64,000 nucleotides of DNA from positions 372,001 through 436,000 of the forward strand of contig AP026125.1 in the NCBI GenBank assembly GCA_030295235.1. Direction: 5' to 3'. The DNA is from Fistulifera solaris (taxonomy: Eukaryota). Shown piece after piece: positions 1 through 64,000 of this stretch. Numbering within the stretch: the first letter of the stretch is position 1; every line of letters starts with the position of its first letter. The position numbers and the translations under genes were made by a program. The notes beneath the pieces are model-generated. The model saw only the letters and a list, made by a program, of their open reading frames with translations, ran no database searches and was not told where the DNA came from.

Positions 1-7
1 CGCTTCT

Positions 8-2605
8 ATGTGCTACTTCGTTTTGACTCAGAAAGGGGTCGTTTTGTCGAGATCGTCAGTACAACCAATTAATCTACAGGAGGAACTGTCCGATGAGGTA
101 CGATCACGGATGGAGAAGTTCGATGTAGAAATTAATGGGAGGTTGGCCAATGACAAGTTCATCAGTGATGATATTACGACAGGAATCATCTACCTTGAAG
201 ACGACGATCCAGTCGCTGAAGGAGAGGAAAAGAGTCCAATCCTGGAAGCCGATGACGTTTGGGATGTCAATGCATACGATCATTATCTCAATGCGGAAAT
301 ATTACTCCCAGTTGGTGACGGCAGGATCGCCGGAACCGTCATTGAAAGGAAAACGAGACTCGGATGGCAAGCCGATTGGTGTGAGACACCAAGTGCCAAT
401 GATGGATACAAGGTTGTACAGAGTCAAACTTGCTGACGAACGGTTAGGGAACTTTTCAGCGAATAACATTGCCGAATGTATGTTCTCTGAAGTTGACAGT
501 GAGGGACGCTCGTGTCGACTACTGAAGGAAATATCAGACCATCGAAAGGATAAAACGGCGATCAATAAAGCGGATGGTATATTCGTTTTCAACAAACGAG
601 AATACAAGAAGAAGACGACGCGTGGTTGGTACCTTCTAGTCGAATGGATGGAAGGGTATTCCGACTGGGTTCCGTTGAAAGATTTGAAAGAAGCGTATCC
701 AGTGCAAGTAGCAGAATATGCGAAAGCAAACAACATCCATGACGAACCGGCATTTGCATGGTGGGTAGGAGATGTTCTTCAGAAACGAAACACTATCCTA
801 GCAAAAGTTAAGTCGAGATACTGGAAAACGACGCACAAGTTTGGCATTCGAATTCCGAAAACTGTGCAGGAAGCTCTTCAAATTGACAAGGATACCGGAA
901 CTGATTTTTGGCGTCGGGCAATTGAAAAGGAAATGGGAAAAATCAGCGCTATGGGCACATTCGAAAGGTGGAATGGCGGCTCGGCAGAAGATATTCGGAG
1001 CGGCAAAGTCAAACTACCGGGATTTCGAGAAATAAAGTGTCACATGATATTTGACATCAAAATGGATGGCAAGTTTACACGAAAGGCAAGATTCGTGGCT
1101 GATGGTAACATGACTGGCGAATTGCCAGCTTACATGACATACTCGACAGTCGTATCGAGAGAAAGTGTCCGCATTGCATTTCTGCACGCAGCGCTCAATG
1201 ATTTGGATATCTTGGGTTGCGACGTAACAAATGCGTATCTCAACGCACCATGTCAGGAGAAGATATGGGTTGCAGCAGGTCTCCGAATTTGGAGATGATT
1301 TGAGAGGAGCTTGCATGATAATTCGGCGTTGTATGGTCTCAAGACTTCAGGATCGAGTTGGCGCAAAACACTTTCCGAGACCTTAAATGACATGAAGTAC
1401 GTTTCGACGATGGCGGACCCCGATGTCTACCGACGCCGAAGTATCAAAAAGAACGGTGATCACTACTACGAATTCGTTTTGACTTATGTCGACGATATTT
1501 TATGCGTGAGTGAAAACCGAAAGCTACGATGGATATACTCAGTAAGGTTTATGCACTGAGAGACGAAGCCGAGGAACCCGACAGGTATCTTGGCGCCAAT
1601 GTAGCGAAAGCACAATTGAATGATGGACGCACCGCATGGTCTTTATCAAGTGATGATTATGTCAAGGGTGCGATCGATATTGTGAAAGGCATGCTCGCTA
1701 AGGACAAAAGTTACTTAAAGACAAGAGGTAACGAGCGGCCAATGCCAGAGAACTACCGTCCAGAGGAGGATACAACACGCTGAATTGACGCCAGAACTAG
1801 CGACAAGATATCAACAACTTATCGGAATGTTGCGATGGGATGTGAACTTGGAAGAGTGGACATTTTGCTTGAAGTGTCGTTACTTTCACATCATTTGTGT
1901 TTGCCAAGAGAGGGACATCTCGAAGCAGTTTACAAGATCTTCGCTTATTTGGACAACCACAACAAATCCAACATGGTCTTTGATCCCAAAGTAATACATC
2001 TTGATGAGAGTGCATTTCCAAAGACAGATTGGAAAGACTCGATCTACGGTGAGGTGACAGAGGAGCTACCCCCGAATGCACCCGAACCACTCGGTAAGCC
2101 TGTGTACATGACATGTTTTGTTGATGCTAATCATGCAGGCGAAACTACAACACGACGTTCGCAAACAGGGTATTTAATTTATTTGAATAATGCTCCCATC
2201 GACTGGTTCTCCAAGAAGCAGAACACCGTGGAATCATCAACGTTTGGATCTGAGTTTGTGGCCATGCGAATTGCAGTCGAGAAGATTCGAGCACTGCGAT
2301 ACAAGTTACGCATGTTTGGAATTCCAATTGAAGGTCCGACATCCGTCTTGGGCGACAATGAAAGCGTTGTTAATAGCGTTTCCAAAATGGAAGCTCGGCT
2401 TAACAAGAAGCACAATGCTATCTGCTTTCATGCAGTTCGGGAAGCATGCGCTGCCGGTTGGATTCGAGTTGGAAAGGAGCCAACAGCAACGAATGTCGCT
2501 GACCTTTTCACAAAGATGTTGCCAACGGCGAAGCGGCGCGAGCATCTTGTCAAGATATTCATCAAGAAGGTCAAGATGATCTTCAGGAAGAATCAAGAGA
2601 GCTAA
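8..2605 (+). CDS. Copia pol polyprotein (post-integrase region, chromo-like segment, RT, RNase H); 5'-partial and split by several frameshifts
   Basis: ORFs 8-436, 135-1298, 1311-1559, 1529-1783, 1785-1994 and 1835-2605 join into one pol sequence; stop TAA at 2603-2605. Confidence 0.88.
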
Positions 2606-2752
2606 TGAAGCTCTACCCGCGCAGGTATTGAGAGATTCCTCCTGGACATCCAAAATGGATGGAAGCAATACAAGTCCAGGTACAAGCAGGTCGTATTTGA
2701 GCCACAGAAGGATTGAGGAATAACTTGGCGTATCAACGAAACTGAGGCACTT

Positions 2753-3099
2753 TGTTGACACGAGGAGTGAATCAATCCAGATGTGTTAGGGACAGGGATG
2801 GATCGGTAGTGCCACGTCACCGTGCATTTATGCCTTAAGGTTACATCGGTTCCACCTTGACATTATCCCTTCTATTTGGTCACGGATGCATAAGCTATGC
2901 ATAACACTTGGAAGTGAGTGACCTAATGGGTGATCTAGCGGTTAAGCTAGATCATGAAAGCGTGAACAGAGACGTCGAGCAGGAATTGGAGATGCAAGAG
3001 CATTCCATCATTTCGACTAGTTTAGAGCTCACAGTTTTGAGCTCGGTAAAATAAATGCTCATTACGGCTTGTAATCAGTACTTCTAGACTTATTCAACA
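2753..3099 (+). repeat. Putative 3' LTR (~347 bp)
   Basis: Starts TGTTGA (2753) and ends with its inverted complement TCAACA (3094-3099). It begins ~150 bp after the pol stop and contains AATAAA at 3050-3055. The 5' LTR is outside the window, so the boundaries cannot be confirmed. Confidence 0.6.
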
Positions 3100-4005
3100 A
3101 CAGCAATGCGCAGTAGTATCGTTTTCTTGTCTCCGCCCGAATATGCAAGTCACGCCCGGGCCGTTTTCTATTAAAGATAAAACGTGACATCACAGAACCA
3201 GTCAGTAGAAATGAGTTTCTGTAACATAAGGGTTGGTACCAGATAAAATCGTACTGTACAGCTAACTGCGCCCAACGAGCCAAGGCAGGAGGCAGGCTTT
3301 GTACTGTAGTGTAGAGAGATACCTGGTAATGGGGAGGATGATCTTAGTTAGGATTTGGATCAATAATCAATACCCACATTTACTTTAAAAAATCAAGATA
3401 GGGAATCATCACAATTGACCGGGGGAACAGTCGATGAAATGCAACAAACACCAAACCGCTGCCAGGTCTTCTGTCTGATGATTCAGATGCGACCTAGATA
3501 AAAGAATGTTGGAGGGGTTTCTCTTAACGCTGCTCAGTTACTGTTGACATACACAAATTTAACAAAATCAACAGCACATTCATTAATTGAACTCACTCAT
3601 TCGAATTGGTAACTTGTTGGATGGATATGCTTAAGAGCATGCGTTCATTTTTTATTCTTTATCTTTTTGGTGGAAGGAATGAGGGCGAAACGACGCCCGC
3701 GTGCTAACTTGGATTCTCATTAAATACGAAACATGTAAGACAACTACTAGTTCGACACTCCATTTCACACCCACTATGGTCCACGAAAAAAGGAGGCGCA
3801 CCTCTGCCGAAATGATTGCGCCTCTTCTTTCCTTGCAAGGAACCTTTCTTTATTTTAAAAAAAATACGATCATTAAGAGAACACACATTTTTTAATCTCT
3901 CTTCTTTCTCATTCGCCTCTCTTGAAAGCTGCGGGTACGGCGTGGGATTTTTACGTGAATATCATCATCATCGATCTTTTTCGCGGCCCACACTCTTTGC
4001 TTTAC

Positions 4006-7000
4006 ATGTGGCGCACCACGAGGTTTCTTTCATGGATCTTGTTGTTACTGCTTCCCACCATTCACAGTTTCAACAGGATGCGTCCTTTGATCACACGAAC
4101 ACTGCGAAATCCCTCCTATCGACGAGCCTGTACAAGGATCTTTTCGACGTTGCCGCAAGAAACAGTAACAACGGAAGAATTGTTTCACAACAATAAGCCA
4201 TGGATTCAATTATCCAAGCAACCAGCGATTGAATTATCGATTATAAATGAGAACTCTCTGCAAATTGAGAATACTCTACAAATAAACAGTCAGCCCAAAG
4301 AAGGAGGAAATTGGAACCCGCAAAATCCGTTGCAATGGGCGCGTGATTTTGGGCGACGTTCTGCCGAACGCACCGCGGCCTTACAGAGTCGGATCCGTCT
4401 GCAACCGGGAGACGAAGGATACTTTGACGTGAGTCACATTCGGATACCGCACGTTACCATTGTTCGCAATCGACACGATGCGCGGATTGTCGTGGCGAAA
4501 TTGATGGAAGCTGCCGATATCTTTCATGCGTGTGATACCGAAGTCATGGACATTGACCTCAAAACGGTCGGACCCGTCGGGAATGGATACGTCACGTGTG
4601 TCAGTATTTACTCGGGACCCGATTTTGATTATGGTCTCGGAGATGGACCCGGTTCCTGTTTGTGGATTGATAATCTCGATGATGCGTGCGGTGTCTTACA
4701 AGAATTCAAGCAATGGTTCGAGGACGAACGTTTCCTCAAAGTGTGGCACAATTATGGCTTTGATCGCCACGTCATGTGGAATGAAGGAATTGACGTCAAA
4801 GGCTTTGGTGGTGATACCATGCACATGGCGCGCCTCGAAAATACGGCACGCAGTCGCATCAGCATGACGGGTGGGACCGAAATGAATGGCTATAGTTTGG
4901 AAGCGCTGACGGCCTCTCTCTTGAATCGTCGCAAACAGCCCATGAAGGAGATTTTCGGAGTCAAACGATTACGAAAAGACGGGAGTGAAGGTAGTATCAT
5001 CGATATTCCACCGGTCGAAGTCATGCAGCGCGATCCTCGATTTCGATCGCGGTGGATTTTGTATTCCTCCTATGATGCGGTGGGGACCTATAAACTCCGA
5101 GAAGTATTGGAGGAACGATTGAAGAAGAGAAAGTGGCTGTCGGATTCCGACAACATGTACGATTATTACTTTATGCACATGAGACCTTTTGGAGAAGTAC
5201 TCACCGATATGGAACGACGAGGAATACGGGTAGATGCCCGTGATTACTTGGCCAAAGCAGAACAAAATGCCCGGGCCGATAGAGAGCGGCATTCCAGGAT
5301 TTTTCGGGAGTGGGCGGCCACAAAGATCGGTGTCGATGGTTTAGCCATTAATACAGCGAGCTCGTTGCAACTATGTACTTTCTTGTTTGGGGGCGCTCTC
5401 AACGAGAAAACAAATGAATTCACTGAATCGGTTCGAGTGTTCAAAGTTCCTCGGGAGGAAATTCCGGAAGATGCACTGGAGGCGATTGAACGACGCGATA
5501 GAAAGGATGATGATAACGATGAGAAAAATGATCTCGATTACCTTGAGCAAATGAAAGCCGCTCAGCTCAAGGCTCTATGCAAAGAGAGAGGTTTGAAAGT
5601 ATCAGGGAAGAAAGCAGAATTGATTGAACGCTTAAAATCCTTTTTTATGCACGATAGCCAAAGAGTTGACAAAGCAGTAAGCGCTGACGAATTCGACGAA
5701 ATGACCGACAAAGATCTTCAAGATGTTTTGATCGCAAGGGGACAGGGGAAAGTAACAGGCACACGAGAGGAATTGCTGAAAAGGATACGACAAGATGTTG
5801 AGTTTACGAACCAAATCTTAGAAGCGTCAACTGGTCTGGATGCAGATGGAATGCCAGAAATAGCAAAAGTGATGGAAGACTTGGCAAGAAAAGACGGCGG
5901 GGCGCTAGCTGAGGCATTGGAAGAGCTGAGATTGAAATCTTCTACACCATCAAAGAACATCGACATAACAATAAAGGGGTTGGGCCTCAAGATTGAAAAA
6001 TATACTGCAGGTAGCTCTCCCAGTGTAACAGCCGATGTAATAGGTAAACTTGCAGGGGATCCGTTCGCCGACCCACCGAAATATGGCTCGGTAAGTATGT
6101 CAAGTTGGAGAGTAGATTGCTTTGATTTAAGTCACTCATTTTGTTTGTTTCAGGCATTTGAAAAACTGGGGAAAGAGGGATGCGAAGCTCTCGCGAGTCT
6201 CGCTGCTATTGGTTCCATCGACACAATGATAGCCAACTTCTTTACTAGTTTACAAGAGCTTGTTGACGACCAAAGTCGCGTCCATTGCTCCTTGAATTTA
6301 AACACAGAAACAGGTCGACTATCTTCACGGAGACCCAATCTTCAAAATCAACCCGCCCTGGAAAAGGATAAATACAAGATCCGAAAGGCATTTCAGGCTA
6401 GCCCAGGAAACAACTTGATCGTGGCTGATTACGGCCAGCTTGAATTACGTCTGTTGGCTAGTTTGACAGAGTGTACGTCGATGATCGAGGCATTCAAAGC
6501 AGGAGGTGACTTTCATTCTCGAACGGCACTAGATATGTTCCCCTATATACAAGAAAAAGTAAAATCTGGAGAGGTTATATTGGAGTGGGACTATGCTGAC
6601 GGTGAGCCAACAAAACCACTCGTGAAAGATTTATACGCATCGGAGAGGCGGAAAGCGAAAACGCTCAACTTTTCCATTGCATATGGCAAAACCGCGCATG
6701 GTCTTAGCCAAGATTGGGGAGTAACCAAAGACGAAGCTGAGGAGATGCTAAAAGCCTGGTACAAAGCTCGACCTGAAGTCGAAAAGTGGCAGAAGGCGAC
6801 ACAAGACCACGCGAAGAAGTTTGGAGTGACGCGAACCTTGATGGGGCGATACCGTGATCTACCTCATGCAATGAAGGGCTCAGCGCCTAAATTTCTTGGA
6901 CACGCTATGAGGGCCAGTATCAATACGCCGATCCAAGGTGGTGCCGCTGACGTAGCTATGATGGCAATGATCAAAATCAACAATAGCCCCAAACTCAAGC

Positions 7001-7194
7001 AACTCGGTTGGATTTTGCTGCTACAAATCCACGACGAAGTCATTTTAGAAGGCCCGGAGGAGACTGCAGAAGAAGCGTTTCAAGAAGTTCTCGATTCTAT
7101 GCAAAATCCTTGGGTGTATGGACTGAAAAAGACCAGCGTTCCGCTCGAGGTAGATGGCTCATACAATCACAAAACATGGTATGATGCAAAATAG
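4006..7194 (+). CDS. Family A organellar DNA polymerase (POP/PolI-like) with 3'-5' exonuclease and two inserted SAP-like motifs; intron 6091-6153
   Basis: Exo motifs ACDTE, HNYGFD, YSSYDA; Pol motifs A (ADYGQLELRLLA), B (RRKAKTLNFSIAYG) and C (LQIHDEV). N-terminus MWRTTRFLSWILLLLLPTIHS-F resembles a signal peptide followed by Phe. The 63-nt GTAAGT..TTTCAG intron is in frame. Confidence 0.93.
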   Translation: MWRTTRFLSWILLLLLPTIHSFNRMRPLITRTLRNPSYRRACTRIFSTLPQETVTTEELFHNNKPWIQLSKQPAIELSIINENSLQIENTLQINSQPKEGGNWNPQNPLQWARDFGRRSAERTAALQSRIRLQPGDEGYFDVSHIRIPHVTIVRNRHDARIVVAKLMEAADIFHACDTEVMDIDLKTVGPVGNGYVTCVSIYSGPDFDYGLGDGPGSCLWIDNLDDACGVLQEFKQWFEDERFLKVWHNYGFDRHVMWNEGIDVKGFGGDTMHMARLENTARSRISMTGGTEMNGYSLEALTASLLNRRKQPMKEIFGVKRLRKDGSEGSIIDIPPVEVMQRDPRFRSRWILYSSYDAVGTYKLREVLEERLKKRKWLSDSDNMYDYYFMHMRPFGEVLTDMERRGIRVDARDYLAKAEQNARADRERHSRIFREWAATKIGVDGLAINTASSLQLCTFLFGGALNEKTNEFTESVRVFKVPREEIPEDALEAIERRDRKDDDNDEKNDLDYLEQMKAAQLKALCKERGLKVSGKKAELIERLKSFFMHDSQRVDKAVSADEFDEMTDKDLQDVLIARGQGKVTGTREELLKRIRQDVEFTNQILEASTGLDADGMPEIAKVMEDLARKDGGALAEALEELRLKSSTPSKNIDITIKGLGLKIEKYTAGSSPSVTADVIGKLAGDPFADPPKYGSVSMSSWRVDCFDLSHSFCLFQAFEKLGKEGCEALASLAAIGSIDTMIANFFTSLQELVDDQSRVHCSLNLNTETGRLSSRRPNLQNQPALEKDKYKIRKAFQASPGNNLIVADYGQLELRLLASLTECTSMIEAFKAGGDFHSRTALDMFPYIQEKVKSGEVILEWDYADGEPTKPLVKDLYASERRKAKTLNFSIAYGKTAHGLSQDWGVTKDEAEEMLKAWYKARPEVEKWQKATQDHAKKFGVTRTLMGRYRDLPHAMKGSAPKFLGHAMRASINTPIQGGAADVAMMAMIKINNSPKLKQLGWILLLQIHDEVILEGPEETAEEAFQEVLDSMQNPWVYGLKKTSVPLEVDGSYNHKTWYDAK

Positions 7195-7822
7195 CCCCCT
7201 TTAAAACTTATGAATTACTCGTAGTACATAAAACAAAAAGAATCAACCGGTCTTCCTGATTTGCTAACACCGCTAGTGCAGTTCACAACCTCTTTTCTCA
7301 TTGAGAATAAATCATCATTCTTTCCAAAGCATTCATATAGAAGAACCATCAAAGAAAAAACATAGTTAAAAGCTAATGTCTCTGGTCTCTGGACTCGTAA
7401 TGTAGATAGATGGATAAATAATAATTTTAGCTCTGGAGACGAGGGCAGGACTCCAAAAATGCAAAGAACAACACCCGGGATTCCAACGTGGTCCCCCACC
7501 GTAGTACTGACCGGGCCTGACGATGCTTAACTTCGCTGAGCAGACGGGAAGCGGTGCTGTCATCGTAGTATGGTCGTTCCTGAAAGAGATGACTAAGTTT
7601 GTCTACATAACTGGTAAACTTTATCTTATAAAAAAGCTACGGAGTATTGATTTTCGTCGAACATATGATGCCAACAACGGAGACATTGGAACGAAATTTC
7701 GGCCTCGAGGCATAAGTTCCAAGTGTGTGTTGGATTCTTCGCTTTGGAAAATTGATTCATCACAATGGGTTCAGGGTCTCCGCAACGAAGCGAACAAGAC
7801 GATATTGGCTAGGCAATTGCGG

Positions 7823-9417
7823 ATGTTGAGCTTTGACGATAGTCGCAAAAGCAGTGCTTTCTCGCAGACCCCTGCTGATGCCCGACACCATGTTGGACTA
7901 CCTAGACGACAACAGGAGCAAAAAGATTCGACAATGTGTACTTCATTGGAGCGCGTGTCACCGAACAGCGTCATGATGCTCGATGATTCCTCATTCGAAA
8001 CATCCTCTTGGGACACGTCGCCTGGGCTGAACTCACTCTATCACGAGCCAACGCCCTTCGTCCTCGGCCCATACGATGAGGCATATGCCACTTTTAAGCG
8101 CACAGATCAGTTCGAACGGAAGAGAGAAACGCGATTGAGTAGACCTTTACGTCAACAGCATTCCACGATGAACGATTATGGCGGAGATGGGTTACGACGG
8201 TTCTCTACGCGATTGAATGCGTCACGACGTACGCTACTCACTACAAGTCAAAAAGGGAACGAAGAGAGATATGATATAATACCACGTCGGACGTTTCGAC
8301 CCTCACAAAACCATCGAAAACAGAAATCGGCATCGGCATGTAAAGGACGCAACAATTACTTTCGACAAGATGAAGTGCATGAGTCGTCATGGAAAGTCGG
8401 TAAAGCGGGTGACGGTGTCGCTCAAAGATTTCAAAAGACTATCATGAATTGCAATGCTCGGCAAGCAACGAAGGACAGAAACAACCAAACAGTATTCCAT
8501 GGCCCTTGCAATAGCCCCGATACAGCAGATCGTGGTGCGAGGGGCGCTGATGATGAAAACGATTGGATCGCCCCGTCCAAAATCAAAAACATCTGGCGCG
8601 ACTTTGCTGAAAGTTGTACAATTCATGGGCTCCAGAGTCCCTGTGGAGCTCTTTTTTCGCCATCAGACAGTCGTCGCCCCCCAGACGTGCAAAGTCTTTG
8701 GTGTACAGCGAATTTTCAAGACGAGGTTCTTGTAGATCGAGTTGACGCCGAGAGTAGTTTTCAATACGGCGATGGTCTAAGACAACAAAGACAGGGGCAA
8801 GGGACTACGGAAGATACGTTCTTGAGTAGCAGATACAACCGCCGGCACGCGACGCAGCTTGGAGAATTGTCTTCTTGTCATAATGCGCGTGTCAAGGGCA
8901 AAAGCCATGCTTCCATAATAAGTGAGGAGTCAACGTGGCCGGAGGTGAGACTTCGAATCGGGCTTCCTTCAACATCATCGTCAGTCGGAAACCAAATAAA
9001 AATGTGCGCAGCGAGCTAAGCTCTTCCAGACAAAGTGTTTTGCAATCGCTGCCGTACCACAGCACAAGAGTGAAAGATACGCGTTGCTTGGTGCGCCCCG
9101 ACACTGATGTCATGATCGCACAAGATAGATCATCTCAGCTCCCTGTGGAAATTTTCGACTTACGTAAAGAAATTCTGAAACTGCAAGTCGAATTGGATGA
9201 AGCTTGCGCCGAGCGCCTATCTTCTGAGAAAGAAAAGGAAAGAGTTGAAAGGGAGAGAGATGAAGCGATGAATGAAGCTCGTGATTTGAAAAACCATGTT
9301 CATGTAATAACAGCTTCCAATGACTTCTTACGAAGAAAGCAGCTAAGTCAGACGCGAAAAATCGATGAGGAGCACTTCAGCTCACATGTTAGCTCGGAAA
9401 TACGGCCGACTCATTAA
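7823..9417 (+). CDS. Hypothetical low-complexity protein with C-terminal coiled coil (frameshift near 8950-9000)
   Basis: Long ORF 7523-9019 (likely ATG 7823) overlaps ORF 8935-9417, which encodes a heptad-rich segment (LRKEILKLQVELDEACAERL..). Confidence 0.55.
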
Positions 9418-9592
9418 AAGGCCGAAGATCGCATTGTATAAATTAGCTAGAGCGTTCGTTCCTGTACAAAAGGAGGTAAAACGTTTTCTTGAAAGGGGAT
9501 TTCTGTTAGAGGGAACTTGTAAGTGGGCGGTAATATTCTAGATCTACAGGGGGGCTCTGCTGTTAACGTCTATATAAAGGTTTAATCTATGT

Positions 9593-12500
9593 TTATGCAT
9601 CTTGTTCTTTCCGAAGTTTGCGGATTCTGTTGCGCCTTGCGCTTTTGAACAACGCGCTGTCTGTGAAGAGGGCACTGAAAATCCCTCCCGTGGTTGAGTT
9701 TCGGTTAGGTAGGCAATAATCAAGCTCACTCTGCGTGGTTACACCCATCCATAGAGCGACACCGTTCCAAAAGGCATCCCAGCTAGTAGTAGGAATGAAC
9801 CTGCCTCGACCGATATTGAGTGACCCTTTATCGGTAAGATCAGAAGGATATTTCCCAAAATCCTTCCGCCATTGACATCGCCCCCAAGGAACATGTAATT
9901 GCCTCCCCATCCATGGTCACTTCCTCCACCGGTGTTCGGCGTTAATGTTCTTCCAAACTCTGAGGCGACGACAATCGTGACATCGTCCCATACACCCTGT
10001 AGTTTTAGTTCTTCGACCATCCAACCCAACCCTTCATTGACGTGCGTCAAGCCTCGCTCTAAAGAAGATTTTAAAGAAGAATGATGATCCCAGCCATCCA
10101 TTTGCACGTAGAAAACATCGCGATCCACTCCACGTAAGCTTCTAGATTTGATAAGCTTCGAGATCATGCTCAATTGATAGCCGTGCGTCTCGAGCTCCCA
10201 CTCGTTTTTGGGCCAATGTGCACCCAAGGAAACATTTTCAATTTGGCTCTGCAAAAGCTCAGCAGCGCGAACACCACTTATAAATTCCTTTGACCATGTT
10301 TGGCCGAAGAGGGAGTCGTGCGGAGATGGTAGTGCATTAAGCTCCTCAGCATATGAAAGAAGATCGAGTGTTTCTGACTCGGGTTTTACGTCAAAGGTAT
10401 TCACCCCAAGACGACTAACTATTTTGGGTTTAGGATTCTTGTCTTTAGCAGGGTCAACAGCTATGGACGCCCTGTCAATCGCCACTGATCCAGTCTTATA
10501 ACCCTTCGTCTGCAAGACAGAGCTGAGTCGACCCAGAACTCCTGTTCCTTCACTAAATGATTTAGGGTCAATTGTTTTTGTTTCTCGTGTCATCCAGTTG
10601 TGGGCAAACAGCTGTACCTTCGTTTTTCGAGATAATTAGATTTGTCCAGTCCTGTGGTATTGTCAAGTACACCCATATTCGCAACAAAAGCCAAATCACC
10701 ATCTTTGTAAAGAGTGTGAAAGAGTGTTAAACTCTTGTGTAGAGCGAATGTTTGGCATGGTTGGTTTGTTGCGCCGATGAGCAAGGACCGCTCGGCGTTG
10801 CCAATAGCGAGATAATCTCGTTCTGACATGTATTGCTTGTCAGTTGTAACACCTTGAGCATTCTTCCCCGAACAAACATGCGGAATAAGCACGTTAAATG
10901 AGTCTAGCCCGCCGTCAAGCATCATCAAAATGACGGCTTTATACGGCTTTGCGTTTGAATCCACGGCGGCGTCGGGAGGTCTGTCACCTCCACTGTTCTC
11001 GGTTATCCCAGTCGTATGAAATTCGGGTGTCGTCAAGATCAACTGACCAACATTTAAAAAGCCCTCTGTTCGACTCACAGCCATGTCGTAGACTTCTCGC
11101 AAAAGAGTCCGCTTTGTGTTGCTCATTCGGCCCGCAGTGAGCAGAAGAGACATTTCGTCGACAACTTGCAACGAATTATAGGATTCGTTGGGCGTGTATG
11201 CGAGATATCCCATTGCATTGTTGTAGCTGCCTTTCGTTACACCAAGATCTTTGCCGTATCCAAAGCCCCCGTATTCAGAATCTAAACCATATTTTAGAAG
11301 ACTGTTCAGTCCGTTTACGAGTGATACAACGGTTGGTGCACTCATAGCCTGACATTCTGGACAAGTGAGCTTGGCGTCACCGATTGGTCCTAAAAGTAAA
11401 GGTAAGTTATCTCCGGCGCAACTGCAATGTCTCAACTAATGTGCTTACCAGAAGGTGAATATTCAGGTAAGAAAAAGGAAAAAACGCTTGGGAGCTTATG
11501 AGCTTGTTGCCCTACCAGATCTTGAAGGGAATGGGCAAATCGAATAAAGGGTGAATCCTCTGAGGGGCGAAATTCCATCGATCGCATGACCCGTACAATT
11601 CTTAGAAAAGGCTCATGAAGGCCCCCGTGGGTAGGATCAAATTCCAAAAGTGGGGCTCGAGTCTCCCGATCTAGTAGTATAGCAGAAATCAATGCAAGCA
11701 AATCACCATACTTGCCGCTCCCAAGTGTGTCTTCACCGTCTGTATAAACACCTGATCGAAATGCCGTAGCAGCGACTTCAATCGCCCGGTGAGATGGATT
11801 GGATACACCAAATCGTTGGAAGAGTTTTATGGCAAGAAACGGAGCAGTGCTTGGGTGATACTATATTCAAAGGATCCAGTGAGGTTTAATTCTAGTACTA
11901 CCGCGACAACGTGAAAAAGCACTTACGAAGTATTGGTCCAACCCCGCGTCCGTCTCGTATACAGCATCGCGTAACTCGGGCAGCACTAGAGGCATGAAAT
12001 GAGAGGGATTTCGAAACTTAAGTGAGCGTGTCCCGACATGCACCGTCGACCGGATGTTTCTTCGCCGCTGAATAATGCCATTGGTATCGACAACCTCAAA
12101 AATCGATTCCATCGAATATAGCCCGTCCGGTGAATACATTACAATTCCTCCTCCAAGATCAAGGCGTTGATAATTGCCGTCGAGTATGTCCGGGGAGAAA
12201 GCCCCGATTCGCAACTCCTTTAGCACCACTTCTTTTTTTGTAGGAGCCTGACTGAATACTGATTCGTCAACAACGTTTGCATCGCACAAACAGAAATTGT
12301 CGTACTCGTCCCTAGAGCAACCATTTTCGTTGCACCTCACATCATATGAATCCAAGAACGATCCAAGTGATCCTTCCCAATCTACCGTGAAAAATGTTTT
12401 CGTATCTTCTTTGACATTGTAGAATATATCTTCTTTGTCGATTACTGGATCGGCAGCGTTAGAAACACTGTGAACGATGCCCACATTCCCGTGCGGATTG

Positions 12501-15500
12501 ATTTTTACTTTCAGTGCACAAGAGTGCGTCCCCCAATAAGGAAGCTTTTCATCGCAATCGTCACAAGTCCACCAAGGGATACGGCACAGGTTCAAGTTAT
12601 TCTCTTCACAACGAGATTCAGCGCTAGCAAATGACATCCTTTCTCCGGCGAAATGAACATATGAGTTGACATTCGCAAAGTCATTGCTTCCATTGCAACA
12701 CGCCACCGACCCAACCTGCGTTCGTGGATCACCGCAAAAGAAATAGTGCCATTGTATTCTCATCATAGCTGGCTCATAGAATGCCTGCTCAACGCATGGT
12801 AATCTTGTGTATTCATAATATACGTTTTCGTCAACCTGAATGACCCTCGGTGACTCAATCGCGCATTCGTTTCCTACACAGCCTATGTTGTTTTGTAAAA
12901 CAACCTTGCCTGGATATTGACAGTTCCCTAGACTATCTTTGGAACAAAGTATTGAGTACAGTTCGGAATTTGTTGTGTCTAGGACAAGCCTCTTCTTTTC
13001 AATATCATCCGCCCAACTTTCCGGATCCCTTAGCAAGCGTGGCTTCGGACGGGATCCCAACAAACGATAGGTAGCGCCTTTCTTTAGAAAGTGCTGGGCC
13101 GGCAAATCTGCGCACAAGGGATAGCCATCTCCCACGTATGTATCGAATAAGCCCATCTGATGAGAGATTAGTTGCTCAATGAAAGCGACGACAGTACTAC
13201 AGCATAAACACTCACCTTTGGAAGACTATCGCGTGCTAGGCTATCGATCATCATAGGGTCAAGCAAATTCCCCTTCCATTTGGACCAATCTTCCGTATTC
13301 CCGCGTTTCGGCTGCTGACGAAAGCCTGTCCACAATCGAGCAAGTTCAGTGACTTCATCGTTGGTGTACGTCGGAACAGGCTTGCCATCAGCATCCTTTG
13401 CCATCTGCCATCTATTTCAAGAGAAAATAGCCCTGTAGACATGATCTGCATCAGCTCGCGAGAAAAGTTCTCATCAGGCCACTGGATATGTCTTTCCGTT
13501 TCAAAGACATAGTTTGTGGATGCGCTATTCAAGTAAGTCAGCATTTCAGCCATGAGAGGGCTGTACGCCACTTCCTTCAAGATATCACGATAATTACCAA
13601 ATGCATGCCTGACGAAGATATCGTAGAAAACCTGCGAAAACAAAAAGTAAGTGAGAGCGTTGTTCGGGCATCAACCAAGTACCACTTCTTTGTCATCTCA
13701 CCAAAAATTTTCTGTCATGTAATAAGCTTCAATGGCTGCTGGGGAAACTGCAAATATTTGGCTCAGAGCCCACGCCACCCTCTGGCGTAATTGATCCTCG
13801 CCAAAGAGAGCTGAGTGCATCCATATCATCGTCCGCTGATGTTCCATATCTTCTTGGAGGGTCGTCCAGCTGTACTGCGTCGCCGCATCAAACGCTCCCT
13901 GGTAAAGACTGCCATGATGCGTCGAGTCATTGGCAATCTCGTAGGGACTACCGCAAACCAAAGTCGACCCCACAGTAGTCGTCGGCAGCAAGTGCCGGAA
14001 AGCATCGGCAGCTGCTGGGTTGTTGGCTACAAGAATCGTATCGCCAAGAGTACCGAGGTCCGCCAGATGCTCCCAGTTGGCATAGAAGCGACGCATTTCA
14101 TGTGATACAGGAAATACAAGAGCGTGCGTTTGCGCCACGGCAAACTGCTGGATTGCACTCTCTCCTCCTGGATGGATTGTGACCCACTTTGTAAAATCAA
14201 AGACTTCAAACTCCCACGGATGGACGTTTTTCCAGCAATAACCATCCACTTGTATTTTGTAATCGAAAGAATTGAGATCAGCTGAATCGCAGCTTGTGCC
14301 TAAAACGGGCATATTGGTATCAATGATGCCTTCGGCATTGCTACTCGCCGCGGCTGCTTTGCGAATGAGATCTTCGAAGATGCCACGCGTCGTGGTACCC
14401 AATGAGTTTGAACAGTCGGCCGTCACAATTTTCTTCCAACGAGAGCGACTTCCTGGAACACACGGAGCATCAATATTACTATCGGACTGCCTTAGCCCCT
14501 GAATGGAATAAACGTATCGCCGGGTCTCTGCCTCGTAAGCACCTAGTGAATTGTTTAAGTTGAGTTCAACCAACAAATCGGAATCGTATTGAACCGAAGA
14601 GCATTCAGATGGCGCTATCCTACAAGTATCCTCATTTAAAAAGGTTGCAGGAGCACTCGAGCATTTCACTCGGTAAACTTCATCTCTTATATTCTGGGTG
14701 GCTTGCACGGCACTGAATGCTTCGTTGGGATTTTCTAAATCGTTGTTTTCGAGAACGAAACGAGGATCATGTAAGAAATATTTCCCGTCGAAGACCCCCA
14801 AAGTGGTTGTTTCCGGATTGCCTGTTACGGCTGGCAATTCCAAACATAATGGATCAGATAGCTTCGTATGAACATACAAGTCTTGTTCGATTTCGGGATG
14901 ATATTGCATGTCAACTCCAATAGCGTTTCCCGCCAAATCAAGCACAAAAATGTCGGACAGATTTTCGAGGGGCATCACTTCCGGGTTGCCCACCGAAACA
15001 CCATCCAACAACAAATCCCCACATTCTCCGTTATGATATAAGCGGAAGAAACCTCCAATGTACCCTTCCACGCGCTCGCAAACGAAATATCTATCGCCCG
15101 GGATAAGAGAACTTAACAAGGAAGCAAAGGATTATCACATTCAAGGCACTTACTTTCCGTCAGGGGAGCCGTAAATGATCCTGTACGGATCCAATATGAA
15201 TAGACTGCGCATTCACAACAGTACGAAACTGATTTTTGACCCAAAACGATTTTTGCGTGCCACTGACTGTGCGAATTTCAACCTCGGCTTGCCAATCCTT
15301 GTCGGTAAAAGCGTATTTTCGGTAACGCGTCCCTGTTTCGCAAGGGTGTGTCACTCGCCCTTGATACGACGTGTGAGGATATCGATGATTTAAAAATTCT
15401 CTGTAGATAGCGCGATGAGAAGTAACTGGTACAGCAACCTGATTCCGTATCCAAGACACGAAATCCGTACCAACAGACCGTATTTCATCGATTTTGGGTC

Positions 15501-15990
15501 CGAATGTTGCTTGTTCTAGAAAGCGCGCCGTCTTATCCACTCGATCACGTGATGCCGGTACGGACACGAGTCTATAGCTTCCTTTCAAGCCGGTTGAAGT
15601 GCAGTATTCACTTTCACAACTAAATCTAGGCGCATTGTTGGCGTCGTAATAGGGTTCCCAGTCATTCCCTTCGTAGCTACGAGCAATGGGTTTTCCATCT
15701 TTCCACAAAATACATAAGCCTGTACTTATTGCAAATTCAGTCGAGTGGTCCACTTGTACCTGCACTGTTAGCCCATCCGAACATGCCACAATGGGATCAG
15801 GCTCTTGTGATGGCATTCCGGATGGCGCTTCGGATGGCGCTTGTGTTGGTGCCTTTGTCTTCACCGTCTTGGGCGGTCTCTGTTTGAAGCGCATACTTCG
15901 AAAGAAGAGACATTGTTCACACGTGCTTTCGTCCGAAGTTGCGATAGACAGAAGGGACAACAGATAACAAATTGACGAGAACTTCATCAT
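9593..15990 (-). CDS. Large secreted DUF1800-DUF1501 fusion protein (~2000 aa), multi-exon with several frameshifts
   Basis: Signal peptide MMKFSSICYLLSLLSIATS. DUF1800 motifs: ARFLEQATFGP, DQLRQRVAWALSQIF, AFGNYRDILKEVAYSPLM, PDENFSRELMQ, DEVTELARLWTGF. DUF1501 motifs: LMMLDGGLDSFN, GWDHHS, SEFGRTL..GSDHGWGG. Introns at 15091-15153, 13632-13701, 13157-13215, 11861-11926 and 11390-11448. Confidence 0.88.
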
Positions 15991-16669
15991 GTACCGGCAC
16001 TTGTCTATCGAAGATTTAAATGCTTGCGTGACAATAAACCGTTCAACATCGAGAGAAAACTTGGTGATGATGAGCTTTTGTTTTGTTTGCGGAAGGAAAA
16101 AATTTCCCGAAGGAGAAAAAGAAAAAGGCCCAATCGGGGATCAAAAGACCAATAGTACTTTCTTTCTCCTTTAGCCTTAAGTCATGCATAAAAATGTTGA
16201 CTATCGTTGCATTGTGTAAAGATAAATCGAAAATGACCAGTAAACGAGAGCGGCCATAAGAGGTTTCACTGCGGACATTTACCCGTTTCGACAAACTCTA
16301 ACACCTAACACCTAACGCTAAGAGCTAATCACTTTGTAAGAAGCAATGAATGAATAGGCGCGCCGTAACCAACACCAAACCTCGAATTGCACTGTGGAGC
16401 GGAGCGCCTGGACTAAGCTTTACCAAGTGTTCTCACGCAATAAGGCTCCAGCGAGAGGACGACTCTAACTATTAGGGAGATTGAGAGCGATTGCGTTCAA
16501 TTTGTCAACAATATCCTGAGCTCGAAAGCTTTTTCAAGACCTTTTGAAAATCCTCGTTTTTGTCTTTCAGAAGATTACTGAGTTCGGAAGTCTTTACAAC
16601 CTTCTTGAAATATTAGTTGAGGCTTCGGCGTTTCAGTCGTTATCGATGTCGCTTTGTCTAAAACGACAT

Positions 16670-18120
16670 CTAAAGTCTTGGTTTTTGCAAGGCTGCTGAT
16701 TCTTCCTCTTCTTCATAACTAAGAAGAACCTCAGGCATGATGGAAGAATGATGGTGGGAAATCTTCCAGTCACCATCTTCGTAACTGTAGACGAACGAAT
16801 ACCTGGCACGAATCTTCGTCTCACCGCCATCGAGAGTAAAGCTGTAGACGCCAAAATCCAAAGCCCAATTGGTTCCAAGGAATATATCGCCGCTTTCGAT
16901 CGCACATTCGGGACCCCGTTTCAGAAACATCTCAAAATAATCGCGAATGAGATGATTGGTAGTACGGGGAGCGTCCGATAGAGTCGGCAGATAAACGGCG
17001 TTTCTGGCATAGCGAGAAGCAACTATGCTCGCATCTCCCGTCGCCAACGCATCATTCCATTCCTGAAACCAGCTTCGAACTTGCTGCTGAGTAATAGGCT
17101 GTGCTACAGCAATACCTTCCGGCATCACGGAAGCATGATGGTGAGCAATTCTCCACTGGCCTTCTTCGAATGTGTAAAGAAATGAAAAACGGCAGCGGAT
17201 CTTTTCTCTCTTATCCTGCATGGCAATTTCGTACATTCCAATATGTTTGGCCCAATTTGAGCTGATTTGAACAAAGGAATCTTGAAGTTTTGCTACAGGA
17301 CCTCGTTTCAGAAATGTTCTGTAGTAGTCCTGAACGGCGTCTCGAGAGTTGCGTGGTGTATCCGAGTCCATGGGAAACACGACCGCGTTGCGAGTGTACA
17401 AATCCGCCACGACTTTGGGGTCCAGACTCACGAGCGCCCTTTGCCATACCTGAAACAAATCACGCACCTGGCTTTCGGCGATGGGCTGATTGAAGCGAAC
17501 CGATTCGGGACGGACGGAAGAATGCTGATGTTGAATTTTCCACTGACCATTTTCTTGTGCGTAAAGAAAGGAATATCGAGCTTCGAGCATCGTTCCCTCC
17601 TCTGCCAAAGTTAATTCATAGATACCCCTATATTGGAGAAAGCGAGCGAAGGAATTTGATGAGCGAGGAAATCTCGAAAATCTTTGCCGAGCTCTCAAAA
17701 ATAAACAACTTACGAATCTTGTGCCCAGCCTTTTCCTATTCTTAATTGACTTTTGATTTGAAATACTTGCGGTCGTTTGCGTAAAAAAGTGTCATAATAC
17801 GCTCGGATACTATCCCGGTCCATCCGAGGAATATCCGAATCGACGGGGAACAAAACGGCATCTTCGGCGTAGCGAGCGGTAACGATCCGCGCATCTCCGG
17901 TCGCCAACGCATCGTTCCATAACAGAAACAGAGCTCGAATTTCCGCCTGTGCTGCTGCATCTCCATCGTATTTCCGGGGACGCTGGAAGAGATTCAAGGC
18001 TGTAGTGGAGGGGGCGGTTCGTACGGAAGGATGAAACGCGGCGGTCGGAAACACCCGTCTCGCGAGAAAGAGGATGTGCAGAAAACAGTAGCTATACGAA
18101 TAGTAAAATCGATGATTCAT
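16670..18120 (-). CDS. Iota-class carbonic anhydrase (LCIP63/COG4875, CaMKII-association/SnoaL-like fold), three tandem domains, probable plastid presequence; intron 17628-17713
   Basis: Three repeats of F..W..AL...D...V...Y...AV..P..SD.PR....I..Y...FL.R.P ... RYSF.Y....G.W.I.H.H.S. Presequence ends ..PTAA-FHPS..TTALN. Splicing restores WAQDSGIYEL. Confidence 0.88.
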
Positions 18121-18934
18121 CTCCCTTTCTTTGTGTCATGATCACGTCCGAGAGGTAAAAGCTCGAAAATAGAGAATTTAAGTGATAAAGAATGTTATTG
18201 TAACAAGAAGATCTAATTCGCTTGCGTTGAATATTTCAATGCGTTTATTTTTCTCGCAGTCGCATCCCCGAACGACGAACGACAGTCCCGCGTTTTAAAC
18301 ACGAACGTGAGCCCCCCCCCCCCCTCTTGAACCAAGTTTTCGACAACCAACAGTACCGACTCCACCTCCGAATGAAATCAAAGTCTTGATGTTTTGCAGT
18401 ATATAATTTACATGGTCTAAATTGGGCCCTCTATCTAAAGGTAGAGGATACCATGAAAAGACATAGTGCCCAAGTTATATGTCTCAGACAGAAATCCTGT
18501 GTCAAATAAACATTAACAACACCGATTAGCCGATGAAATCATACAACTTATTTCTATTTAATCTTCTGTACAATTTGGGCCTAACATAGTGAATCTTTGG
18601 GGCAGTGCATGCACTGCATGATGAAATAATGCTGCATATGATTAATGATGCCGTAATATACCCGTGACTGAGAACGAGTTGAGTCGGAGCAAAAGGTCGT
18701 CTACACTTTACCTTACTGTGGCTCATTGATCGTTACCGATACGACACGTTGCTGACTCACTTTTACTATAATCTTACGCACACTTTTCTGCACGTCACTG
18801 TGTCATTCTCACAAAACACACTCTCTATTTCTTGCCTATTATTTCTCTTGTTATCATCGTTACTCATTATTCACATAACAGATGCCATAAATCCTTCTAC
18901 TGGCTTGTTTGTCAAGAACTGGTAAAGAATCATC

Positions 18935-19878
18935 ATGCATCGGCAGTCCGCAGTTTTCATTCTCCTTGGATTTGCTCTCGCATCGGCTAGTAGCTTCATC
19001 ATTCCGTCGACAATCCAACACCGTACAAGAAGTCACCTTGTTCTGTTTGAACAACCAACACCTCCGTCCGAACAACGAAGAAAATTCATCTCCTCGGTGC
19101 TCATTGCCGCGACATCATCATTGCCGATACCATCCACGGCTTACGACAAAACATACCCCATCGAGTTGCAAGCCGTCGATCCGGGCATTCGCCGCCAACA
19201 ACAAAAAGTCAATCTCATCAAAGAGCAACAAGAAAAGGAACAAAGAGCCGCCATGCGTGTCAAACCTGTCAGTGCGGCCCTTTGGGCCAGTGCCTTGTGG
19301 TTCTTGTCGGGTTCTCGTTCCAATCCGGTCCTCACACCGTTGGCCAACATCTTTTACGATCCCAACAAAGAAGCGTGGTTGCGCGATCGCAACGACGGGC
19401 TCTTCGCGAATGTTCCGAATATTCTCTATGTTGCCATGGTGATTGTGTTCTTTGCGGCGGGAGCGGTCACGGACTCGTTGGCGCAACTGGCAGCGGGGCC
19501 GGCGGTCTCGTTGCCCTTGGCGGGGGTGTGTTTGGTAACCGGGGCGGCCTGGGAGCTGGGACGTGTCGCCAGTGGAGACAAGCGCGTGACACGGGACGAA
19601 ATGGAAACGGCCGAGCGGTTGGAGCAGGAATTTTCGGAATTTGTGCAAGCGCGGTTGCTTCCGGGGGCAACTGCCATCGACAAGAAATTGTCAAAGCATT
19701 TCGGCGGTACTATGCCAAATATCGTAGTGAAGAAGGTCTTAGCGATTTAGAAATTGAACGATTAATACGAAGTTGGAGTCAGACACAACAAGGGAATGTT
19801 AAGATGAGTTCATCAGGATTCTATTCCGGGGTACGGATCAATACGGATGCTGATGTCTTTGTGGAGCGTCGAAGATGA
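18935..19878 (+). CDS. Hypothetical plastid/thylakoid membrane protein (frameshift at a G-run near 19665)
   Basis: Signal peptide with ASS-F cleavage motif, then twin-Arg segment QRRKFISSVLIAA..STA-Y, then 2-3 hydrophobic helices. The C-terminus continues in the frame of ORF 19282-19878 (GGNCHRQEIVKAFRRYY). Confidence 0.72.
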
Positions 19879-19934
19879 TTATAAATATGTGATACACGTC
19901 ATAGAACTAATCTGAAGCTAACAATAATCTCATA

Positions 19935-20471
19935 CTACTCTAGTCTACTCTTGTTTAGTTTGTACAAATACAGAGGCCAAGCAGCTCCCGGTTGATGCGG
20001 AACCGCTATCATCTCGTGACGCAGTGGAGTTTCGTCCGTCGACAACGGAGCCATGTACGTTACCACGTACTGATTCGTCAACAATGGATACATGAGCCGT
20101 AAACCTCGCGGTATGAGATACAAAAACAAAATGTGAGCGTCGGCAAACAGTGAGACGTGTTCGAGTGCATTCAGGCATAAAAAGGTGATCGAAAGGGCCG
20201 GATCAATCGATCCTTCTTGCTGTGCGCGTTCCAATTCTCGTTGTGCTTGCTGTATCCGTTCACTGTCAATGTCAATTCCCCAAAAAGTTGGAGGCTTTTG
20301 GGACGATTTTTCCGCTGTATAAGCCCGGGCCCAGGAAAGGAGGACACGTCCGTCGCCGCAACCAACATCACATAGTTTGCTGTCTTCCTCCAACAAGGGC
20401 CGTATCCATGTCCACGCAGTAGAAATGATCGTATCAGGAGTACTCCACAGCGTTTTTCGAGGAGCCAGCAT
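19935..20471 (-). CDS. Class I SAM-dependent methyltransferase (FAM173/ANTKMT-like small protein MTase)
   Basis: Motif I DVGCGDGRVL, GIDIDSER and ILFLYLIPRGL. Confidence 0.8.
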   Translation of the reverse strand: MLAPRKTLWSTPDTIISTAWTWIRPLLEEDSKLCDVGCGDGRVLLSWARAYTAEKSSQKPPTFWGIDIDSERIQQAQRELERAQQEGSIDPALSITFLCLNALEHVSLFADAHILFLYLIPRGLRLMYPLLTNQYVVTYMAPLSTDETPLRHEMIAVPHQPGAAWPLYLYKLNKSRLE

Positions 20472-20754
20472 TATTATTTATTTTTGTAATTGATGAAAGA
20501 GGGTTTATGGCGTTCGAATTTTGCAAATGAAAAAAGTGCGCGAAAAATTGAGGCGAACTCGTGTCGCAGCGGTTCGCTTATTTGCATTTCGTGCGACTGA
20601 CGTCACGGGTTGGAGGTTGGAGGGACAAACGAGAAAAAACGACGCGCTCACTTTTTTTTCTCGAAGACGCGAAACGCTTCATGTTTATTTTGACTTCTTG
20701 CACCTTCTTCGTGTAGACCCAACTGTTCGCCTATTCATAGACATTTTGAATACA

Positions 20755-21807
20755 ATGATGGGGAAATTTATACGCTCATTATTGCTACTTCTTTGGTATC
20801 GACTTGCCGCGAACAGTCTCTCGGTGCCGGAAGGCAGGACGACTTCTCATCGCAGAGCCTTTTTATTGCAATCGACGGTAGCGTTGCTAACACCTTCCGC
20901 TGGAGTAGCGGCCATGACCGATGAAACCAACACCTTTGCAAATACATGGTGGTCTCAAGAGGCTACGAAAGTGATAGCACCAACCGCGGATGCATCGGAT
21001 GAAATCACGATTCGAGTTCCGAAAGAGCAAATTCGTCAGCGACGGATCGGCCTGGAACTCGCCGATCTAGACTTTAAGACGAACTTGCGCGTGTACGTCA
21101 AATCAATTCAAATGGGATCACTCGCGAGTGAAGTAGGAATTCAACAAAATTGGGTGGTAATTGGTTTGAATGGGCAATCGACCGAACGAACGAACGCCGA
21201 AGGCGTCGCGATGATGCTTTCCCAAGCACTGAACGACAAAGGTGATTATGTGGAACTGCGCTTTCGTGACCCTGCAGTCTTTCGAAATAAATTACAAAAT
21301 CTGAGTCCGGACGAGTCGGTCACCACCCAAGTAGCCCCAGCGGGAGATACCACACAACGGAATCAAGATGGCAGCGTCCAGAAAGGACGGAAAGTGACAT
21401 CACAAGACGACCAAAAAGTAACCGTTTCACAATTGATTCCGCCGAAGATGTGTACTCGGGGTGCTCAAGTTGACGACTTATTGGAGATATCGTATATTGG
21501 GACGGTAGTCGAGACGGGAGCGATCTTTGACGGATCGGCCGTGAAAATAAATGGACAGGGTATTCCAGGCAGAGGAGATGATGTTTCATTGTTCTTTGTT
21601 CTCGGAAAACAACCATTTGGGCAATTTCCTCCGGGATGGGATGTTGGCTTGGTTGGATGTTGTGTTGGTGAGAGGCGTCGGCTCCTAATTCCACCCGCGC
21701 TGGCCTACGGATCCACGGGTCTCCCTCGGAGAGGGATTCCACCGGATGCCACATTGCAATACGATGTAACTCTTGTTTCACTCAACGGACTATCAACTCC
21801 ACAATAA
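20755..21807 (+). CDS. FKBP-type peptidyl-prolyl isomerase with N-terminal PDZ-like domain, probably thylakoid lumenal
   Basis: FKBP core (LEISYIGTV..IFDGS..FVLG...GWDVGLVGCCVGERRRLLIPPALAYG..IPPDATLQYDVTL). PDZ-like segment IGLEL..VYVKSIQMGSLASEVGIQQNWVVIGLNG. Signal peptide plus RR-hydrophobic-AxA motif. Confidence 0.85.
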   Translation: MMGKFIRSLLLLLWYRLAANSLSVPEGRTTSHRRAFLLQSTVALLTPSAGVAAMTDETNTFANTWWSQEATKVIAPTADASDEITIRVPKEQIRQRRIGLELADLDFKTNLRVYVKSIQMGSLASEVGIQQNWVVIGLNGQSTERTNAEGVAMMLSQALNDKGDYVELRFRDPAVFRNKLQNLSPDESVTTQVAPAGDTTQRNQDGSVQKGRKVTSQDDQKVTVSQLIPPKMCTRGAQVDDLLEISYIGTVVETGAIFDGSAVKINGQGIPGRGDDVSLFFVLGKQPFGQFPPGWDVGLVGCCVGERRRLLIPPALAYGSTGLPRRGIPPDATLQYDVTLVSLNGLSTPQ

Positions 21808-22055
21808 TATGGAATGCTAAAGACTAACATTTTAGACTGCTTCTTATAAACATTTTTATGTTATGGATAATGTATAAGGTTACGGACTAAGCAGAGACGT
21901 GGTGAAATTGTCAAGCTCATCTTACGAGCTCGCGAGTATATTCTTGTATCCACGCTCCCCAAGAGTCTTCATCATTGCTTTGTATCAAAGCAGTTGTCTC
22001 CTCAATAAATTGATCTCCACATGAGTCAAGGGTCAATCGAGACTCTGGTTGCAGG

Positions 22056-23332
22056 TCAGCGCTTGCTTCGTCCAAAACTAGCTTCGGGGGGTTCATACGT
22101 GTCTCTTTGTTGTTCCATTTCTAGTTCAGCAAATCTATGCTGCAGGACCTTTTCCGCGGCAGCGAAACATGCTTCTGCAAAGCTTTCCATCGTGAATGGG
22201 CGTTTTGTCTTGGGATCAATCGTCGACGGGGTCATCGGAGTCCACGGATTGCCGTCCGCATGCAAGTAAGCTCCGCGCATGGAGTTGTTAAAGTCCGGAT
22301 CGAGTGCAGCGCGCAGAGCGGATCGTGCTCCCTGGCTCGGGCTGAATTGCGATACGAGCTTCTTTAGATGATACACTGGACCCAATCCAGGCATACCACC
22401 ATTATTCCCCGTCGCAATAGAACCCGAATGATAGCTGATGAAATTGAGTTCGGGATATAGCTTGGCCCAATGCATCACATCTGCTACGACCGCCATTTTT
22501 GAGCGACCAACTTGCGTGCCAACTTTGGCTACGGCCGCAAGTTTTTCGGCAGTCGAAAATTTCGCGCCTCCGGCTCCGCCTCGCTGATCCGCTCGTCGTT
22601 GAGTGGTACAATGTAGCCAGCCGGTGCACCTCCTTCTTTGGGAAACGACAAAAGTCGTTCCGGAACAAAATTGTGACCCAGACAGTGTCCAATCGAAGAT
22701 GTACATACCACACGGGGCTTGTACGATGGCGTCGCCGCGTGCCGCAAAAGTGGGATCCATTGTTTGGTCAGGTTGTGTGTTGTCAAAAAGTTACAGCCAG
22801 TATTATATTCAAAACTATCGGCAGTCAGTTTCGCTTCGGCGGAACCGACGCTCGCATGATGCACGCACACGTGCAGCTTCCCATCGTATTTGGAGTGCGC
22901 GAGTTTCTCACACTGTTGTGCAGCTGTTTGAGCCGAGTCGAGTGATGCAATGTGGAAACGCTGAATATAAAGTTTCGGTCGCTGCACTCCACGCCTCGAC
23001 GCTTCCTCGCGAACGGCCTGTACGACCGAGCGGAGACCTTTTTCACTTTTCCCCAAAAGGAGTACGTGCATTTCGGCCTGAACCGCGAGTTCGAGAGCAA
23101 TGTGATGTCCGACCTGACCCCGTACGACACCCGTCACCACTGCTAATTTACCCTTGACAGCTTCCTTGGCTTGTGGAGCTTCGCGAAAAAGGGTGTATAC
23201 GTAGTTTTCTGCCGAAGTCGCCAGGAGACTGTTCTGTGAACCTCCATAGAAAGCTGACTGTTTCAGTTTCTCGTATTCTCGGTTGCAGTCTTCCGGACGC
23301 TTCACTTCTGTCACATTTCCAGCGTACGGCAT
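22056..23332 (-). CDS. Short-chain dehydrogenase/reductase, retinol-DH/WWOX-like (frameshift near 22565)
   Basis: LAVVTGVVRGQVG, ASLDSA, HHASVG, FEYNTGCNFL, RVVCTSSIGH, xGRSK, SYHSGSIAT and SPSQGARSAL. Confidence 0.8.
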
Positions 23333-24099
23333 CCTTAAAACGAGGGTGTTTCCTTTATTTAGAGCGTTTTCTTGGTTGTTGGAAAAGGAGACGACGAAAT
23401 ATCTACTTCAAAAGGCAGAATAAATCATCTTGAAACAACCAATTGCATCTTGCGACGGAAAATGGTCACTTGTCTCTTGCTGTTGTGGAGGAAGACGGGA
23501 AACGCGAACCGCGGGAAATGCCGTGTCCCGTCCGGTTTCTCGTCAGTCTACATTGTTCTATCTCGAATTTCCCACGTAGTATTTGAGATGCTCAGAAGCT
23601 CACAGTTGCTGTAAATTCACACTGCAACAAATAGTAGCCGATCAACGGAAAATCCCAGACTACCTTTTATTTTATAGTAAGTGGACATTACCCGAAACAA
23701 AGCAAATTTTCTACGTGACAACTGACACGTGACACGTGACACTGTCACTTTGCACTTTGCACATAAGTCAGCTGTACATTTTGTCCTATTAATCTTTTCT
23801 GTGCTAGAGACTTATTATTGCCCTTTTCTTCTCTCTTATAAGTCATTGAGGCTTAAGAAAAGATTTTTTCTGTAGTAAACAGTAAACAGAAAACGGCGTT
23901 CTTCGTTTGATAAGGACGCACAGAACCAGAATTTCGAAAGCACAGTACTTTTACGACTATAGTATTGATTGATTTTTGACGTTTCCGTTTTCCGTTTCGT
24001 TCGATGTTCGATCGGCGTGCCGCGCGACGCCTAAGCTATTTTTTCCGACATCCGATCTCGCCGAGAAAATTTGGCAAGGTGACATTGATGATGAAGCTG

Positions 24100-25427
24100 A
24101 TGAAATTCGCAATAGCGTCTCTTCATCTTCAGCCGCTTTGATTATCACGCTTGCTCATGAATTACTTCGAACATGCAAACGTCTATTTCAGACAACGAAA
24201 GTGTACCACCAGCCATCGTATCTTGGGATGAAGTCCGAATCGGCAAGCTCATCGCCACAGGCGCATTCAGTGCGGTGTACTGCACCGATAAAAGGATAAC
24301 TGGTCGTCCTCGTCAACGTCACTGAATTTTGATGAATCCTTAAGTGCCATGTTCTTTGAAGATGACTTAGAAGACGTCTTGACAAAAGCAACGCAAGGAT
24401 CCGAAAGTGAATTTGGTGACCCGTCGCATTCTTCCAGCGATCCGTCCCTGGTTTCGGAAGACTCACGGCTGGTACTGAAATGCCTCAACAAATCGTCTCG
24501 CTCTGGTAAAACGCACAAAGCTATGGCGACACGAGGTTTAATTAATGAAGCATCCATCCTCATGTCGCTGGCGCCACATCCCAACGTCACACGGTTAGTC
24601 GGTGTCTCCAATGATCTGCTACACGCCAATCCAGACAAGGGCTTTCTAGTGTTTGATCGAATCGCCGATTCCTTGGACCGCATACTAGTGCGGTGGCAAA
24701 TATGTCCCGATGATCAAGACCTGTCATTGTTCGGTCCAGATATACAATGGAAAGAGACTGACTTGTGGAAGCAATCACCACTACACTGGAGATTAAAACA
24801 CATTGTTTTGGGGATGGTTAAGGGCCTGGCCTTTTTGCACAAAAACTCGGTCCTCCATCGCGACTTCAAGCCATCCAATGTCGGTATTAGCTACGATGGA
24901 ACCGTTCGAATACTTGATCTTGGTAGCGCTCGCAGACTTCCGGTGCCGGGAGGATTTGAGCTCACCAAAGGGTAAGTCGACAATGTGAGGATGTTCCTCG
25001 TTTTGTAACGCTCGCTTTCTCATTCGTCATCATGTAAAGCGTCGGGACACGAAGATACATGGCACCCGAGGTGGATCGTTCTTCTCGTGCACCAGACTAT
25101 GGCTATCCGGCCGACGTGTTTTCCTTTTCGATTGTTTTCTGGGAGGTGCTAACGCAGCGGAAAGCCTTTGACGAATTCCGACATCTCACCCGGCTAGAGA
25201 TTAAACACGCCATGTATATAGACAAAGAAAGGCCGCGGTTGGATCTGGATGCATGTGCACCCTTTCGTGATGCTCTTTTGTGTGGATGGGATCATGAGCC
25301 TAGCGTGCGACCGACCATTTCCGATATGATCAGTCGGATCGAAGCCGAGCTAGCCGGTGATGGACCACTGGAATGTTGGCAGCCGGATGAGCAACTACGA
25401 AGACCATCCAAATTATACTTTCTTTAA
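24100..25427 (+). CDS. Protein kinase (TKL-like); intron 24972-25039; 5' end uncertain and frameshifted
   Basis: Gly-loop GKLIATGAFSAVY (~24240-24280, different frame), LVLK, HPNVTRLVG, LHRDFKPSN, ILDLGSA, spliced GVGTRRYMAPE, ADVFSF and RPT. Confidence 0.85.
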
Positions 25428-25566
25428 TAATCAATCTAGAGAAATATACTAAAAAGAGTATGATGGCAAATTTATTGCTAGAGCAGTCGTTATTGGCGTT
25501 GGAGACGGCAAACACATAAATTTTGTAAAGAGTTTTTGTAGTATTAAAATCCTGTATGCAGAGTAG

Positions 25567-25639
25567 GGTGGATTAGCTCAGTTGGTAGAGCATCGGATTC
25601 CAGTCCCGAAGGTCGCCGGTTCAAGTCTGGTATCCATCA
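25567..25639 (+). tRNA. tRNA-Trp (anticodon CCA)
   Basis: Cloverleaf: acceptor GGTGGAT/ATCCATC, D arm GCTC-AGTTGGTA-GAGC, anticodon arm TCGGA-TTCCAGT-CCCGA, T arm GCCGG-TTCAAGT-CTGGT. A Pol III terminator TTTT follows at 25641-25644. Confidence 0.93.
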
Positions 25640-26018
25640 CTTTTGTTCGATCCATCATTGAATCGCTTTTACTATTTTGTAAAGAAAAACTTTGCATTGT
25701 CGACTTGTGTTTTCATGGTGATGTTTTTTTATTTTTTTAAAGTCTAGAGACTACAAGTAGTTAGACTCATTTTTTCTAAGAGAGTCGAAGTAAGTTTGTC
25801 TCGTGTCTCGTTGGTCTTCGTCGTTTTTCAAATAGTCGGACCGTCCGTCGTCGGATAGTACTACAGCAACCTTAACCTTTTACGTTCTCGTGCTCTTTGT
25901 TTCGACAAAAATGACAACGACCAAGAGGAAAAGGAAAAGCAATGCTACTAGTACCCAGATACGATAAATATTTATATATTTTTCAAACAGCCGGCAAGCT
26001 ATACTTTTTCCTTTTAAA

Positions 26019-27406
26019 ATGATGTATTCACTCAATCCACAAGTTATGAACCACGAAGCGCTCACTGCAGCAACCGCCGAGGAGTCGTCAACGATCGAAC
26101 AAGTCATTACGGAAAATGCTGCCAACAACGCGCTTGCGTACGAATCTTCGTACATGCCCCGCTCGCAATTTGCTTGTTTATACACTCATCAAAAGACACA
26201 GAAACGAAATGTCTGGCAAGATGGCCGTTTAGTGCTGCAAGGATCACGTGCGGCTTTGCATGCGGCACATATTGTTCCGGGTTCGGCGGATCCTCTCTTA
26301 GACCAATGCGACGTATCTCCCTCCGAGGCTTCCTCCATCGCTGCGGGTCGTATCACGGACCTCGAAATGGACAAGCATTTGGTGACAATTGACGGTCCGT
26401 GGGTACCCAAGAATAGTTGTCAAGAAAATGCACGTCCCGCCACCGCGTCCGCTTCCATGCAAAAACTGTTGAATCAAAAGTATCGCAAACCAGCAACACA
26501 AATTCCGCCTCCTCGCACGGGAAGAGTGCCCAACGTGAGCCGGAAGCGACCCTTGCAACCGGGAGAACTGCATCGGAAGTATTATGGTGATAGTAATGGA
26601 ATTCCGCGGCCGATCAGTGGACACGTTGAGGGGGGAATCAACGACGGCCCTCGAGGCGTTCTTCCGCCCACTTATATGCCACCCGGCAACGTACACATTG
26701 CGCCAGTAGCCCCTCAACGTCTTAACACATACAGGAGCGTCCCTACGGACCCTTCTGCAAGCCCGCAGTTACCGCAACAACAGATGACGGAGGAAAGGAA
26801 TCATACAGCAACATTGCCGACAAGACAATTGAACGATATTGCAGACAATAGAGGATACAATCCTAATAGTTTTTACGGGGAAGAAGAGGAAGAAGAAGAT
26901 CCGGTGGTTGACAACGACGCCGGCCCCGACCTTTCCAAATCCCCGAGCTTCAGGGGTGTTCCGACCAATTCCAAGTACCTCACACGCTAATTGAAACCAA
27001 TCATATTCAAGACCTTGAATCAAATAACGAGTTGATTTTCTTTCGCGCACCGGAACTGAACGAGGAAGCGAATTTTTATGACAATCCTCAACGCGAGGGG
27101 TCAGCGCATACTCATATGCCGGTCCCTGCGTCAAAGCCGTCCAACAACAGTCGACCCCTAACCTCCGATACCACGGATCATCATGGATCCACTCTATCGA
27201 CGTCGCAACTCCTCAATTTGTTCGGTGCTAGTGACCCACCATCAACGGCAGAAAAGAACACCGAATCGCAGCGAGTATCTTTGAAAACCGATACTAATTT
27301 CAGCGATAAAGCAAACCCTGCCTGTTCACACAATGAAGACGAACTATTCCATCAAGACGAGTTTCAGCTTCCTTCAGATGACTCCTCTTCCGACGAGGAG
27401 GACTAA
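26019..27406 (+). CDS. DUF2439 (ZGRF1 N-terminal-like) domain protein with long disordered tail; start and the junction near 26960-27010 uncertain
   Basis: FACLYTHQKTQKRNVWQDGRLVL matches the DUF2439 pattern (Y.CLYT...K.K.WQDG). Pro-rich and acidic C-terminus; CTAAT branch site and AG near 27011. Confidence 0.7.
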
Positions 27407-27445
27407 TTTTGCCTTTTAGCCGTAATTCGCTGTAGTAGTAACATA

Positions 27446-30135
27446 CTAGAAATGCCCACTTGAGGAATCGGAGCTCAAATCACCATCTTCGTCAAAGGGT
27501 AAAAGTTCCTCTTGCGCTGAAATAGAAAGTCCCATCCAATCCGCATTGAAAATATGGAGTGAAAGCACAAAAGCAGCCGTTGCATAACCAGTTGCCACAC
27601 TCCCAGCAAGCGAGTCCACGTCGTAGCTGTAACCGAAAACACAAATGGCGGCCAGTGGCATAGTAATTAACCATCGCGAAAGCAAAATTGCGGCCGATGC
27701 GACAGCATACCGACCCTGAGCGCCAACCAAGCTCCAATACACTTGAGCTAACGTCATGGGTATGTTTGCGAGAGATGTCAGACCAAGAAGATTGTTGATG
27801 ATCGTTTGGAGTACAGTATCGGTAGTCAGTGATTCTGAAATGTTGGGACCGGCGACAAGAAAGATAGATGTTATGACTAATGCTTGCACACAAGCCCAGA
27901 AAGCAACTTTGCTAGAGAGTAGTTTAGCATCGACCGGAAAGCCCTCAGAAAGATAGTACGAAACGCGAACGGAAGCAGATTCGCCCAATCCTTCAGTTGC
28001 AGACAAGCATACTTCCCACAGGTTACCCACAATGGCAAATGCAGCAACTAGTTAATGGAAACATATTAAGTAAGAAGACAATTTGAAAAGGGGTGAGATT
28101 CAACGATATTCGTACCTTCAGCACCACCAAGATACCGTGCAAACAAAACTAAAACATCCCACTGAGGAGTACGACGAGAGAGATCATGAGATCAGTGTCC
28201 AACATTTTGCGTAATTGCAATTCCTTGGCTTACCTCCCCGAGCTCCAAAAACGATCCGACAAATAGCGGAACTACCTGCATAAAGAAGGTAAAAACTTTC
28301 CTTGGATCCTGTACATTGATATACAATAGAAGTTAAGCATCACCCATTTGACACTTTAGCGAGGAGCAGCAACGACTTACCATCAAGGACAAACGACCGA
28401 AAAATCCTTTCTGATATTGACGAACCCATCCTTTTTGAAAAGCATACGTGACCTTCGTTATAGTTTTCGCTATTCCGATAATGACCTGGATCCAACCGAT
28501 GTTCTCCAGTGTGGGCTTTGTGTCGGTGCTCGTGACGGCTATCGCAACGACAACGACGAATGTTAGTAAAGTAGCAAACACGTCAATAGTTCGTTCGAAA
28601 TGCGCCTGTCCGCTCAAGTGAAAGGGAAGCATGAACGCTCGTGTGGTACCTCGTAAGATGTAATCGACTATTATAATCTTCGCATAGGGTGCTGCAATCT
28701 CGGCAATCGAATCTGATCTCACCAACCACTTGACAACATCTTCAATGACCAGCGCCCACACGAGAAGAATAGGAGCCCCAACTATAATCTGCATAATGAT
28801 TGCCAGTTGAACATAATACCCCGCTTCTTTGAAGCCTTCGTCACCGCCTTGTGATATTGCTTCCTTCAAAAGGCTTGATTCAACGTCGGTCACGGCACCC
28901 GATACCTCCTCTGTGGTCAAACGTACAAAAAGAATCACGAGAACAAACGCGGTCATCGAATCGGTGCCACGATCAACATAGTGAGATATGATTGCGATTA
29001 GGACTAGGCGGAATAACGGATCCGCTAGCGCACCAACGCTGGCAGGAATAGCCAGCTCTAGCATCCTTCGAGACTCAAAGTCAGTCTCTGCCAGATCGAG
29101 AACGTGGTCAAAGCAACCACACAACATCCTTACGGGTCCCCATCGAGTCACGACATTTCCTTGTGGTTGAAAATCTTCAATGTGATTTACTCTCCCTACA
29201 TCGTGAGCATCCGCAGCATCTTCGGGTGACAAGACATCCGGCGACAATGGAGGCATTATTGAGTTGTCAGATTCACTGAGCGCTAAACGAGACCGTTGTC
29301 TCGCTCGACGAATATATCTCCGTCTATAAAACTCCGCTTCTCCTTCCACCACTTCTTCCGACAGCACGCTGCTGGCAGCGTCGCTGACGGAACGCCGTAT
29401 GCGAGAGGAATGAACCTGCCTGGAACCGCGACTTGATCGACTTCTCCGTGACGCTAACGAACCTTCTTCCGAGGCCTGCGACTGTCGTTCTGTCTCCAGT
29501 GACCGCATGACAAAATCGGCACGTCCGAGTGGTCTGGAATGTCCCCATGGACGCCGAGCTGCCAGCATGGAGGAACTACTGGAACCCGATCTTCGTCGTT
29601 CACCAGGTTGGGCGTTATGATCGTGCTGTGACCTAAAGGAGGTATTCAAAGCTCCATTTGAGGGTTGACCAAGCGAAGCAGCTGAACGCTCTGGCGCAGA
29701 TTCGTTCGGCTGCGGAATTATGGTGCTCAGCGCGGGTATTTCTGCGACTGATTTATCTTCATCTTTATTAGCGACAGTTCCGTTTTGATCTGGTCTCGCT
29801 GACGTATTTTCCGCCAAAATGTTATTTTGTATAATATCAGTAGAATGTACAATTGAATCAGGTGCAAGCGGAGGCTGCGATGTCATTTCCACCATCTCTT
29901 GCTCGCTTCTAGTCGGAATTTCGCCATTCTCCGTCGTGGGGTCTTCTTGCCGCGAAGTGGCAGTCATTCCTCTCGTTATTTTCTTGTCGCGCCAGCATAT
30001 TATCGGGATGGCTAAAATGAGCGACACACCCACGTACAAAGAGAAGAAAGCAATCAAACCGGGAGGTGTTTCATTACTCGAAAGATCATAGTCTTCAAAG
30101 CCGTCAACAGTAATTGTGTAAGGATTGTCACTCAT
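27446..30135 (-). CDS. MATE-family efflux transporter with N-terminal TM and long Ser/Arg-rich region; introns 28309-28380, 28162-28233, 28048-28115
   Basis: ESRRMLELAIPASVG, AISQG..GYYVQLAI, IAEIAAPYAKI, EGLGESASVRVSYYLSEGFP..AK and LVGAQGRY; about 12 hydrophobic helices; canonical GT-AG introns. Confidence 0.8.
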
Positions 30136-30636
30136 TTTGCTCAAATGAAAATCCTTTTTCTCCGGTCGCTCGCAGCCGCGCTTAAGATATCCTATCACTT
30201 GCGGTCGAGTAAGTAATTACAAGGAGGCCGTGTAGTCAAGTCCTTATCTCATGGTCCTCTTTATAGCTAGCTTTCTTTGTTCACAAAGGCAAACCGCGAA
30301 AAATGTAAAAAGCTGCACGTGCGTGATCGATGTATGTGATACATTGTCCATGCATTGTCGGTGCGACATTAACCGTGTCTCACGTTAGTCCACAATGTTG
30401 TCATCTACTCCGTATTAGTTTAGATAATAATGACAAGCCAGAAGAAGAGAATAATATAAAGAGAGAGAGAGAGAGCAGCCCCACCTCGCCTCTAAAAAAG
30501 CCATTTGTCCAGAAAATGAGGCGGTCGTATAGGAAACATTCGGGAAATTAGCTTTTCGTAAGTCGAACATCAACAGAAATGAAGAAATTCGCTGTTAGCG
30601 CAAGCAAACTTACTGTAGTCATACAAAAGTGAAAGT

Positions 30637-31287
30637 TTAATATTTAGATGAATAACGATCTCTCCTGTTTTGCCCTATAAGCTTTCTGCAGCCGACGCTT
30701 CTTCGGATGTTGTTGAGCAGTCTTTGTACGTTTTCTTTTGCTGTCTTGTCAACAATCTGGGCCGGCTCAAACATAACTACGCGTGGTTCTTCATAAGGAA
30801 TGATATGGTCGCTACTACTGTCGCCTCTTGACATGGTCTTTTCAGTGAGATACGATGACAGTTTATTGAGACGAGGAAACCTCACATTTTGCGTCGATGG
30901 TTCGGCATTTTCTTCTCCGTGACACAGATCCTCGTTGGAGACATATTTGTCCAAAAAGTCGTGCAAAAATAGACTGAGCCCTTCTTTTGTGTGAGATTCA
31001 TCTCCAGATTCAGCCAGGCGTTGCTTAAAGTCATGGAATATTCTTGGATTTGCTGTCAACACTTTGACTTTTCTGTGGAATATGTCATCATCGATTATGG
31101 AAGACAACGAATGTGAAAGGCTATTCATCATGAGTCTACCAGCAAATTTGTGTCGTAACTTTGACATGGTGAATGCCTCACGACGAAGAGAACCATTGGA
31201 AGTGACCGTCGGCAGATTGTCCCAGTCTAAAGAATTCCCATCGGCAAGAGCCAGGGGTGAAATGTTGACTTGAGCATCCATCATCAT
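30637..31287 (-). CDS. Hypothetical protein
   Basis: 216-aa ATG-initiated ORF filling an otherwise non-coding region; no motif recognised. Confidence 0.55.
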   Translation of the reverse strand: MMMDAQVNISPLALADGNSLDWDNLPTVTSNGSLRREAFTMSKLRHKFAGRLMMNSLSHSLSSIIDDDIFHRKVKVLTANPRIFHDFKQRLAESGDESHTKEGLSLFLHDFLDKYVSNEDLCHGEENAEPSTQNVRFPRLNKLSSYLTEKTMSRGDSSSDHIIPYEEPRVVMFEPAQIVDKTAKENVQRLLNNIRRSVGCRKLIGQNRRDRYSSKY

Positions 31288-32104
31288 TCTGTGGTATCTT
31301 TGTATTGCGGTTCAAAAGTAATGTGTGAAGCTCAATTCGATCAATTTCAGAATTCGTCGTGGCTGTATTAACAACCAGTTGTTCTCTAATAAAGGCTGCC
31401 TTTTGTTTTCGACATGCTGCGTGAAGCGAAACGTTTTCTGCCAAATATCTCTTCCCGCAATTTAAGAGTGGGCATGCATGCGTGCGACGTGACGGTTTCG
31501 TCTAAATATTAAACCGCGAAGGGTTGTTCAGCGTTTCAGTTGCTAAGTAAGATGCAACGCACTTAATGATAAGACACCTAAAGATAACGGTTATTGTCTT
31601 GACAGACTCAACTGAAATGTAGTGTTTTTGGCGAGCGTTCGCTCTTTTGGCGCAAGATTTTTTGGCCGTGAATAAATTTTATTTGTCTTACCGCGTTTTG
31701 CTGTATCCGTAAAATAGTAACGATACAAAAGAGCGAGGCGACTCCGAATATTCGCGATCGAATTCGCTTTCGCGATCCTACATCCTGTCATACATGGAGT
31801 ACCATCATACCATATCGTAGTTTATGTTATGGAATTTGCAATAAGCTAAATTGTACTATGTGACTTTTTTTACCTCTAAGTATGCCATACCGGTTCACAA
31901 GCGCGGGGTGCGAAAGAAATAATCAACGGCGACCGCGAAACTCATAAACTGACGAGGGAAGATGAAGAGAAACCAATCGATTGCGAAACATAAATGAGAA
32001 AATCGTTGTTGCTTCCCAACCCGGATTGCTCATAATCAAGCACCATGAAGGGCACGTCGTCATTCAAGATATTCGGCAGTGAATACTGCGAAAGTAGCGT
32101 CACA

Positions 32105-33577
32105 ATGAATGTGCGCTGCGGCAAGAGCTACCTTCTCGTTCTTCTTCCTGTCCTCGCTTTCATCTCACTGATTGTGAATGGAACAGTGTTGAGGCACATT
32201 TCAGGGAATCACTTGAATTTGCGTGTTGTTGATCTTTCACACCCTGATCTTGACGATGCTCCTTTCACACAAGCTGAACTCGTACAGCCTGAAGTTCCGT
32301 ATATTGATTCTGATCACTTCGATCAACTTGCTGCAAAGATAAGAAATGTCACGGCCCAGAAGTCGAAAGCGCTTCTTTCACAACTGAAGAGAAACAGTAA
32401 AGTTGGAACGAGAAAGAAACTAAAGAAGGGGAAGAAGCGTAGGAGGAAACGAAGAAAGAGACGAGCTGTGAAGACCCTCAGTAGCCCAGCAAGAGTTCCT
32501 GCTGTTGCCATCCAACCAACGTCATCGGCTCTCGCTACGAGTGCAAACTTCTCTGCTTGCTTGTTAATCAAGGACGACAATGCAATTTTGAACGAGTGGA
32601 TCGCCTATCACTACCATGTACTCCGAATGCGCAGACTCATAGTTGCTGTCGACCCATTGAGTAGCGAGTCACCCAAGAGCATACTGGATAAATGGTCGTC
32701 CCTGACGGATTTGGAAATCTCCCAGTGGAGTGACGAGTCTTACATGCCTGATTACTTTTTGGAAAATGGTCGACCACGAGATGAGTTCATGCAAGACCAA
32801 TCTGATTTCGACCAGGAGATGACGCAGCAGCAAATTTTGGAAATTAGCAACCACCGATACCGACAGAGAGTATTCTTTGCTAAGTGCATGCGAGACCTTC
32901 GAGATAGAGGAAGTTCCTGGGTGATTCATATCGATACGGATGAGTACGTTGTTCCCAGCAAGCTTCTTCGTGAGGTTGCTCCGTCAGGTTTGACGATTCC
33001 TTCAATAGAAGAGCCTGGCTCTGTCTTAACCTTTGTACAACAAGTTGTATCCAGGAGATTGGGGAACTATCCTTGCATATCGCTGCTTCGTCTTCTGTTT
33101 GGATCAATTGAGAGCAGTGAAGAAGAGAGGACTGAGCAAGTTCCTCCTGAATTCGACGCGAAAAATTTTGAAACACTTCGGTGGCGATACCACGCCAATC
33201 CTCAAAACATGAAGCTCCATGGCAGTCCCAAAACAATAATTGATGTTTCCGCCATTCCAGAGGAGTTCCTACCAAAAGAAGTTGTCTACAGCATCCATCG
33301 TCCGGTTGAGCAATTTTGCCAAAGGAACAAAGATCTCAAATACGACAACTTTCTTTCACAGTCCATCGCTGCCAATCACTACCTCGGTTCATGGGAGCGC
33401 TACAGTGCCCGAGCGGACAACCGAAGAAGCAAAGAAACGTACGAGAACAAAGCTCACTTGAAACACGCCGCAGATGACGGAGTTCGACCCTGGTTAACCG
33501 GGTTTGTCGAGTTTGTGGGTCTGGATTTGGCCAGCGAATTGTTGGGCGACACCTACTTGGCAGCGACCCCGCGCTAA
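32105..33577 (+). CDS. Type II membrane glycosyltransferase (GT-A fold, GT2/GT92-like)
   Basis: N-terminal TM, FSACLLIKDDNAILNEWIAYHY, DxD motif WVIHIDTDEY and NHYLGSWERY. Confidence 0.8.
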   Translation: MNVRCGKSYLLVLLPVLAFISLIVNGTVLRHISGNHLNLRVVDLSHPDLDDAPFTQAELVQPEVPYIDSDHFDQLAAKIRNVTAQKSKALLSQLKRNSKVGTRKKLKKGKKRRRKRRKRRAVKTLSSPARVPAVAIQPTSSALATSANFSACLLIKDDNAILNEWIAYHYHVLRMRRLIVAVDPLSSESPKSILDKWSSLTDLEISQWSDESYMPDYFLENGRPRDEFMQDQSDFDQEMTQQQILEISNHRYRQRVFFAKCMRDLRDRGSSWVIHIDTDEYVVPSKLLREVAPSGLTIPSIEEPGSVLTFVQQVVSRRLGNYPCISLLRLLFGSIESSEEERTEQVPPEFDAKNFETLRWRYHANPQNMKLHGSPKTIIDVSAIPEEFLPKEVVYSIHRPVEQFCQRNKDLKYDNFLSQSIAANHYLGSWERYSARADNRRSKETYENKAHLKHAADDGVRPWLTGFVEFVGLDLASELLGDTYLAATPR

Positions 33578-33835
33578 AGAGAGAGAAGTCGCATACATGT
33601 TTTTAATGTTTAGTAGCCGTTTCGAATGTTGTGTTTCTTCGAGAAAATGTAAAATTCCTCTTTAGAGTTAACTGGACTAGTTACGCGGACTACTTCCATC
33701 GTTAGAAGCAAAAGCGTGACTCCAATGAAACGAGACACGTTTGCACATAACGACGACGATAAAAAATGAAGTGGATCAAGCAATTATGATGATAACAATG
33801 AAATGCATCTCTCCTTGTATCATCTATTCGTTCTA

Positions 33836-35453
33836 ATGACTATCACCTCTAGAACCTTTGAAAGATTCGTCTCCTTACTCAAGGAGCGGAAAAAGACATG
33901 TGTCGTGGTAGAGCAATGCTGCGGCGGCTTAATTCAAGGTAAGCGTTTGCCGTATTGTTTGTATGAATCTCTCTTTCTTTGTTCCTTACACCTTTGTCTC
34001 GTCTTAGCTTCTATTCTAGCGCAACCGGGTGCTTCTGCGGTCTACTTTGGCGGCTCCGTATCGTACAACACCCGTAAAGCCAAACTTCTTCTTCTGAACA
34101 GCGATGAATTGCATCAATCATTGATTCAGAAACAATTCACGGACTCGACCGCCGGTTACATTCAATCGAAGCTGCACTGGACGGCGGAAACCTCCATTGC
34201 TTATTGCCAGGCAATGGGAACTGATTTTGCAATCGCCGAAGGTGGTGCCTCGGGTCCTACGTTTCGACCGAGTGATATGAAAACGGGGTTTGCCGTGATT
34301 TCGGTGGCGGGAAAAGGAGAGGATGGAACTATTTCGCTGTTAGGTCAAGACATCGTGCACTCTCCTACCAATAATCGGGAAGAGAATATGAGATATTTTG
34401 CGAATGCTGCTGCTAGTTTTGCGATTCACACGATCTGTAAGGGCAAAGACCCTTGCCTGCATCTAGACAAAATGGAGGTGAAATCGGCCGAGTCACTTGT
34501 CCTAGATCGGGCCACGCACGTTCGCACCGATGAGGCTAAGTTAGAAGAGCTAGAAAAAGCGGCACAATTCATTATTTTACAAGATTGCCGCTCGTTACTA
34601 GTACGATCGGATACTCCATCCACAAGACTAGCCTTCTTGACGCATGAAGAAGTGATCGCTATCGGAGGGAACCAACGCAAAACGTTTTTGGGGATTCGCT
34701 CGAAGGATACTCCTGTTTTCGCCGTCGACATTCTAGATGAGAAATTTCGCATTCCAAGAGGTACGGAGATTGTTGATACTCGAACAACAGCTCCGTTGCT
34801 TGACACGATCGAGAATGAACTGGCGCTCCACGCAACCGCTTACGCTGCATGGCAACGCCGAAATAAGTACTGTTCTTTGTGTGGCGGCACAACAACTGTG
34901 ATTGATGGCGGAACGTGCCTTCAGTGTAGTAATGTGCTGCAAAATCATGGCCGCGTCAAGACCCAAGCATGATTTGTGCTGTTTCTAGTAGAGACGGTGA
35001 AAGAATTCTGTTGGCACGCTCCCCACGCCATCCGGAAAAGTTGCACACAACGCTAGCTGGATTCGTGGAAGCTGGTGAAACGCTGGAGGCTGCTGTGGCA
35101 CGCGAGGCGTTTGAAGAAACAGGAGTCCGTATTGACGAGGGATCAGTCCAATATGTAGGTACGCAACCCTGGCCTTTTCCGCAGTCTTGCATGTTTGGCT
35201 TTTTAGCAACAGCCGATGAAAAACAGCCACTTCACATTGACGCCAACGAACTTCTTTCCGCACGATGGTTTACGAAAGAAGAAGTTGCGAAAGCAGCCAC
35301 AGTCGAAGGACCAACCATGCAAAAGGAGTTGCACTTGCAGCACTGGAGCGTGATCCCACGCTGCCCTTGCTAATACCTCCGAAAGGAGTTATTGCGCGTA
35401 GACTCATCGACCAATGGTTAACGGGCTCCTGGAAGTATTCGCGGTCCAACTAA
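33836..35453 (+). CDS. CinA/PncC-like domain fused to NudC-type NAD(H) pyrophosphatase; intron 33939-34007; frameshifts near 34935 and 35325
   Basis: PncC-like VVEQCCGGLI.ASI...PGASAVYFGGSVSYN..K. NudC features: zinc finger CSLCGG..C..C, WPRQDPSMI, Nudix box GFVEAGETLEAAVAREAFEETG and signature TQPWPFPQS. Confidence 0.85.
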
Positions 35454-35534
35454 TTATCTGTAAAGCAGTTCAAAATATAAAACATGTGAATTATATCAAT
35501 CGTATATGTACTAATAATCCGATGTGTCTCTTCT

Positions 35535-38301
35535 TTAACCCAAAGTGATTTTTGATTGAAGCGATGAAATGGCAATCGAAAATGCCTGAACAGCAGTAAG
35601 CGGGTGCTGAAAGTCCATTGTGAAAGAGTGTCGCCCTTGAATTCGTCCAAACTGAAGCAAAATGTTGTCTTGATCGTGGCGCTCGCAAAGCTGAAAATTT
35701 TTACACTAGCCACGCTCACCCTGCCGCCAAAATTCAAAACAAAAGAACCCAGTTCCATATTCCACCAGGGTGGACGATTCTGCAAAACCGTCAAACCCAT
35801 AGTATCGTTTGGATCGGAAACGTCATCTTGTTCCTGACCGTCATCAGCAATCGGATTTCGCTCTTGCGCATCAATTCTTTGCAGAATTTTACGCAAAGAA
35901 GAGAGCATACTGGCATCATCGCCCGCATCTGCTTCCTCTAAATAACTCTTCCAGTGGAGAGAGGACTCTGTAGTTACTTTCGGGATACACACATCCATTG
36001 TGCGAGGTCTACTGCCGAGGAGGTTCGCTGTGTAAGCTATAATTCCAATCTCTTCTTCTGACACATAAGTGCTGTTCGTTTCTTCTTTATCTTCTTTAGG
36101 TTCCGGAGTGCTAGCTGCGATGGCACGACGCTTCGACCTTCGAGCTTGGCCCGTCATGTCCTGACCAGGCGACCCAAAGAAAAAATGGCGATTCCTGGGT
36201 TCGTCTGCGGCCATATCTGTGCCCACATTAGCGCGACGAAGGGGAAAGTGGAATATAGAGCGCCGTGATGGTACATGATCTGTAGACGGACTAATATCCT
36301 CTCCAAAATTGCCATCCACTTTTTTTTGCGTGCGGTTTGATACGGCACGGTGAAAATATCTGAAACTCCGTCCCAATGAAATTGCTTTGCAATCGGCCCA
36401 AATATTGCACCCTTTTGTCATCTACACAAGCAACAGATCGAGGACGAACGCTGCTCAAACTATCAGAACCTTCTTCTTGATTGTTGACGGTTTCAAAGTG
36501 CGCATCGAGGTCTCCTTGTTCGGGCAAACAAATAAAATAGTTGTTTGCTCCTTTCTTCGAAATTATCGTCGGTACCATCCCTCTTACGTCCATCTGGGCG
36601 CGACTTCTTGCAACCAACAAAACTGTATCTTTGCGAATATAGTCCTCCTCAATCAAAGGCGCCAGTGGAGCAAACGGGCGATCTCGGATAAATAGCCGAT
36701 ACTCGTACGTGGGAAAGAAACGACCTTTAACGCTAACACCTTTGCCGCGTGACGGAGATTTGATGCGTTGAATTTCACATTGGACAACTCCTACAGCTTT
36801 CGGACATGGTTTTGTTAAGAAGTCCTGCAACGAAGACAGTCTGGGGACCGCAGTATGACCATCATGGTAGTGAATGCCGGCGGTAGAAGGAAAAATCTCG
36901 TCCCAGAAATCCAACAAGCACTCGTCGAAGGCAGCGTTATCATTTTTAGCAAGGAGCGCGTCTAACTTGCGTTCATAGCTATCGAAACGAATCTGAAGAT
37001 CATCCAACGACAAAGAGACTCCGGTAGCGAAATCAGGCATTCCCCGGAGCACAGTCGCGGCAGAATAGACCATTGTATCTACCAAATCAACAACTGGCTT
37101 CTCCTTGAATGGTGAGGGTTCAATCTGAGGCTCAAATAAGTCAACATGCGGCTGATTTCTAGCATCCCTCGCCAGACCGATAGCATGAGCAAACAATTGA
37201 GCATGGAGATCAGCATTTGGTATTCGCGGCTCAAACGGATTCTCATCCTCCTCTTCTCCTGCAACAGCCGGAAGAAGACCAAATTCCAGATGTGGCGATC
37301 GCGGTCTGAATATGCCTCTTTGTGTATTCCGTCTGCGTGTATTGTTGGAATGAAAGAAATCTACCGAAAGACTTACTGGAGCGTAAATAAAACCTCCGTC
37401 GTCAGCAGCGTACCGACCTGCCAAATGATGATCATACAAGTGCTGATGGATATTAAGTCTCAACTTTCTTTTGTGGGAAGGAATATCCTTTGGGGAATCG
37501 GCGTTCAAAGCCTTATACCAACTATCAACAACAGTCCGATGGGGTGAAAGGTCCCTTCTGCTTAATACGAGCCCTGGCTCAATTTTGCTTTCTTTGTGCA
37601 TCAAAAATAGAGCTTTTACTTCCAGATATGTCATGTCTCGCGATAAGCCTCCACTTTGTTCACGAAAACTTTCACGTTGCTCGTAAAAGGGTCAACTTGA
37701 AAAGAACTTTCATCATTTTCTTCCTCTTGCTTCATACGAATTTCTGTCTGCATTCTCCATAACATTGTATGATGCTCATGTCCGTACGAGCGTGGATACA
37801 CCGGTACGCCTTCCGAAATGTATAACGATATCAGCTCTCTAGCATCTTCCTGAAAGCCCAGCTTCCACGCCGTGGCGGCTTCTACTGCACATTTGAAGGC
37901 ATGCATCCGAACCCGTCGTACAATCGCTCGAGCTACACGGCAAGCTGCTTTGTCGGCTAAAGCAAATTCACTCCATTCGGAAGGATCCAGAAATGAGGCC
38001 ACCGCGTGGAGGGCGTCAATAGGTAAGCAGACGATTCCGCACGGGGCAGTGCCCATCGCCATTTCATCCGAACGTTCTGAATTATTCCCGATTTCCATAT
38101 CAGTATCTTCAATTTCTGGCGAAAAGATGTGCCCTTTTCTACGAGCGCCATCTGTTGCTCTGCAGTATCGTGAGCGTCCGGTAAAGATGATTCTTCTCTA
38201 TCCGAATTTACCGCAATCTGCTTCGCCGCAGTCTCAGAAAAAACCTCGCTTTCGGCAAGAAAGACCTCTTCATCCCCGTCGCCTGTGTTTGTTGTCTTCA
38301 T
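35535..38301 (-). CDS. Tubby-like protein with N-terminal F-box-like motif (several frameshifts)
   Basis: F-box-like CLPIDALHAVASFLDPSEWSEFA. Tubby domain motifs: VVQCEIQR, FFPTYEY, YLGRLQSNFIGTEFQIF, IAYTANLLGSRPRTM, LQNRPPWWN..SFVLNFGGRVSVASVK and FTMDFQHPLTAVQAFSIA (read across frames). Confidence 0.85.
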
Positions 38302-38569
38302 TTCAAATGATTCAAAATTTCGATCAACAATGTTAAACAAGACGATTCGCTCATCTACTTGATGGGATTGCCGCGCTGCTTCTTTCGTTGTTGACAGTCC
38401 TTTTCGATTTTCGATGCAAAAAGGCGTTGCAAATAAGTGCGGACGAAAAAAGCGCGCAAAGCAATACCGCATTGTATCGTCCCAACTGTATGACGAAACG
38501 ACGTACCGGTAATAAAAATGACGTCAGCTCCAGTGGAAACGGTACTGAGCGCAACTCACTGGTGTATGG

Positions 38570-38719
38570 ATCCGGATCAATACCCACATTTTTTTGCTCG
38601 TTGCTTGTACTATTCACGTGATCCTTCGAGTGCCGGCTTGTATTTTACATGCCCTTAACAGTGGCCACGGACAGTACAAATATTTCCAACGGACAAAAAA
38701 TGTGGGTATTGATCCGGAT
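38570..38719. mobile_element. MITE-like 150-bp element with 25-bp perfect terminal inverted repeats
   Basis: ATCCGGATCAATACCCACATTTTTT (38570-38594) is the exact reverse complement of AAAAAATGTGGGTATTGATCCGGAT (38695-38719), with imperfect inward extension. No clear TSD (possibly AT). Confidence 0.6.
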
Positions 38720-38936
38720 GGTAGTCACCTAAACAAATACTCGCGGAAAACATCAAGCTCGAAGAAAGTGTACATATTGATACCGCAGAGACGTGATCGG
38801 CGAAACACAAACCTCGCAAAAAACTGCACCCCCTTTTCTGCGGGAGGAAAACGGTGGCGATCAGATGATGATTCATTCTGCGATCGCGGCCAAAGATTTC
38901 TTTCATTTCTGATACTTTCAAAGATCATTACTCATC

Positions 38937-41261
38937 ATGTCTTCAACAGCATCTTTCGCGAGCGAAACATACTATCACGCCGTTTCAGACTCCGAGGAAA
39001 GTGCGGGGAGTTACAGTGACGATAACATCTTTCGCAAAGGAGATGCAATTGAAGTGATTTCTGGGAAATACAAAGGTCGAAGTGGGGTTGTTCGAAAGAC
39101 TCCCGTAAAGTGGATACCGCTACTCCTACATCCTACATCTACAGAAAGCAGCAAAGAAGTATGTCTGCCGCCAACTTCGGTGCGAAAAGTAAGAAGGAAC
39201 GCGGGGATGAATTATGAGGCGAACGTCGACGAAAACGTGTCCCCACCAAATCAGCCGTCGTCAAGAACGTCAGCGGCGCCATCCGAACCACAACCGGCCC
39301 CACCGAGCCACGATTCTCATACATCATCACAGGAGCGCAACGAACCTGCAACAGATTTTCAGGGCGAGACTTACTACAATGCGATATCAGACTCTGAGGG
39401 AAGTACGGTGTATGAGACTGACGATGACGACAACGACGAAACTGCTATTCGTCAAGGAGTTACAATTGAAGTGGTTGCTGGAAAATATAAAGGGCGAACT
39501 GGAGTAGTTACAAAGACCCCCGTAAAGTGGATACCGGTGCTGCTACATTCCACATCCACAGAAAGCAGCAAAGAAGCCTGCCTCCCTCCTGCTTCGGTGA
39601 GAAAAGTAAGAAACGCCACACGGAGCAACTATGATGAAGATGGTGACGAAACCATGTCTCCTCCGCCCCCACCCAGAACGTCAACAGTTCCACCAGTGGC
39701 CACGGCAAGCTACAGAATTGAAAACTCCCTGTTGTCACTGCCTGGATATCAACATGATCGATGCCTAATGGTTCCCGACGGTAAAGAGACAACCTTCGGC
39801 CCAACTCTGGCCTCTAAACTGTTTCACCTTGTAAATTATTCTTTTCCAATCAACAAAAACAGCCCGGCAATACCCACAGAATGGACCGAGTCGGGTCACA
39901 CTCTTCAATTAATCGCTACCAAAGTGCATGATCATAAGATAGGAAAGGAGAAACGGACTACCTACACACTCATGGCGCACTACGGCATTACTAAAGATGG
40001 GTTGCTCCAAACTTTGGAAGACTACGCAGCATTCGGCATGCTTCCTCCGAGGAAAGTGGCGTCGCGTTTGGAACTACTTTTTACACCCGCCATAAAGAAT
40101 CATCGCCAAATCCCAGCCATTTGCCACGATATTACAACGGATTACATCGAGATGCTCCCCGATGATGATTCTATTCACAGCGATGGGTGCGGATTCGTCC
40201 CCCGATGGGTCATTGAGAAGTTGTTTGGGCAGCTCACAGATGGCAAGCGGACTTTTGCGTTCATGGTACGCATTCTGGCCCCACAAATCGGTCTGGTCAA
40301 AGGGGTTCTGATGGAGAAACCCGGGATCGATAAGATTCAATTACATCCGACCATGATCAAGGTTCCACCCTCACAACGCAATCCCAATAGCAAGAAAGTG
40401 ATATTGCTAGCCAGTCGATCGTATCCCTCGAAAAATAATCTTCAAGAAGCGCGCCTCTTAAAGAAAGACAAAGAGCCATGCAAATCATTCAAGCCGAACA
40501 AACTCAAACACATGGCAACCAATGTTCTTGAGGCAAGTCAGATACCTAAAACAGTGATTGACAAGTACGTCAAAAACGCTACTTCAACAAACGGCTTGGA
40601 GCATGCCTTTGTTTTGGGTGCCTCGGATCCAACCAACGCCATTCCACCGGGCCACGTCTTTCTTTCTGGTTTCACTCATGACCTCCCCGATCATATCTTG
40701 GTAACACGGTTCCCTTGCACGGAATCGTCCGATCTTCTCAAGTTACCGCTGGTCAAGACGAAACCTCATGGAATGTCCGACGAGCAGTGGCAATTTCTGA
40801 CCAAGTTAGCCTTTGGTGCCATCCTCTTTGGAAATCCTGGAAACGGGCGTGGACCTTTGCCTCCGATGATTGCGAACGGAGATTTAGATGGTGACTTGTA
40901 CATGGTTTTGTGGAATAAGGGCTTGGGATCGTATGTACCCGTAACAGACACAACGTTGTTTTGTCCTGCAGCGAAGACCGAAACCAAGTTGAATGACGAA
41001 TGGAACCCCAACTGGTTGACCGACGCGTACGGTCTGATGTCTGACATCAATGCCTTATATTTACGGCAAACACTGATTGGTAAGCTGCACACTTTGTGGA
41101 AGAAAAGCGACGATCACGCCAAGTGTCATGCCTTTGGGAGGGCTTACAAGGAAGCAATCGACATTGGCAAACATGGCGGGAAAGTGCCATTGCCACGAGC
41201 ATTCTGGTCGGATCTAAAATTGGAATATCATGTTTTACTGGAGGATGCAAGATACTCATAA
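38937..41261 (+). CDS. Cellular (RDR/QDE-1 type) RNA-dependent RNA polymerase, short, intronless, with duplicated KOW-like N-terminal module
   Basis: KVASRLELLFT, HSDGCGF, AFMVRI..GLVKGVL, IQLHPTMIK, VLGASDPTNAIPPGHVF, LVTRFPC, catalytic NGDLDGDLYMVLW (DLDGD at 40881-40895), IGKLHTLW and AIDIGKHG. Confidence 0.9.
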   Translation: MSSTASFASETYYHAVSDSEESAGSYSDDNIFRKGDAIEVISGKYKGRSGVVRKTPVKWIPLLLHPTSTESSKEVCLPPTSVRKVRRNAGMNYEANVDENVSPPNQPSSRTSAAPSEPQPAPPSHDSHTSSQERNEPATDFQGETYYNAISDSEGSTVYETDDDDNDETAIRQGVTIEVVAGKYKGRTGVVTKTPVKWIPVLLHSTSTESSKEACLPPASVRKVRNATRSNYDEDGDETMSPPPPPRTSTVPPVATASYRIENSLLSLPGYQHDRCLMVPDGKETTFGPTLASKLFHLVNYSFPINKNSPAIPTEWTESGHTLQLIATKVHDHKIGKEKRTTYTLMAHYGITKDGLLQTLEDYAAFGMLPPRKVASRLELLFTPAIKNHRQIPAICHDITTDYIEMLPDDDSIHSDGCGFVPRWVIEKLFGQLTDGKRTFAFMVRILAPQIGLVKGVLMEKPGIDKIQLHPTMIKVPPSQRNPNSKKVILLASRSYPSKNNLQEARLLKKDKEPCKSFKPNKLKHMATNVLEASQIPKTVIDKYVKNATSTNGLEHAFVLGASDPTNAIPPGHVFLSGFTHDLPDHILVTRFPCTESSDLLKLPLVKTKPHGMSDEQWQFLTKLAFGAILFGNPGNGRGPLPPMIANGDLDGDLYMVLWNKGLGSYVPVTDTTLFCPAAKTETKLNDEWNPNWLTDAYGLMSDINALYLRQTLIGKLHTLWKKSDDHAKCHAFGRAYKEAIDIGKHGGKVPLPRAFWSDLKLEYHVLLEDARYS
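38952..39680 (+). repeat. Internal direct duplication in the RdRP 5' region (copies ~38952-39250 and ~39355-39670)
   Basis: Protein copies ETYYHAVSDSE..KGDAIEVISGKYKGRSGVVRKTPVKWIPLLLHPTSTESSKEVCLPPTSVRKVR and ETYYNAISDSE..QGVTIEVVAGKYKGRTGVVTKTPVKWIPVLLHSTSTESSKEACLPPASVRKVR. Shared DNA blocks CCCGTAAAGTGGATACCG and ACAGAAAGCAGCAAAGAAG. Confidence 0.92.
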
Positions 41262-41573
41262 AATTTAATGTATGCGCATTCTATAAATTCTAGCGCCTAT
41301 AACAAACAAACGAATAGTGTTTGAGAGGAGATGGAGAGCTAAGGTTAGATAAATACTGCTGGTACCGGTCGGACGCGGTATCGCACGACTACTATCTCTC
41401 GCACGCTCACAAATTAGTTGCTGCCCACCATCGTCACGCTTTTCTCTCGTCATTCCTTATGGCAACTTTCAACTTTCAAGTGACGCAATCCATCAACATC
41501 CTTACCATTCTATAAAGCCTAAACAACAGAATATTTGTTCCTTCTTGTGTGAGAACACAACTCAGCTGCACAC

Positions 41574-42950
41574 ATGTCGCTACGAGGACAGCCACTGGTC
41601 GTCATTGAAGACATACCCCTTGGTTTAGGTCCATCGTCTCGAGAACACAGCGTTTCATCGGGCAGTCGAACCACGGTTCTATCGGCGCGTTCCTATGACT
41701 TTAACAACTTGGGCAGCGATGAGATGGACGAGAATGAAGAAACGTTTCCGTATGTTGCGTTAGAAATGGAGTGGGAAGCGTTGCAGAAACGATGCTCTCA
41801 TCGAGATATGCTCTTACGTCGGATGGCAAAAACAAAAAGTCCCGAATTTATGAAAATATTGAAAAAGCGCGAATTGAAAGTCAGAAGGCAAGAGTTTCGA
41901 AAGCTATTTTTACGGCATTTAAGAAACGAATCTCTGTTAACCAGGGAGGACTTGAAGAATGATGACGAATCCGTTTCAGAGCATCAACGTCGAAAACGTA
42001 GAATACATCAGCCTCTTGCCGACGACGATGATACGTCGTCCGAAATATGGTTCGATACTTCTTCCGAGTCGGTTCATAGATTCTCTGTAGACCCATCGGT
42101 GTGTTCTTCTGATACGAGTTATTTCAGGGGGCGAGACTGGAGTTCCAAAGCCCGCGAGCTGGCACTCTTCGAATGGCACACCACAGCTCCTGCTATTATG
42201 TCACTGGTTGTACATTGCTTTGGTCATGCCGCGCTTTATGACGGAATTGAAGTCTTATCGGAAGAGTTTAAAAAGTATTGCGGATTTTATGGGTTACAAA
42301 GATGGCCCATTCGCCCTGAATTCGTGGCGTTGTTCATCATGTTTATACTGGGGATTACATTGCTACGCATGTCCGGCTTCTTGTATTGGTGGCTCAACGA
42401 GAACGACTTTCTATGTCTCAAGTTTGACTATCACAACCGTTCGAGGCTGGAATGGTGGGATGCCCGATTTTTATTGTGGATGAGGCGTCATCCGGTGTGT
42501 CAAGCTCTTTCATATTTTGCTGGGTATCAACTCATTTTCATGGTTGTGAATGAGATATTTTACTATTCTTTTTATCTGTTTGACCAAAGACAGACCATCC
42601 TCGAATCCTTGCCCAGCGAACGGTTCTTCAAAGACCAGGGTCGTTTTCCCGCCTCATCTGCGGATACCCGCCAATCTTCAGAGTCGAACACATGCAGCGA
42701 GGAGCTCGTGGTTCTTACCGATGAAACTACGGCGTTGCTCAGCCAGGATATTCGCTATTTATGGAAAAAGCTGATAGTCAGCTCGTTCGACGCATTTTGT
42801 TACGATTGGGTGACCGACCTTGCCGGCGAAGATGAGCACCCGCTTCCGCTGGTAACCCCCTTCCGAGCTGTATCTGTTTGCATTATCACAATCGCCTTTT
42901 GCGTTGTCATTCTGAAGCACTATGGCTTTGGGGTTTTTGAAAAGTACTAG
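41574..42950 (+). CDS. Hypothetical multi-pass membrane protein
   Basis: 458-aa ORF with a charged N-terminal half and about four hydrophobic helices. Confidence 0.7.
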   Translation: MSLRGQPLVVIEDIPLGLGPSSREHSVSSGSRTTVLSARSYDFNNLGSDEMDENEETFPYVALEMEWEALQKRCSHRDMLLRRMAKTKSPEFMKILKKRELKVRRQEFRKLFLRHLRNESLLTREDLKNDDESVSEHQRRKRRIHQPLADDDDTSSEIWFDTSSESVHRFSVDPSVCSSDTSYFRGRDWSSKARELALFEWHTTAPAIMSLVVHCFGHAALYDGIEVLSEEFKKYCGFYGLQRWPIRPEFVALFIMFILGITLLRMSGFLYWWLNENDFLCLKFDYHNRSRLEWWDARFLLWMRRHPVCQALSYFAGYQLIFMVVNEIFYYSFYLFDQRQTILESLPSERFFKDQGRFPASSADTRQSSESNTCSEELVVLTDETTALLSQDIRYLWKKLIVSSFDAFCYDWVTDLAGEDEHPLPLVTPFRAVSVCIITIAFCVVILKHYGFGVFEKY

Positions 42951-43002
42951 CAACAAATCAAAAACTTAAAACTTAAGATAGTAGCGCTAGAGAAGCAAAC
43001 AG

Positions 43003-44099
43003 TTAGTTGGATTTTACTAATGAATGAGCGGCGATGGCAATCATAGCGGCAGTTTCGGAACGCAAAATCGTATTCCCGAGAGAAACGTTGCGAATCCGGC
43101 CTTGGCACTGTGCTTCCCAGGAGTCCATCATTTCTTCCTCGGCGGGACTCCAACCCCCTTCGGGGCCTACAAGAAACAGAACCGGTTCGTCCGACTGGTT
43201 ATCTTGGAGTGCTTCTAAAATAGGAATTGTATCCGCCCTTTCTCGGGCGATCAGCACTTTTCCCACCGGGCTCTCTTGCCACAATTGCTGAAAATCACGC
43301 AATGCAATCGTTCTTAATGCAGAACTTCGCTCTGGTGGCAACGAATAATTCGAAGACGGCGCAGCGAAAAGGAACGGTACAGTCAATCGTTCACTTTGTT
43401 CGACAGCTTCCAACACGTATGACTGGACTTTGTCGAAATCGATACCCGAGGCTTCGGAGTATTCCGTATCTAGAAACAGGAATCCATCCACACCAAGTTC
43501 GACCGTTTTTTCCATTAGCCATCGCAATCGTTCCTTCTTTTCGGAGGAGCAATGCACAAAATGGACGGCCGGGATACGAGTCCGGAGGTACGTAGGGGTT
43601 CCAAACATTCGACCGTGACGAGCGAATTCCGGCGTTTGTCTTCCAATACCGAGACGCGTGCCAGCCATTCCGAATGCGGATCAAACACGCGTATGTTAGA
43701 TTTGCGTTTGTTCCATCGTAGCACGGTAATAAGATAGCGAGATTGCTCCGGTGTGAGCTCGAGGATAGCATTGGCGCGGCACGATGCAGGTGCGGAGGAG
43801 AACCGTTGGGGCAGATTGTGAATATGAGTACACGAGGTGGGTTCCTTAGGGATCGATCCCACAAAAAGGCGAGGCAGCTTGCTGTAGCCCTCGGATTTTC
43901 CAACCACTTTGTCGCTACTATTGAGCGACGAATGGAGCCGTTGCAAAGAAGTCACAGAACGCGTCACGCAGCAGATCCTGGGTCGCTGTGATCTGAAGAG
44001 TAAATGCATGGCATAGCTTTGCAACGCGAATCCCCTCAGTCGATTTGAGCACAGAAAAACAAGCACAGAACAAAGTGAACTGCGCTTTCTACGACACAT
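43003..44099 (-). CDS. rsmE: RsmE-like 16S rRNA m3U methyltransferase (SPOUT), probably organelle-targeted; frameshifted near 43530-43600
   Basis: LPRLFV, QSRYLITVLR, WLMEKTVELGV, EAVEQSERLTVP, LVGPEGGWS and SLGNTILRSETA. Confidence 0.85.
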
Positions 44100-44243
44100 A
44101 TGTAGATATGTAGAGATCCTTTTGTTGTTATTTCAAGTTGCGTTTAGAGCTGAGAGAGACCGATGGTTGTTGTGGTTTCGAAAAAGGTGCAGAATGAAAA
44201 GCATCCATTGATGTTTGGTACCGGAACGATCTCAGGTTGGATC

Positions 44244-44345
44244 ATCTTCAACGGTCCGTTGACAGATCTTCAACGGTTTCGCGCCATGTCGCAACAATGA
44301 CATGCTGATTTTGAAACGAATATTTCCCTCCAAGCGTTCGCGCAA
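44244..44345. promoter_or_regulatory. Candidate cell-cycle promoter module upstream of the dUTPase gene
   Basis: Palindrome TCAACGG-T-CCGTTGA (44248-44262), direct repeat ATCTTCAACGGT (44244 and 44266), E2F-type TTTCGCGC (44277-44284) and TTTGAA (44310-44315). Confidence 0.4.
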
Positions 44346-44558
44346 TCCGAGCTTTGACAATCTGCTGCAATAAAGCAACTGCATTTCGGTTCATAAAAAA
44401 ATCATCATCACAGGAGACTTATAAAAGGTAGCTGCATGAAGCGATCTTTATACGAGTTCTTTCTTGCAAGCCCACAAACACATTTACTTCGTCCGAAGCG
44501 ATATTCTTCGCTCAAACTCTTCGTTTGCCTTCTTCTCTTCTCGACAACTTCTTCCGCA

Positions 44559-45086
44559 ATGACAACCTTCAGTCGCCGCCCCCAACTTTTGGTGAAAAAA
44601 CTTTCCGAGCACGCGCAATTGCCCCAACAGGGTTCCGCTGTAGCGGCCGGCTTTGATTTGTTCAGCGCCGAAGACAAGATGTTGCCCGCCGGTCAACGCG
44701 GCTTGGTCAAGACGGATCTCTCCATTGCGTGTCCCGAAGGCACGTACGGTCGCATTGCTCCCCGCTCGGGCTTGGCCTTGAAGCACGGCATTGATGTCGG
44801 AGCGGGTGTCATTGATGCGGATTATCGAGGTCCGGTCGGTATTCTTTTGTTCAATCTCAGTGACAAAGACTTTGAAATCAAACGCGGCGATCGCATTGCG
44901 CAACTCATCTTGGAACAGATTGTGATTCCCGAAATTCAGGAAGTGGAAGATTTGAGTGAAACAACGCGCGGTGCGGGTGGTTTCGGATCGACGGGGGTTC
45001 GAGATCCGCCGGCGTTGAGTCCTATGGAAATCAAGAAGCAACGTACCATCTCGCCGCAGCCTCCGGTCGCGGAAAAGCCCAACTAA
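44559..45086 (+). CDS. dut: Trimeric dUTPase (an upstream in-frame ATG at 44436 could add a presequence)
   Basis: All five motifs: [33 protein letters not shown] and [10 protein letters not shown]. Confidence 0.95.
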
Positions 45087-45198
45087 GAAAAACTTTGTTC
45101 ACCGACGAACTGATTTAAGTAATGACTAAAATAGTTTATGACATTGAATCAATCGTCTATTTTATTATTACGAAATTATTCTGTTGCGTCATTCTCGC

Positions 45199-46292
45199 TC
45201 ATGATAAACCCGACATGTTCCTCAAGTATTCCTCCTTTTCCAAAAGATTCGTAATCATCTCAATCAGTACATGTCGAGGTTCTAAACCATAGTGCGGCTT
45301 CATGTCGCCCCGAATTCGTTCTCCCGGCCGCGAACGCGCTAACACAGCACCGCCCCAGTTCACGTAATTGAATCGATTAGGAAGTCCGTTCAGTGTATTG
45401 TTGACACGAACTTGATCCAATTTATTCATTGTCACATTATTCAATGTAGAAGTCTTGTTGATGATATGTTCCTGTTGTTCGGAATATCCACTGGTTCTCC
45501 ATATCACCACCTTTCCGGTCGTGATCTGAAGCTCATTCGTGAGCTCGACCAAATCGGAAACCATTTCGACGAGTGTTCGGTTTTGAAGACCTTTACGGCA
45601 AGCCTGCGGTCGAATCACATCCCATATTCCAATGGCAACGATAATGACATCGATATCTGCAGTTATGTTGGCCCGTCCTTCCAGTTCCGTCTGCAAGAAG
45701 CGCTCCACGTCCGTATGACAAACGGCTTTCACGTAAATATGCTCTCCCTCTTCCTCGGATGTAAAATTCACCGTTCGACAGTTGTTGGGACGAAAATTGG
45801 CTTCGATCCATTTGTTGCACTCGTGAGGACCTTTTTAGCCGCATCAATCAAGTTAGGTGATGACAATTCATCCGCAAGGAAGCTGGAGTTTTTCCAGTCC
45901 AGTAATGCGTACAAATTCATGGCAGTTCGTCGACCGGTGGAATCTCCGACCCATAGGATTCTTTTTCCGCTGTAAAATTGTCGCAACTCGTTGGGTGTAT
46001 GGTATTTCCAGCCAGTGGGTGGAACCCATGTATTTCCGATCCAGGTTCCGGTCATGGTTCGGGGTGATGGAGGGTCATGCATCGCATTCGCGGTCGAGTG
46101 TAAAGAAGCATCGGTTTGATCCGTCTCATTGAAGAGCGTTTTTGATAGCATACTCCGACTTTCAGTTTGAAGAAGATTTTGGACCCATTCGAAAGGTATG
46201 AGGGCCAACAACGAAGCCACAAGTAAAAGCATCAAGGTGCGCCTTTGTCGAGGCCGCAAAACATCTCGCAAGTACCTATTCTCGTCAAACAT
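45199..46292 (-). CDS. SGNH/GDS-type acyl-esterase or O-acetyltransferase-like type II membrane protein (frameshift near 45780-45830)
   Basis: N-terminal TM, ILWVGDSTGRR, DVIIVAIGIWD, VVIWRTSG and C-terminal GDMKPHYG. Confidence 0.75.
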
Positions 46293-47139
46293 GGTTGATT
46301 TTCATGCATTTGTTTATTAGGAAGTTTATTTGGATATCATGAAAGTGGCGATGGATTCCATCGAAGCCGTTTTGTGTCAACTCCGGTGTCTTTGTGGTCA
46401 GAACGGACCCGTTTCGAAGCTCTGCTTGCGTGCGGTCATTATCATGATGGTTTCTACTTAATGCCGAACGGCACAACGCTTGCGGACACCGCACTCATAG
46501 CTCACATTGGCCAATAGCCCAAACTCACTATTCGCCAACATGTTCGGACAAGATTTATTGGAAAATGAGTGTCAGCTCAGCTGTACCCTCACTACTTACG
46601 GGCTTTAACCTTTAACCTTAGTTTAAATTAGTTTGTACTTTGAGTACCGGTTGTCCGTTGAAATAGAAACTGAATGCTGAATTCTCTAAATACGAAAGGC
46701 AAACTAAGAAGCCTTCGCTACGACTATATAGTTTACAGCAACCATAAGTGCGTTTTCGGACAGTATTGACGAAAGTGTTGGCTAAGGGCTAAGGGTGTCA
46801 GCTTCGGCTTCTTTCGGCGGAAAGCAGTTTGGAGTATGGGCTTGAATGTAGAAACGAGCGGTGATAGGTTGTAGAGTGACGCTGAATCCGTGGAACGGCA
46901 AACTCATCGCTTTTTTGGTTGAAGCTGACGGCATGATGACGATTGCAACCGTTTCGTACTCAATTACTATGGAAATGCAACGTCAGCAAATTCTGGCCGG
47001 CTTTGACAGGTTGCTGCAAAAACAAAACCGAGCTTTTTGGCCTTTGCCACCAACAAGTCTTGCTTTGGGTGGAGATGATGAGAGGCAGTCGAGGTTACGA
47101 ATGAATAGGAAGAGTCGAGAAATTACAATACAATCCACC

Positions 47140-48371
47140 ATGTCCATCCACATACAACAGTATCCTTCGACTTATGGCGAACCAGCAGACGAAACTGTTC
47201 TGTTAAGCTTGATTCATTCGTATGACTGGGCGGCGGCGTTAGCTCGCATTACCACCCACCCCTCCGAAAGTCGTATTATTGGAGAGCAGGGGCGAACTCC
47301 ACTTTTAATTGCTTGTGATCATGATGCACCGGCAGTAGTAGTACATTCTCTCTTAAAAGCATTTCCGGAAGCCGCCATGATGGTGGGGAATTCGAATATG
47401 AACGCGTTGCACATTACATGCTCGTCCAATCATGCCTCCGTACACGTCACTCGCATTCTGTTAGAAGCCGGAAATCCCATCGCCATGACTATGATGCATG
47501 ATATTGATGGAGACACACCGTTGCATACGGCATGCCGGTGCGGAGCACCGATTGAAGTGCTCGAAGTCTTACTCCGAGCGAATCCTTTGGCCGTGCACGA
47601 ACGCGACTTGGAGGGCTTGACGCCACTCTTGCGATTGTGGGTGCGATATACTGTAATTTTGGGAAATGATGCCATTGATTCAGTGAATTGTGCGGCGGAT
47701 TTGCATGGTGAGCTTCTGGACGCTTGGAAAAAGACCGAACTTTTGTTGCGGTGTACCCAACGGGGGCCTGTGACGATGACTCGTCGGGACACGCCTTTCG
47801 TGCGGTACATGCCGCGTGCGCTGTAGATTGCCCCCGCTCTGTTGTGAGAATAGCCGCAAGAATGTATCCGCATCAGTTAGAAGAACTGGACGAGAAAGGC
47901 ATGACGCCGTTGTTGATTGCGGCCGCCGCCCCTGTTTTCAAAGTTCGTGATTTGTCCGATCAGGGATACACGTTTGAGGATATTATCTATGGGGAAGAGA
48001 CGTTTGATGATCAAGAACAAAAGAATGAGAATGATGGCGACACAGATGGATTTAGTCAACCGCCTGTCATAGAAATTATTTTGAATGCGAATCAAGGAGG
48101 AGCGTCCGCTTCGGCGGGCATTCCAGATTCAAAGGGACGTTTACCGCTTCACGTGGCCCTAGACTCTCAGAAAACTTGGAAAGAAGGAGTCAAACAGTTA
48201 GTAGAAGTATATCCGGAAGGTGTTTCGATAGTTGATCCTACAACATCACTGTATCCGTTCATGTTGGCTGCCAAAGGATTTGGGGGAGATCTGACGACTA
48301 TCTACGAAATATGCCGGCTGAACCCCTCGCTGATTCTGGATATCTACGAGAAACGGAATGGTTCTACATGA
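47140..48371 (+). CDS. Ankyrin-repeat protein (frameshift near 47765)
   Basis: GRTPLLIAC, MNALHITC, GDTPLHTAC, GLTPLLRL, GMTPLLIAA, GRLPLHVAL and LYPFMLAA. Confidence 0.85.
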
Positions 48372-48428
48372 CAAGGTTTTGGGGATACATTTGTATATAA
48401 TATGCACGTCTATGAATACATTTTAGAT

Positions 48429-49043
48429 CTACATCTGAAGCAACGGTATTTCCTCCATCTCTCTTCTACTGCACAAATATTCACCCAATACGACCATTAA
48501 TATGGTACCCAGTACATGAACGATCCACCAGTCTAACACGGTAGGAAATCCGCCGTAGAATGTGGTTAAGGTGAGATGCAATAAAAGAGCGTCACGGAAA
48601 AGTCCAAACATTTTTTGCTTTTTTCCACAATCACTGCCAGCAACACGGATCTGAGAACGAGAGCCGTGAGAATGAATGCCGGGAGCATGAATGCCGGGGA
48701 ATATCGAATAATACAATACGGTCTTACATACCCAAAGAGTGAACCCAACAACAAAGTCCAAACATCGACCCACCCCGATGGCTTCCAAATTCGAACATAA
48801 TGATCCGTAAAAATCCGATCAATCGTAATAGCCTTATTGAACAACAAATAATTGATTTGGAAACAAAAATCCGAGCAAAACATAATGAAGACATTGGATG
48901 CACACAATCTGGGTCGTGATGAGTTTCGGATGAAAGTGGGGTTCTTCGGTGCGGCGGCCGCGTCGGGGTGTTGTTCGTGGAGCAACGGGCACGCGAGGAG
49001 GTGTGCACGACCGTGAGCGTGTGCCATTCAATCGTTCGGACAT
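48429..49043 (-). CDS. SYS1: SYS1-like Golgi membrane protein; intron 48651-48731; two frameshifts
   Basis: FHPKLITTQIVCIQCLHY, IVEKSKKCLDFSVTL, FYGGFPT..WW and LGEYLCSRREMEEIPL. Confidence 0.82.
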
Positions 49044-49629
49044 GTTATTGGAGTTTTGATCGACGAGATAATGCCCTATGTTGTTAAGAAGGAAAGAGCA
49101 CTTATCGTCGCCCTTTTCTCGTTGCAACAAAGTTTTTATGAGCGAGACCTCGACCGACGGAGGGACGACCTGTCGGGTCACGGACAGACAAAAAGAACGC
49201 CGTCGTCTCGTATTATCGTGAATTGTTCCGCAGTGGTGTCTCCATAGAGTATAGAAAAGAGAGTAGAAGAAGATACGAAGAAGTTTGTTTGAATTTCATC
49301 GGCAGCTCTCGCTGCCATCTATTATTAGAGTGCAAAAGAAGGTACGTTGTTGACACGGTTGTTTCGTTCGTTACCCAAGCCAGTAGCAGAAGAAACCATT
49401 TGTTATTCGAGCAGGAAATTGAGGAACCGTAAAAGAAGCTTCCACCGAACGGCGCCGGTACGGAAATTGATTTCCAACACGGACATGTTGCTGCTCGTAC
49501 TCCCCGTACGAGGTCCTACGGTGGTTTCGGAACCACCTTGACTCACATTTCTGTTCTTTGTATCGGTTCAGAACCAGTTCTTCCCGAGTCAGTAACGTTT
49601 ACGCATTCACGCGTGGAGAGAGAGTAGTC

Positions 49630-50093
49630 ATGTCGGAGGCCGTGAAGGACGCAGCACCCGAAGCTGAAGTGAAGAAAGAAGGAGGCCGCGGTGGTCGAGG
49701 ACGTGGTGGCCGTGGAGGTAGAGGACGTGGTCGCGGAGGCCGCGGAGGACGAGGCCCTAGTAGCGATGATTCGTCCAAGATTTGTTACCAATGTGGACAG
49801 GCGGGTCATCTTTCGAGGGATTGTACGAACCCCCGCTTGGAAGGTGAAGAACGTCAAGCGATCAATCGAGCCAGGGCTCAGTATCGCCGCTGCTTCAATT
49901 GTGGTAAGATGGGGCATTTGAGCGCCGACTGTACTCGTCCGGCTGGGAATCAGGCATGTTACAATTGCCAAGGAGAAGGTCATATCGGTAAGTTGATTGG
50001 TGTGTTTCATGATTCGCTTCTCTTGCCTTTGTCTCATTCGTTTTTTTGTGTCTTGCAGCCAAAGACTGCCCCAACCCGAGAGTCTCCGAATAG
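49630..50093 (+). CDS. CNBP/Gis2-like RGG plus three CCHC zinc-knuckle nucleic-acid-binding protein; intron 49988-50058
   Basis: GGRGGRGRGG tract; knuckles CYQCGQAGHLSRDC, CFNCGKMGHLSADC and spliced CYNCQGEGHIAKDC; stop TAG at 50091-50093. Confidence 0.9.
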
Positions 50094-50447
50094 GCTGAAT
50101 CAGGATTTCGTCCTAAATGCGTATATGGGTTACACTTCCCTTTTATTTTCGTTCGACAGTCATGATCACGTAAGTGCTCCTGCAGTGCTGTGTTATTTGA
50201 GAATCCGGTGATCCACAAAAATATACATATGTTAGAACGGACTTGTACATGAGCGACTCCATATTTCTTTTGCTGAGGACTAAATGATCCCACGGTCCAG
50301 GAAATCTTTTTGGCTGAAGCGTCTTTCTCACACTTTTCTTCTTTGCCACAGTCTTGTTAAAAGGTGGCCGTGTCCTTTGTGATTTCTTTTCAAGATTGTA
50401 TAATCTAGAATTTCAGAATTGTATTTTCTACTTTACTATAGGCGGTT

Positions 50448-52328
50448 TTACAAAAGGTGTCGACGATTCCATGTTCGAAGAACTTCATGCTCGGCAAAAT
50501 AGGCAGCCTTGCGGCGCTCGTAATCCCCCTCCATATCGTAGTTTCATTTCTCGAAGCTTCCCCAGTGTGCGCTCCGAATCATCGTACTCCTCCTTTAATG
50601 GCGTTGTATTCGGATGAATCGAAAGGAAGATGTTCACCAAGGCAGTAGTACTAACGGAGGACACAAACTTGTTTTTCTACCTCTTGGCCACAGTCCGTAT
50701 ATCCGCTCTGTCCCTTATCTACGGCGGTAGCATCTAAAGCCCACCCGGTAGCACCATCGATGCATTCTAGAGAACCATTGGTAATCGATGTAATTGTGGG
50801 CAACTCTTCGGTACCGAGCCACCACGCAAACGATAAGCTGGAGTGGAAACGCACATCCTGGCCGGGATTGTCCGGATCCGTTTCGACAACGCCCTCCTCA
50901 TCGAGATAGACGGATGTACCCATTATCACGGGATGCTTGACTGTTATTTTGTCAATAATTGTACCGTCGTTATTGCATACGCTGCTGATATTCGATCCAT
51001 TGTCGTTCCGGATTTGCTTGGCTCGATGATCGCATTTGGATCGTTTCAGTGCATACGACCCTACCGCACGACAACATACGGCGCGTCGACAGGTGATCGC
51101 ACTCAGTTTTCTACCCACCGTCAACGTTTCTGGAACAATGCTTTTTTCTAAAAACGATGAAAGTAGAGAACCCTGCCACCCTAATATGTTCCATCTCAGC
51201 AACTTGTCGGAACAAGTGTGCAAAGAACCTTTTCCTGAAAACAGTGTCGTTGTGCCGGCGGGGCACCAATTTGTTTCACAGTTCGACGGCCAGGATTGTT
51301 GCTTCGGACTCAGTAATTCCATCTTTCTCTTTTCCAAAGCGATTTGCTCTTCTGAGGAGATTACGTGTCCTTTGTCCTCTTTCAGTAACAGAGAAAACTC
51401 TCCTTGCGAGATGGCGTGTCCGGGTATAGCTTCGTGATGACAAGTCGGCCACTCATCGGGGCCTAAATCGTCTCGAAACACCTCTTTTCGACAAGTTACA
51501 AAACGCTTCAGCACGGCATTCCCACAGGGAGCCGATGAAGTATAGCAGTGCAACGTGATGTGCGGGTTCAGTTTGTACAATGGAAGTTTCGTCGTAGTAT
51601 TATTGTCAGCGTCTTCCGTGAATTGAGACTTTTCAAGAATTACCATGCCGAACGGGTCTTTCTGAGCATCTGGCTTTTTTACTTTCCTATCGTTCAGGAT
51701 CTGAAGAGATAAATAACGGCGCAAGGCCCTCCTCGCCAGGACTTCGGCATGACAATCACGGACTCGATCCCCATACTGCGACGAAGCGCTTTCGCCCGCC
51801 AGTAGGGAATTCGAAAGAAACTTGGTACCCACTCCCATGGCAATGACCCGCAATTCCTTGGTCAAGCCATGATGTGCCACAATGGTCGCTACGCACGTCT
51901 GTTTTTGCTCATGGCGGAAGCTCTCGGGGACGACCATGTGATAGTGATCGACGGAAAGTTGTGCAATGCGATCCGCAAACGCGCAGGTCGATGTGCGGCG
52001 CTTTTCGGCATGACGAACCGCGCGACGTTGATCGCCTTGTTCCTTGCCTTGCATCGAAAGGAAGTTAACCTGGGTATTTCGATATCGTTTTAGGGGAGAC
52101 GAGTCCTTTTTGACAAAAATGAGACGCCGACAAATGTGTCGCGGTCGGCAGTTCCCGGGACTGGATTTGAGTTATAAGTCGAAATAAGTCAGACCACTTA
52201 ACTTGTTCCTGGATAGCGTCCCTCAGTGCTGCTACGACATGGTGGGATCGATAGGGCGACTTTTTTCGCATCAACGCGACATGATGATGCGATGTTGTTG
52301 TTGTCCTCGTCGCCGTCTCACGATGCAT
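50448..52328 (-). CDS. ADAT1/ADAR-family adenosine deaminase domain protein, no dsRBD seen (frameshifts near 52070, 50660 and 50525)
   Basis: VIAMGVGTK, DCHAEVLARR, SSAPCGNA and TCSDKLLRWNILGWQGSLLS. The C-terminus ..YERRK..WNRRHLL is read across frames. Confidence 0.85.
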
Positions 52329-52393
52329 TTCTTTTACTTTCGCACGATCAAAGTGTTTTCTTACTCTAATAGCTCAATTTTTAACATCAGCGG

Positions 52394-55300
52394 ATGTCAA
52401 ACTCTACACTTTCGTTAGTTCCGAGTGCTCCCAAGGCGACAGCACAAGTAAGGGAAGGTCGCGTCCTCGAAGGGACAAGTAACAATGAGGAAGGTCAGCA
52501 ATCATCCGGTGAAGACGTACTCGACTTTATTGGTAGCAGTCCTGCATTTAAGCAACTGTTTTCTTTACCCTATTCTTTGGAGCAGTCTGTGAGTGTGGCG
52601 ATTCACAATTTAGGTGACACGCTTCTGCTCGACCTAGACCCTGGAGATCAGGAAATTGTAAAGGAATGTGGTGACACCGGAAAAGTGACCATTCATTGAG
52701 CAAAGATAGCTTGTCTCAAGCACTGGTCACGCTATCCGAAGCAGAGCCCCAGAATGAAGCGATTACACTAGTTCATTCTCTTATCGAGTCGACGCAACCT
52801 ATCTCCAAAAGAAAGGAAAGAATTGTCGGTGTTCCCTATCCCGAAGACCAGATTGCCCGCTTCATTTCGACTCCAAATGACCCTCGCGAGTATTTGTCGT
52901 GGAAATTTCGAAACATGAACCTTCTGGTTGGCTCCGATGCCTTTGTGTATCGCCCGCCGGAAGATCACGCAGCCGGTGTTTCCGTCCGCATCGAAGATGT
53001 TCAGCTGCTTCAGTCGCAAATTCAGCTGCATCAAGAAATGCAATCCAAAAGCGAACGAGACAAGTTGTCGTATGCACAAGTTACGGCTCGATCATTACCT
53101 CAATTAGAGCAAGGCAACAACACAGAACTAAGCGAAAGCAAGTGTCAAGACGCTGTCGAGTCGGTTGAGGAGAAACAACCTTCTGGAGCCGAATCGGATC
53201 AACTGCGACTTCAATCTTGTTTAGTTTCATCGCCAAGTGTACCAATAGGCTCTTTGCTCTCCCAGAAACCCGTATTGCGGGGCGAATCGCCCCACAGCTC
53301 ACCGATATCGACGGTGTTAGATGTCTACCTGGACAATATTATGGCGAATGTTCCGCAACTCGCCTTGTGCTTACAAGACAAGGGCTTCGTACAAAGTGTG
53401 AAGCTGTTAAATACCGATCAGATTCCGTCCACCTTACTCCAGCCGTCGACACTCGACACCTCCATTCCTTTTCAAGTGTTACACGGAGCGGACGATGCGG
53501 AGCGAATCTTTTCACCCGAAGTCATGGAAATGAATGCGTCCACGCTTCTGGGCTTTTTGAAAGCCCAATGTACCAAAGACAGCACTACCTATTTATTGAG
53601 GAGAGAGGCGGGCGAAACCGCGATTCAGTTGTATGATATATCGGCGATTAGCACGCAGCGGCAACAAAAGTGGAATTGGTGGCTGGCGATGATGTCGTAC
53701 CGTTTTGCTCATCGGTTACGCTCTCTTTCCACTCAGACGGGTGATAAGGCCCTGAGTCGAAGTTTTCGGGCACGGCAAAGAAGCCTGCTGACCACTTCTT
53801 TGGAGCTACTGGACGCGCTGGCGGATATGAACGGCAAAACCCACGAAAGTCTCCTTTCGGCGATCCGAGAAAATTTAGCGGATTCGTTTTTGGGAGGTAC
53901 GGTTGATGATACTATTGAACCAGCGGAGAGCAAAAACCAACATTTAGGTGGTATAGACGCTTTGCGGCATCAACCCTACTCAAGCGTATCCTTGGATGCT
54001 TTGAACAAGTCTCACGACCATTTGGTTGAAGCCATACGAATACTCTGGCCCTCGCTTGAACGGAATGTGAAGATGAAAAAGCGGAATGATCGGAGCCGAG
54101 CTTTTGCGTCAAAAAAGCCGTCTTCAGTCAAAGTTGAATCGGTGGACATTGATGACGATTCAAGTGGTGATGACGAAAATGTGGCTGCAATGGACTTGGA
54201 TGTTATCGATCCAGTCGTGTCACAGCTCTTTGGATTGCATGAAAAGCTGGTGGATGTACTGTTGCGACTTGCCGAAATTCATCTGCAAAATTATTATTCG
54301 TCTAGTGCGATGCAGACACTGCGATCCGCAGCCCGTCGTATTTCCGACTCTTTATATCTAACTAATCTTATTGCGGAAAAATCAGAGAAGGCATCCAAGT
54401 GGCTTGACATTCTCCAGCTCCAGAATGCTTGGCTGTGGGAGCACTGCGGTCACTTTGCCCGTACCTTTGCCATGGACGAGCTATGGCGCGACCGGGGACA
54501 TGCGTCTGGTGATGATGTGGTCAGTGTGATTTTAGACGTTGATTCTGCATTGAAGCACGGCGACATTCTTTTAGATCTCACAATCAAGAAATCGCAGCGC
54601 TACGAAATCCCATTGATTCGCTATTCGAAAAATCGGGAGGGGCAATAGGCTTGGATAACTTGAGTGGAGTGGCTGATGTTAGTGCAGATGGTTCACCGCT
54701 ATCCGAAGTATGCATAAGGGATGCGATCGAACTTCTGAACAAGCAACGTCTTTTGCAAAGAGAGCATAGAAGAGTTTTGGTGCTTTCGTCCATCGCGTAT
54801 GGAAGGGCTATAGCATCTTACAAACTGGCTTCATTGTCGAACGATTCAGGACAGTATCTTGCTTTGCTTCAGCAACGGTTAGGTGACGCATGCAACGAAA
54901 CTGGCAAGGCGATGATGGACGAAGTTCGTCGTTTGCTGACCGCAGGTACTTTATCAAGTGCCGTCGAAGCATTATTACGCTCTGCCGAATTTTGGTTTCG
55001 AGAAGGTCTGACTGTTTTTGAAACGTGCAACGACTTGCGAAATGCCGCATTACTGCGATGCAATCTGTGTCAGTGCTCAAAACTCCGTGCTAACGCGATG
55101 TTGGCACCTTCAGAAGGAACGGGGAATCACGCGGAAAAATGTCTACAGGAGGCCGTCCATCAATTGCAGTCAGCGCACCAGAGTCTTGGACAGCGAGATA
55201 CCGATCCACCAACATGGGATATGGTCAGCAATGAACTGGCGGCGACCCTCTTAGTGCTAGGTGTCCGTCGTCGACAATCGTTGATGGGCAATCTTCCCGT

Positions 55301-55940
55301 ACTGGTACGCCGTCTGTCTCCTGGTGAAGAACGCTCTGTGTTTGAGCCGATGGAGAATGCTTTGACCATTTATGAGCGAGCTAGAAACTACCATCAAGCT
55401 GCTGCTGTCCACTATCAATTAGCACTCTTCTACACCAAAATATGGACCTGTCAAAGGAATGAGACTAAGACACGCGAAAAGTTATCTGCGGCATTTTCTC
55501 ATTTCCACGCATCCTACAATTTCTTTTCACAAAACGTACATGGAAACGAACCGACATTTTGCTTGCTATGTCTCGATCTTTGTCAATTGTATTCCAGTGT
55601 ATCTGGGGAGGAGGGTCTTCTTCAGGCTCTGTCTCGTTGTCTGGATACTGCTGTGGCTTTTTCGATCCGATCGTATGCCGCGCAACATACCAAATCATCC
55701 CCACAAGAGCTTTCGTTGTGGCTTAGTCAGATGGTAACTTTGGCTGATTCTGTGGAAGAACGGGTGTTTAAAATTCTCCGAACTCTCATCAAATCCGACG
55801 AAACTGGAAAGTACAAGGAATGGTATCGGGTAGGTCTTTCTTGCAAAACCCGAGGCAGTGTCGATGCATCTTTAGACCCTGAAGTGCAGAAGCTGCAGAG
55901 TTTACATTCGCTACTTGAAAGCATTAAGGGAATGATGTGA
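52394..55940 (+). CDS. EDRF1-like protein with C-terminal TPR-like helices (frameshifts near 52690 and 54580-54650)
   Basis: [58 protein letters not shown] and [23 protein letters not shown]...IQLYD match the EDRF1 N-terminal pattern. Confidence 0.78.
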
Positions 55941-56009
55941 CTGTAGATAAAATCAATCATGTACAATTAGTGTTTAAACCATTCAAATAGTTCTAAAATA
56001 TCATTGAAG

Positions 56010-57308
56010 CTACTCTTCTGGAAATAGCGCAATTTTCCTCGAAGCGGGTGTAAGCGTATTTTCTCCTCCCTTGAGACCTTCCAACCCATACTGTTTTAAG
56101 ACTTGGATGGTATCTTTTAACCGCAACTCATTTTCTTCTTCTCCTGCCGTGTCATATAGTTGCTGCAGAGACACTCCGATATGACTAGCTAATGATTTCA
56201 GAATTTGCACATCTTGCTGTGAAAAGGGTCGCGGCCTGTTCCTGTCTTCCACCATCCATGGTTGTTGTTGCTGTTCATCTCCTGCTTGGCCCTTTCCGAC
56301 TTTGTTGATAGCTTGCAAAACGGCAATTGTTTTTCCGTTCCCATCCAACACCGGCACACAAATCATCGTCTCTGCATCTTTGGCCGTCTCACTATCCCAG
56401 TCGGGCTCTTCACGAACATGATCAATCTTCCACGCTTCTCCCGTGAGCGCCGCCCGTGATACAATCCCCCGTCCCAACGGAATCCGGGTCTTTTGGTCAC
56501 TAATCTTGGCGTACAAGTATTTGCCGTGCGGCGTCGGTGTCGTCGACGTTTGTGCGTCTTGCACTTGAATGTAGAGTCGCATTTTCTGCGCTCCGACCAA
56601 ACTCCCGGCTTCTTGAACCACATCCCGAAAGATGGCATCGAGATGCGCTTCTTGTTTCTTAACTTTGACTTTGTTGGGATCCATCCACAAGAGAGGAAAC
56701 ATGCCGATGATACATCCAATCACCAGTCCGACGCCGCACCCGAGTTGATTCGCGAAGCGGACACTCCGCAATTGTCGTTGTGCGGCCGTCAAATTGGCCG
56801 TGGGCATATTCAGTTGCGCGGCCATGTCTTCCACGACCGTCCCGAGCATAATTCCGGCCACATCCGACACAATATTCCCAATGGCGGCCGCACACATGGT
56901 CGAGATCCCCAAAACAACTCCCAGACTGGTATCAATGGCGTCCCCGGCAATAATGAGAATCGAATTGTCCATAATTCCGAATCCAACAAAGGGAATGGCG
57001 TTATTCAGAGCCACAAGACGAAGTTGTTCGTAGGTTGGTTCGGGTGCATCGCCGAGTGTCGTCGTCAAGGGCTGTGGCGAAAGTGTCGCCAGGCGCGACG
57101 ACAGGGCTTGTTGTTGTGGGACGGTCAGTGATTCGATCCAGGCGTGGAGTAAAGGACTGCTGTTCGTACTGGTCTCTCCCAAGAGTTGTTGTTGCACTTT
57201 TAAGGCATTTTGCTGCGAAGTTGTCAAAGAACGCTGCTTCCGTCTCATCGACGGAGGAGTCCATTTTCGACGAACATGAGGCGATGAGACCCACCCACGC
57301 CGCAGCAT
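56010..57308 (-). CDS. TMEM65-domain membrane protein fused to a C-terminal GAF domain, with mitochondrial-type presequence
   Basis: TMEM65 signature AIPFVGFGIMDNSILIIAGDAID..LGISTMCAAAIGNIVSDVAG..GCIIGMFPL. GAF: RIPLGRGIVSRAALTGE, MICVPV..VLQAINK and PFSQQDVQIL. Arg-rich, acid-free N-terminus MLRRGWVSSPHVRRKW. Confidence 0.85.
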   Translation of the reverse strand: MLRRGWVSSPHVRRKWTPPSMRRKQRSLTTSQQNALKVQQQLLGETSTNSSPLLHAWIESLTVPQQQALSSRLATLSPQPLTTTLGDAPEPTYEQLRLVALNNAIPFVGFGIMDNSILIIAGDAIDTSLGVVLGISTMCAAAIGNIVSDVAGIMLGTVVEDMAAQLNMPTANLTAAQRQLRSVRFANQLGCGVGLVIGCIIGMFPLLWMDPNKVKVKKQEAHLDAIFRDVVQEAGSLVGAQKMRLYIQVQDAQTSTTPTPHGKYLYAKISDQKTRIPLGRGIVSRAALTGEAWKIDHVREEPDWDSETAKDAETMICVPVLDGNGKTIAVLQAINKVGKGQAGDEQQQQPWMVEDRNRPRPFSQQDVQILKSLASHIGVSLQQLYDTAGEEENELRLKDTIQVLKQYGLEGLKGGENTLTPASRKIALFPEE

Positions 57309-58020
57309 GTTTTCCTTTGTTTCGTTATTGCTTTGCCTGTATTGGGAAACGCTCTTTCTATCGTTAGCCTTTAATTGGGTGGGTGGTCGGCATCTCCGTA
57401 ACGCCAGCGACGGGTGTGCCTGTTGCTGTTCTTTTTGCAACACTTCGGTTTTTGCGCGGATCTTTCCTTCCTCCGGGTTGCCCTTCATAAGGATCATGGG
57501 TGACATCACTTAAGGTTACAGTACAAGACTTAAATCTTTTACCGTACATCATGAATCATGAATCATGACCAATACGGAATACGAAAGAGTGAACTTTTCT
57601 CATTACAGTGTATTGAGAGCTCATTGAAAATAGTGCTCGTTCTAGTATGAATTTTTGTCAAGGGCTAGGCTTGCAAATGGACTGGAAGTTCGGTCTAGTA
57701 AACACTCCGATTCATGACTGAAATCCAGTCGTGGCAAAGGTCGCTCACACTTTGGGCCCGTACATTGTACAGTAGTAGGTACAGCAACACCCAGCCGCAT
57801 TCAGGTTTTTGACGAAATATGAAGCGTACATCAGGAAAGTGCTGATAATGTTTTTCATGTTGTCAGATGATATATAGTTGCTTATTACAAATTAGCTTGA
57901 GAATGGACGGCAATAGTCGAGTTTATTCTGGCTCTAAGAGAGATGCTGATAATTCATGACTGACTTGAAGCCTGTCACGAGACTTAGGCTCATACTTAGC
58001 TATATGTATACAGTTGACAC

Positions 58021-58153
58021 CACATCTGGAGATTTTCTATTTACGTAAGACGCAACTTCCACAGATTTTCTGACTACGTAAAACATCACATCCACAGTTT
58101 TGCTGTGTACGTGAAAACACCGCTCCCCAGATTTTCTGTGTACTCGAAAACAC
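58021..58153. repeat. Degenerate ~33-bp tandem repeat, four copies
   Basis: Units start at 58021, 58054, 58087 and 58121; consensus approximately CACATCCACAGATTTTCTGTGTACGTAAAACAC. Confidence 0.75.
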
Positions 58154-58292
58154 CTCATGCACCGAAGGTACTAAGGTTTATGCGTGCATTGCAAATGGCG
58201 CTGCTGCTCATGACAAAATACGTGCCTGATGTCAAAGGCTATCATAATTTTGATTGAAAGTAGTTTCCAGCACCATTAATAAACACAACAAT

Positions 58293-60938
58293 ATGTCGAC
58301 GAAGAAAGATACATTCACGATCGGTGCCGCCGCCAAGCGAGAACTCCGTCGCACCCTCAAACGAAGTACCGATCCAGCGTCCACCATCCAAACCTTTCAA
58401 CGCGATCATTCGTTGCATACAATGATGGCGCGGGCGTTGGGAACGACACCGCGGCACGAGCTTACCGACGTCGGAGCTGCGATAGAATCGTTGGATACGG
58501 ACTCGGTCATGACATTCTTGTCGCATTTGGGTCTTTCGCAATACGAAATCCACAAACGCATTTCGGATACCTTGCTACAAACATTAGAAGAAGAGATCCG
58601 CAAATCGAATTCCACGGAACCTCTACTGCATTTACTTCAAGCTTGTTGGCCGTACGTCACCGTCGTAACGGAATTGCGACCGATTTTGTGGTCGTTGTTA
58701 CGGCAACTCGGGGATCGGACACCGGTAGCGGTCTTACAAGCGCTCGGAGAACGAGCTCCCGATGGAACTTGCAAACATGCGGAGCTGTTTCAACAGTTGG
58801 ATGGACATTTGAAACGACTGTGTTGGGAAACGGACTGGGATAGCCGGGAAGCGTCGTACGAAACAACCTTGCTCTATCAAACGATACACCCCATTGTCGA
58901 ACAGTATTGTCGAAATGATACCTTGGTCGCACAAGCCAATCTACCGTTTGTGGCGACGACTCGCGAACGCAGTGTTCTGACATCACAGCGAAGGGCGTTG
59001 ACGTCGTCTTCTTCCTCAACGGCGGCACCCACGAATTTTCTTCGTCACAATAAAACCGACAAAGCCACACCGACCTACGCTACGGGCAAGCACATTGCGA
59101 AACTACGCACCTTATTATCCGATCGGACCGGATCATCGGTATCGTATCGACCCAAACTACTGCACGCACTCTTGTCCATTCTCATGGCGCAGCATGCGCT
59201 CTGTCCAGTACCATTTCTCGGAGGGGCGCAACATTTGCATTGCACACTGGTAGCCGATCTGCTCTTGTCGGCCGGTGGATCTCTGCCTACGGCGTATCAT
59301 TCCGTGGTCATTCTAGCGGGTATCTTGGACGAATGTGTGCAACAGGGAGCGGTCAGTGACGAGGCTTTGGTTCAAATTCAGACCAATTTGGTGACCATTT
59401 TTCAGTCGAACGCGGATGCCAATGTGCAGGAGGAGGAGATCCAGGAAACGAAAGAAGACGAGAGTAGCAACAAGAAAGAGGATGTCGTGACGACCAATGC
59501 CGAAATCCGACAACTCAATCGTCTTTTGACGGCCGGATTGAATGCCATGAAAGAAGCCGATCCGCAAAACTTGTTCCTCAATCCTGTGACAGACGCAATT
59601 GCACCGGGGTATAGCAAAGTCATTCGAAAGCCCATGTGCATTATAACCATGCAAGAGAATATTGCCAAGAACCGTTACAACAACATTGCCGAATGGGAAT
59701 CGGATGTCAATCTCATGTTCAAGAACTGTATCGATTACAATCGTGGCAGTGCAGGCCAGTGGTTTCGTGGCGAAGCACAACGGCAAGGAACCATATTTCG
59801 CGACGAGATTCTTCCGCAAGCGAAGCGTCTTTTCCAACAGGAAATCGTCAAACGATCCGCACTCGAAGCCGAGGCGGGGAAACGACGGGCCGAAGAACCC
59901 TTGGTAAAACCCATGAAGGCATCGTCGAAAAAGCGCAAAATAGATCCTACCGATTCCCTTCCCAGCATGCCGGCACTCGCATCTATGTTGCTATCGGATC
60001 CTTTTGTGGTCCGCGTCCTCTTGGCGCGCGTGTTGCGAGACTTGCGGCATGGAGTATTACCTGGGAACTCCATCCCGGCGGTTCATGCGGTGATTCCCTC
60101 GGTGTTACAGATTTTGAACATTGCCCGTTCTTCCACCCAGCTTTGCGCGAGTCGCGGACGAAAATACTATGTTCCGGATGCGGGAATCGAGTCACCGAAG
60201 GATGCAGCAGCCATGGTCTCGTACGCGTCTTTGCGGCAAGTCCTTCCTCTCCTTCTCCGTCTAATGACGCAAGCTGAGTTACAGAAACGAGTGACACAAG
60301 GAGGGGAACTTTACGCCGCAGCCCAAGTATCACCTCATATACAATTCAAGCCGATTTCGGTGGAGCATTGGAAAGGCGTCGACGATGTACAAGTAGTCGC
60401 GGCAATCGTTTCCGGAGCCATCGTTCTGTTTTGTCAACCTGGTAGTGGCTATGAGGTGGCGTTGGTATCGATATTCCCACATCTCGCGGCTTCTCTACAA
60501 GCCTTGTCTTCTGCGAAGCTGGAGCCGGTTTTTCTCAAGTGCTTGCTGCACATGATTTTACGACACCGAACGAAACTCCAGAAACCAGTACGAGATGTAA
60601 TTGTGCAATGCTGGATGGACTGGATTCGCGGGACACCAGAAGCTATGACATCAGCGACACACGAGTATTATGTCAAACTAGTGGCGGAGTGGTCTTTGTT
60701 GGGAAACTTGCTGCTGCCACGAGATACGCTTGTGGAGTTCCTTGGTAATGGCATTAAAACAGCAAGTGTTTCCGATAAGCGATCGCTTGCCTCGCTCTGG
60801 AATGACACAAAATTTCATTCTATCCGATTGGAGTACGAGCGAGTGCTAAAAATACTTCCAGAAAGTAGAGCAGCTGAATGGAAGCGAACAATGAACATTG
60901 AAGACGCAGCACCTGACGCTGAACTTTCGACATCATGA
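58293..60938 (+). CDS. NELF-B/COBRA1-like protein with an internal bromodomain, apparently intronless
   Basis: NELF-B-like blocks LRRTLKRSTDPASTIQTFQ, FLSHLGLSQYEIH, LLQACWPYV..ELRPILWSLLRQL, LKRLCWE, HCTLVADLLLS and ASMLLSDPFVV. Bromodomain LFLNPVTDAIAPGYSKVIRKPM..RY....W.SDVNLMFKNCIDYN. Confidence 0.8.
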   Translation: MSTKKDTFTIGAAAKRELRRTLKRSTDPASTIQTFQRDHSLHTMMARALGTTPRHELTDVGAAIESLDTDSVMTFLSHLGLSQYEIHKRISDTLLQTLEEEIRKSNSTEPLLHLLQACWPYVTVVTELRPILWSLLRQLGDRTPVAVLQALGERAPDGTCKHAELFQQLDGHLKRLCWETDWDSREASYETTLLYQTIHPIVEQYCRNDTLVAQANLPFVATTRERSVLTSQRRALTSSSSSTAAPTNFLRHNKTDKATPTYATGKHIAKLRTLLSDRTGSSVSYRPKLLHALLSILMAQHALCPVPFLGGAQHLHCTLVADLLLSAGGSLPTAYHSVVILAGILDECVQQGAVSDEALVQIQTNLVTIFQSNADANVQEEEIQETKEDESSNKKEDVVTTNAEIRQLNRLLTAGLNAMKEADPQNLFLNPVTDAIAPGYSKVIRKPMCIITMQENIAKNRYNNIAEWESDVNLMFKNCIDYNRGSAGQWFRGEAQRQGTIFRDEILPQAKRLFQQEIVKRSALEAEAGKRRAEEPLVKPMKASSKKRKIDPTDSLPSMPALASMLLSDPFVVRVLLARVLRDLRHGVLPGNSIPAVHAVIPSVLQILNIARSSTQLCASRGRKYYVPDAGIESPKDAAAMVSYASLRQVLPLLLRLMTQAELQKRVTQGGELYAAAQVSPHIQFKPISVEHWKGVDDVQVVAAIVSGAIVLFCQPGSGYEVALVSIFPHLAASLQALSSAKLEPVFLKCLLHMILRHRTKLQKPVRDVIVQCWMDWIRGTPEAMTSATHEYYVKLVAEWSLLGNLLLPRDTLVEFLGNGIKTASVSDKRSLASLWNDTKFHSIRLEYERVLKILPESRAAEWKRTMNIEDAAPDAELSTS

Positions 60939-61031
60939 CGTGTTCTGCAGGTTACAATTCTTTGACGCGCTCTCCGAGCTCTTGTTTGTTATTTAATTTA
61001 TGGTCACTTTGTGCTCTGTAAGAAAATGGCT

Positions 61032-61427
61032 TTAATCCGCGTCCATATACACATACGTGCCACAACACCAACGGGGATGCCCTTCTACCAAATCGCTAAC
61101 AAAATTTCTCAGCCACATGGTAGGGTTGTTGTATTCATAATGCTCGGCACTGGCGGTAATGGAAACAATGTAATCCGTAATATCGTCGTCGTCGTCACTC
61201 ATCATGGCTCGCCACATGCGTTCGTGTTCCTCATGGATCGTAGGATCCACACTTGGCTTCGCAGTAATACCAGAGGTTGCGGCGCCTATTTGAGAAGATG
61301 CGCGATCCAGGTCGAAACTCTTGCTGAGCAATTCGGAGGGGAAGGCCCCGTGAAAATCATTGAGACCGACGTCATCATCAATATAAGACATCGTGGCTTG
61401 AATTTGCTCCTCTCTTTCGTCCTGCAT
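61032..61427 (-). CDS. Small acidic hypothetical protein
   Basis: ATG-initiated ORF in the gap between two genes; no motif recognised. Confidence 0.5.
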   Translation of the reverse strand: MQDEREEQIQATMSYIDDDVGLNDFHGAFPSELLSKSFDLDRASSQIGAATSGITAKPSVDPTIHEEHERMWRAMMSDDDDDITDYIVSITASAEHYEYNNPTMWLRNFVSDLVEGHPRWCCGTYVYMDAD

Positions 61428-61774
61428 CGTCGAAACGAACTTCTCCTTACTATCTATTTCCGTAGAGGGCTCTCCTGCTGCAATATTTACGGGGGAAAGA
61501 ATAATTGAATTTAGCAATTGAAAGAAAAGAGGTTGAAAGAAGTTGAAAAGTGTGTGAACGAAAAAGAAGATGTGATGCGCCTCGAAACATGAACCGTTGG
61601 GTAAGGTTACTTAGAAGAAACTTGTTGAAGTTCGGTGTGAAGTAAATAGTAATATCATTTACACTAGCTTGAAGTGTATTATTTTATGCGTTGAGAAAGT
61701 AATCCAACGAACAGACACTGATCACGTTTTGAAGTCACTGATTTCTGCCCGTTGGGTGCTCCGTGCCAAACGGA

Positions 61775-62950
61775 TTAGCGCGCTCCTCGCTCCCACAGTT
61801 TGTGTTTCCGCCAAACGAAGGCCGCCTCCTCGTGAACGATGGCATGTCGACGTGCCAGAGCGTCCACGTCTTTATCATAACCTCCGCCCACTGTAGCTGC
61901 AACAGGAATACCAGCGAAAACAAACGTATCTAACACATAGCGATCTCTTCGACGAATTCCTTCTTCCGAAACCTTCAAGCGTCCCAATACATCATTCTCA
62001 TAGATGTCTACTCCCGCATTGTAAATACAAAAATCCGGGGTGTACCGCCGAATCGCTTTCTCAACAGCGTCTTCCAATGCTTGCATATAGTCATCATCTT
62101 TCATACCATCCGGCAAACCGACGTCAATTGTCGAATGAGCTTTTAGCTGTGGATAGTTGGACTGACAGTGTAACGATAAAGTAATCAATCTTCCATGCAA
62201 TGGTCCATTTTTGTCCCCGAATTGAGCCGTTCCATCTCCTTGATGAACATCACAGTCGACTACCAACACTCGTTGCTTGGGAGAACGTGCGCCGCGACCG
62301 CCAGATCATTGAGAATGGTGTATCCAGCACCGCGGCTCATCGAAGCGTGATGCGTGCCACCGGCCACGTTGGCCGCTAGACCCCACTGACAGGCCAACTG
62401 ACAGGCCAGTACCGTACCGGCAACTTCCAATACGGTCCGTTCGATCAATTCCGGCCGACTGGTTTGTTCTCGAAACCCGATGCGGCGACATTCTTCAACG
62501 GTCAGTTGACCCTCCAAAAATCGTTCGACAAAGGTGGCATCAATCGGGCCCGACAGCCAGCCCGTCGCAAGCATGTCGTGGAAATCGAGTGGACGGAAGA
62601 AGTGTGTATAATCTTGTACGAGAGAGTCTGTGAGCGCGTGTGCGATGCGGGCAAATTTGTTCATCTGTGAGCGGCGAAGAATGAGAGCGTGAATACCCAA
62701 TGCTGCCAACATCAGGAGAACGCACCGGAAATGTGTGATTTTCGGGCCAATTAGCAAAGGAATAGTTTTCGTGATAAACCAGAGGAGCATGGACTTGATT
62801 CTTGGCTGGATCCAGTCCAGGTCGAGAATACGCCAACTCGTGGGGCTGGAAAGACGAGAAGCGCCGTAGTCGAGAAATTTGCTTGCAAGTTTTCGGGGAG
62901 AATGAATGAACGAAAGCGGCTGAAGACATGATAAGGGAGTAAAGCCTCAT
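61775..62950 (-). CDS. Zn-dependent deacetylase (HDAC11/class IV/AcuC-like) with signal+Phe presequence; intron 62665-62725; frameshift near 62270
   Basis: H.FPMNKF (spliced), GGTHHA, GAGYTILNDLAVAA, DCDVHQGDGT, YNAGVD..D.LG and GGGY. Confidence 0.9.
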
Positions 62951-63315
62951 GGTCGAGACAAGGCATCATCAACCTCACACAACACACAAGGGGAAAGTTT
63001 ATCATCATCGCAGAAACGCAAGAAAGGGCGAGGTAGAAAGGGGGGAATGACGTGGTTGTCCTAGCGGTACGTAAAAGGAAAACTTCAGGTTTCACGAAAT
63101 TGGGACAACTACTGCAGCGGTACTCAATGGTCGGAGTATCCGCAAATAATGAACAAGACACAACATCAAAACGTTCTGCTTTCTGCAAGCAACTAATGCC
63201 AATGATTATTTCATCTCCGTTTTATAGACTACTCCGTTTTCTCATCATTGAAAAGAACTGCTCCTTAATACACTTGAAAGGAGAAAAAACCGCATATTTT
63301 TTCAGAAAAGATGCT

Positions 63316-64000
63316 ATGGAAAGAAATTTTGAGATGATAAACATTCGCGGCACAAATCGTCGTTTTCTCGTCTCTGTCGTACTGGTGACCATGGCGATTG
63401 TCTTCTATTATTTGACATTTCGTCAAACACTACGTTCCATACCCACCAACGATATGGAAACCATTCAAACTAAAGTCGTGCTTCCGTCACCGCGCAACCG
63501 CACCGGTACTTGGATTGGCAACACCTGGATCCCACCAGCCGGTTGGCAATATCACACTCCCTGTGAATTGCGTCAATTGTATCGGGGAAAGAACATTATG
63601 TGGTTGGGTGATTCGACCGGCCGACGAACTGCCATGAATCTGTATGCCTTACTGCAGTGGAACCATTCCAACTTTCTCACGACGGAACTATCGTCGCCCC
63701 AATTGATCGATATCACCAGGCACGGTAGTTTTGAATGCGACCAATACACAGACGCACATGCTCGACCTACCATCTGTCGAACCTTGGACGGTGGCGGAAC
63801 GATCACTTTCGTGCCTCTCATGTGCCATAAGCACGTGGAACACTTTTTCAAAGCGAAGATACACTCAATATTACGCAGAACATGGATCTGATCGTCGTGG
63901 CACTCGGTATATGGGAAGTTTTGCGTCCTTGGGACTGCAAAGCCGACAATCGAACGCTGGAAAATATTACGTCGGCCGCGATTCATAGTGTATACCAGTT
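63316..64000 (+). CDS. SGNH/GDS-type esterase-like type II membrane protein, paralog of 45199-46292; 3'-partial, frameshift near 63860
   Basis: TM, then TGTWIGNTWIPPAGWQYHTP.ELRQLY.GK.I.W.GDSTGRRTAMNLYALL.W, nearly identical to the minus-strand copy; DLIVVALGIWEV in the next frame. Confidence 0.78.

Follow-up and report, generated by a model that had tools for sequence, protein, structure and literature searches.

The window (64,000 nucleotides of DNA from the diatom Fistulifera solaris) codes for a protein that is probably an active cellular RNA-dependent RNA polymerase (RdRP) of the two-barrel type, from a protist-specific, core-only subfamily that uses KOW domains as targeting adaptors. 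All that is retained is a catalytic core with a short helical tail; the C-terminal head and the N-terminal domains of canonical enzymes are absent. Their place is taken by two KOW barrels on long disordered tethers, which are acidic and rich in Pro and Ser. We propose that the barrels deliver this pared-down enzyme to its template, most likely RNA that has not yet left the transcription or chromatin machinery. Copying of this RNA into a complementary strand would yield double-stranded RNA (dsRNA), which would feed Dicer/Argonaute silencing in the diatom. The features of the gene are listed in Table 1.

Table 1. Features of the RdRP-KOW gene (positions in the window)
Feature	Residues	Position	Strand	Basis and remarks
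Complete intronless ORF (P0001)	774 aa + stop	38937..41261	+	start (MSS...) and C-terminal end common to relatives P0003 and P0004
Acidic motif 1, ...ETYYHAVSDSEES	8-22	38958..39002	+	predicted to be disordered, pLDDT < 50
KOW domain 1, predicted five-stranded barrel	~30-88	39024..39200	+	Pfam KOW stretch aa 34-54; pLDDT 85-95; matched by KOW domains of Spt5/NusG in Foldseek
Internal tandem duplication, copies 39031-39247 and 39448-39664		39031..39664	+	217 nt, 77% identity
Linker 1, predicted disordered, Pro/Ser-rich	89-141	39201..39359	+	pLDDT < 50
Acidic motif 2, ...ETYYNAISDSEGS	142-156	39360..39404	+	sequence repeat of motif 1
KOW domain 2, predicted five-stranded barrel	~170-228	39444..39620	+	second Pfam KOW stretch; KOW5_SPT5 aa 174-206; family KOW profile 49.3 bits
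Linker 2, predicted disordered	229-289	39621..39803	+	mostly pLDDT < 60
RdRP core, headless: two double-psi barrels and C-terminal helical segment	290-774	39804..41258	+	Pfam RdRP 1.3e-25; structure matches
Catalytic loop DLDGD	649-653	40881..40895	+	D651 invariant; G648, D649, L650, G652 and D653 at least 90% conserved

The gene and its polymerase core

The reading frame begins with ATG, has no internal stop codon and is intact over 2,322 nt. Its GC content is similar to that of its neighbours. The locus is an ordinary chromosomal gene. Its full-length architecture is conserved in P0003 and P0004 (67-68% identity), and orthologue-like proteins with 67-88% identity retain the architecture as a whole.

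A few side observations were made on this locus and its relatives. The close pair P0005/P0016 (85-88% identical) has only 34 residues after the catalytic loop. Reads from run X1 cover 30 of 30 bins, including intergenic DNA; they are thus DNA-like and have no bearing on expression. Neither do the reads from runs X2 and X3, which fall into 10 of 30 bins (35.2-38.4 kb and 44.4-45.2 kb), outside the ORF. The first 30 of 80 metagenome loci showed no poly(A) tail at their ends, which is likewise uninformative on expression.

The Pfam RdRP model (PF05183) matches the protein with 90.6 bits (cut-off 23.8; E-value 1.3e-25) in two stretches, the best of which (aa 557-754) corresponds to profile positions 346-544 of 582. 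With the same model, the canonical RdRP P0165, used as a control, reaches 571 bits in one stretch; the window protein is thus, as judged by sequence, a divergent member of the eukaryotic cellular RdRPs. The AlphaFold model of the full protein has a pLDDT of 81, and that of the core exceeds 90 over most of aa 290-774. Conservation was scored on alignments of 148 and 124 sequences. G561, G578, R591, P593 and D651 are invariant in both; conservation of at least 90% is seen for GCGF (417-420), Q443, R445, G452, K455 and G456, DPT (564-566), C594 and D599, and G648 to D653. By profile and by predicted fold, the catalytic part is a eukaryotic-type two-barrel RdRP (of the QDE-1/RDR kind). Hints concerning the clade are in conflict: the family profile favours RDR2 over QDE-1, and the nearest ESM Atlas cluster is named as a plant "RDR4".

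Beyond the catalytic loop, the protein continues for only 121 residues. The superposition (VIA) stops where the last ~195-265 residues of RDR2 and QDE-1 begin, with the structural alignment ending at residue ~938 of 1133 in RDR2 and at residue ~1137 in QDE-1. A tail of 100-150 residues beyond the catalytic loop was found in 108 of 154 relatives; the short tail is a family trait. The C-terminal head of canonical RDRs was not found in the window protein, as assessed by length and structure alone. An earlier note, made from the DNA letters, had described an unbroken and intronless 774-aa ORF with a DLDGD loop and ~120 aa beyond it, and had taken it for a stripped-down RdRP, possibly of a distinct branch. 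This description is supported as regards the ORF, the shortness of the enzyme and the distinct branch. The note had also considered that a downstream exon might add a normal head. Relatives from independent assemblies stop at the same point, and therefore no such exon is to be expected.

Tandem KOW domains and acidic motifs

The internal duplication is a direct DNA repeat at the N-terminal end of the gene, with its copies 417 nt apart. Between aa 28-90 and aa 167-229, 44 of 63 residues are identical. A comparison of the two KOW copies (dS 0.62, dN 0.18, dN/dS 0.29) indicates that both are under purifying selection.

Pfam KOW (PF00467) is matched in two stretches with 30.5 bits, which is above the curated cut-off of 22.3. 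None of the Spt5-specific KOW sub-models reaches its cut-off (23.2, 18.2 and 15.5 bits vs. 27-28.9). In the AlphaFold model, the strands of the first barrel are at 37-40, 49-52, 60-64, 73-77 and 82-84, those of the second at 176-179, 188-191, 199-203, 212-216 and 221-223 (pLDDT 85-95). When modelled alone, KOW 1 has a pLDDT of 86.5 and, among the 50 matches listed, hits only chains from Spt5, NusG or the ribosome in the PDB (TM 0.52-0.74). Taken together in the full model, the two barrels also match the KOW2-KOW3 and KOW6-KOW7 pairs of Spt5 (Foldseek). Basic residues follow each barrel (...SVRKVRR and ...SVRKVRN). KOW domains bind RNA, DNA or proteins, depending on context.

NusG and Spt5 grip the polymerase with their NGN domain. 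No NGN domain was detected among the five Pfam families with an E-value of up to 10 for the full protein, and the residues preceding KOW 1 are predicted to be disordered. The likeness to NusG/Spt5 is thus limited to the KOW module. With NGN missing, the protein is not an Spt5/NusG homologue, and any contact with a polymerase is hypothetical.

The two acidic motifs share 10 of their 15 residues. The pattern [FYH][FY].A[VI]SD occurs seven times, in 5 of the 159 family proteins, and shuffled sequences lead to an expectation of 0.03. This count is far above chance. The conserved portion of the motif is ...A[VI]SDSE.

The earlier note had assumed two ~100-aa copies. This is roughly right: the KOW part recurs after 139 aa and the acidic motif after 134 aa. 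Its placement of an acidic motif ahead of each repeat was correct, and its reading of the repeats as KOW/SH3 barrels agrees with both the profile score and the predicted fold. Of the parallel that it drew to NusG/Spt5 elongation factors, the KOW module stands and the remainder does not, as the NGN domain is absent. Its ideas on function (RNA binding or processivity, a silencing or antiviral branch, a different template preference) are hypotheses.

The protein family, its adaptor domains and their possible roles

The family comprises 236 clusters at an E-value of at most 1e-30. A word-indexed search with the family profile yielded only three further proteins (P0164-P0166). A KOW profile trained on the family detects 133 units in 70 of 159 proteins, with one to four per protein (shuffled and reversed controls: at most 7.1 bits). 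The units are mostly N-terminal to the core but are C-terminal in P0008, P0026, P0027 and P0050. Other proteins carry alternative fusions: Tudor (5), chromo (3), HA (2), PHD (1), AP2 (1) and RNase H (1). The latter, P0063, has the core fused to an RNase H1-type hybrid-binding domain and an RNase H. In a tree of the core, KOW is concentrated in two supported clades (33 of 41 and 34 of 54 rows, compared to 3 of 52 rows elsewhere). This is a FastTree reconstruction in which deep branches are often weak (47 of 145 inner branches have a support below 80). Fusions to chromatin readers are mostly found in clades other than that of the window protein.

These data show a family-wide association of KOW with a minimal RdRP core. 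The chromatin, DNA and hybrid-binding readers fit the concept of interchangeable targeting modules on a single core; extending the meaning of the chromatin readers to KOW is an analogy. As far as pattern scans reach, the family seems to be confined to eukaryotes. There were no relatives among 106 pattern matches in viral contigs, nor among 20 in prokaryotes (smaller alignment A4); both scans used a single peptide pattern, which makes them weak evidence of absence.

For the proposed silencing enzyme, we infer polymerase activity, an RNA template, ligands of the KOW domains and a link to small RNAs. Caution applies to the type of template (RNA or DNA), because QDE-1 also uses DNA templates and the core resembles phage DNA-dependent RNA polymerases.

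Alternatively, the KOW barrels might be built-in clamps that hold the template or product and replace the head and N-terminal domains by conferring affinity or processivity, with no role in recruitment. We regard this as possible but do not favour it. The segments on either side of the catalytic domain of RDR2 and QDE-1 are missing from the core, and one to four KOW copies at either end of the core would suit a generic binding module. The basic residues after each barrel are in line with this, as is the fact that solved KOW structures matching the barrels include ribosomal proteins. Ribosomal KOW proteins bind rRNA. However, tethers of ~50-60 disordered residues would be an unusual geometry for a processivity clamp, and the histone and DNA readers found at the same position in sister clades speak for targeting rather than for a grip on the substrate.

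Within the proposal that KOW domains act as targeting adaptors, a more specific and quite tentative idea concerns transcription. In diatoms and many other marine protists, the Spt5-type KOW domains might anchor the headless enzyme to the RNA polymerase II elongation complex or to its nascent RNA, at sites normally used by the KOW domains of Spt5. From nascent or stalled transcripts, dsRNA would then be made in situ, while the Tudor, chromo and PHD versions would read chromatin marks. Such a system would parallel the hand-over from Pol IV to RDR2 in plants but would have evolved independently.

The acidic aromatic motifs allow for a different kind of targeting. The FFAT consensus of VAP ligands consists of two aromatic residues, then an acidic residue and alanine, embedded in an acidic tract. 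If the motifs were FFAT-like, they could tether the enzyme to VAP proteins of the ER, so that dsRNA would be made at membranes, for example against RNA viruses or from membrane-bound mRNAs. The motifs are in sequence predicted to be disordered, as is usual for short linear motifs. In acidic surroundings, [FY][FY]DA is enriched in the family, with 11 occurrences in 9 of 159 proteins (expected: 1.9; maximum in 300 shuffles: 8), and P0008 (...FFDAVSD...) links the FFDA form to ...YYHAVSDSE... in the window protein. Nevertheless, we consider ER docking unlikely. The window motifs match the consensus weakly, having H or N at the acidic position; among close relatives, this position is H, N or Q, and the first aromatic position is Y, H, D or S. 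It is the ...A[VI]SDSE portion that is conserved.

It is similarly improbable that the enzyme functions outside RNA silencing, acting on single-stranded DNA or in priming, DNA-damage-induced RNA synthesis or non-templated extension. QDE-1 has been crystallised with DNA templates, according to the entry titles of 7y7r, 7y7s and 7y7t. The phage DNA-dependent RNA polymerases are near in structure (Z 16.6), and the hybrid-binding and RNase H domains of P0063 would suit such a role. That RdRPs need not serve RNAi is argued from Branchiostoma in passages of Pinzon et al. 2019. On the other hand, the closest matches in both sequence and structure are silencing RdRPs, and the Tudor, chromo and PHD partners fit chromatin silencing. 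Moreover, diatoms possess Dicer, Argonaute and functional RNA silencing, as stated in passages of De Riso et al. 2009.

That the ORF is a functionless copy, decaying or never expressed (e.g., one homeologue of an allodiploid genome), is highly improbable given its intact frame, the presence of every invariant catalytic residue, the dN/dS of 0.29 between the KOW copies and the full-length architecture of P0003 and P0004, even though the early end of P0005/P0016 suggests that some assembly may contain one truncated copy of the gene.

Among the three core RNA-silencing enzymes, it is the RdRPs about which least is known outside plants, fungi and nematodes. Literature searches for KOW together with RdRP, for Fistulifera solaris together with RdRP and for the small-RNA machinery of diatoms returned no paper describing the KOW-RdRP architecture and, for Fistulifera solaris, none on an RdRP. 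The proteins reported here define a large, previously undescribed protist subfamily in which a minimal catalytic core is combined with swappable adaptor domains. The adaptors would provide testable handles on template choice by RdRPs, and the small size of the core (~485 residues) is convenient for biochemistry and structure work. If KOW does couple the enzyme to transcription, polymerase-to-RdRP channelling would have arisen twice, independently.

Comparison with known systems

In diatoms, RdRPs have so far been listed only as "putative", from weak Pfam hits. For Pt2_45417, Tp3_8685 and Tp3_5028, a weak Pfam RdRP hit is all that has been reported (E-values of 6e-08 and 0.00015 in the supplementary table of De Riso et al. 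2009). They are likened to the window family by description, not by sequence. KOW is not mentioned in passages of that paper or in two of its three supplementary files.

The KOW domains of Spt5 and NusG (4ytl, 2do3, 3p8b, 1m1g, and Spt5 in Pol II elongation complexes) match the first barrel, modelled alone, with a TM of 0.65-0.74, an rmsd of ~2-2.6 A and 22-30% identity. The tandem barrels resemble the arrangement of KOW2-KOW3 and KOW6-KOW7 in Spt5. Ribosomal KOW proteins match about as well as Spt5/NusG.

For the core, the next-best structural neighbours after RDR2 and QDE-1 are phage single-subunit, DNA-dependent RNA polymerases (P74 gp62, 8f5m; P32 gp64, 8f72; P23-45 gp96, 8h2m). These have a compact, headless two-barrel core of similar size and align over 338-349 residues with 11-13% identity (Z 16.6).

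QDE-1 from Neurospora (2j7n, 7y7p) and Thielavia (5fsw) has the best Foldseek E-value (3.6e-17). Model residues 256-774 superpose on chain residues 414-1137 (VIA; Z 18.6-18.9), and those beyond ~1137 are unmatched. Identity is 13-18%, and QDE-1 has no KOW domain. Its match to the family profile (1.4e-7) is weaker than that of RDR2.

In structure, nothing matches the core better than plant RDR2 (7w82, 7eu0, 7roz; for maize RDR2, Z 21.8, 420 residues, rmsd 3.6), with model residues 262-761 superposed on chain residues 292-933 (VIA). RDR2 is also the best profile-to-sequence match in the PDB, with E-values from 2.9e-15 to 3.9e-16. RDR2 and the window protein share the DLDGD loop and the two-barrel catalytic domain at a sequence identity of 17-18%. 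However, ~370 N-terminal and ~195 C-terminal (head) residues of RDR2 have no counterpart in the window protein. RDR2 is devoid of KOW domains and, according to PDB entry titles, gains access to its template through docking on Pol IV.

Architecture of the polymerase and its N-terminal repeats

The gene is read, in the standard code, as one ORF with an ATG start. Its GC content (0.46-0.47) resembles that found elsewhere in the window (0.42-0.50). The earlier note had described an unbroken ORF with an intact catalytic loop, about 120 aa beyond it and a duplicated N-terminal unit with a preceding acidic motif. All of this holds: DLDGD is intact, 121 residues follow to the C-terminal end, and the 5' part contains a direct DNA repeat (217 nt, 77% identical, 417 nt apart). 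Compared codon by codon, the repeat copies share 44 of 63 amino acid positions, and the preceding acidic motifs share 10 of 15. Both KOW copies have been under purifying selection since their duplication, because dN/dS is 0.29 (dN 0.18) at a dS of 0.62.

Features of the RdRP gene, its product and its surroundings
Feature	Position	Remark
Window ORF	38937-41261 (+)	774 aa
Direct DNA repeat	39031-39247; 39448-39664
Acidic motifs	aa 8-22; 142-156	precede the KOW copies
Translated repeat copies	aa 28-90; 167-229
Five-stranded barrels	aa ~30-88; ~170-228	AlphaFold2, pLDDT 85-95
Disordered stretches	aa 1-26; 89-167; 229-285	AlphaFold2
Confident core	aa 290-774	AlphaFold2
DLDGD	aa 649-653	catalytic loop
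Next ORF	41574	after 312 nt of intergenic DNA 3' of the stop codon
Element with inverted repeats	38570-38719	150 bp; lies about 217 bp 5' of the start codon
A_deamin ORF	50654-52054 (-)	about 9 kb from the RdRP gene
First region covered by X2 and X3	35203-38410	holds Tub-family genes on the minus strand, read as three overlapping ORFs
Second region covered by X2 and X3	44426-45227

The Pfam RdRP model (PF05183) matches the protein with E 1.3e-25 and 90.6 bits (cut-off 23.8). The canonical RdRP P0165, used as control, reaches 571 bits in one stretch (positions 1-580 of 582), which marks the window protein as a strongly divergent RdRP member. Searching the PDB with the sequence alone retrieved no RdRP, only weak KOW matches to ribosomal protein L24 and Spt5 (E 0.017-0.028). 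When a profile of 124 family members was used, maize RDR2 (E 3.9e-16), Arabidopsis RDR2 (2.9e-15) and QDE-1 (1.4e-7) were detected.

The attribution of the repeats to KOW is borne out by Pfam (PF00467, 30.5 bits against a cut-off of 22.3, in two stretches) and by the AlphaFold2 model, in which they form the predicted barrels. None of the Spt5-specific KOW sub-models reached its cut-off, and an NGN-type family was absent from the hits even at E <= 10. The model, built with a 124-row alignment, has a mean pLDDT of 81.3 and a pTM of 0.71. In a Foldseek search against the PDB, it has 56 matches at E <= 1e-3, among them QDE-1 (3.6e-17), maize RDR2 (7e-14) and phage P74 gp62 (1.4e-8). The N-terminal barrel pair matches Spt5 KOW2-KOW3 (3.7e-6), KOW6-KOW7 and many Spt5 chains from Pol II complexes. 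Folded alone (64 residues, 13-row alignment, pLDDT 86.5), barrel 1 is predicted to be KOW/SH3-like: the 50 PDB matches listed (TM 0.52-0.74) all come from Spt5, NusG or ribosome chains. Spt5 KOW2-KOW3 ranks first (E 6.9e-4, rmsd 2.6, 30% identity) and is the only one of them below E 1e-3, which is not surprising for a domain of this small size.

The modelled core corresponds to the canonical RdRP catalytic region, because VIA-align superposes it on maize RDR2 (Z 21.8; 420 residues, rmsd 3.6; model 262-761 on chain 292-933), QDE-1 (Z 18.6-18.9; 256-774 on 414-1137) and Arabidopsis RDR2 (Z 17.3; 263-759 on 382-937). Phage gp62/gp64 follow with Z 16.6, and cellular RNA polymerase large subunits with about 9.5. 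In contrast to the window protein, RDR2 has about 370 additional N-terminal and about 195 additional C-terminal residues, and QDE-1 continues past about residue 1137. The absent C-terminal part is the head domain of QDE-1 and RDR2.

Relatives, partner domains and the short tail

An exhaustive phmmer search of 1.84 billion representatives returned 630 relatives at E <= 1e-3 (439 at <= 1e-10, 236 at <= 1e-30), of which the best 150 were taken. GAX09840.1 from Fistulifera solaris (442 aa) belongs to the protein's own 90% cluster, in keeping with the diatom origin supposed earlier, and two members are from the green alga Cymbomonas tetramitiformis; the remaining relatives derive from metagenome or assembly records. 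Two metagenome contigs encode distant RdRP relatives (L027, E 2e-10; L028, 8e-10). Both end in G4T4 repeats; L028 (4,229 bp) also starts with C4A4 repeats and looks like a complete ciliate-type nanochromosome.

All 154 relatives scanned with Pfam (E <= 0.01 for 59 of them, E <= 0.001 for batches of 60 and 35) have the RdRP domain. Above the curated cut-offs, 22 have a KOW-type domain, five a Tudor (P0084, P0094, P0113, P0117, P0128), three a chromo (P0047, P0079, P0100), two an HA (P0095, P0103) and one a PHD domain (P0012); P0063 combines an N-terminal RNase H1-type hybrid-binding domain with RNase H. AP2 occurs in P0164, found after the 154. Predicted chromatin, DNA or RNA:DNA-hybrid readers are fused to the same head-less core in other branches. 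Because Pfam overlooks KOW copies visible by eye (e.g. in P0006 and P0007), a family KOW profile was trained in three rounds, in which shuffled and reversed sequences scored no higher than 7.1, 4.1 and 3.8 bits, respectively. The profile detects 133 units, spread over 70 of the 159 proteins at one to four in each, and none in the Tudor and chromo proteins among these. A unit is C-terminal to the core in P0008, P0026, P0027 and P0050.

A FastTree core tree (149 rows; 355 alignment columns for aa 290-664, after removal of two short rows) was rooted with two canonical-like proteins. KOW occurs in 33/41 rows of the window protein's clade (support 99), 34/54 of a second clade (support 96), 3/23 of the clade holding Tudor, PHD and AP2 members and 0/29 elsewhere, all counts being depressed by fragments without N-termini. 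Deep branches are mostly weakly supported, as is the separate clade with tails of about 300 residues (83).

The absence of a long C-terminal region, also claimed earlier, recurs in the family: 100-150 residues follow the loop in 108/154 relatives, more than 150 in 36, and fewer than 100 in five, which are cut short; the loop pattern was not found in another five. Independently sourced relatives end within about ten residues of a common conserved C-terminal segment. Annotation error does not account for the short tail. The closest relatives, P0005 (561 aa) and P0016 (680 aa), are 85-88% identical and end at the same residue, 34 past the loop; they may represent a second copy that has been truncated, or an artefact of the gene model.

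G561, G578, R591, P593 and D651 are invariant in both alignments examined (148 and 124 sequences). At least 90% conserved are GCGF 417-420, Q443, R445, G452, K455, G456, DPT 564-566, C594, D599, G648-D653 and K745. The family differs from canonical P0165 in three respects: GCGF takes the place of DG.G, five residues are inserted ahead of the first barrel's conserved glycine-lysine-glycine, and a T-R-x-P-C...D segment stands against proline-cysteine-leucine-histidine-proline-glycine-aspartate.

Genomic surroundings

The RdRP gene lies among genes for a Tub family protein, CinA, a glycosyltransferase, ankyrin repeats and an A_deamin protein, which by their predicted products are ordinary eukaryotic genes. 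Pattern scans gave 106 matches in viral contigs and 20 in prokaryotic genomes, none of them a relative. Look-alikes in the ESM Atlas (plant RDR, bacterial and phage clusters; scores 0.89-0.91, TM 0.35-0.52) are leads only.

The A_deamin ORF (adenosine-deaminase (editase) domain, E 8.4e-33) probably encodes a tRNA or RNA adenosine deaminase. The upstream element has perfect 25-nt terminal inverted repeats, which occur at a single location within the window. In the DNA-like sequencing run X1, the bin of the element is covered at a depth of 78.6, with a peak of 191 at one site, against about 15-30 in the flanks, and contigs branch at both edges; it resembles a MITE-type element present in multiple copies. 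Coverage by runs X2 and X3 is confined to two regions of the 12 kb examined, and this patchiness suggests that both runs are RNA-like.

Proposed role and relation to known polymerases

The RdRP core is intact and under selection, and in a large family it is associated with KOW modules of varying number and position. That the window protein combines a divergent RdRP core with KOW modules is very probable. Since KOW number and position vary and other branches substitute chromatin, DNA or hybrid readers, the simplest explanation for the family is a shared catalytic engine fitted with exchangeable targeting adaptors. The KOW barrels, on flexible tethers of roughly 50-60 residues, would carry the enzyme to its template, and the dsRNA made would feed the diatom silencing pathway. 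We consider this adaptor role in silencing plausible, if tentative. That the barrels instead clamp nucleic acid directly seems rather unlikely.

A minor alternative concerns the acidic motifs. The strict form found in the window protein occurs seven times in 5/159 proteins (0.03 expected). A related form, aromatic-aromatic-aspartate-alanine within acidic tracts, is enriched: nine of the 159 carry 11 instances in total (1.9 expected; no more than 8 in any of 300 shuffles), and P0008 unites both forms. The motif resembles the FFAT motif, which binds VAP proteins of the endoplasmic reticulum; the window protein and close relatives of it match only in a degenerate way. Motifs of the related form lie in disordered parts of P0008, P0009, P0026, P0028, P0031, P0032 and P0085.

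A silencing pathway does exist in diatoms, with gene silencing, Dicer and Argonaute described by De Riso 2009 and transposon-associated small RNAs by Rogato 2014. The window protein is already in public databases: UniRef calls a cluster relative 'RNA-dependent RNA polymerase', and precomputed Pfam strings give KOW and RdRP. No paper describing the KOW-RdRP fusion, the head-less family or the adaptor repertoire was found, and the analyses of Aravind 2011 and 2014 may overlap. Diatom RdRPs are listed only as putative in the literature, as far as it was accessible. Aravind and colleagues described RdRP cognates in bacteria and phages, as well as a cyanobacterial fusion of RdRP with RNase H.

Follow-up and report, generated by a model that had tools for sequence, protein, structure and literature searches.

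The TMEM65-GAF gene and its surroundings

The window is a stretch of 64,000 nucleotides from the diatom Fistulifera solaris (contig AP026125.1, positions 372,001 to 436,000). On its minus strand, an intron-free ORF of 432 amino acids with no internal stop runs from 57308 to 56010 and joins a TMEM65 membrane domain to a GAF domain. The features of this gene are as follows.

56010..57308, minus strand: TMEM65-GAF gene, single exon, 432 amino acids plus stop (ORF scan; contigs of four runs free of joints)
57177..57308, minus strand: basic, acid-free N-terminus, residues 1-44, resembling a mitochondrial presequence (charge count; low pLDDT over residues 1-31)
56679..57002, minus strand: TMEM65 domain, residues 103-210, three long helices (Pfam profile, model, alignment)
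56643..56678, minus strand: helical linker of fixed length, residues 211-222, joining the last membrane helix to the GAF domain (spacing in fusions, model)
56166..56642, minus strand: GAF domain, residues 223-381, PDE/cyclase type (Pfam profile, model, alignment)
56367..56396, minus strand: alpha4 lid region, residues 305-314, shortened (model, alignment)
56013..56135, minus strand: C-terminal helix 392-413 and terminal LFPE motif (model, alignment; conserved in most of 88 diatom-clade proteins)
55973..56009, minus strand: 3' UTR with polyadenylation at 55973 (loose end of 23 T letters in one X4 contig)

The earlier note had read these letters as one uninterrupted ORF with a mitochondrial-type presequence, a complete TMEM65 domain at about 56680-57040 and a GAF domain at about 56160-56640 that retains N-K..F..D residues, and each of these points holds, the presequence by a simple charge rule. 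The TMEM65 profile (PF10507) matches with 142.7 bits (cut-off 25, E 5.1e-42) over model positions 2-109 of 109, and the GAF profile (PF01590) with 48.1 bits (cut-off 22.4, E 2.2e-12), both in agreement with those positions. The architecture is also borne out by a family survey, in which 120 of the 120 homologues listed (of 348 matches) carry both domains.

The frame stays open above 57308 as far as an in-frame ATG at 57506. In a second genomic copy, located on another contig, the frame is closed by a stop 11 codons above the equivalent ATG, which makes 57308 the common start of both copies and rules out the longer ORF. Sequencing contigs from four runs of one study (X1-X4), their type guessed as RNA, show no splice joints across the gene, and the junction between the TMEM65 and GAF domains is spanned in three runs. 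Runs X2-X4 have no cover above 57313, which agrees weakly with the start at 57308, while X1 contigs extend into the gene flanks and X1 may be DNA. At the other end, one X4 contig shows polyadenylation at 55973, which is 37 bases beyond the stop codon. Among the matches listed, the closest named protein is F. solaris GAX09848.1 with 96% identity, and the N-terminus of the second copy reads like that of GAX09848.1, so the diatom gene is present as a pair. A chimera or mis-assembly is ruled out by the homologues with both domains, the second copy and the contig cover. The TMEM65-GAF gene is thus confirmed as real, neither a chance frame nor an assembly artefact.

Neighboring genes in the window encode a deaminase, an EDRF1-like protein, a bromodomain protein and an HDAC, with no functional link to TMEM65-GAF. 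The EDRF1-like gene (52915-55940, plus strand) extends over two frames with EDRF1_N and TPR_EDRF1 domains, is probably split by an intron and converges on the TMEM65-GAF gene so that their 3' ends almost abut. At 58293-60938 on the plus strand lies an 881-residue bromodomain protein whose N-terminal part may resemble NELF-B/COBRA1, a likeness that Pfam and PDB searches did not confirm.

Membrane core and predicted dimer

Three membrane helices are predicted for the TMEM65 domain (residues 93-133, 137-165 and 181-202; pLDDT 91 for the domain modelled alone), and a glycine zipper formed by G190, G194, G198 and G202 is invariant. For human TMEM65, PMC12830682 describes D132, D167, G170 and E178 as needed for activity. 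Their equivalents here are D114, D149, G152 and E160 at a constant offset of 18, and the same offset takes human G140, E144 and Q195 to G122, D126 and Q177. All seven mapped residues are conserved in 87-88 of 88 aligned relatives, which are diatom-clade proteins chosen from 121, and between the two genomic copies the TMEM65 domain has 19 silent and 0 amino acid differences. Collectively, these alignments support an intact ion-binding core. Human TMEM65 is an inner-membrane protein of mitochondria on which Na+-dependent Ca2+ efflux depends. The protein thus shares with animal TMEM65 (human, PF10507) the full PF10507 domain, the three helices, the presequence-like N-terminus and the four equivalent residues at the same spacing. 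It differs in that the short acidic tail of the animal protein is replaced by approximately 220 extra C-terminal residues with the GAF domain, and in that its host lineage lacks MCU, the calcium uniporter of mitochondria, and has three paralogous gene pairs.

A homodimer model of two copies of residues 86-412 scored 0.51 and the highest of its three controls 0.00, with a pLDDT of 68 and at least 85% of contacts shared among runs. In calibration, the dimer mark was attained by 21/30 solved homodimers and 0/23 single chains; for eukaryotes the figure was 17/29, and only 1/7 where no older solved relative exists. The confident interface lies entirely in the membrane part, where residues 114, 115, 145 and 149 of both chains meet at the two-fold axis, and there is no confident GAF-GAF contact, an absence that is weak in this part of the model. 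The model supports a predicted homodimer with a central cation site. Such a dimer fits with P0198, a natural single chain with two tandem TMEM65 domains that would be its covalent counterpart. No solved relative of the membrane domain was found at a Foldseek E below 0.001, the best structural match having a Z of 6.0 and an rmsd of 8.2 Å, which does not show that the fold is new. A possible likeness of this domain to VIT1 has no counterpart among the structure matches listed.

N-terminus and orientation in the membrane

Residues 1-30 comprise nine Arg/Lys and no Asp/Glu, the first acidic residue is at position 45, and the N-terminus is devoid of a hydrophobic signal core. Presequences were judged by a home-made charge rule rather than a trained predictor, and relatives were counted as full-length if a Met start lay at least 70 residues ahead of the TMEM65 domain. 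On this basis, the charge pattern occurs in 62 of 79 full-length relatives versus 2 of 28 long ORFs of the window, and a hydrophobic, signal-like N-terminus in 1 of the 79. By the charge rule, mitochondrial targeting of the TMEM65-GAF protein is likely.

The orientation of the GAF domain may be borrowed from human TMEM65, whose C-terminal tag was digested by protease in intact mitoplasts, according to bioRxiv 2023.10.10.561661. Because that tag was exposed, the GAF domain should by analogy face the intermembrane space. Small cytosolic molecules get into this compartment.

The GAF domain and its pocket

When the family profile is compared with the PDB, CyaB2 (E 4.8e-25), PDE5 (1.2e-21), PDE10 and PDE2 rank first, and the nine best sequence matches are cyclase or PDE GAFs with the exception of one HD-GYP protein. 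The best structural match of the model is PDE2A residues 399-550 (1mc0; Z 19.2, rmsd 1.9 Å over 140 residues), with GAFs that do not bind cyclic nucleotides (cNMPs) near behind at Z 17.1-17.4. Sequence and model together support derivation from the PDE/cyclase type. In common with the cNMP GAFs of PDE2/5/6/10 and CyaB2 (1mc0, 3lfv, 2zmf, 1ykd), the domain has N-K-F-D, the GIV loop and the pocket floor. Unlike them, it is a single GAF that follows a membrane transporter core instead of preceding an enzyme, and its clade has lost both the Glu of the NKFDE motif and the alpha4 lid motif.

The incomplete NKFDE motif consists of N335 and K336 (QAINK) together with F362 and D366 (PFSQQD), the Glu having become V367. 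This Glu is found in 6/88 diatom-clade proteins (replaced in 82/88) versus 37/49 membrane-proximal GAFs of a wider set. The retained N-K..F..D had earlier been taken as a cue for a ligand; the residues are indeed present, but they are seen in nearly all GAFs aligned and make no ligand contact according to PMC11977230. In the same paper, single Ala changes in the NKFDE motif abolished cGMP binding by PDE2 GAF-B.

In comparison with PDE5, the alpha4 lid lacks four residues, and the model has no helix at 301-314. Lid motifs were counted as patterns, the form D-x-x-T-G-[YF] being taken from the PDE5 and CyaB2 alignments; it is missing here and present in 1/88 diatom-clade proteins versus 15/62 GAFs of the wider TMEM65-fusion set. 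A second lid type, H-x-[ND]-[YF], occurs in 16/62 wider-set GAFs, one domain falling in both counts. Across the clade, 15-40 residues separate the equivalents of P302 and C317, and no part of the GAF is less conserved than the lid (mean top-residue share 0.31 versus 0.74 for the core). Since position 332 in the pocket also varies among Q, R, K and E, a single ligand conserved throughout the clade is unlikely. In the CyaB2 lid, D356 and N359 contact the ligand, as PMC4411481 describes, and they have no conserved counterpart in the window clade.

By sequence-alignment mapping only, the base-contact residues R291, T293, I308 and T309 of CyaB2 correspond to K242, R244, I269 and S270. These positions on beta1/beta2 vary within the clade, the base-binding Thr293 being Arg in the window protein; most relatives are PDE-pocket-like, with an aromatic residue at 269 in 78/88 and Cys or Ser at 244 in 61/88. 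The floor is better preserved: V283, M315, C317, V330, Q332, I334 and F362 correspond to PDE5 V230, I266, C268, V281, Q283, I285 and F295, and the GIV(S) loop at G281-S284 is kept as in PDE5. Between the two genomic copies, the GAF domain has 7 amino acid versus 32 silent changes (pN/pS 0.064 by a crude count) and is under purifying selection.

Among distant members, Fragilariopsis OEU09347 (a diatom) and Amoebophrya CAD7959476 have a complete lid motif. The lid of Triparma looks intermediate, and Triparma is sister to the window clade in a quick TMEM65 tree (SH-aLRT 98). A cNMP-type pocket is therefore likely to be ancestral, still alive in other members and eroded in the window clade.

A fixed-length link between membrane core and GAF

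Between the last position of the TMEM65 model and the first of the GAF model, 46/47 fusions have an identical spacing, and residues 211-238 form a single helix in the structure model. H376, on alpha5, is present in 46/49 membrane-proximal GAFs and 6/13 second GAFs, and His is not among the five commonest letters at this position in 9 PDE GAFs. In PDE5, the ligand signal exits the GAF via alpha2/alpha5, according to PMC11977230. By analogy, a rigid link from alpha2/alpha5 to the last membrane helix is proposed as the control route. Purifying selection and a fixed linker would suit a purely structural GAF equally well.

Family range and paralogues

Named members of the TMEM65-GAF family come from diatoms, Triparma (Parmales), Perkinsus, Amoebophrya and the holozoan Creolimax, and Atlas clusters add Chlorophyta and Apicomplexa with few labelled members. 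In a set of 71 proteins picked from 150 listed in a search seeded with the fusion, so that the counts are not natural frequencies, TMEM65 is present in 69 proteins and GAF in 59 of those 69; two GAF stretches occur in 17, C2 in 7, EF-hands in 5 and ankyrins in 2. Four TMEM65-GAF proteins (P0241, P0246, P0268 and P0272) have EF-hands, which in P0241 (Creolimax, CFRG6387T1) is inserted inside the GAF, and some proteins combine tandem GAFs with C2. With ACT, EF-hand, C2 or a second GAF on other members, sensor modules appear to have been joined repeatedly to the TMEM65 core. The non-metazoan TMEM65 orthologues with EF-hands mentioned in PMC13254257 are alike in placing a soluble sensor module on this core; they differ in that the window protein has a GAF and no EF-hand, and relatives such as Creolimax carry both.

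The genome has six TMEM65 matches, forming three pairs. One pair (L003:1087-2049, minus strand, and L004; G000:C13 and C14) has a shortened GAF-like tail with no N-K-F-D, which has no Pfam GAF match and is GAF-like by Atlas features (0.91) and structure (TM 0.66). The other (L006:1054-1968, minus strand, and L005; G000:C3 and C4) has an ACT domain and a coiled tail. Its own ACT match is below the cut-off (E 2.6e-4); 22 of the 32 relatives give one at E <=0.01, and TMEM65-ACT is a conserved diatom family with 301 matches. The open frame of the L005 copy (G000:C4:2263265-2266588) lacks 30 N-terminal residues relative to that of its partner, and a 342-residue frame just upstream of it looks like a fragment of a Copia-type retrotransposon.

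Both paralogue pairs lie inside a GAF-bearing branch (SH-aLRT 95) of the quick TMEM65 tree, in which 38/78 forks are open, and this nesting suggests that they arose by GAF decay and by replacement of GAF with ACT. The linker and the conserved His suggest that the fusion arose once, a point on which the trees do not decide. A quick tree of GAFs places the window clade, weakly, beside the GAFs of two protist PDEs (SH-aLRT 86), which were drawn in by the diatom profile itself; from this grouping, the GAF may have been swapped in the window clade.

Calcium handling in a lineage with no MCU

PMC11085791 reports MCU as missing from all diatoms examined, F. solaris included, and calls the diatom route of mitochondrial Ca2+ uptake unclear. 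A PF04678 (MCU) profile search of this genome gave no match, as did the controls, and the absence rests on PMC11085791. Mammalian TMEM65 was chosen as a candidate because its distribution follows that of MCU (bioRxiv 2023.10.10.561661). Diatoms break this co-distribution yet keep three sensor-bearing TMEM65 forms, and since they have no MCU, the window protein cannot be the efflux partner of MCU. Whether TMEM65 is an exchanger by itself is disputed. One mammalian study has TMEM65 depend on NCLX (bioRxiv 2023.10.06.561062), and other studies describe an exchange independent of NCLX. For the purified mammalian protein, Na+/Ca2+ exchange in liposomes has been reported, as cited in PMC13254257.

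Proposed mechanism and alternative readings

From the observed domains, residues, conservation and selection, and from the modelled folds and dimer, we infer a location, topology, ion, allostery and ligand. The main reading, given a probability of about one half, is a sensor-regulated mitochondrial cation exchanger with a GAF that in this clade probably binds cAMP or cGMP weakly, if still at all. The protein would be imported into mitochondria and form an inner-membrane homodimer of three-helix TMEM65 cores, in which paired D114, N115, N145 and D149 would form a cation site at the centre, in analogy to the one inferred for the Na+/Ca2+ exchanger of animals. Its C-terminal GAF, located in the intermembrane space and in contact with cytosolic solutes, would tune transport via the fixed-length helix to the last membrane helix. 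An ancestral cAMP/cGMP-type GAF would have suffered erosion of its lid in the diatom clade and retained its pocket floor and coupling helices, for which reason binding of some other small molecule, or weak binding of cNMPs, seems likelier; for the window GAF itself, this part of the reading falls somewhat short of even odds. Since diatoms are without MCU, the exchanger would probably set matrix Ca2+/Na+ unaided, possibly also admitting Ca2+.

The earlier note had proposed cyclic-nucleotide or other small-molecule control of mitochondrial Ca2+/Na+ flux. The second alternative stands. Cyclic-nucleotide control gains from the descent of the GAF and loses from the missing NKFDE Glu and lid motif and the Arg at the position of Thr293, while the flux itself is in line with the intact ion-binding core, its possible role being altered by the absence of MCU that PMC11085791 reports.

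One rival, somewhat unlikely, is that the GAF is ligand-free in this clade, serves within the intermembrane space as a cap, either structural or for protein docking, and stands partway to the degenerate GAF of the paralogue. An eroded lid of 15-40 residues, a paralogue in the same genome whose tail is invisible to Pfam GAF models, and the ability of animal TMEM65 to do without a GAF are what such a cap would lead one to expect. The well-conserved floor and GIVS loop are harder to reconcile with it, the invariant linker and H376 hint at coupled movement, and the docking of one GAF on another finds no confident contact in the dimer model, a weak absence.

An unlikely reading for the window protein is that its GAF is a proper cAMP/cGMP switch directly gating mitochondrial Na+/Ca2+ exchange. 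The CyaB2 and PDE GAFs as best sequence matches, PDE2A as best structural match, the preserved GIVS loop, floor and N-K-F-D, the PDE-like residues at 269 and 244 in most relatives and the complete lids of OEU09347 and CAD7959476 all speak for it. They are countered by a lid motif in 1/88 and an NKFDE Glu in 6/88 of the clade, by the sensitivity of PDE2 GAF-B to single NKFDE changes (PMC11977230), by the lost counterparts of CyaB2 D356/N359 with K242, R244, I269 and S270 at the base contacts, and by the structural nearness of non-cNMP GAFs. For the lid-intact relatives, the odds of a true cNMP switch are higher than for the window protein.

The core could handle cations other than Na+/Ca2+ or be a subunit of another carrier, with a GAF that may still sense. 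In diatoms with no MCU there is no known Ca2+ influx that needs balance (PMC11085791), and the NCLX-dependence of one mammalian study (bioRxiv 2023.10.06.561062) would agree with a subunit. This reading is doubtful, however, given that none of the four residues on which Ca2+ handling depends is lost, that liposome exchange is reported for the purified mammalian protein (cited in PMC13254257) and that the EF-hand and C2 modules of relatives point toward Ca2+. A place in plastid or secretory membranes, for which the complexity of plastid targeting in diatoms and a report of mammalian TMEM65 also at cardiac intercalated discs could be invoked, is very improbable with basic, acid-poor N-termini in 62/79 full-length relatives and a signal-like one in 1/79.

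Beyond the sensor-regulated exchanger proposed for the window, an unlikely but broader reading joins the family together. TMEM65 would ancestrally be a GAF-gated, cNMP-controlled mitochondrial cation exchanger across eukaryotes, reduced to the bare core in animals and diversified into three sensor-tuned forms in MCU-less diatoms. The GAF, degenerate GAF and ACT forms would then provide a mitochondrial Ca2+ route controlled by second messengers or metabolites, possibly including uptake. This reading leans on the same-linker fusion in stramenopiles, alveolates and one holozoan.

Implications and annotation

The TMEM65-GAF design is widespread in single-celled eukaryotes and apparently unstudied. 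No paper on TMEM65 joined with a GAF domain, and no experiment on such a protein, was found in the literature searched. PMC12830682 does not mention GAF in its text or text supplements, nor do the text supplements of PMC13254257, and papers retrieved for TMEM65 with diatom or Toxoplasma were unrelated by title and abstract. With the control and identity of the mitochondrial Na+/Ca2+ exchanger in live dispute, and no ligand-sensing TMEM65 in the papers searched, a natural TMEM65 with a built-in sensor offers a handle on gating and on whether TMEM65 acts alone. It also makes Ca2+ handling by the mitochondria of MCU-less diatoms testable, and the lid-intact, lid-eroded, GAF-degenerate and ACT-bearing versions provide natural controls on one core.

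Databases already tag the TMEM65-GAF architecture automatically. Many JGI records of TMEM65-GAF proteins are named 'tRNA-specific adenosine deaminase 1', an apparent mis-annotation; the genuine deaminase gene of the window lies at 50651-52054 on the minus strand.
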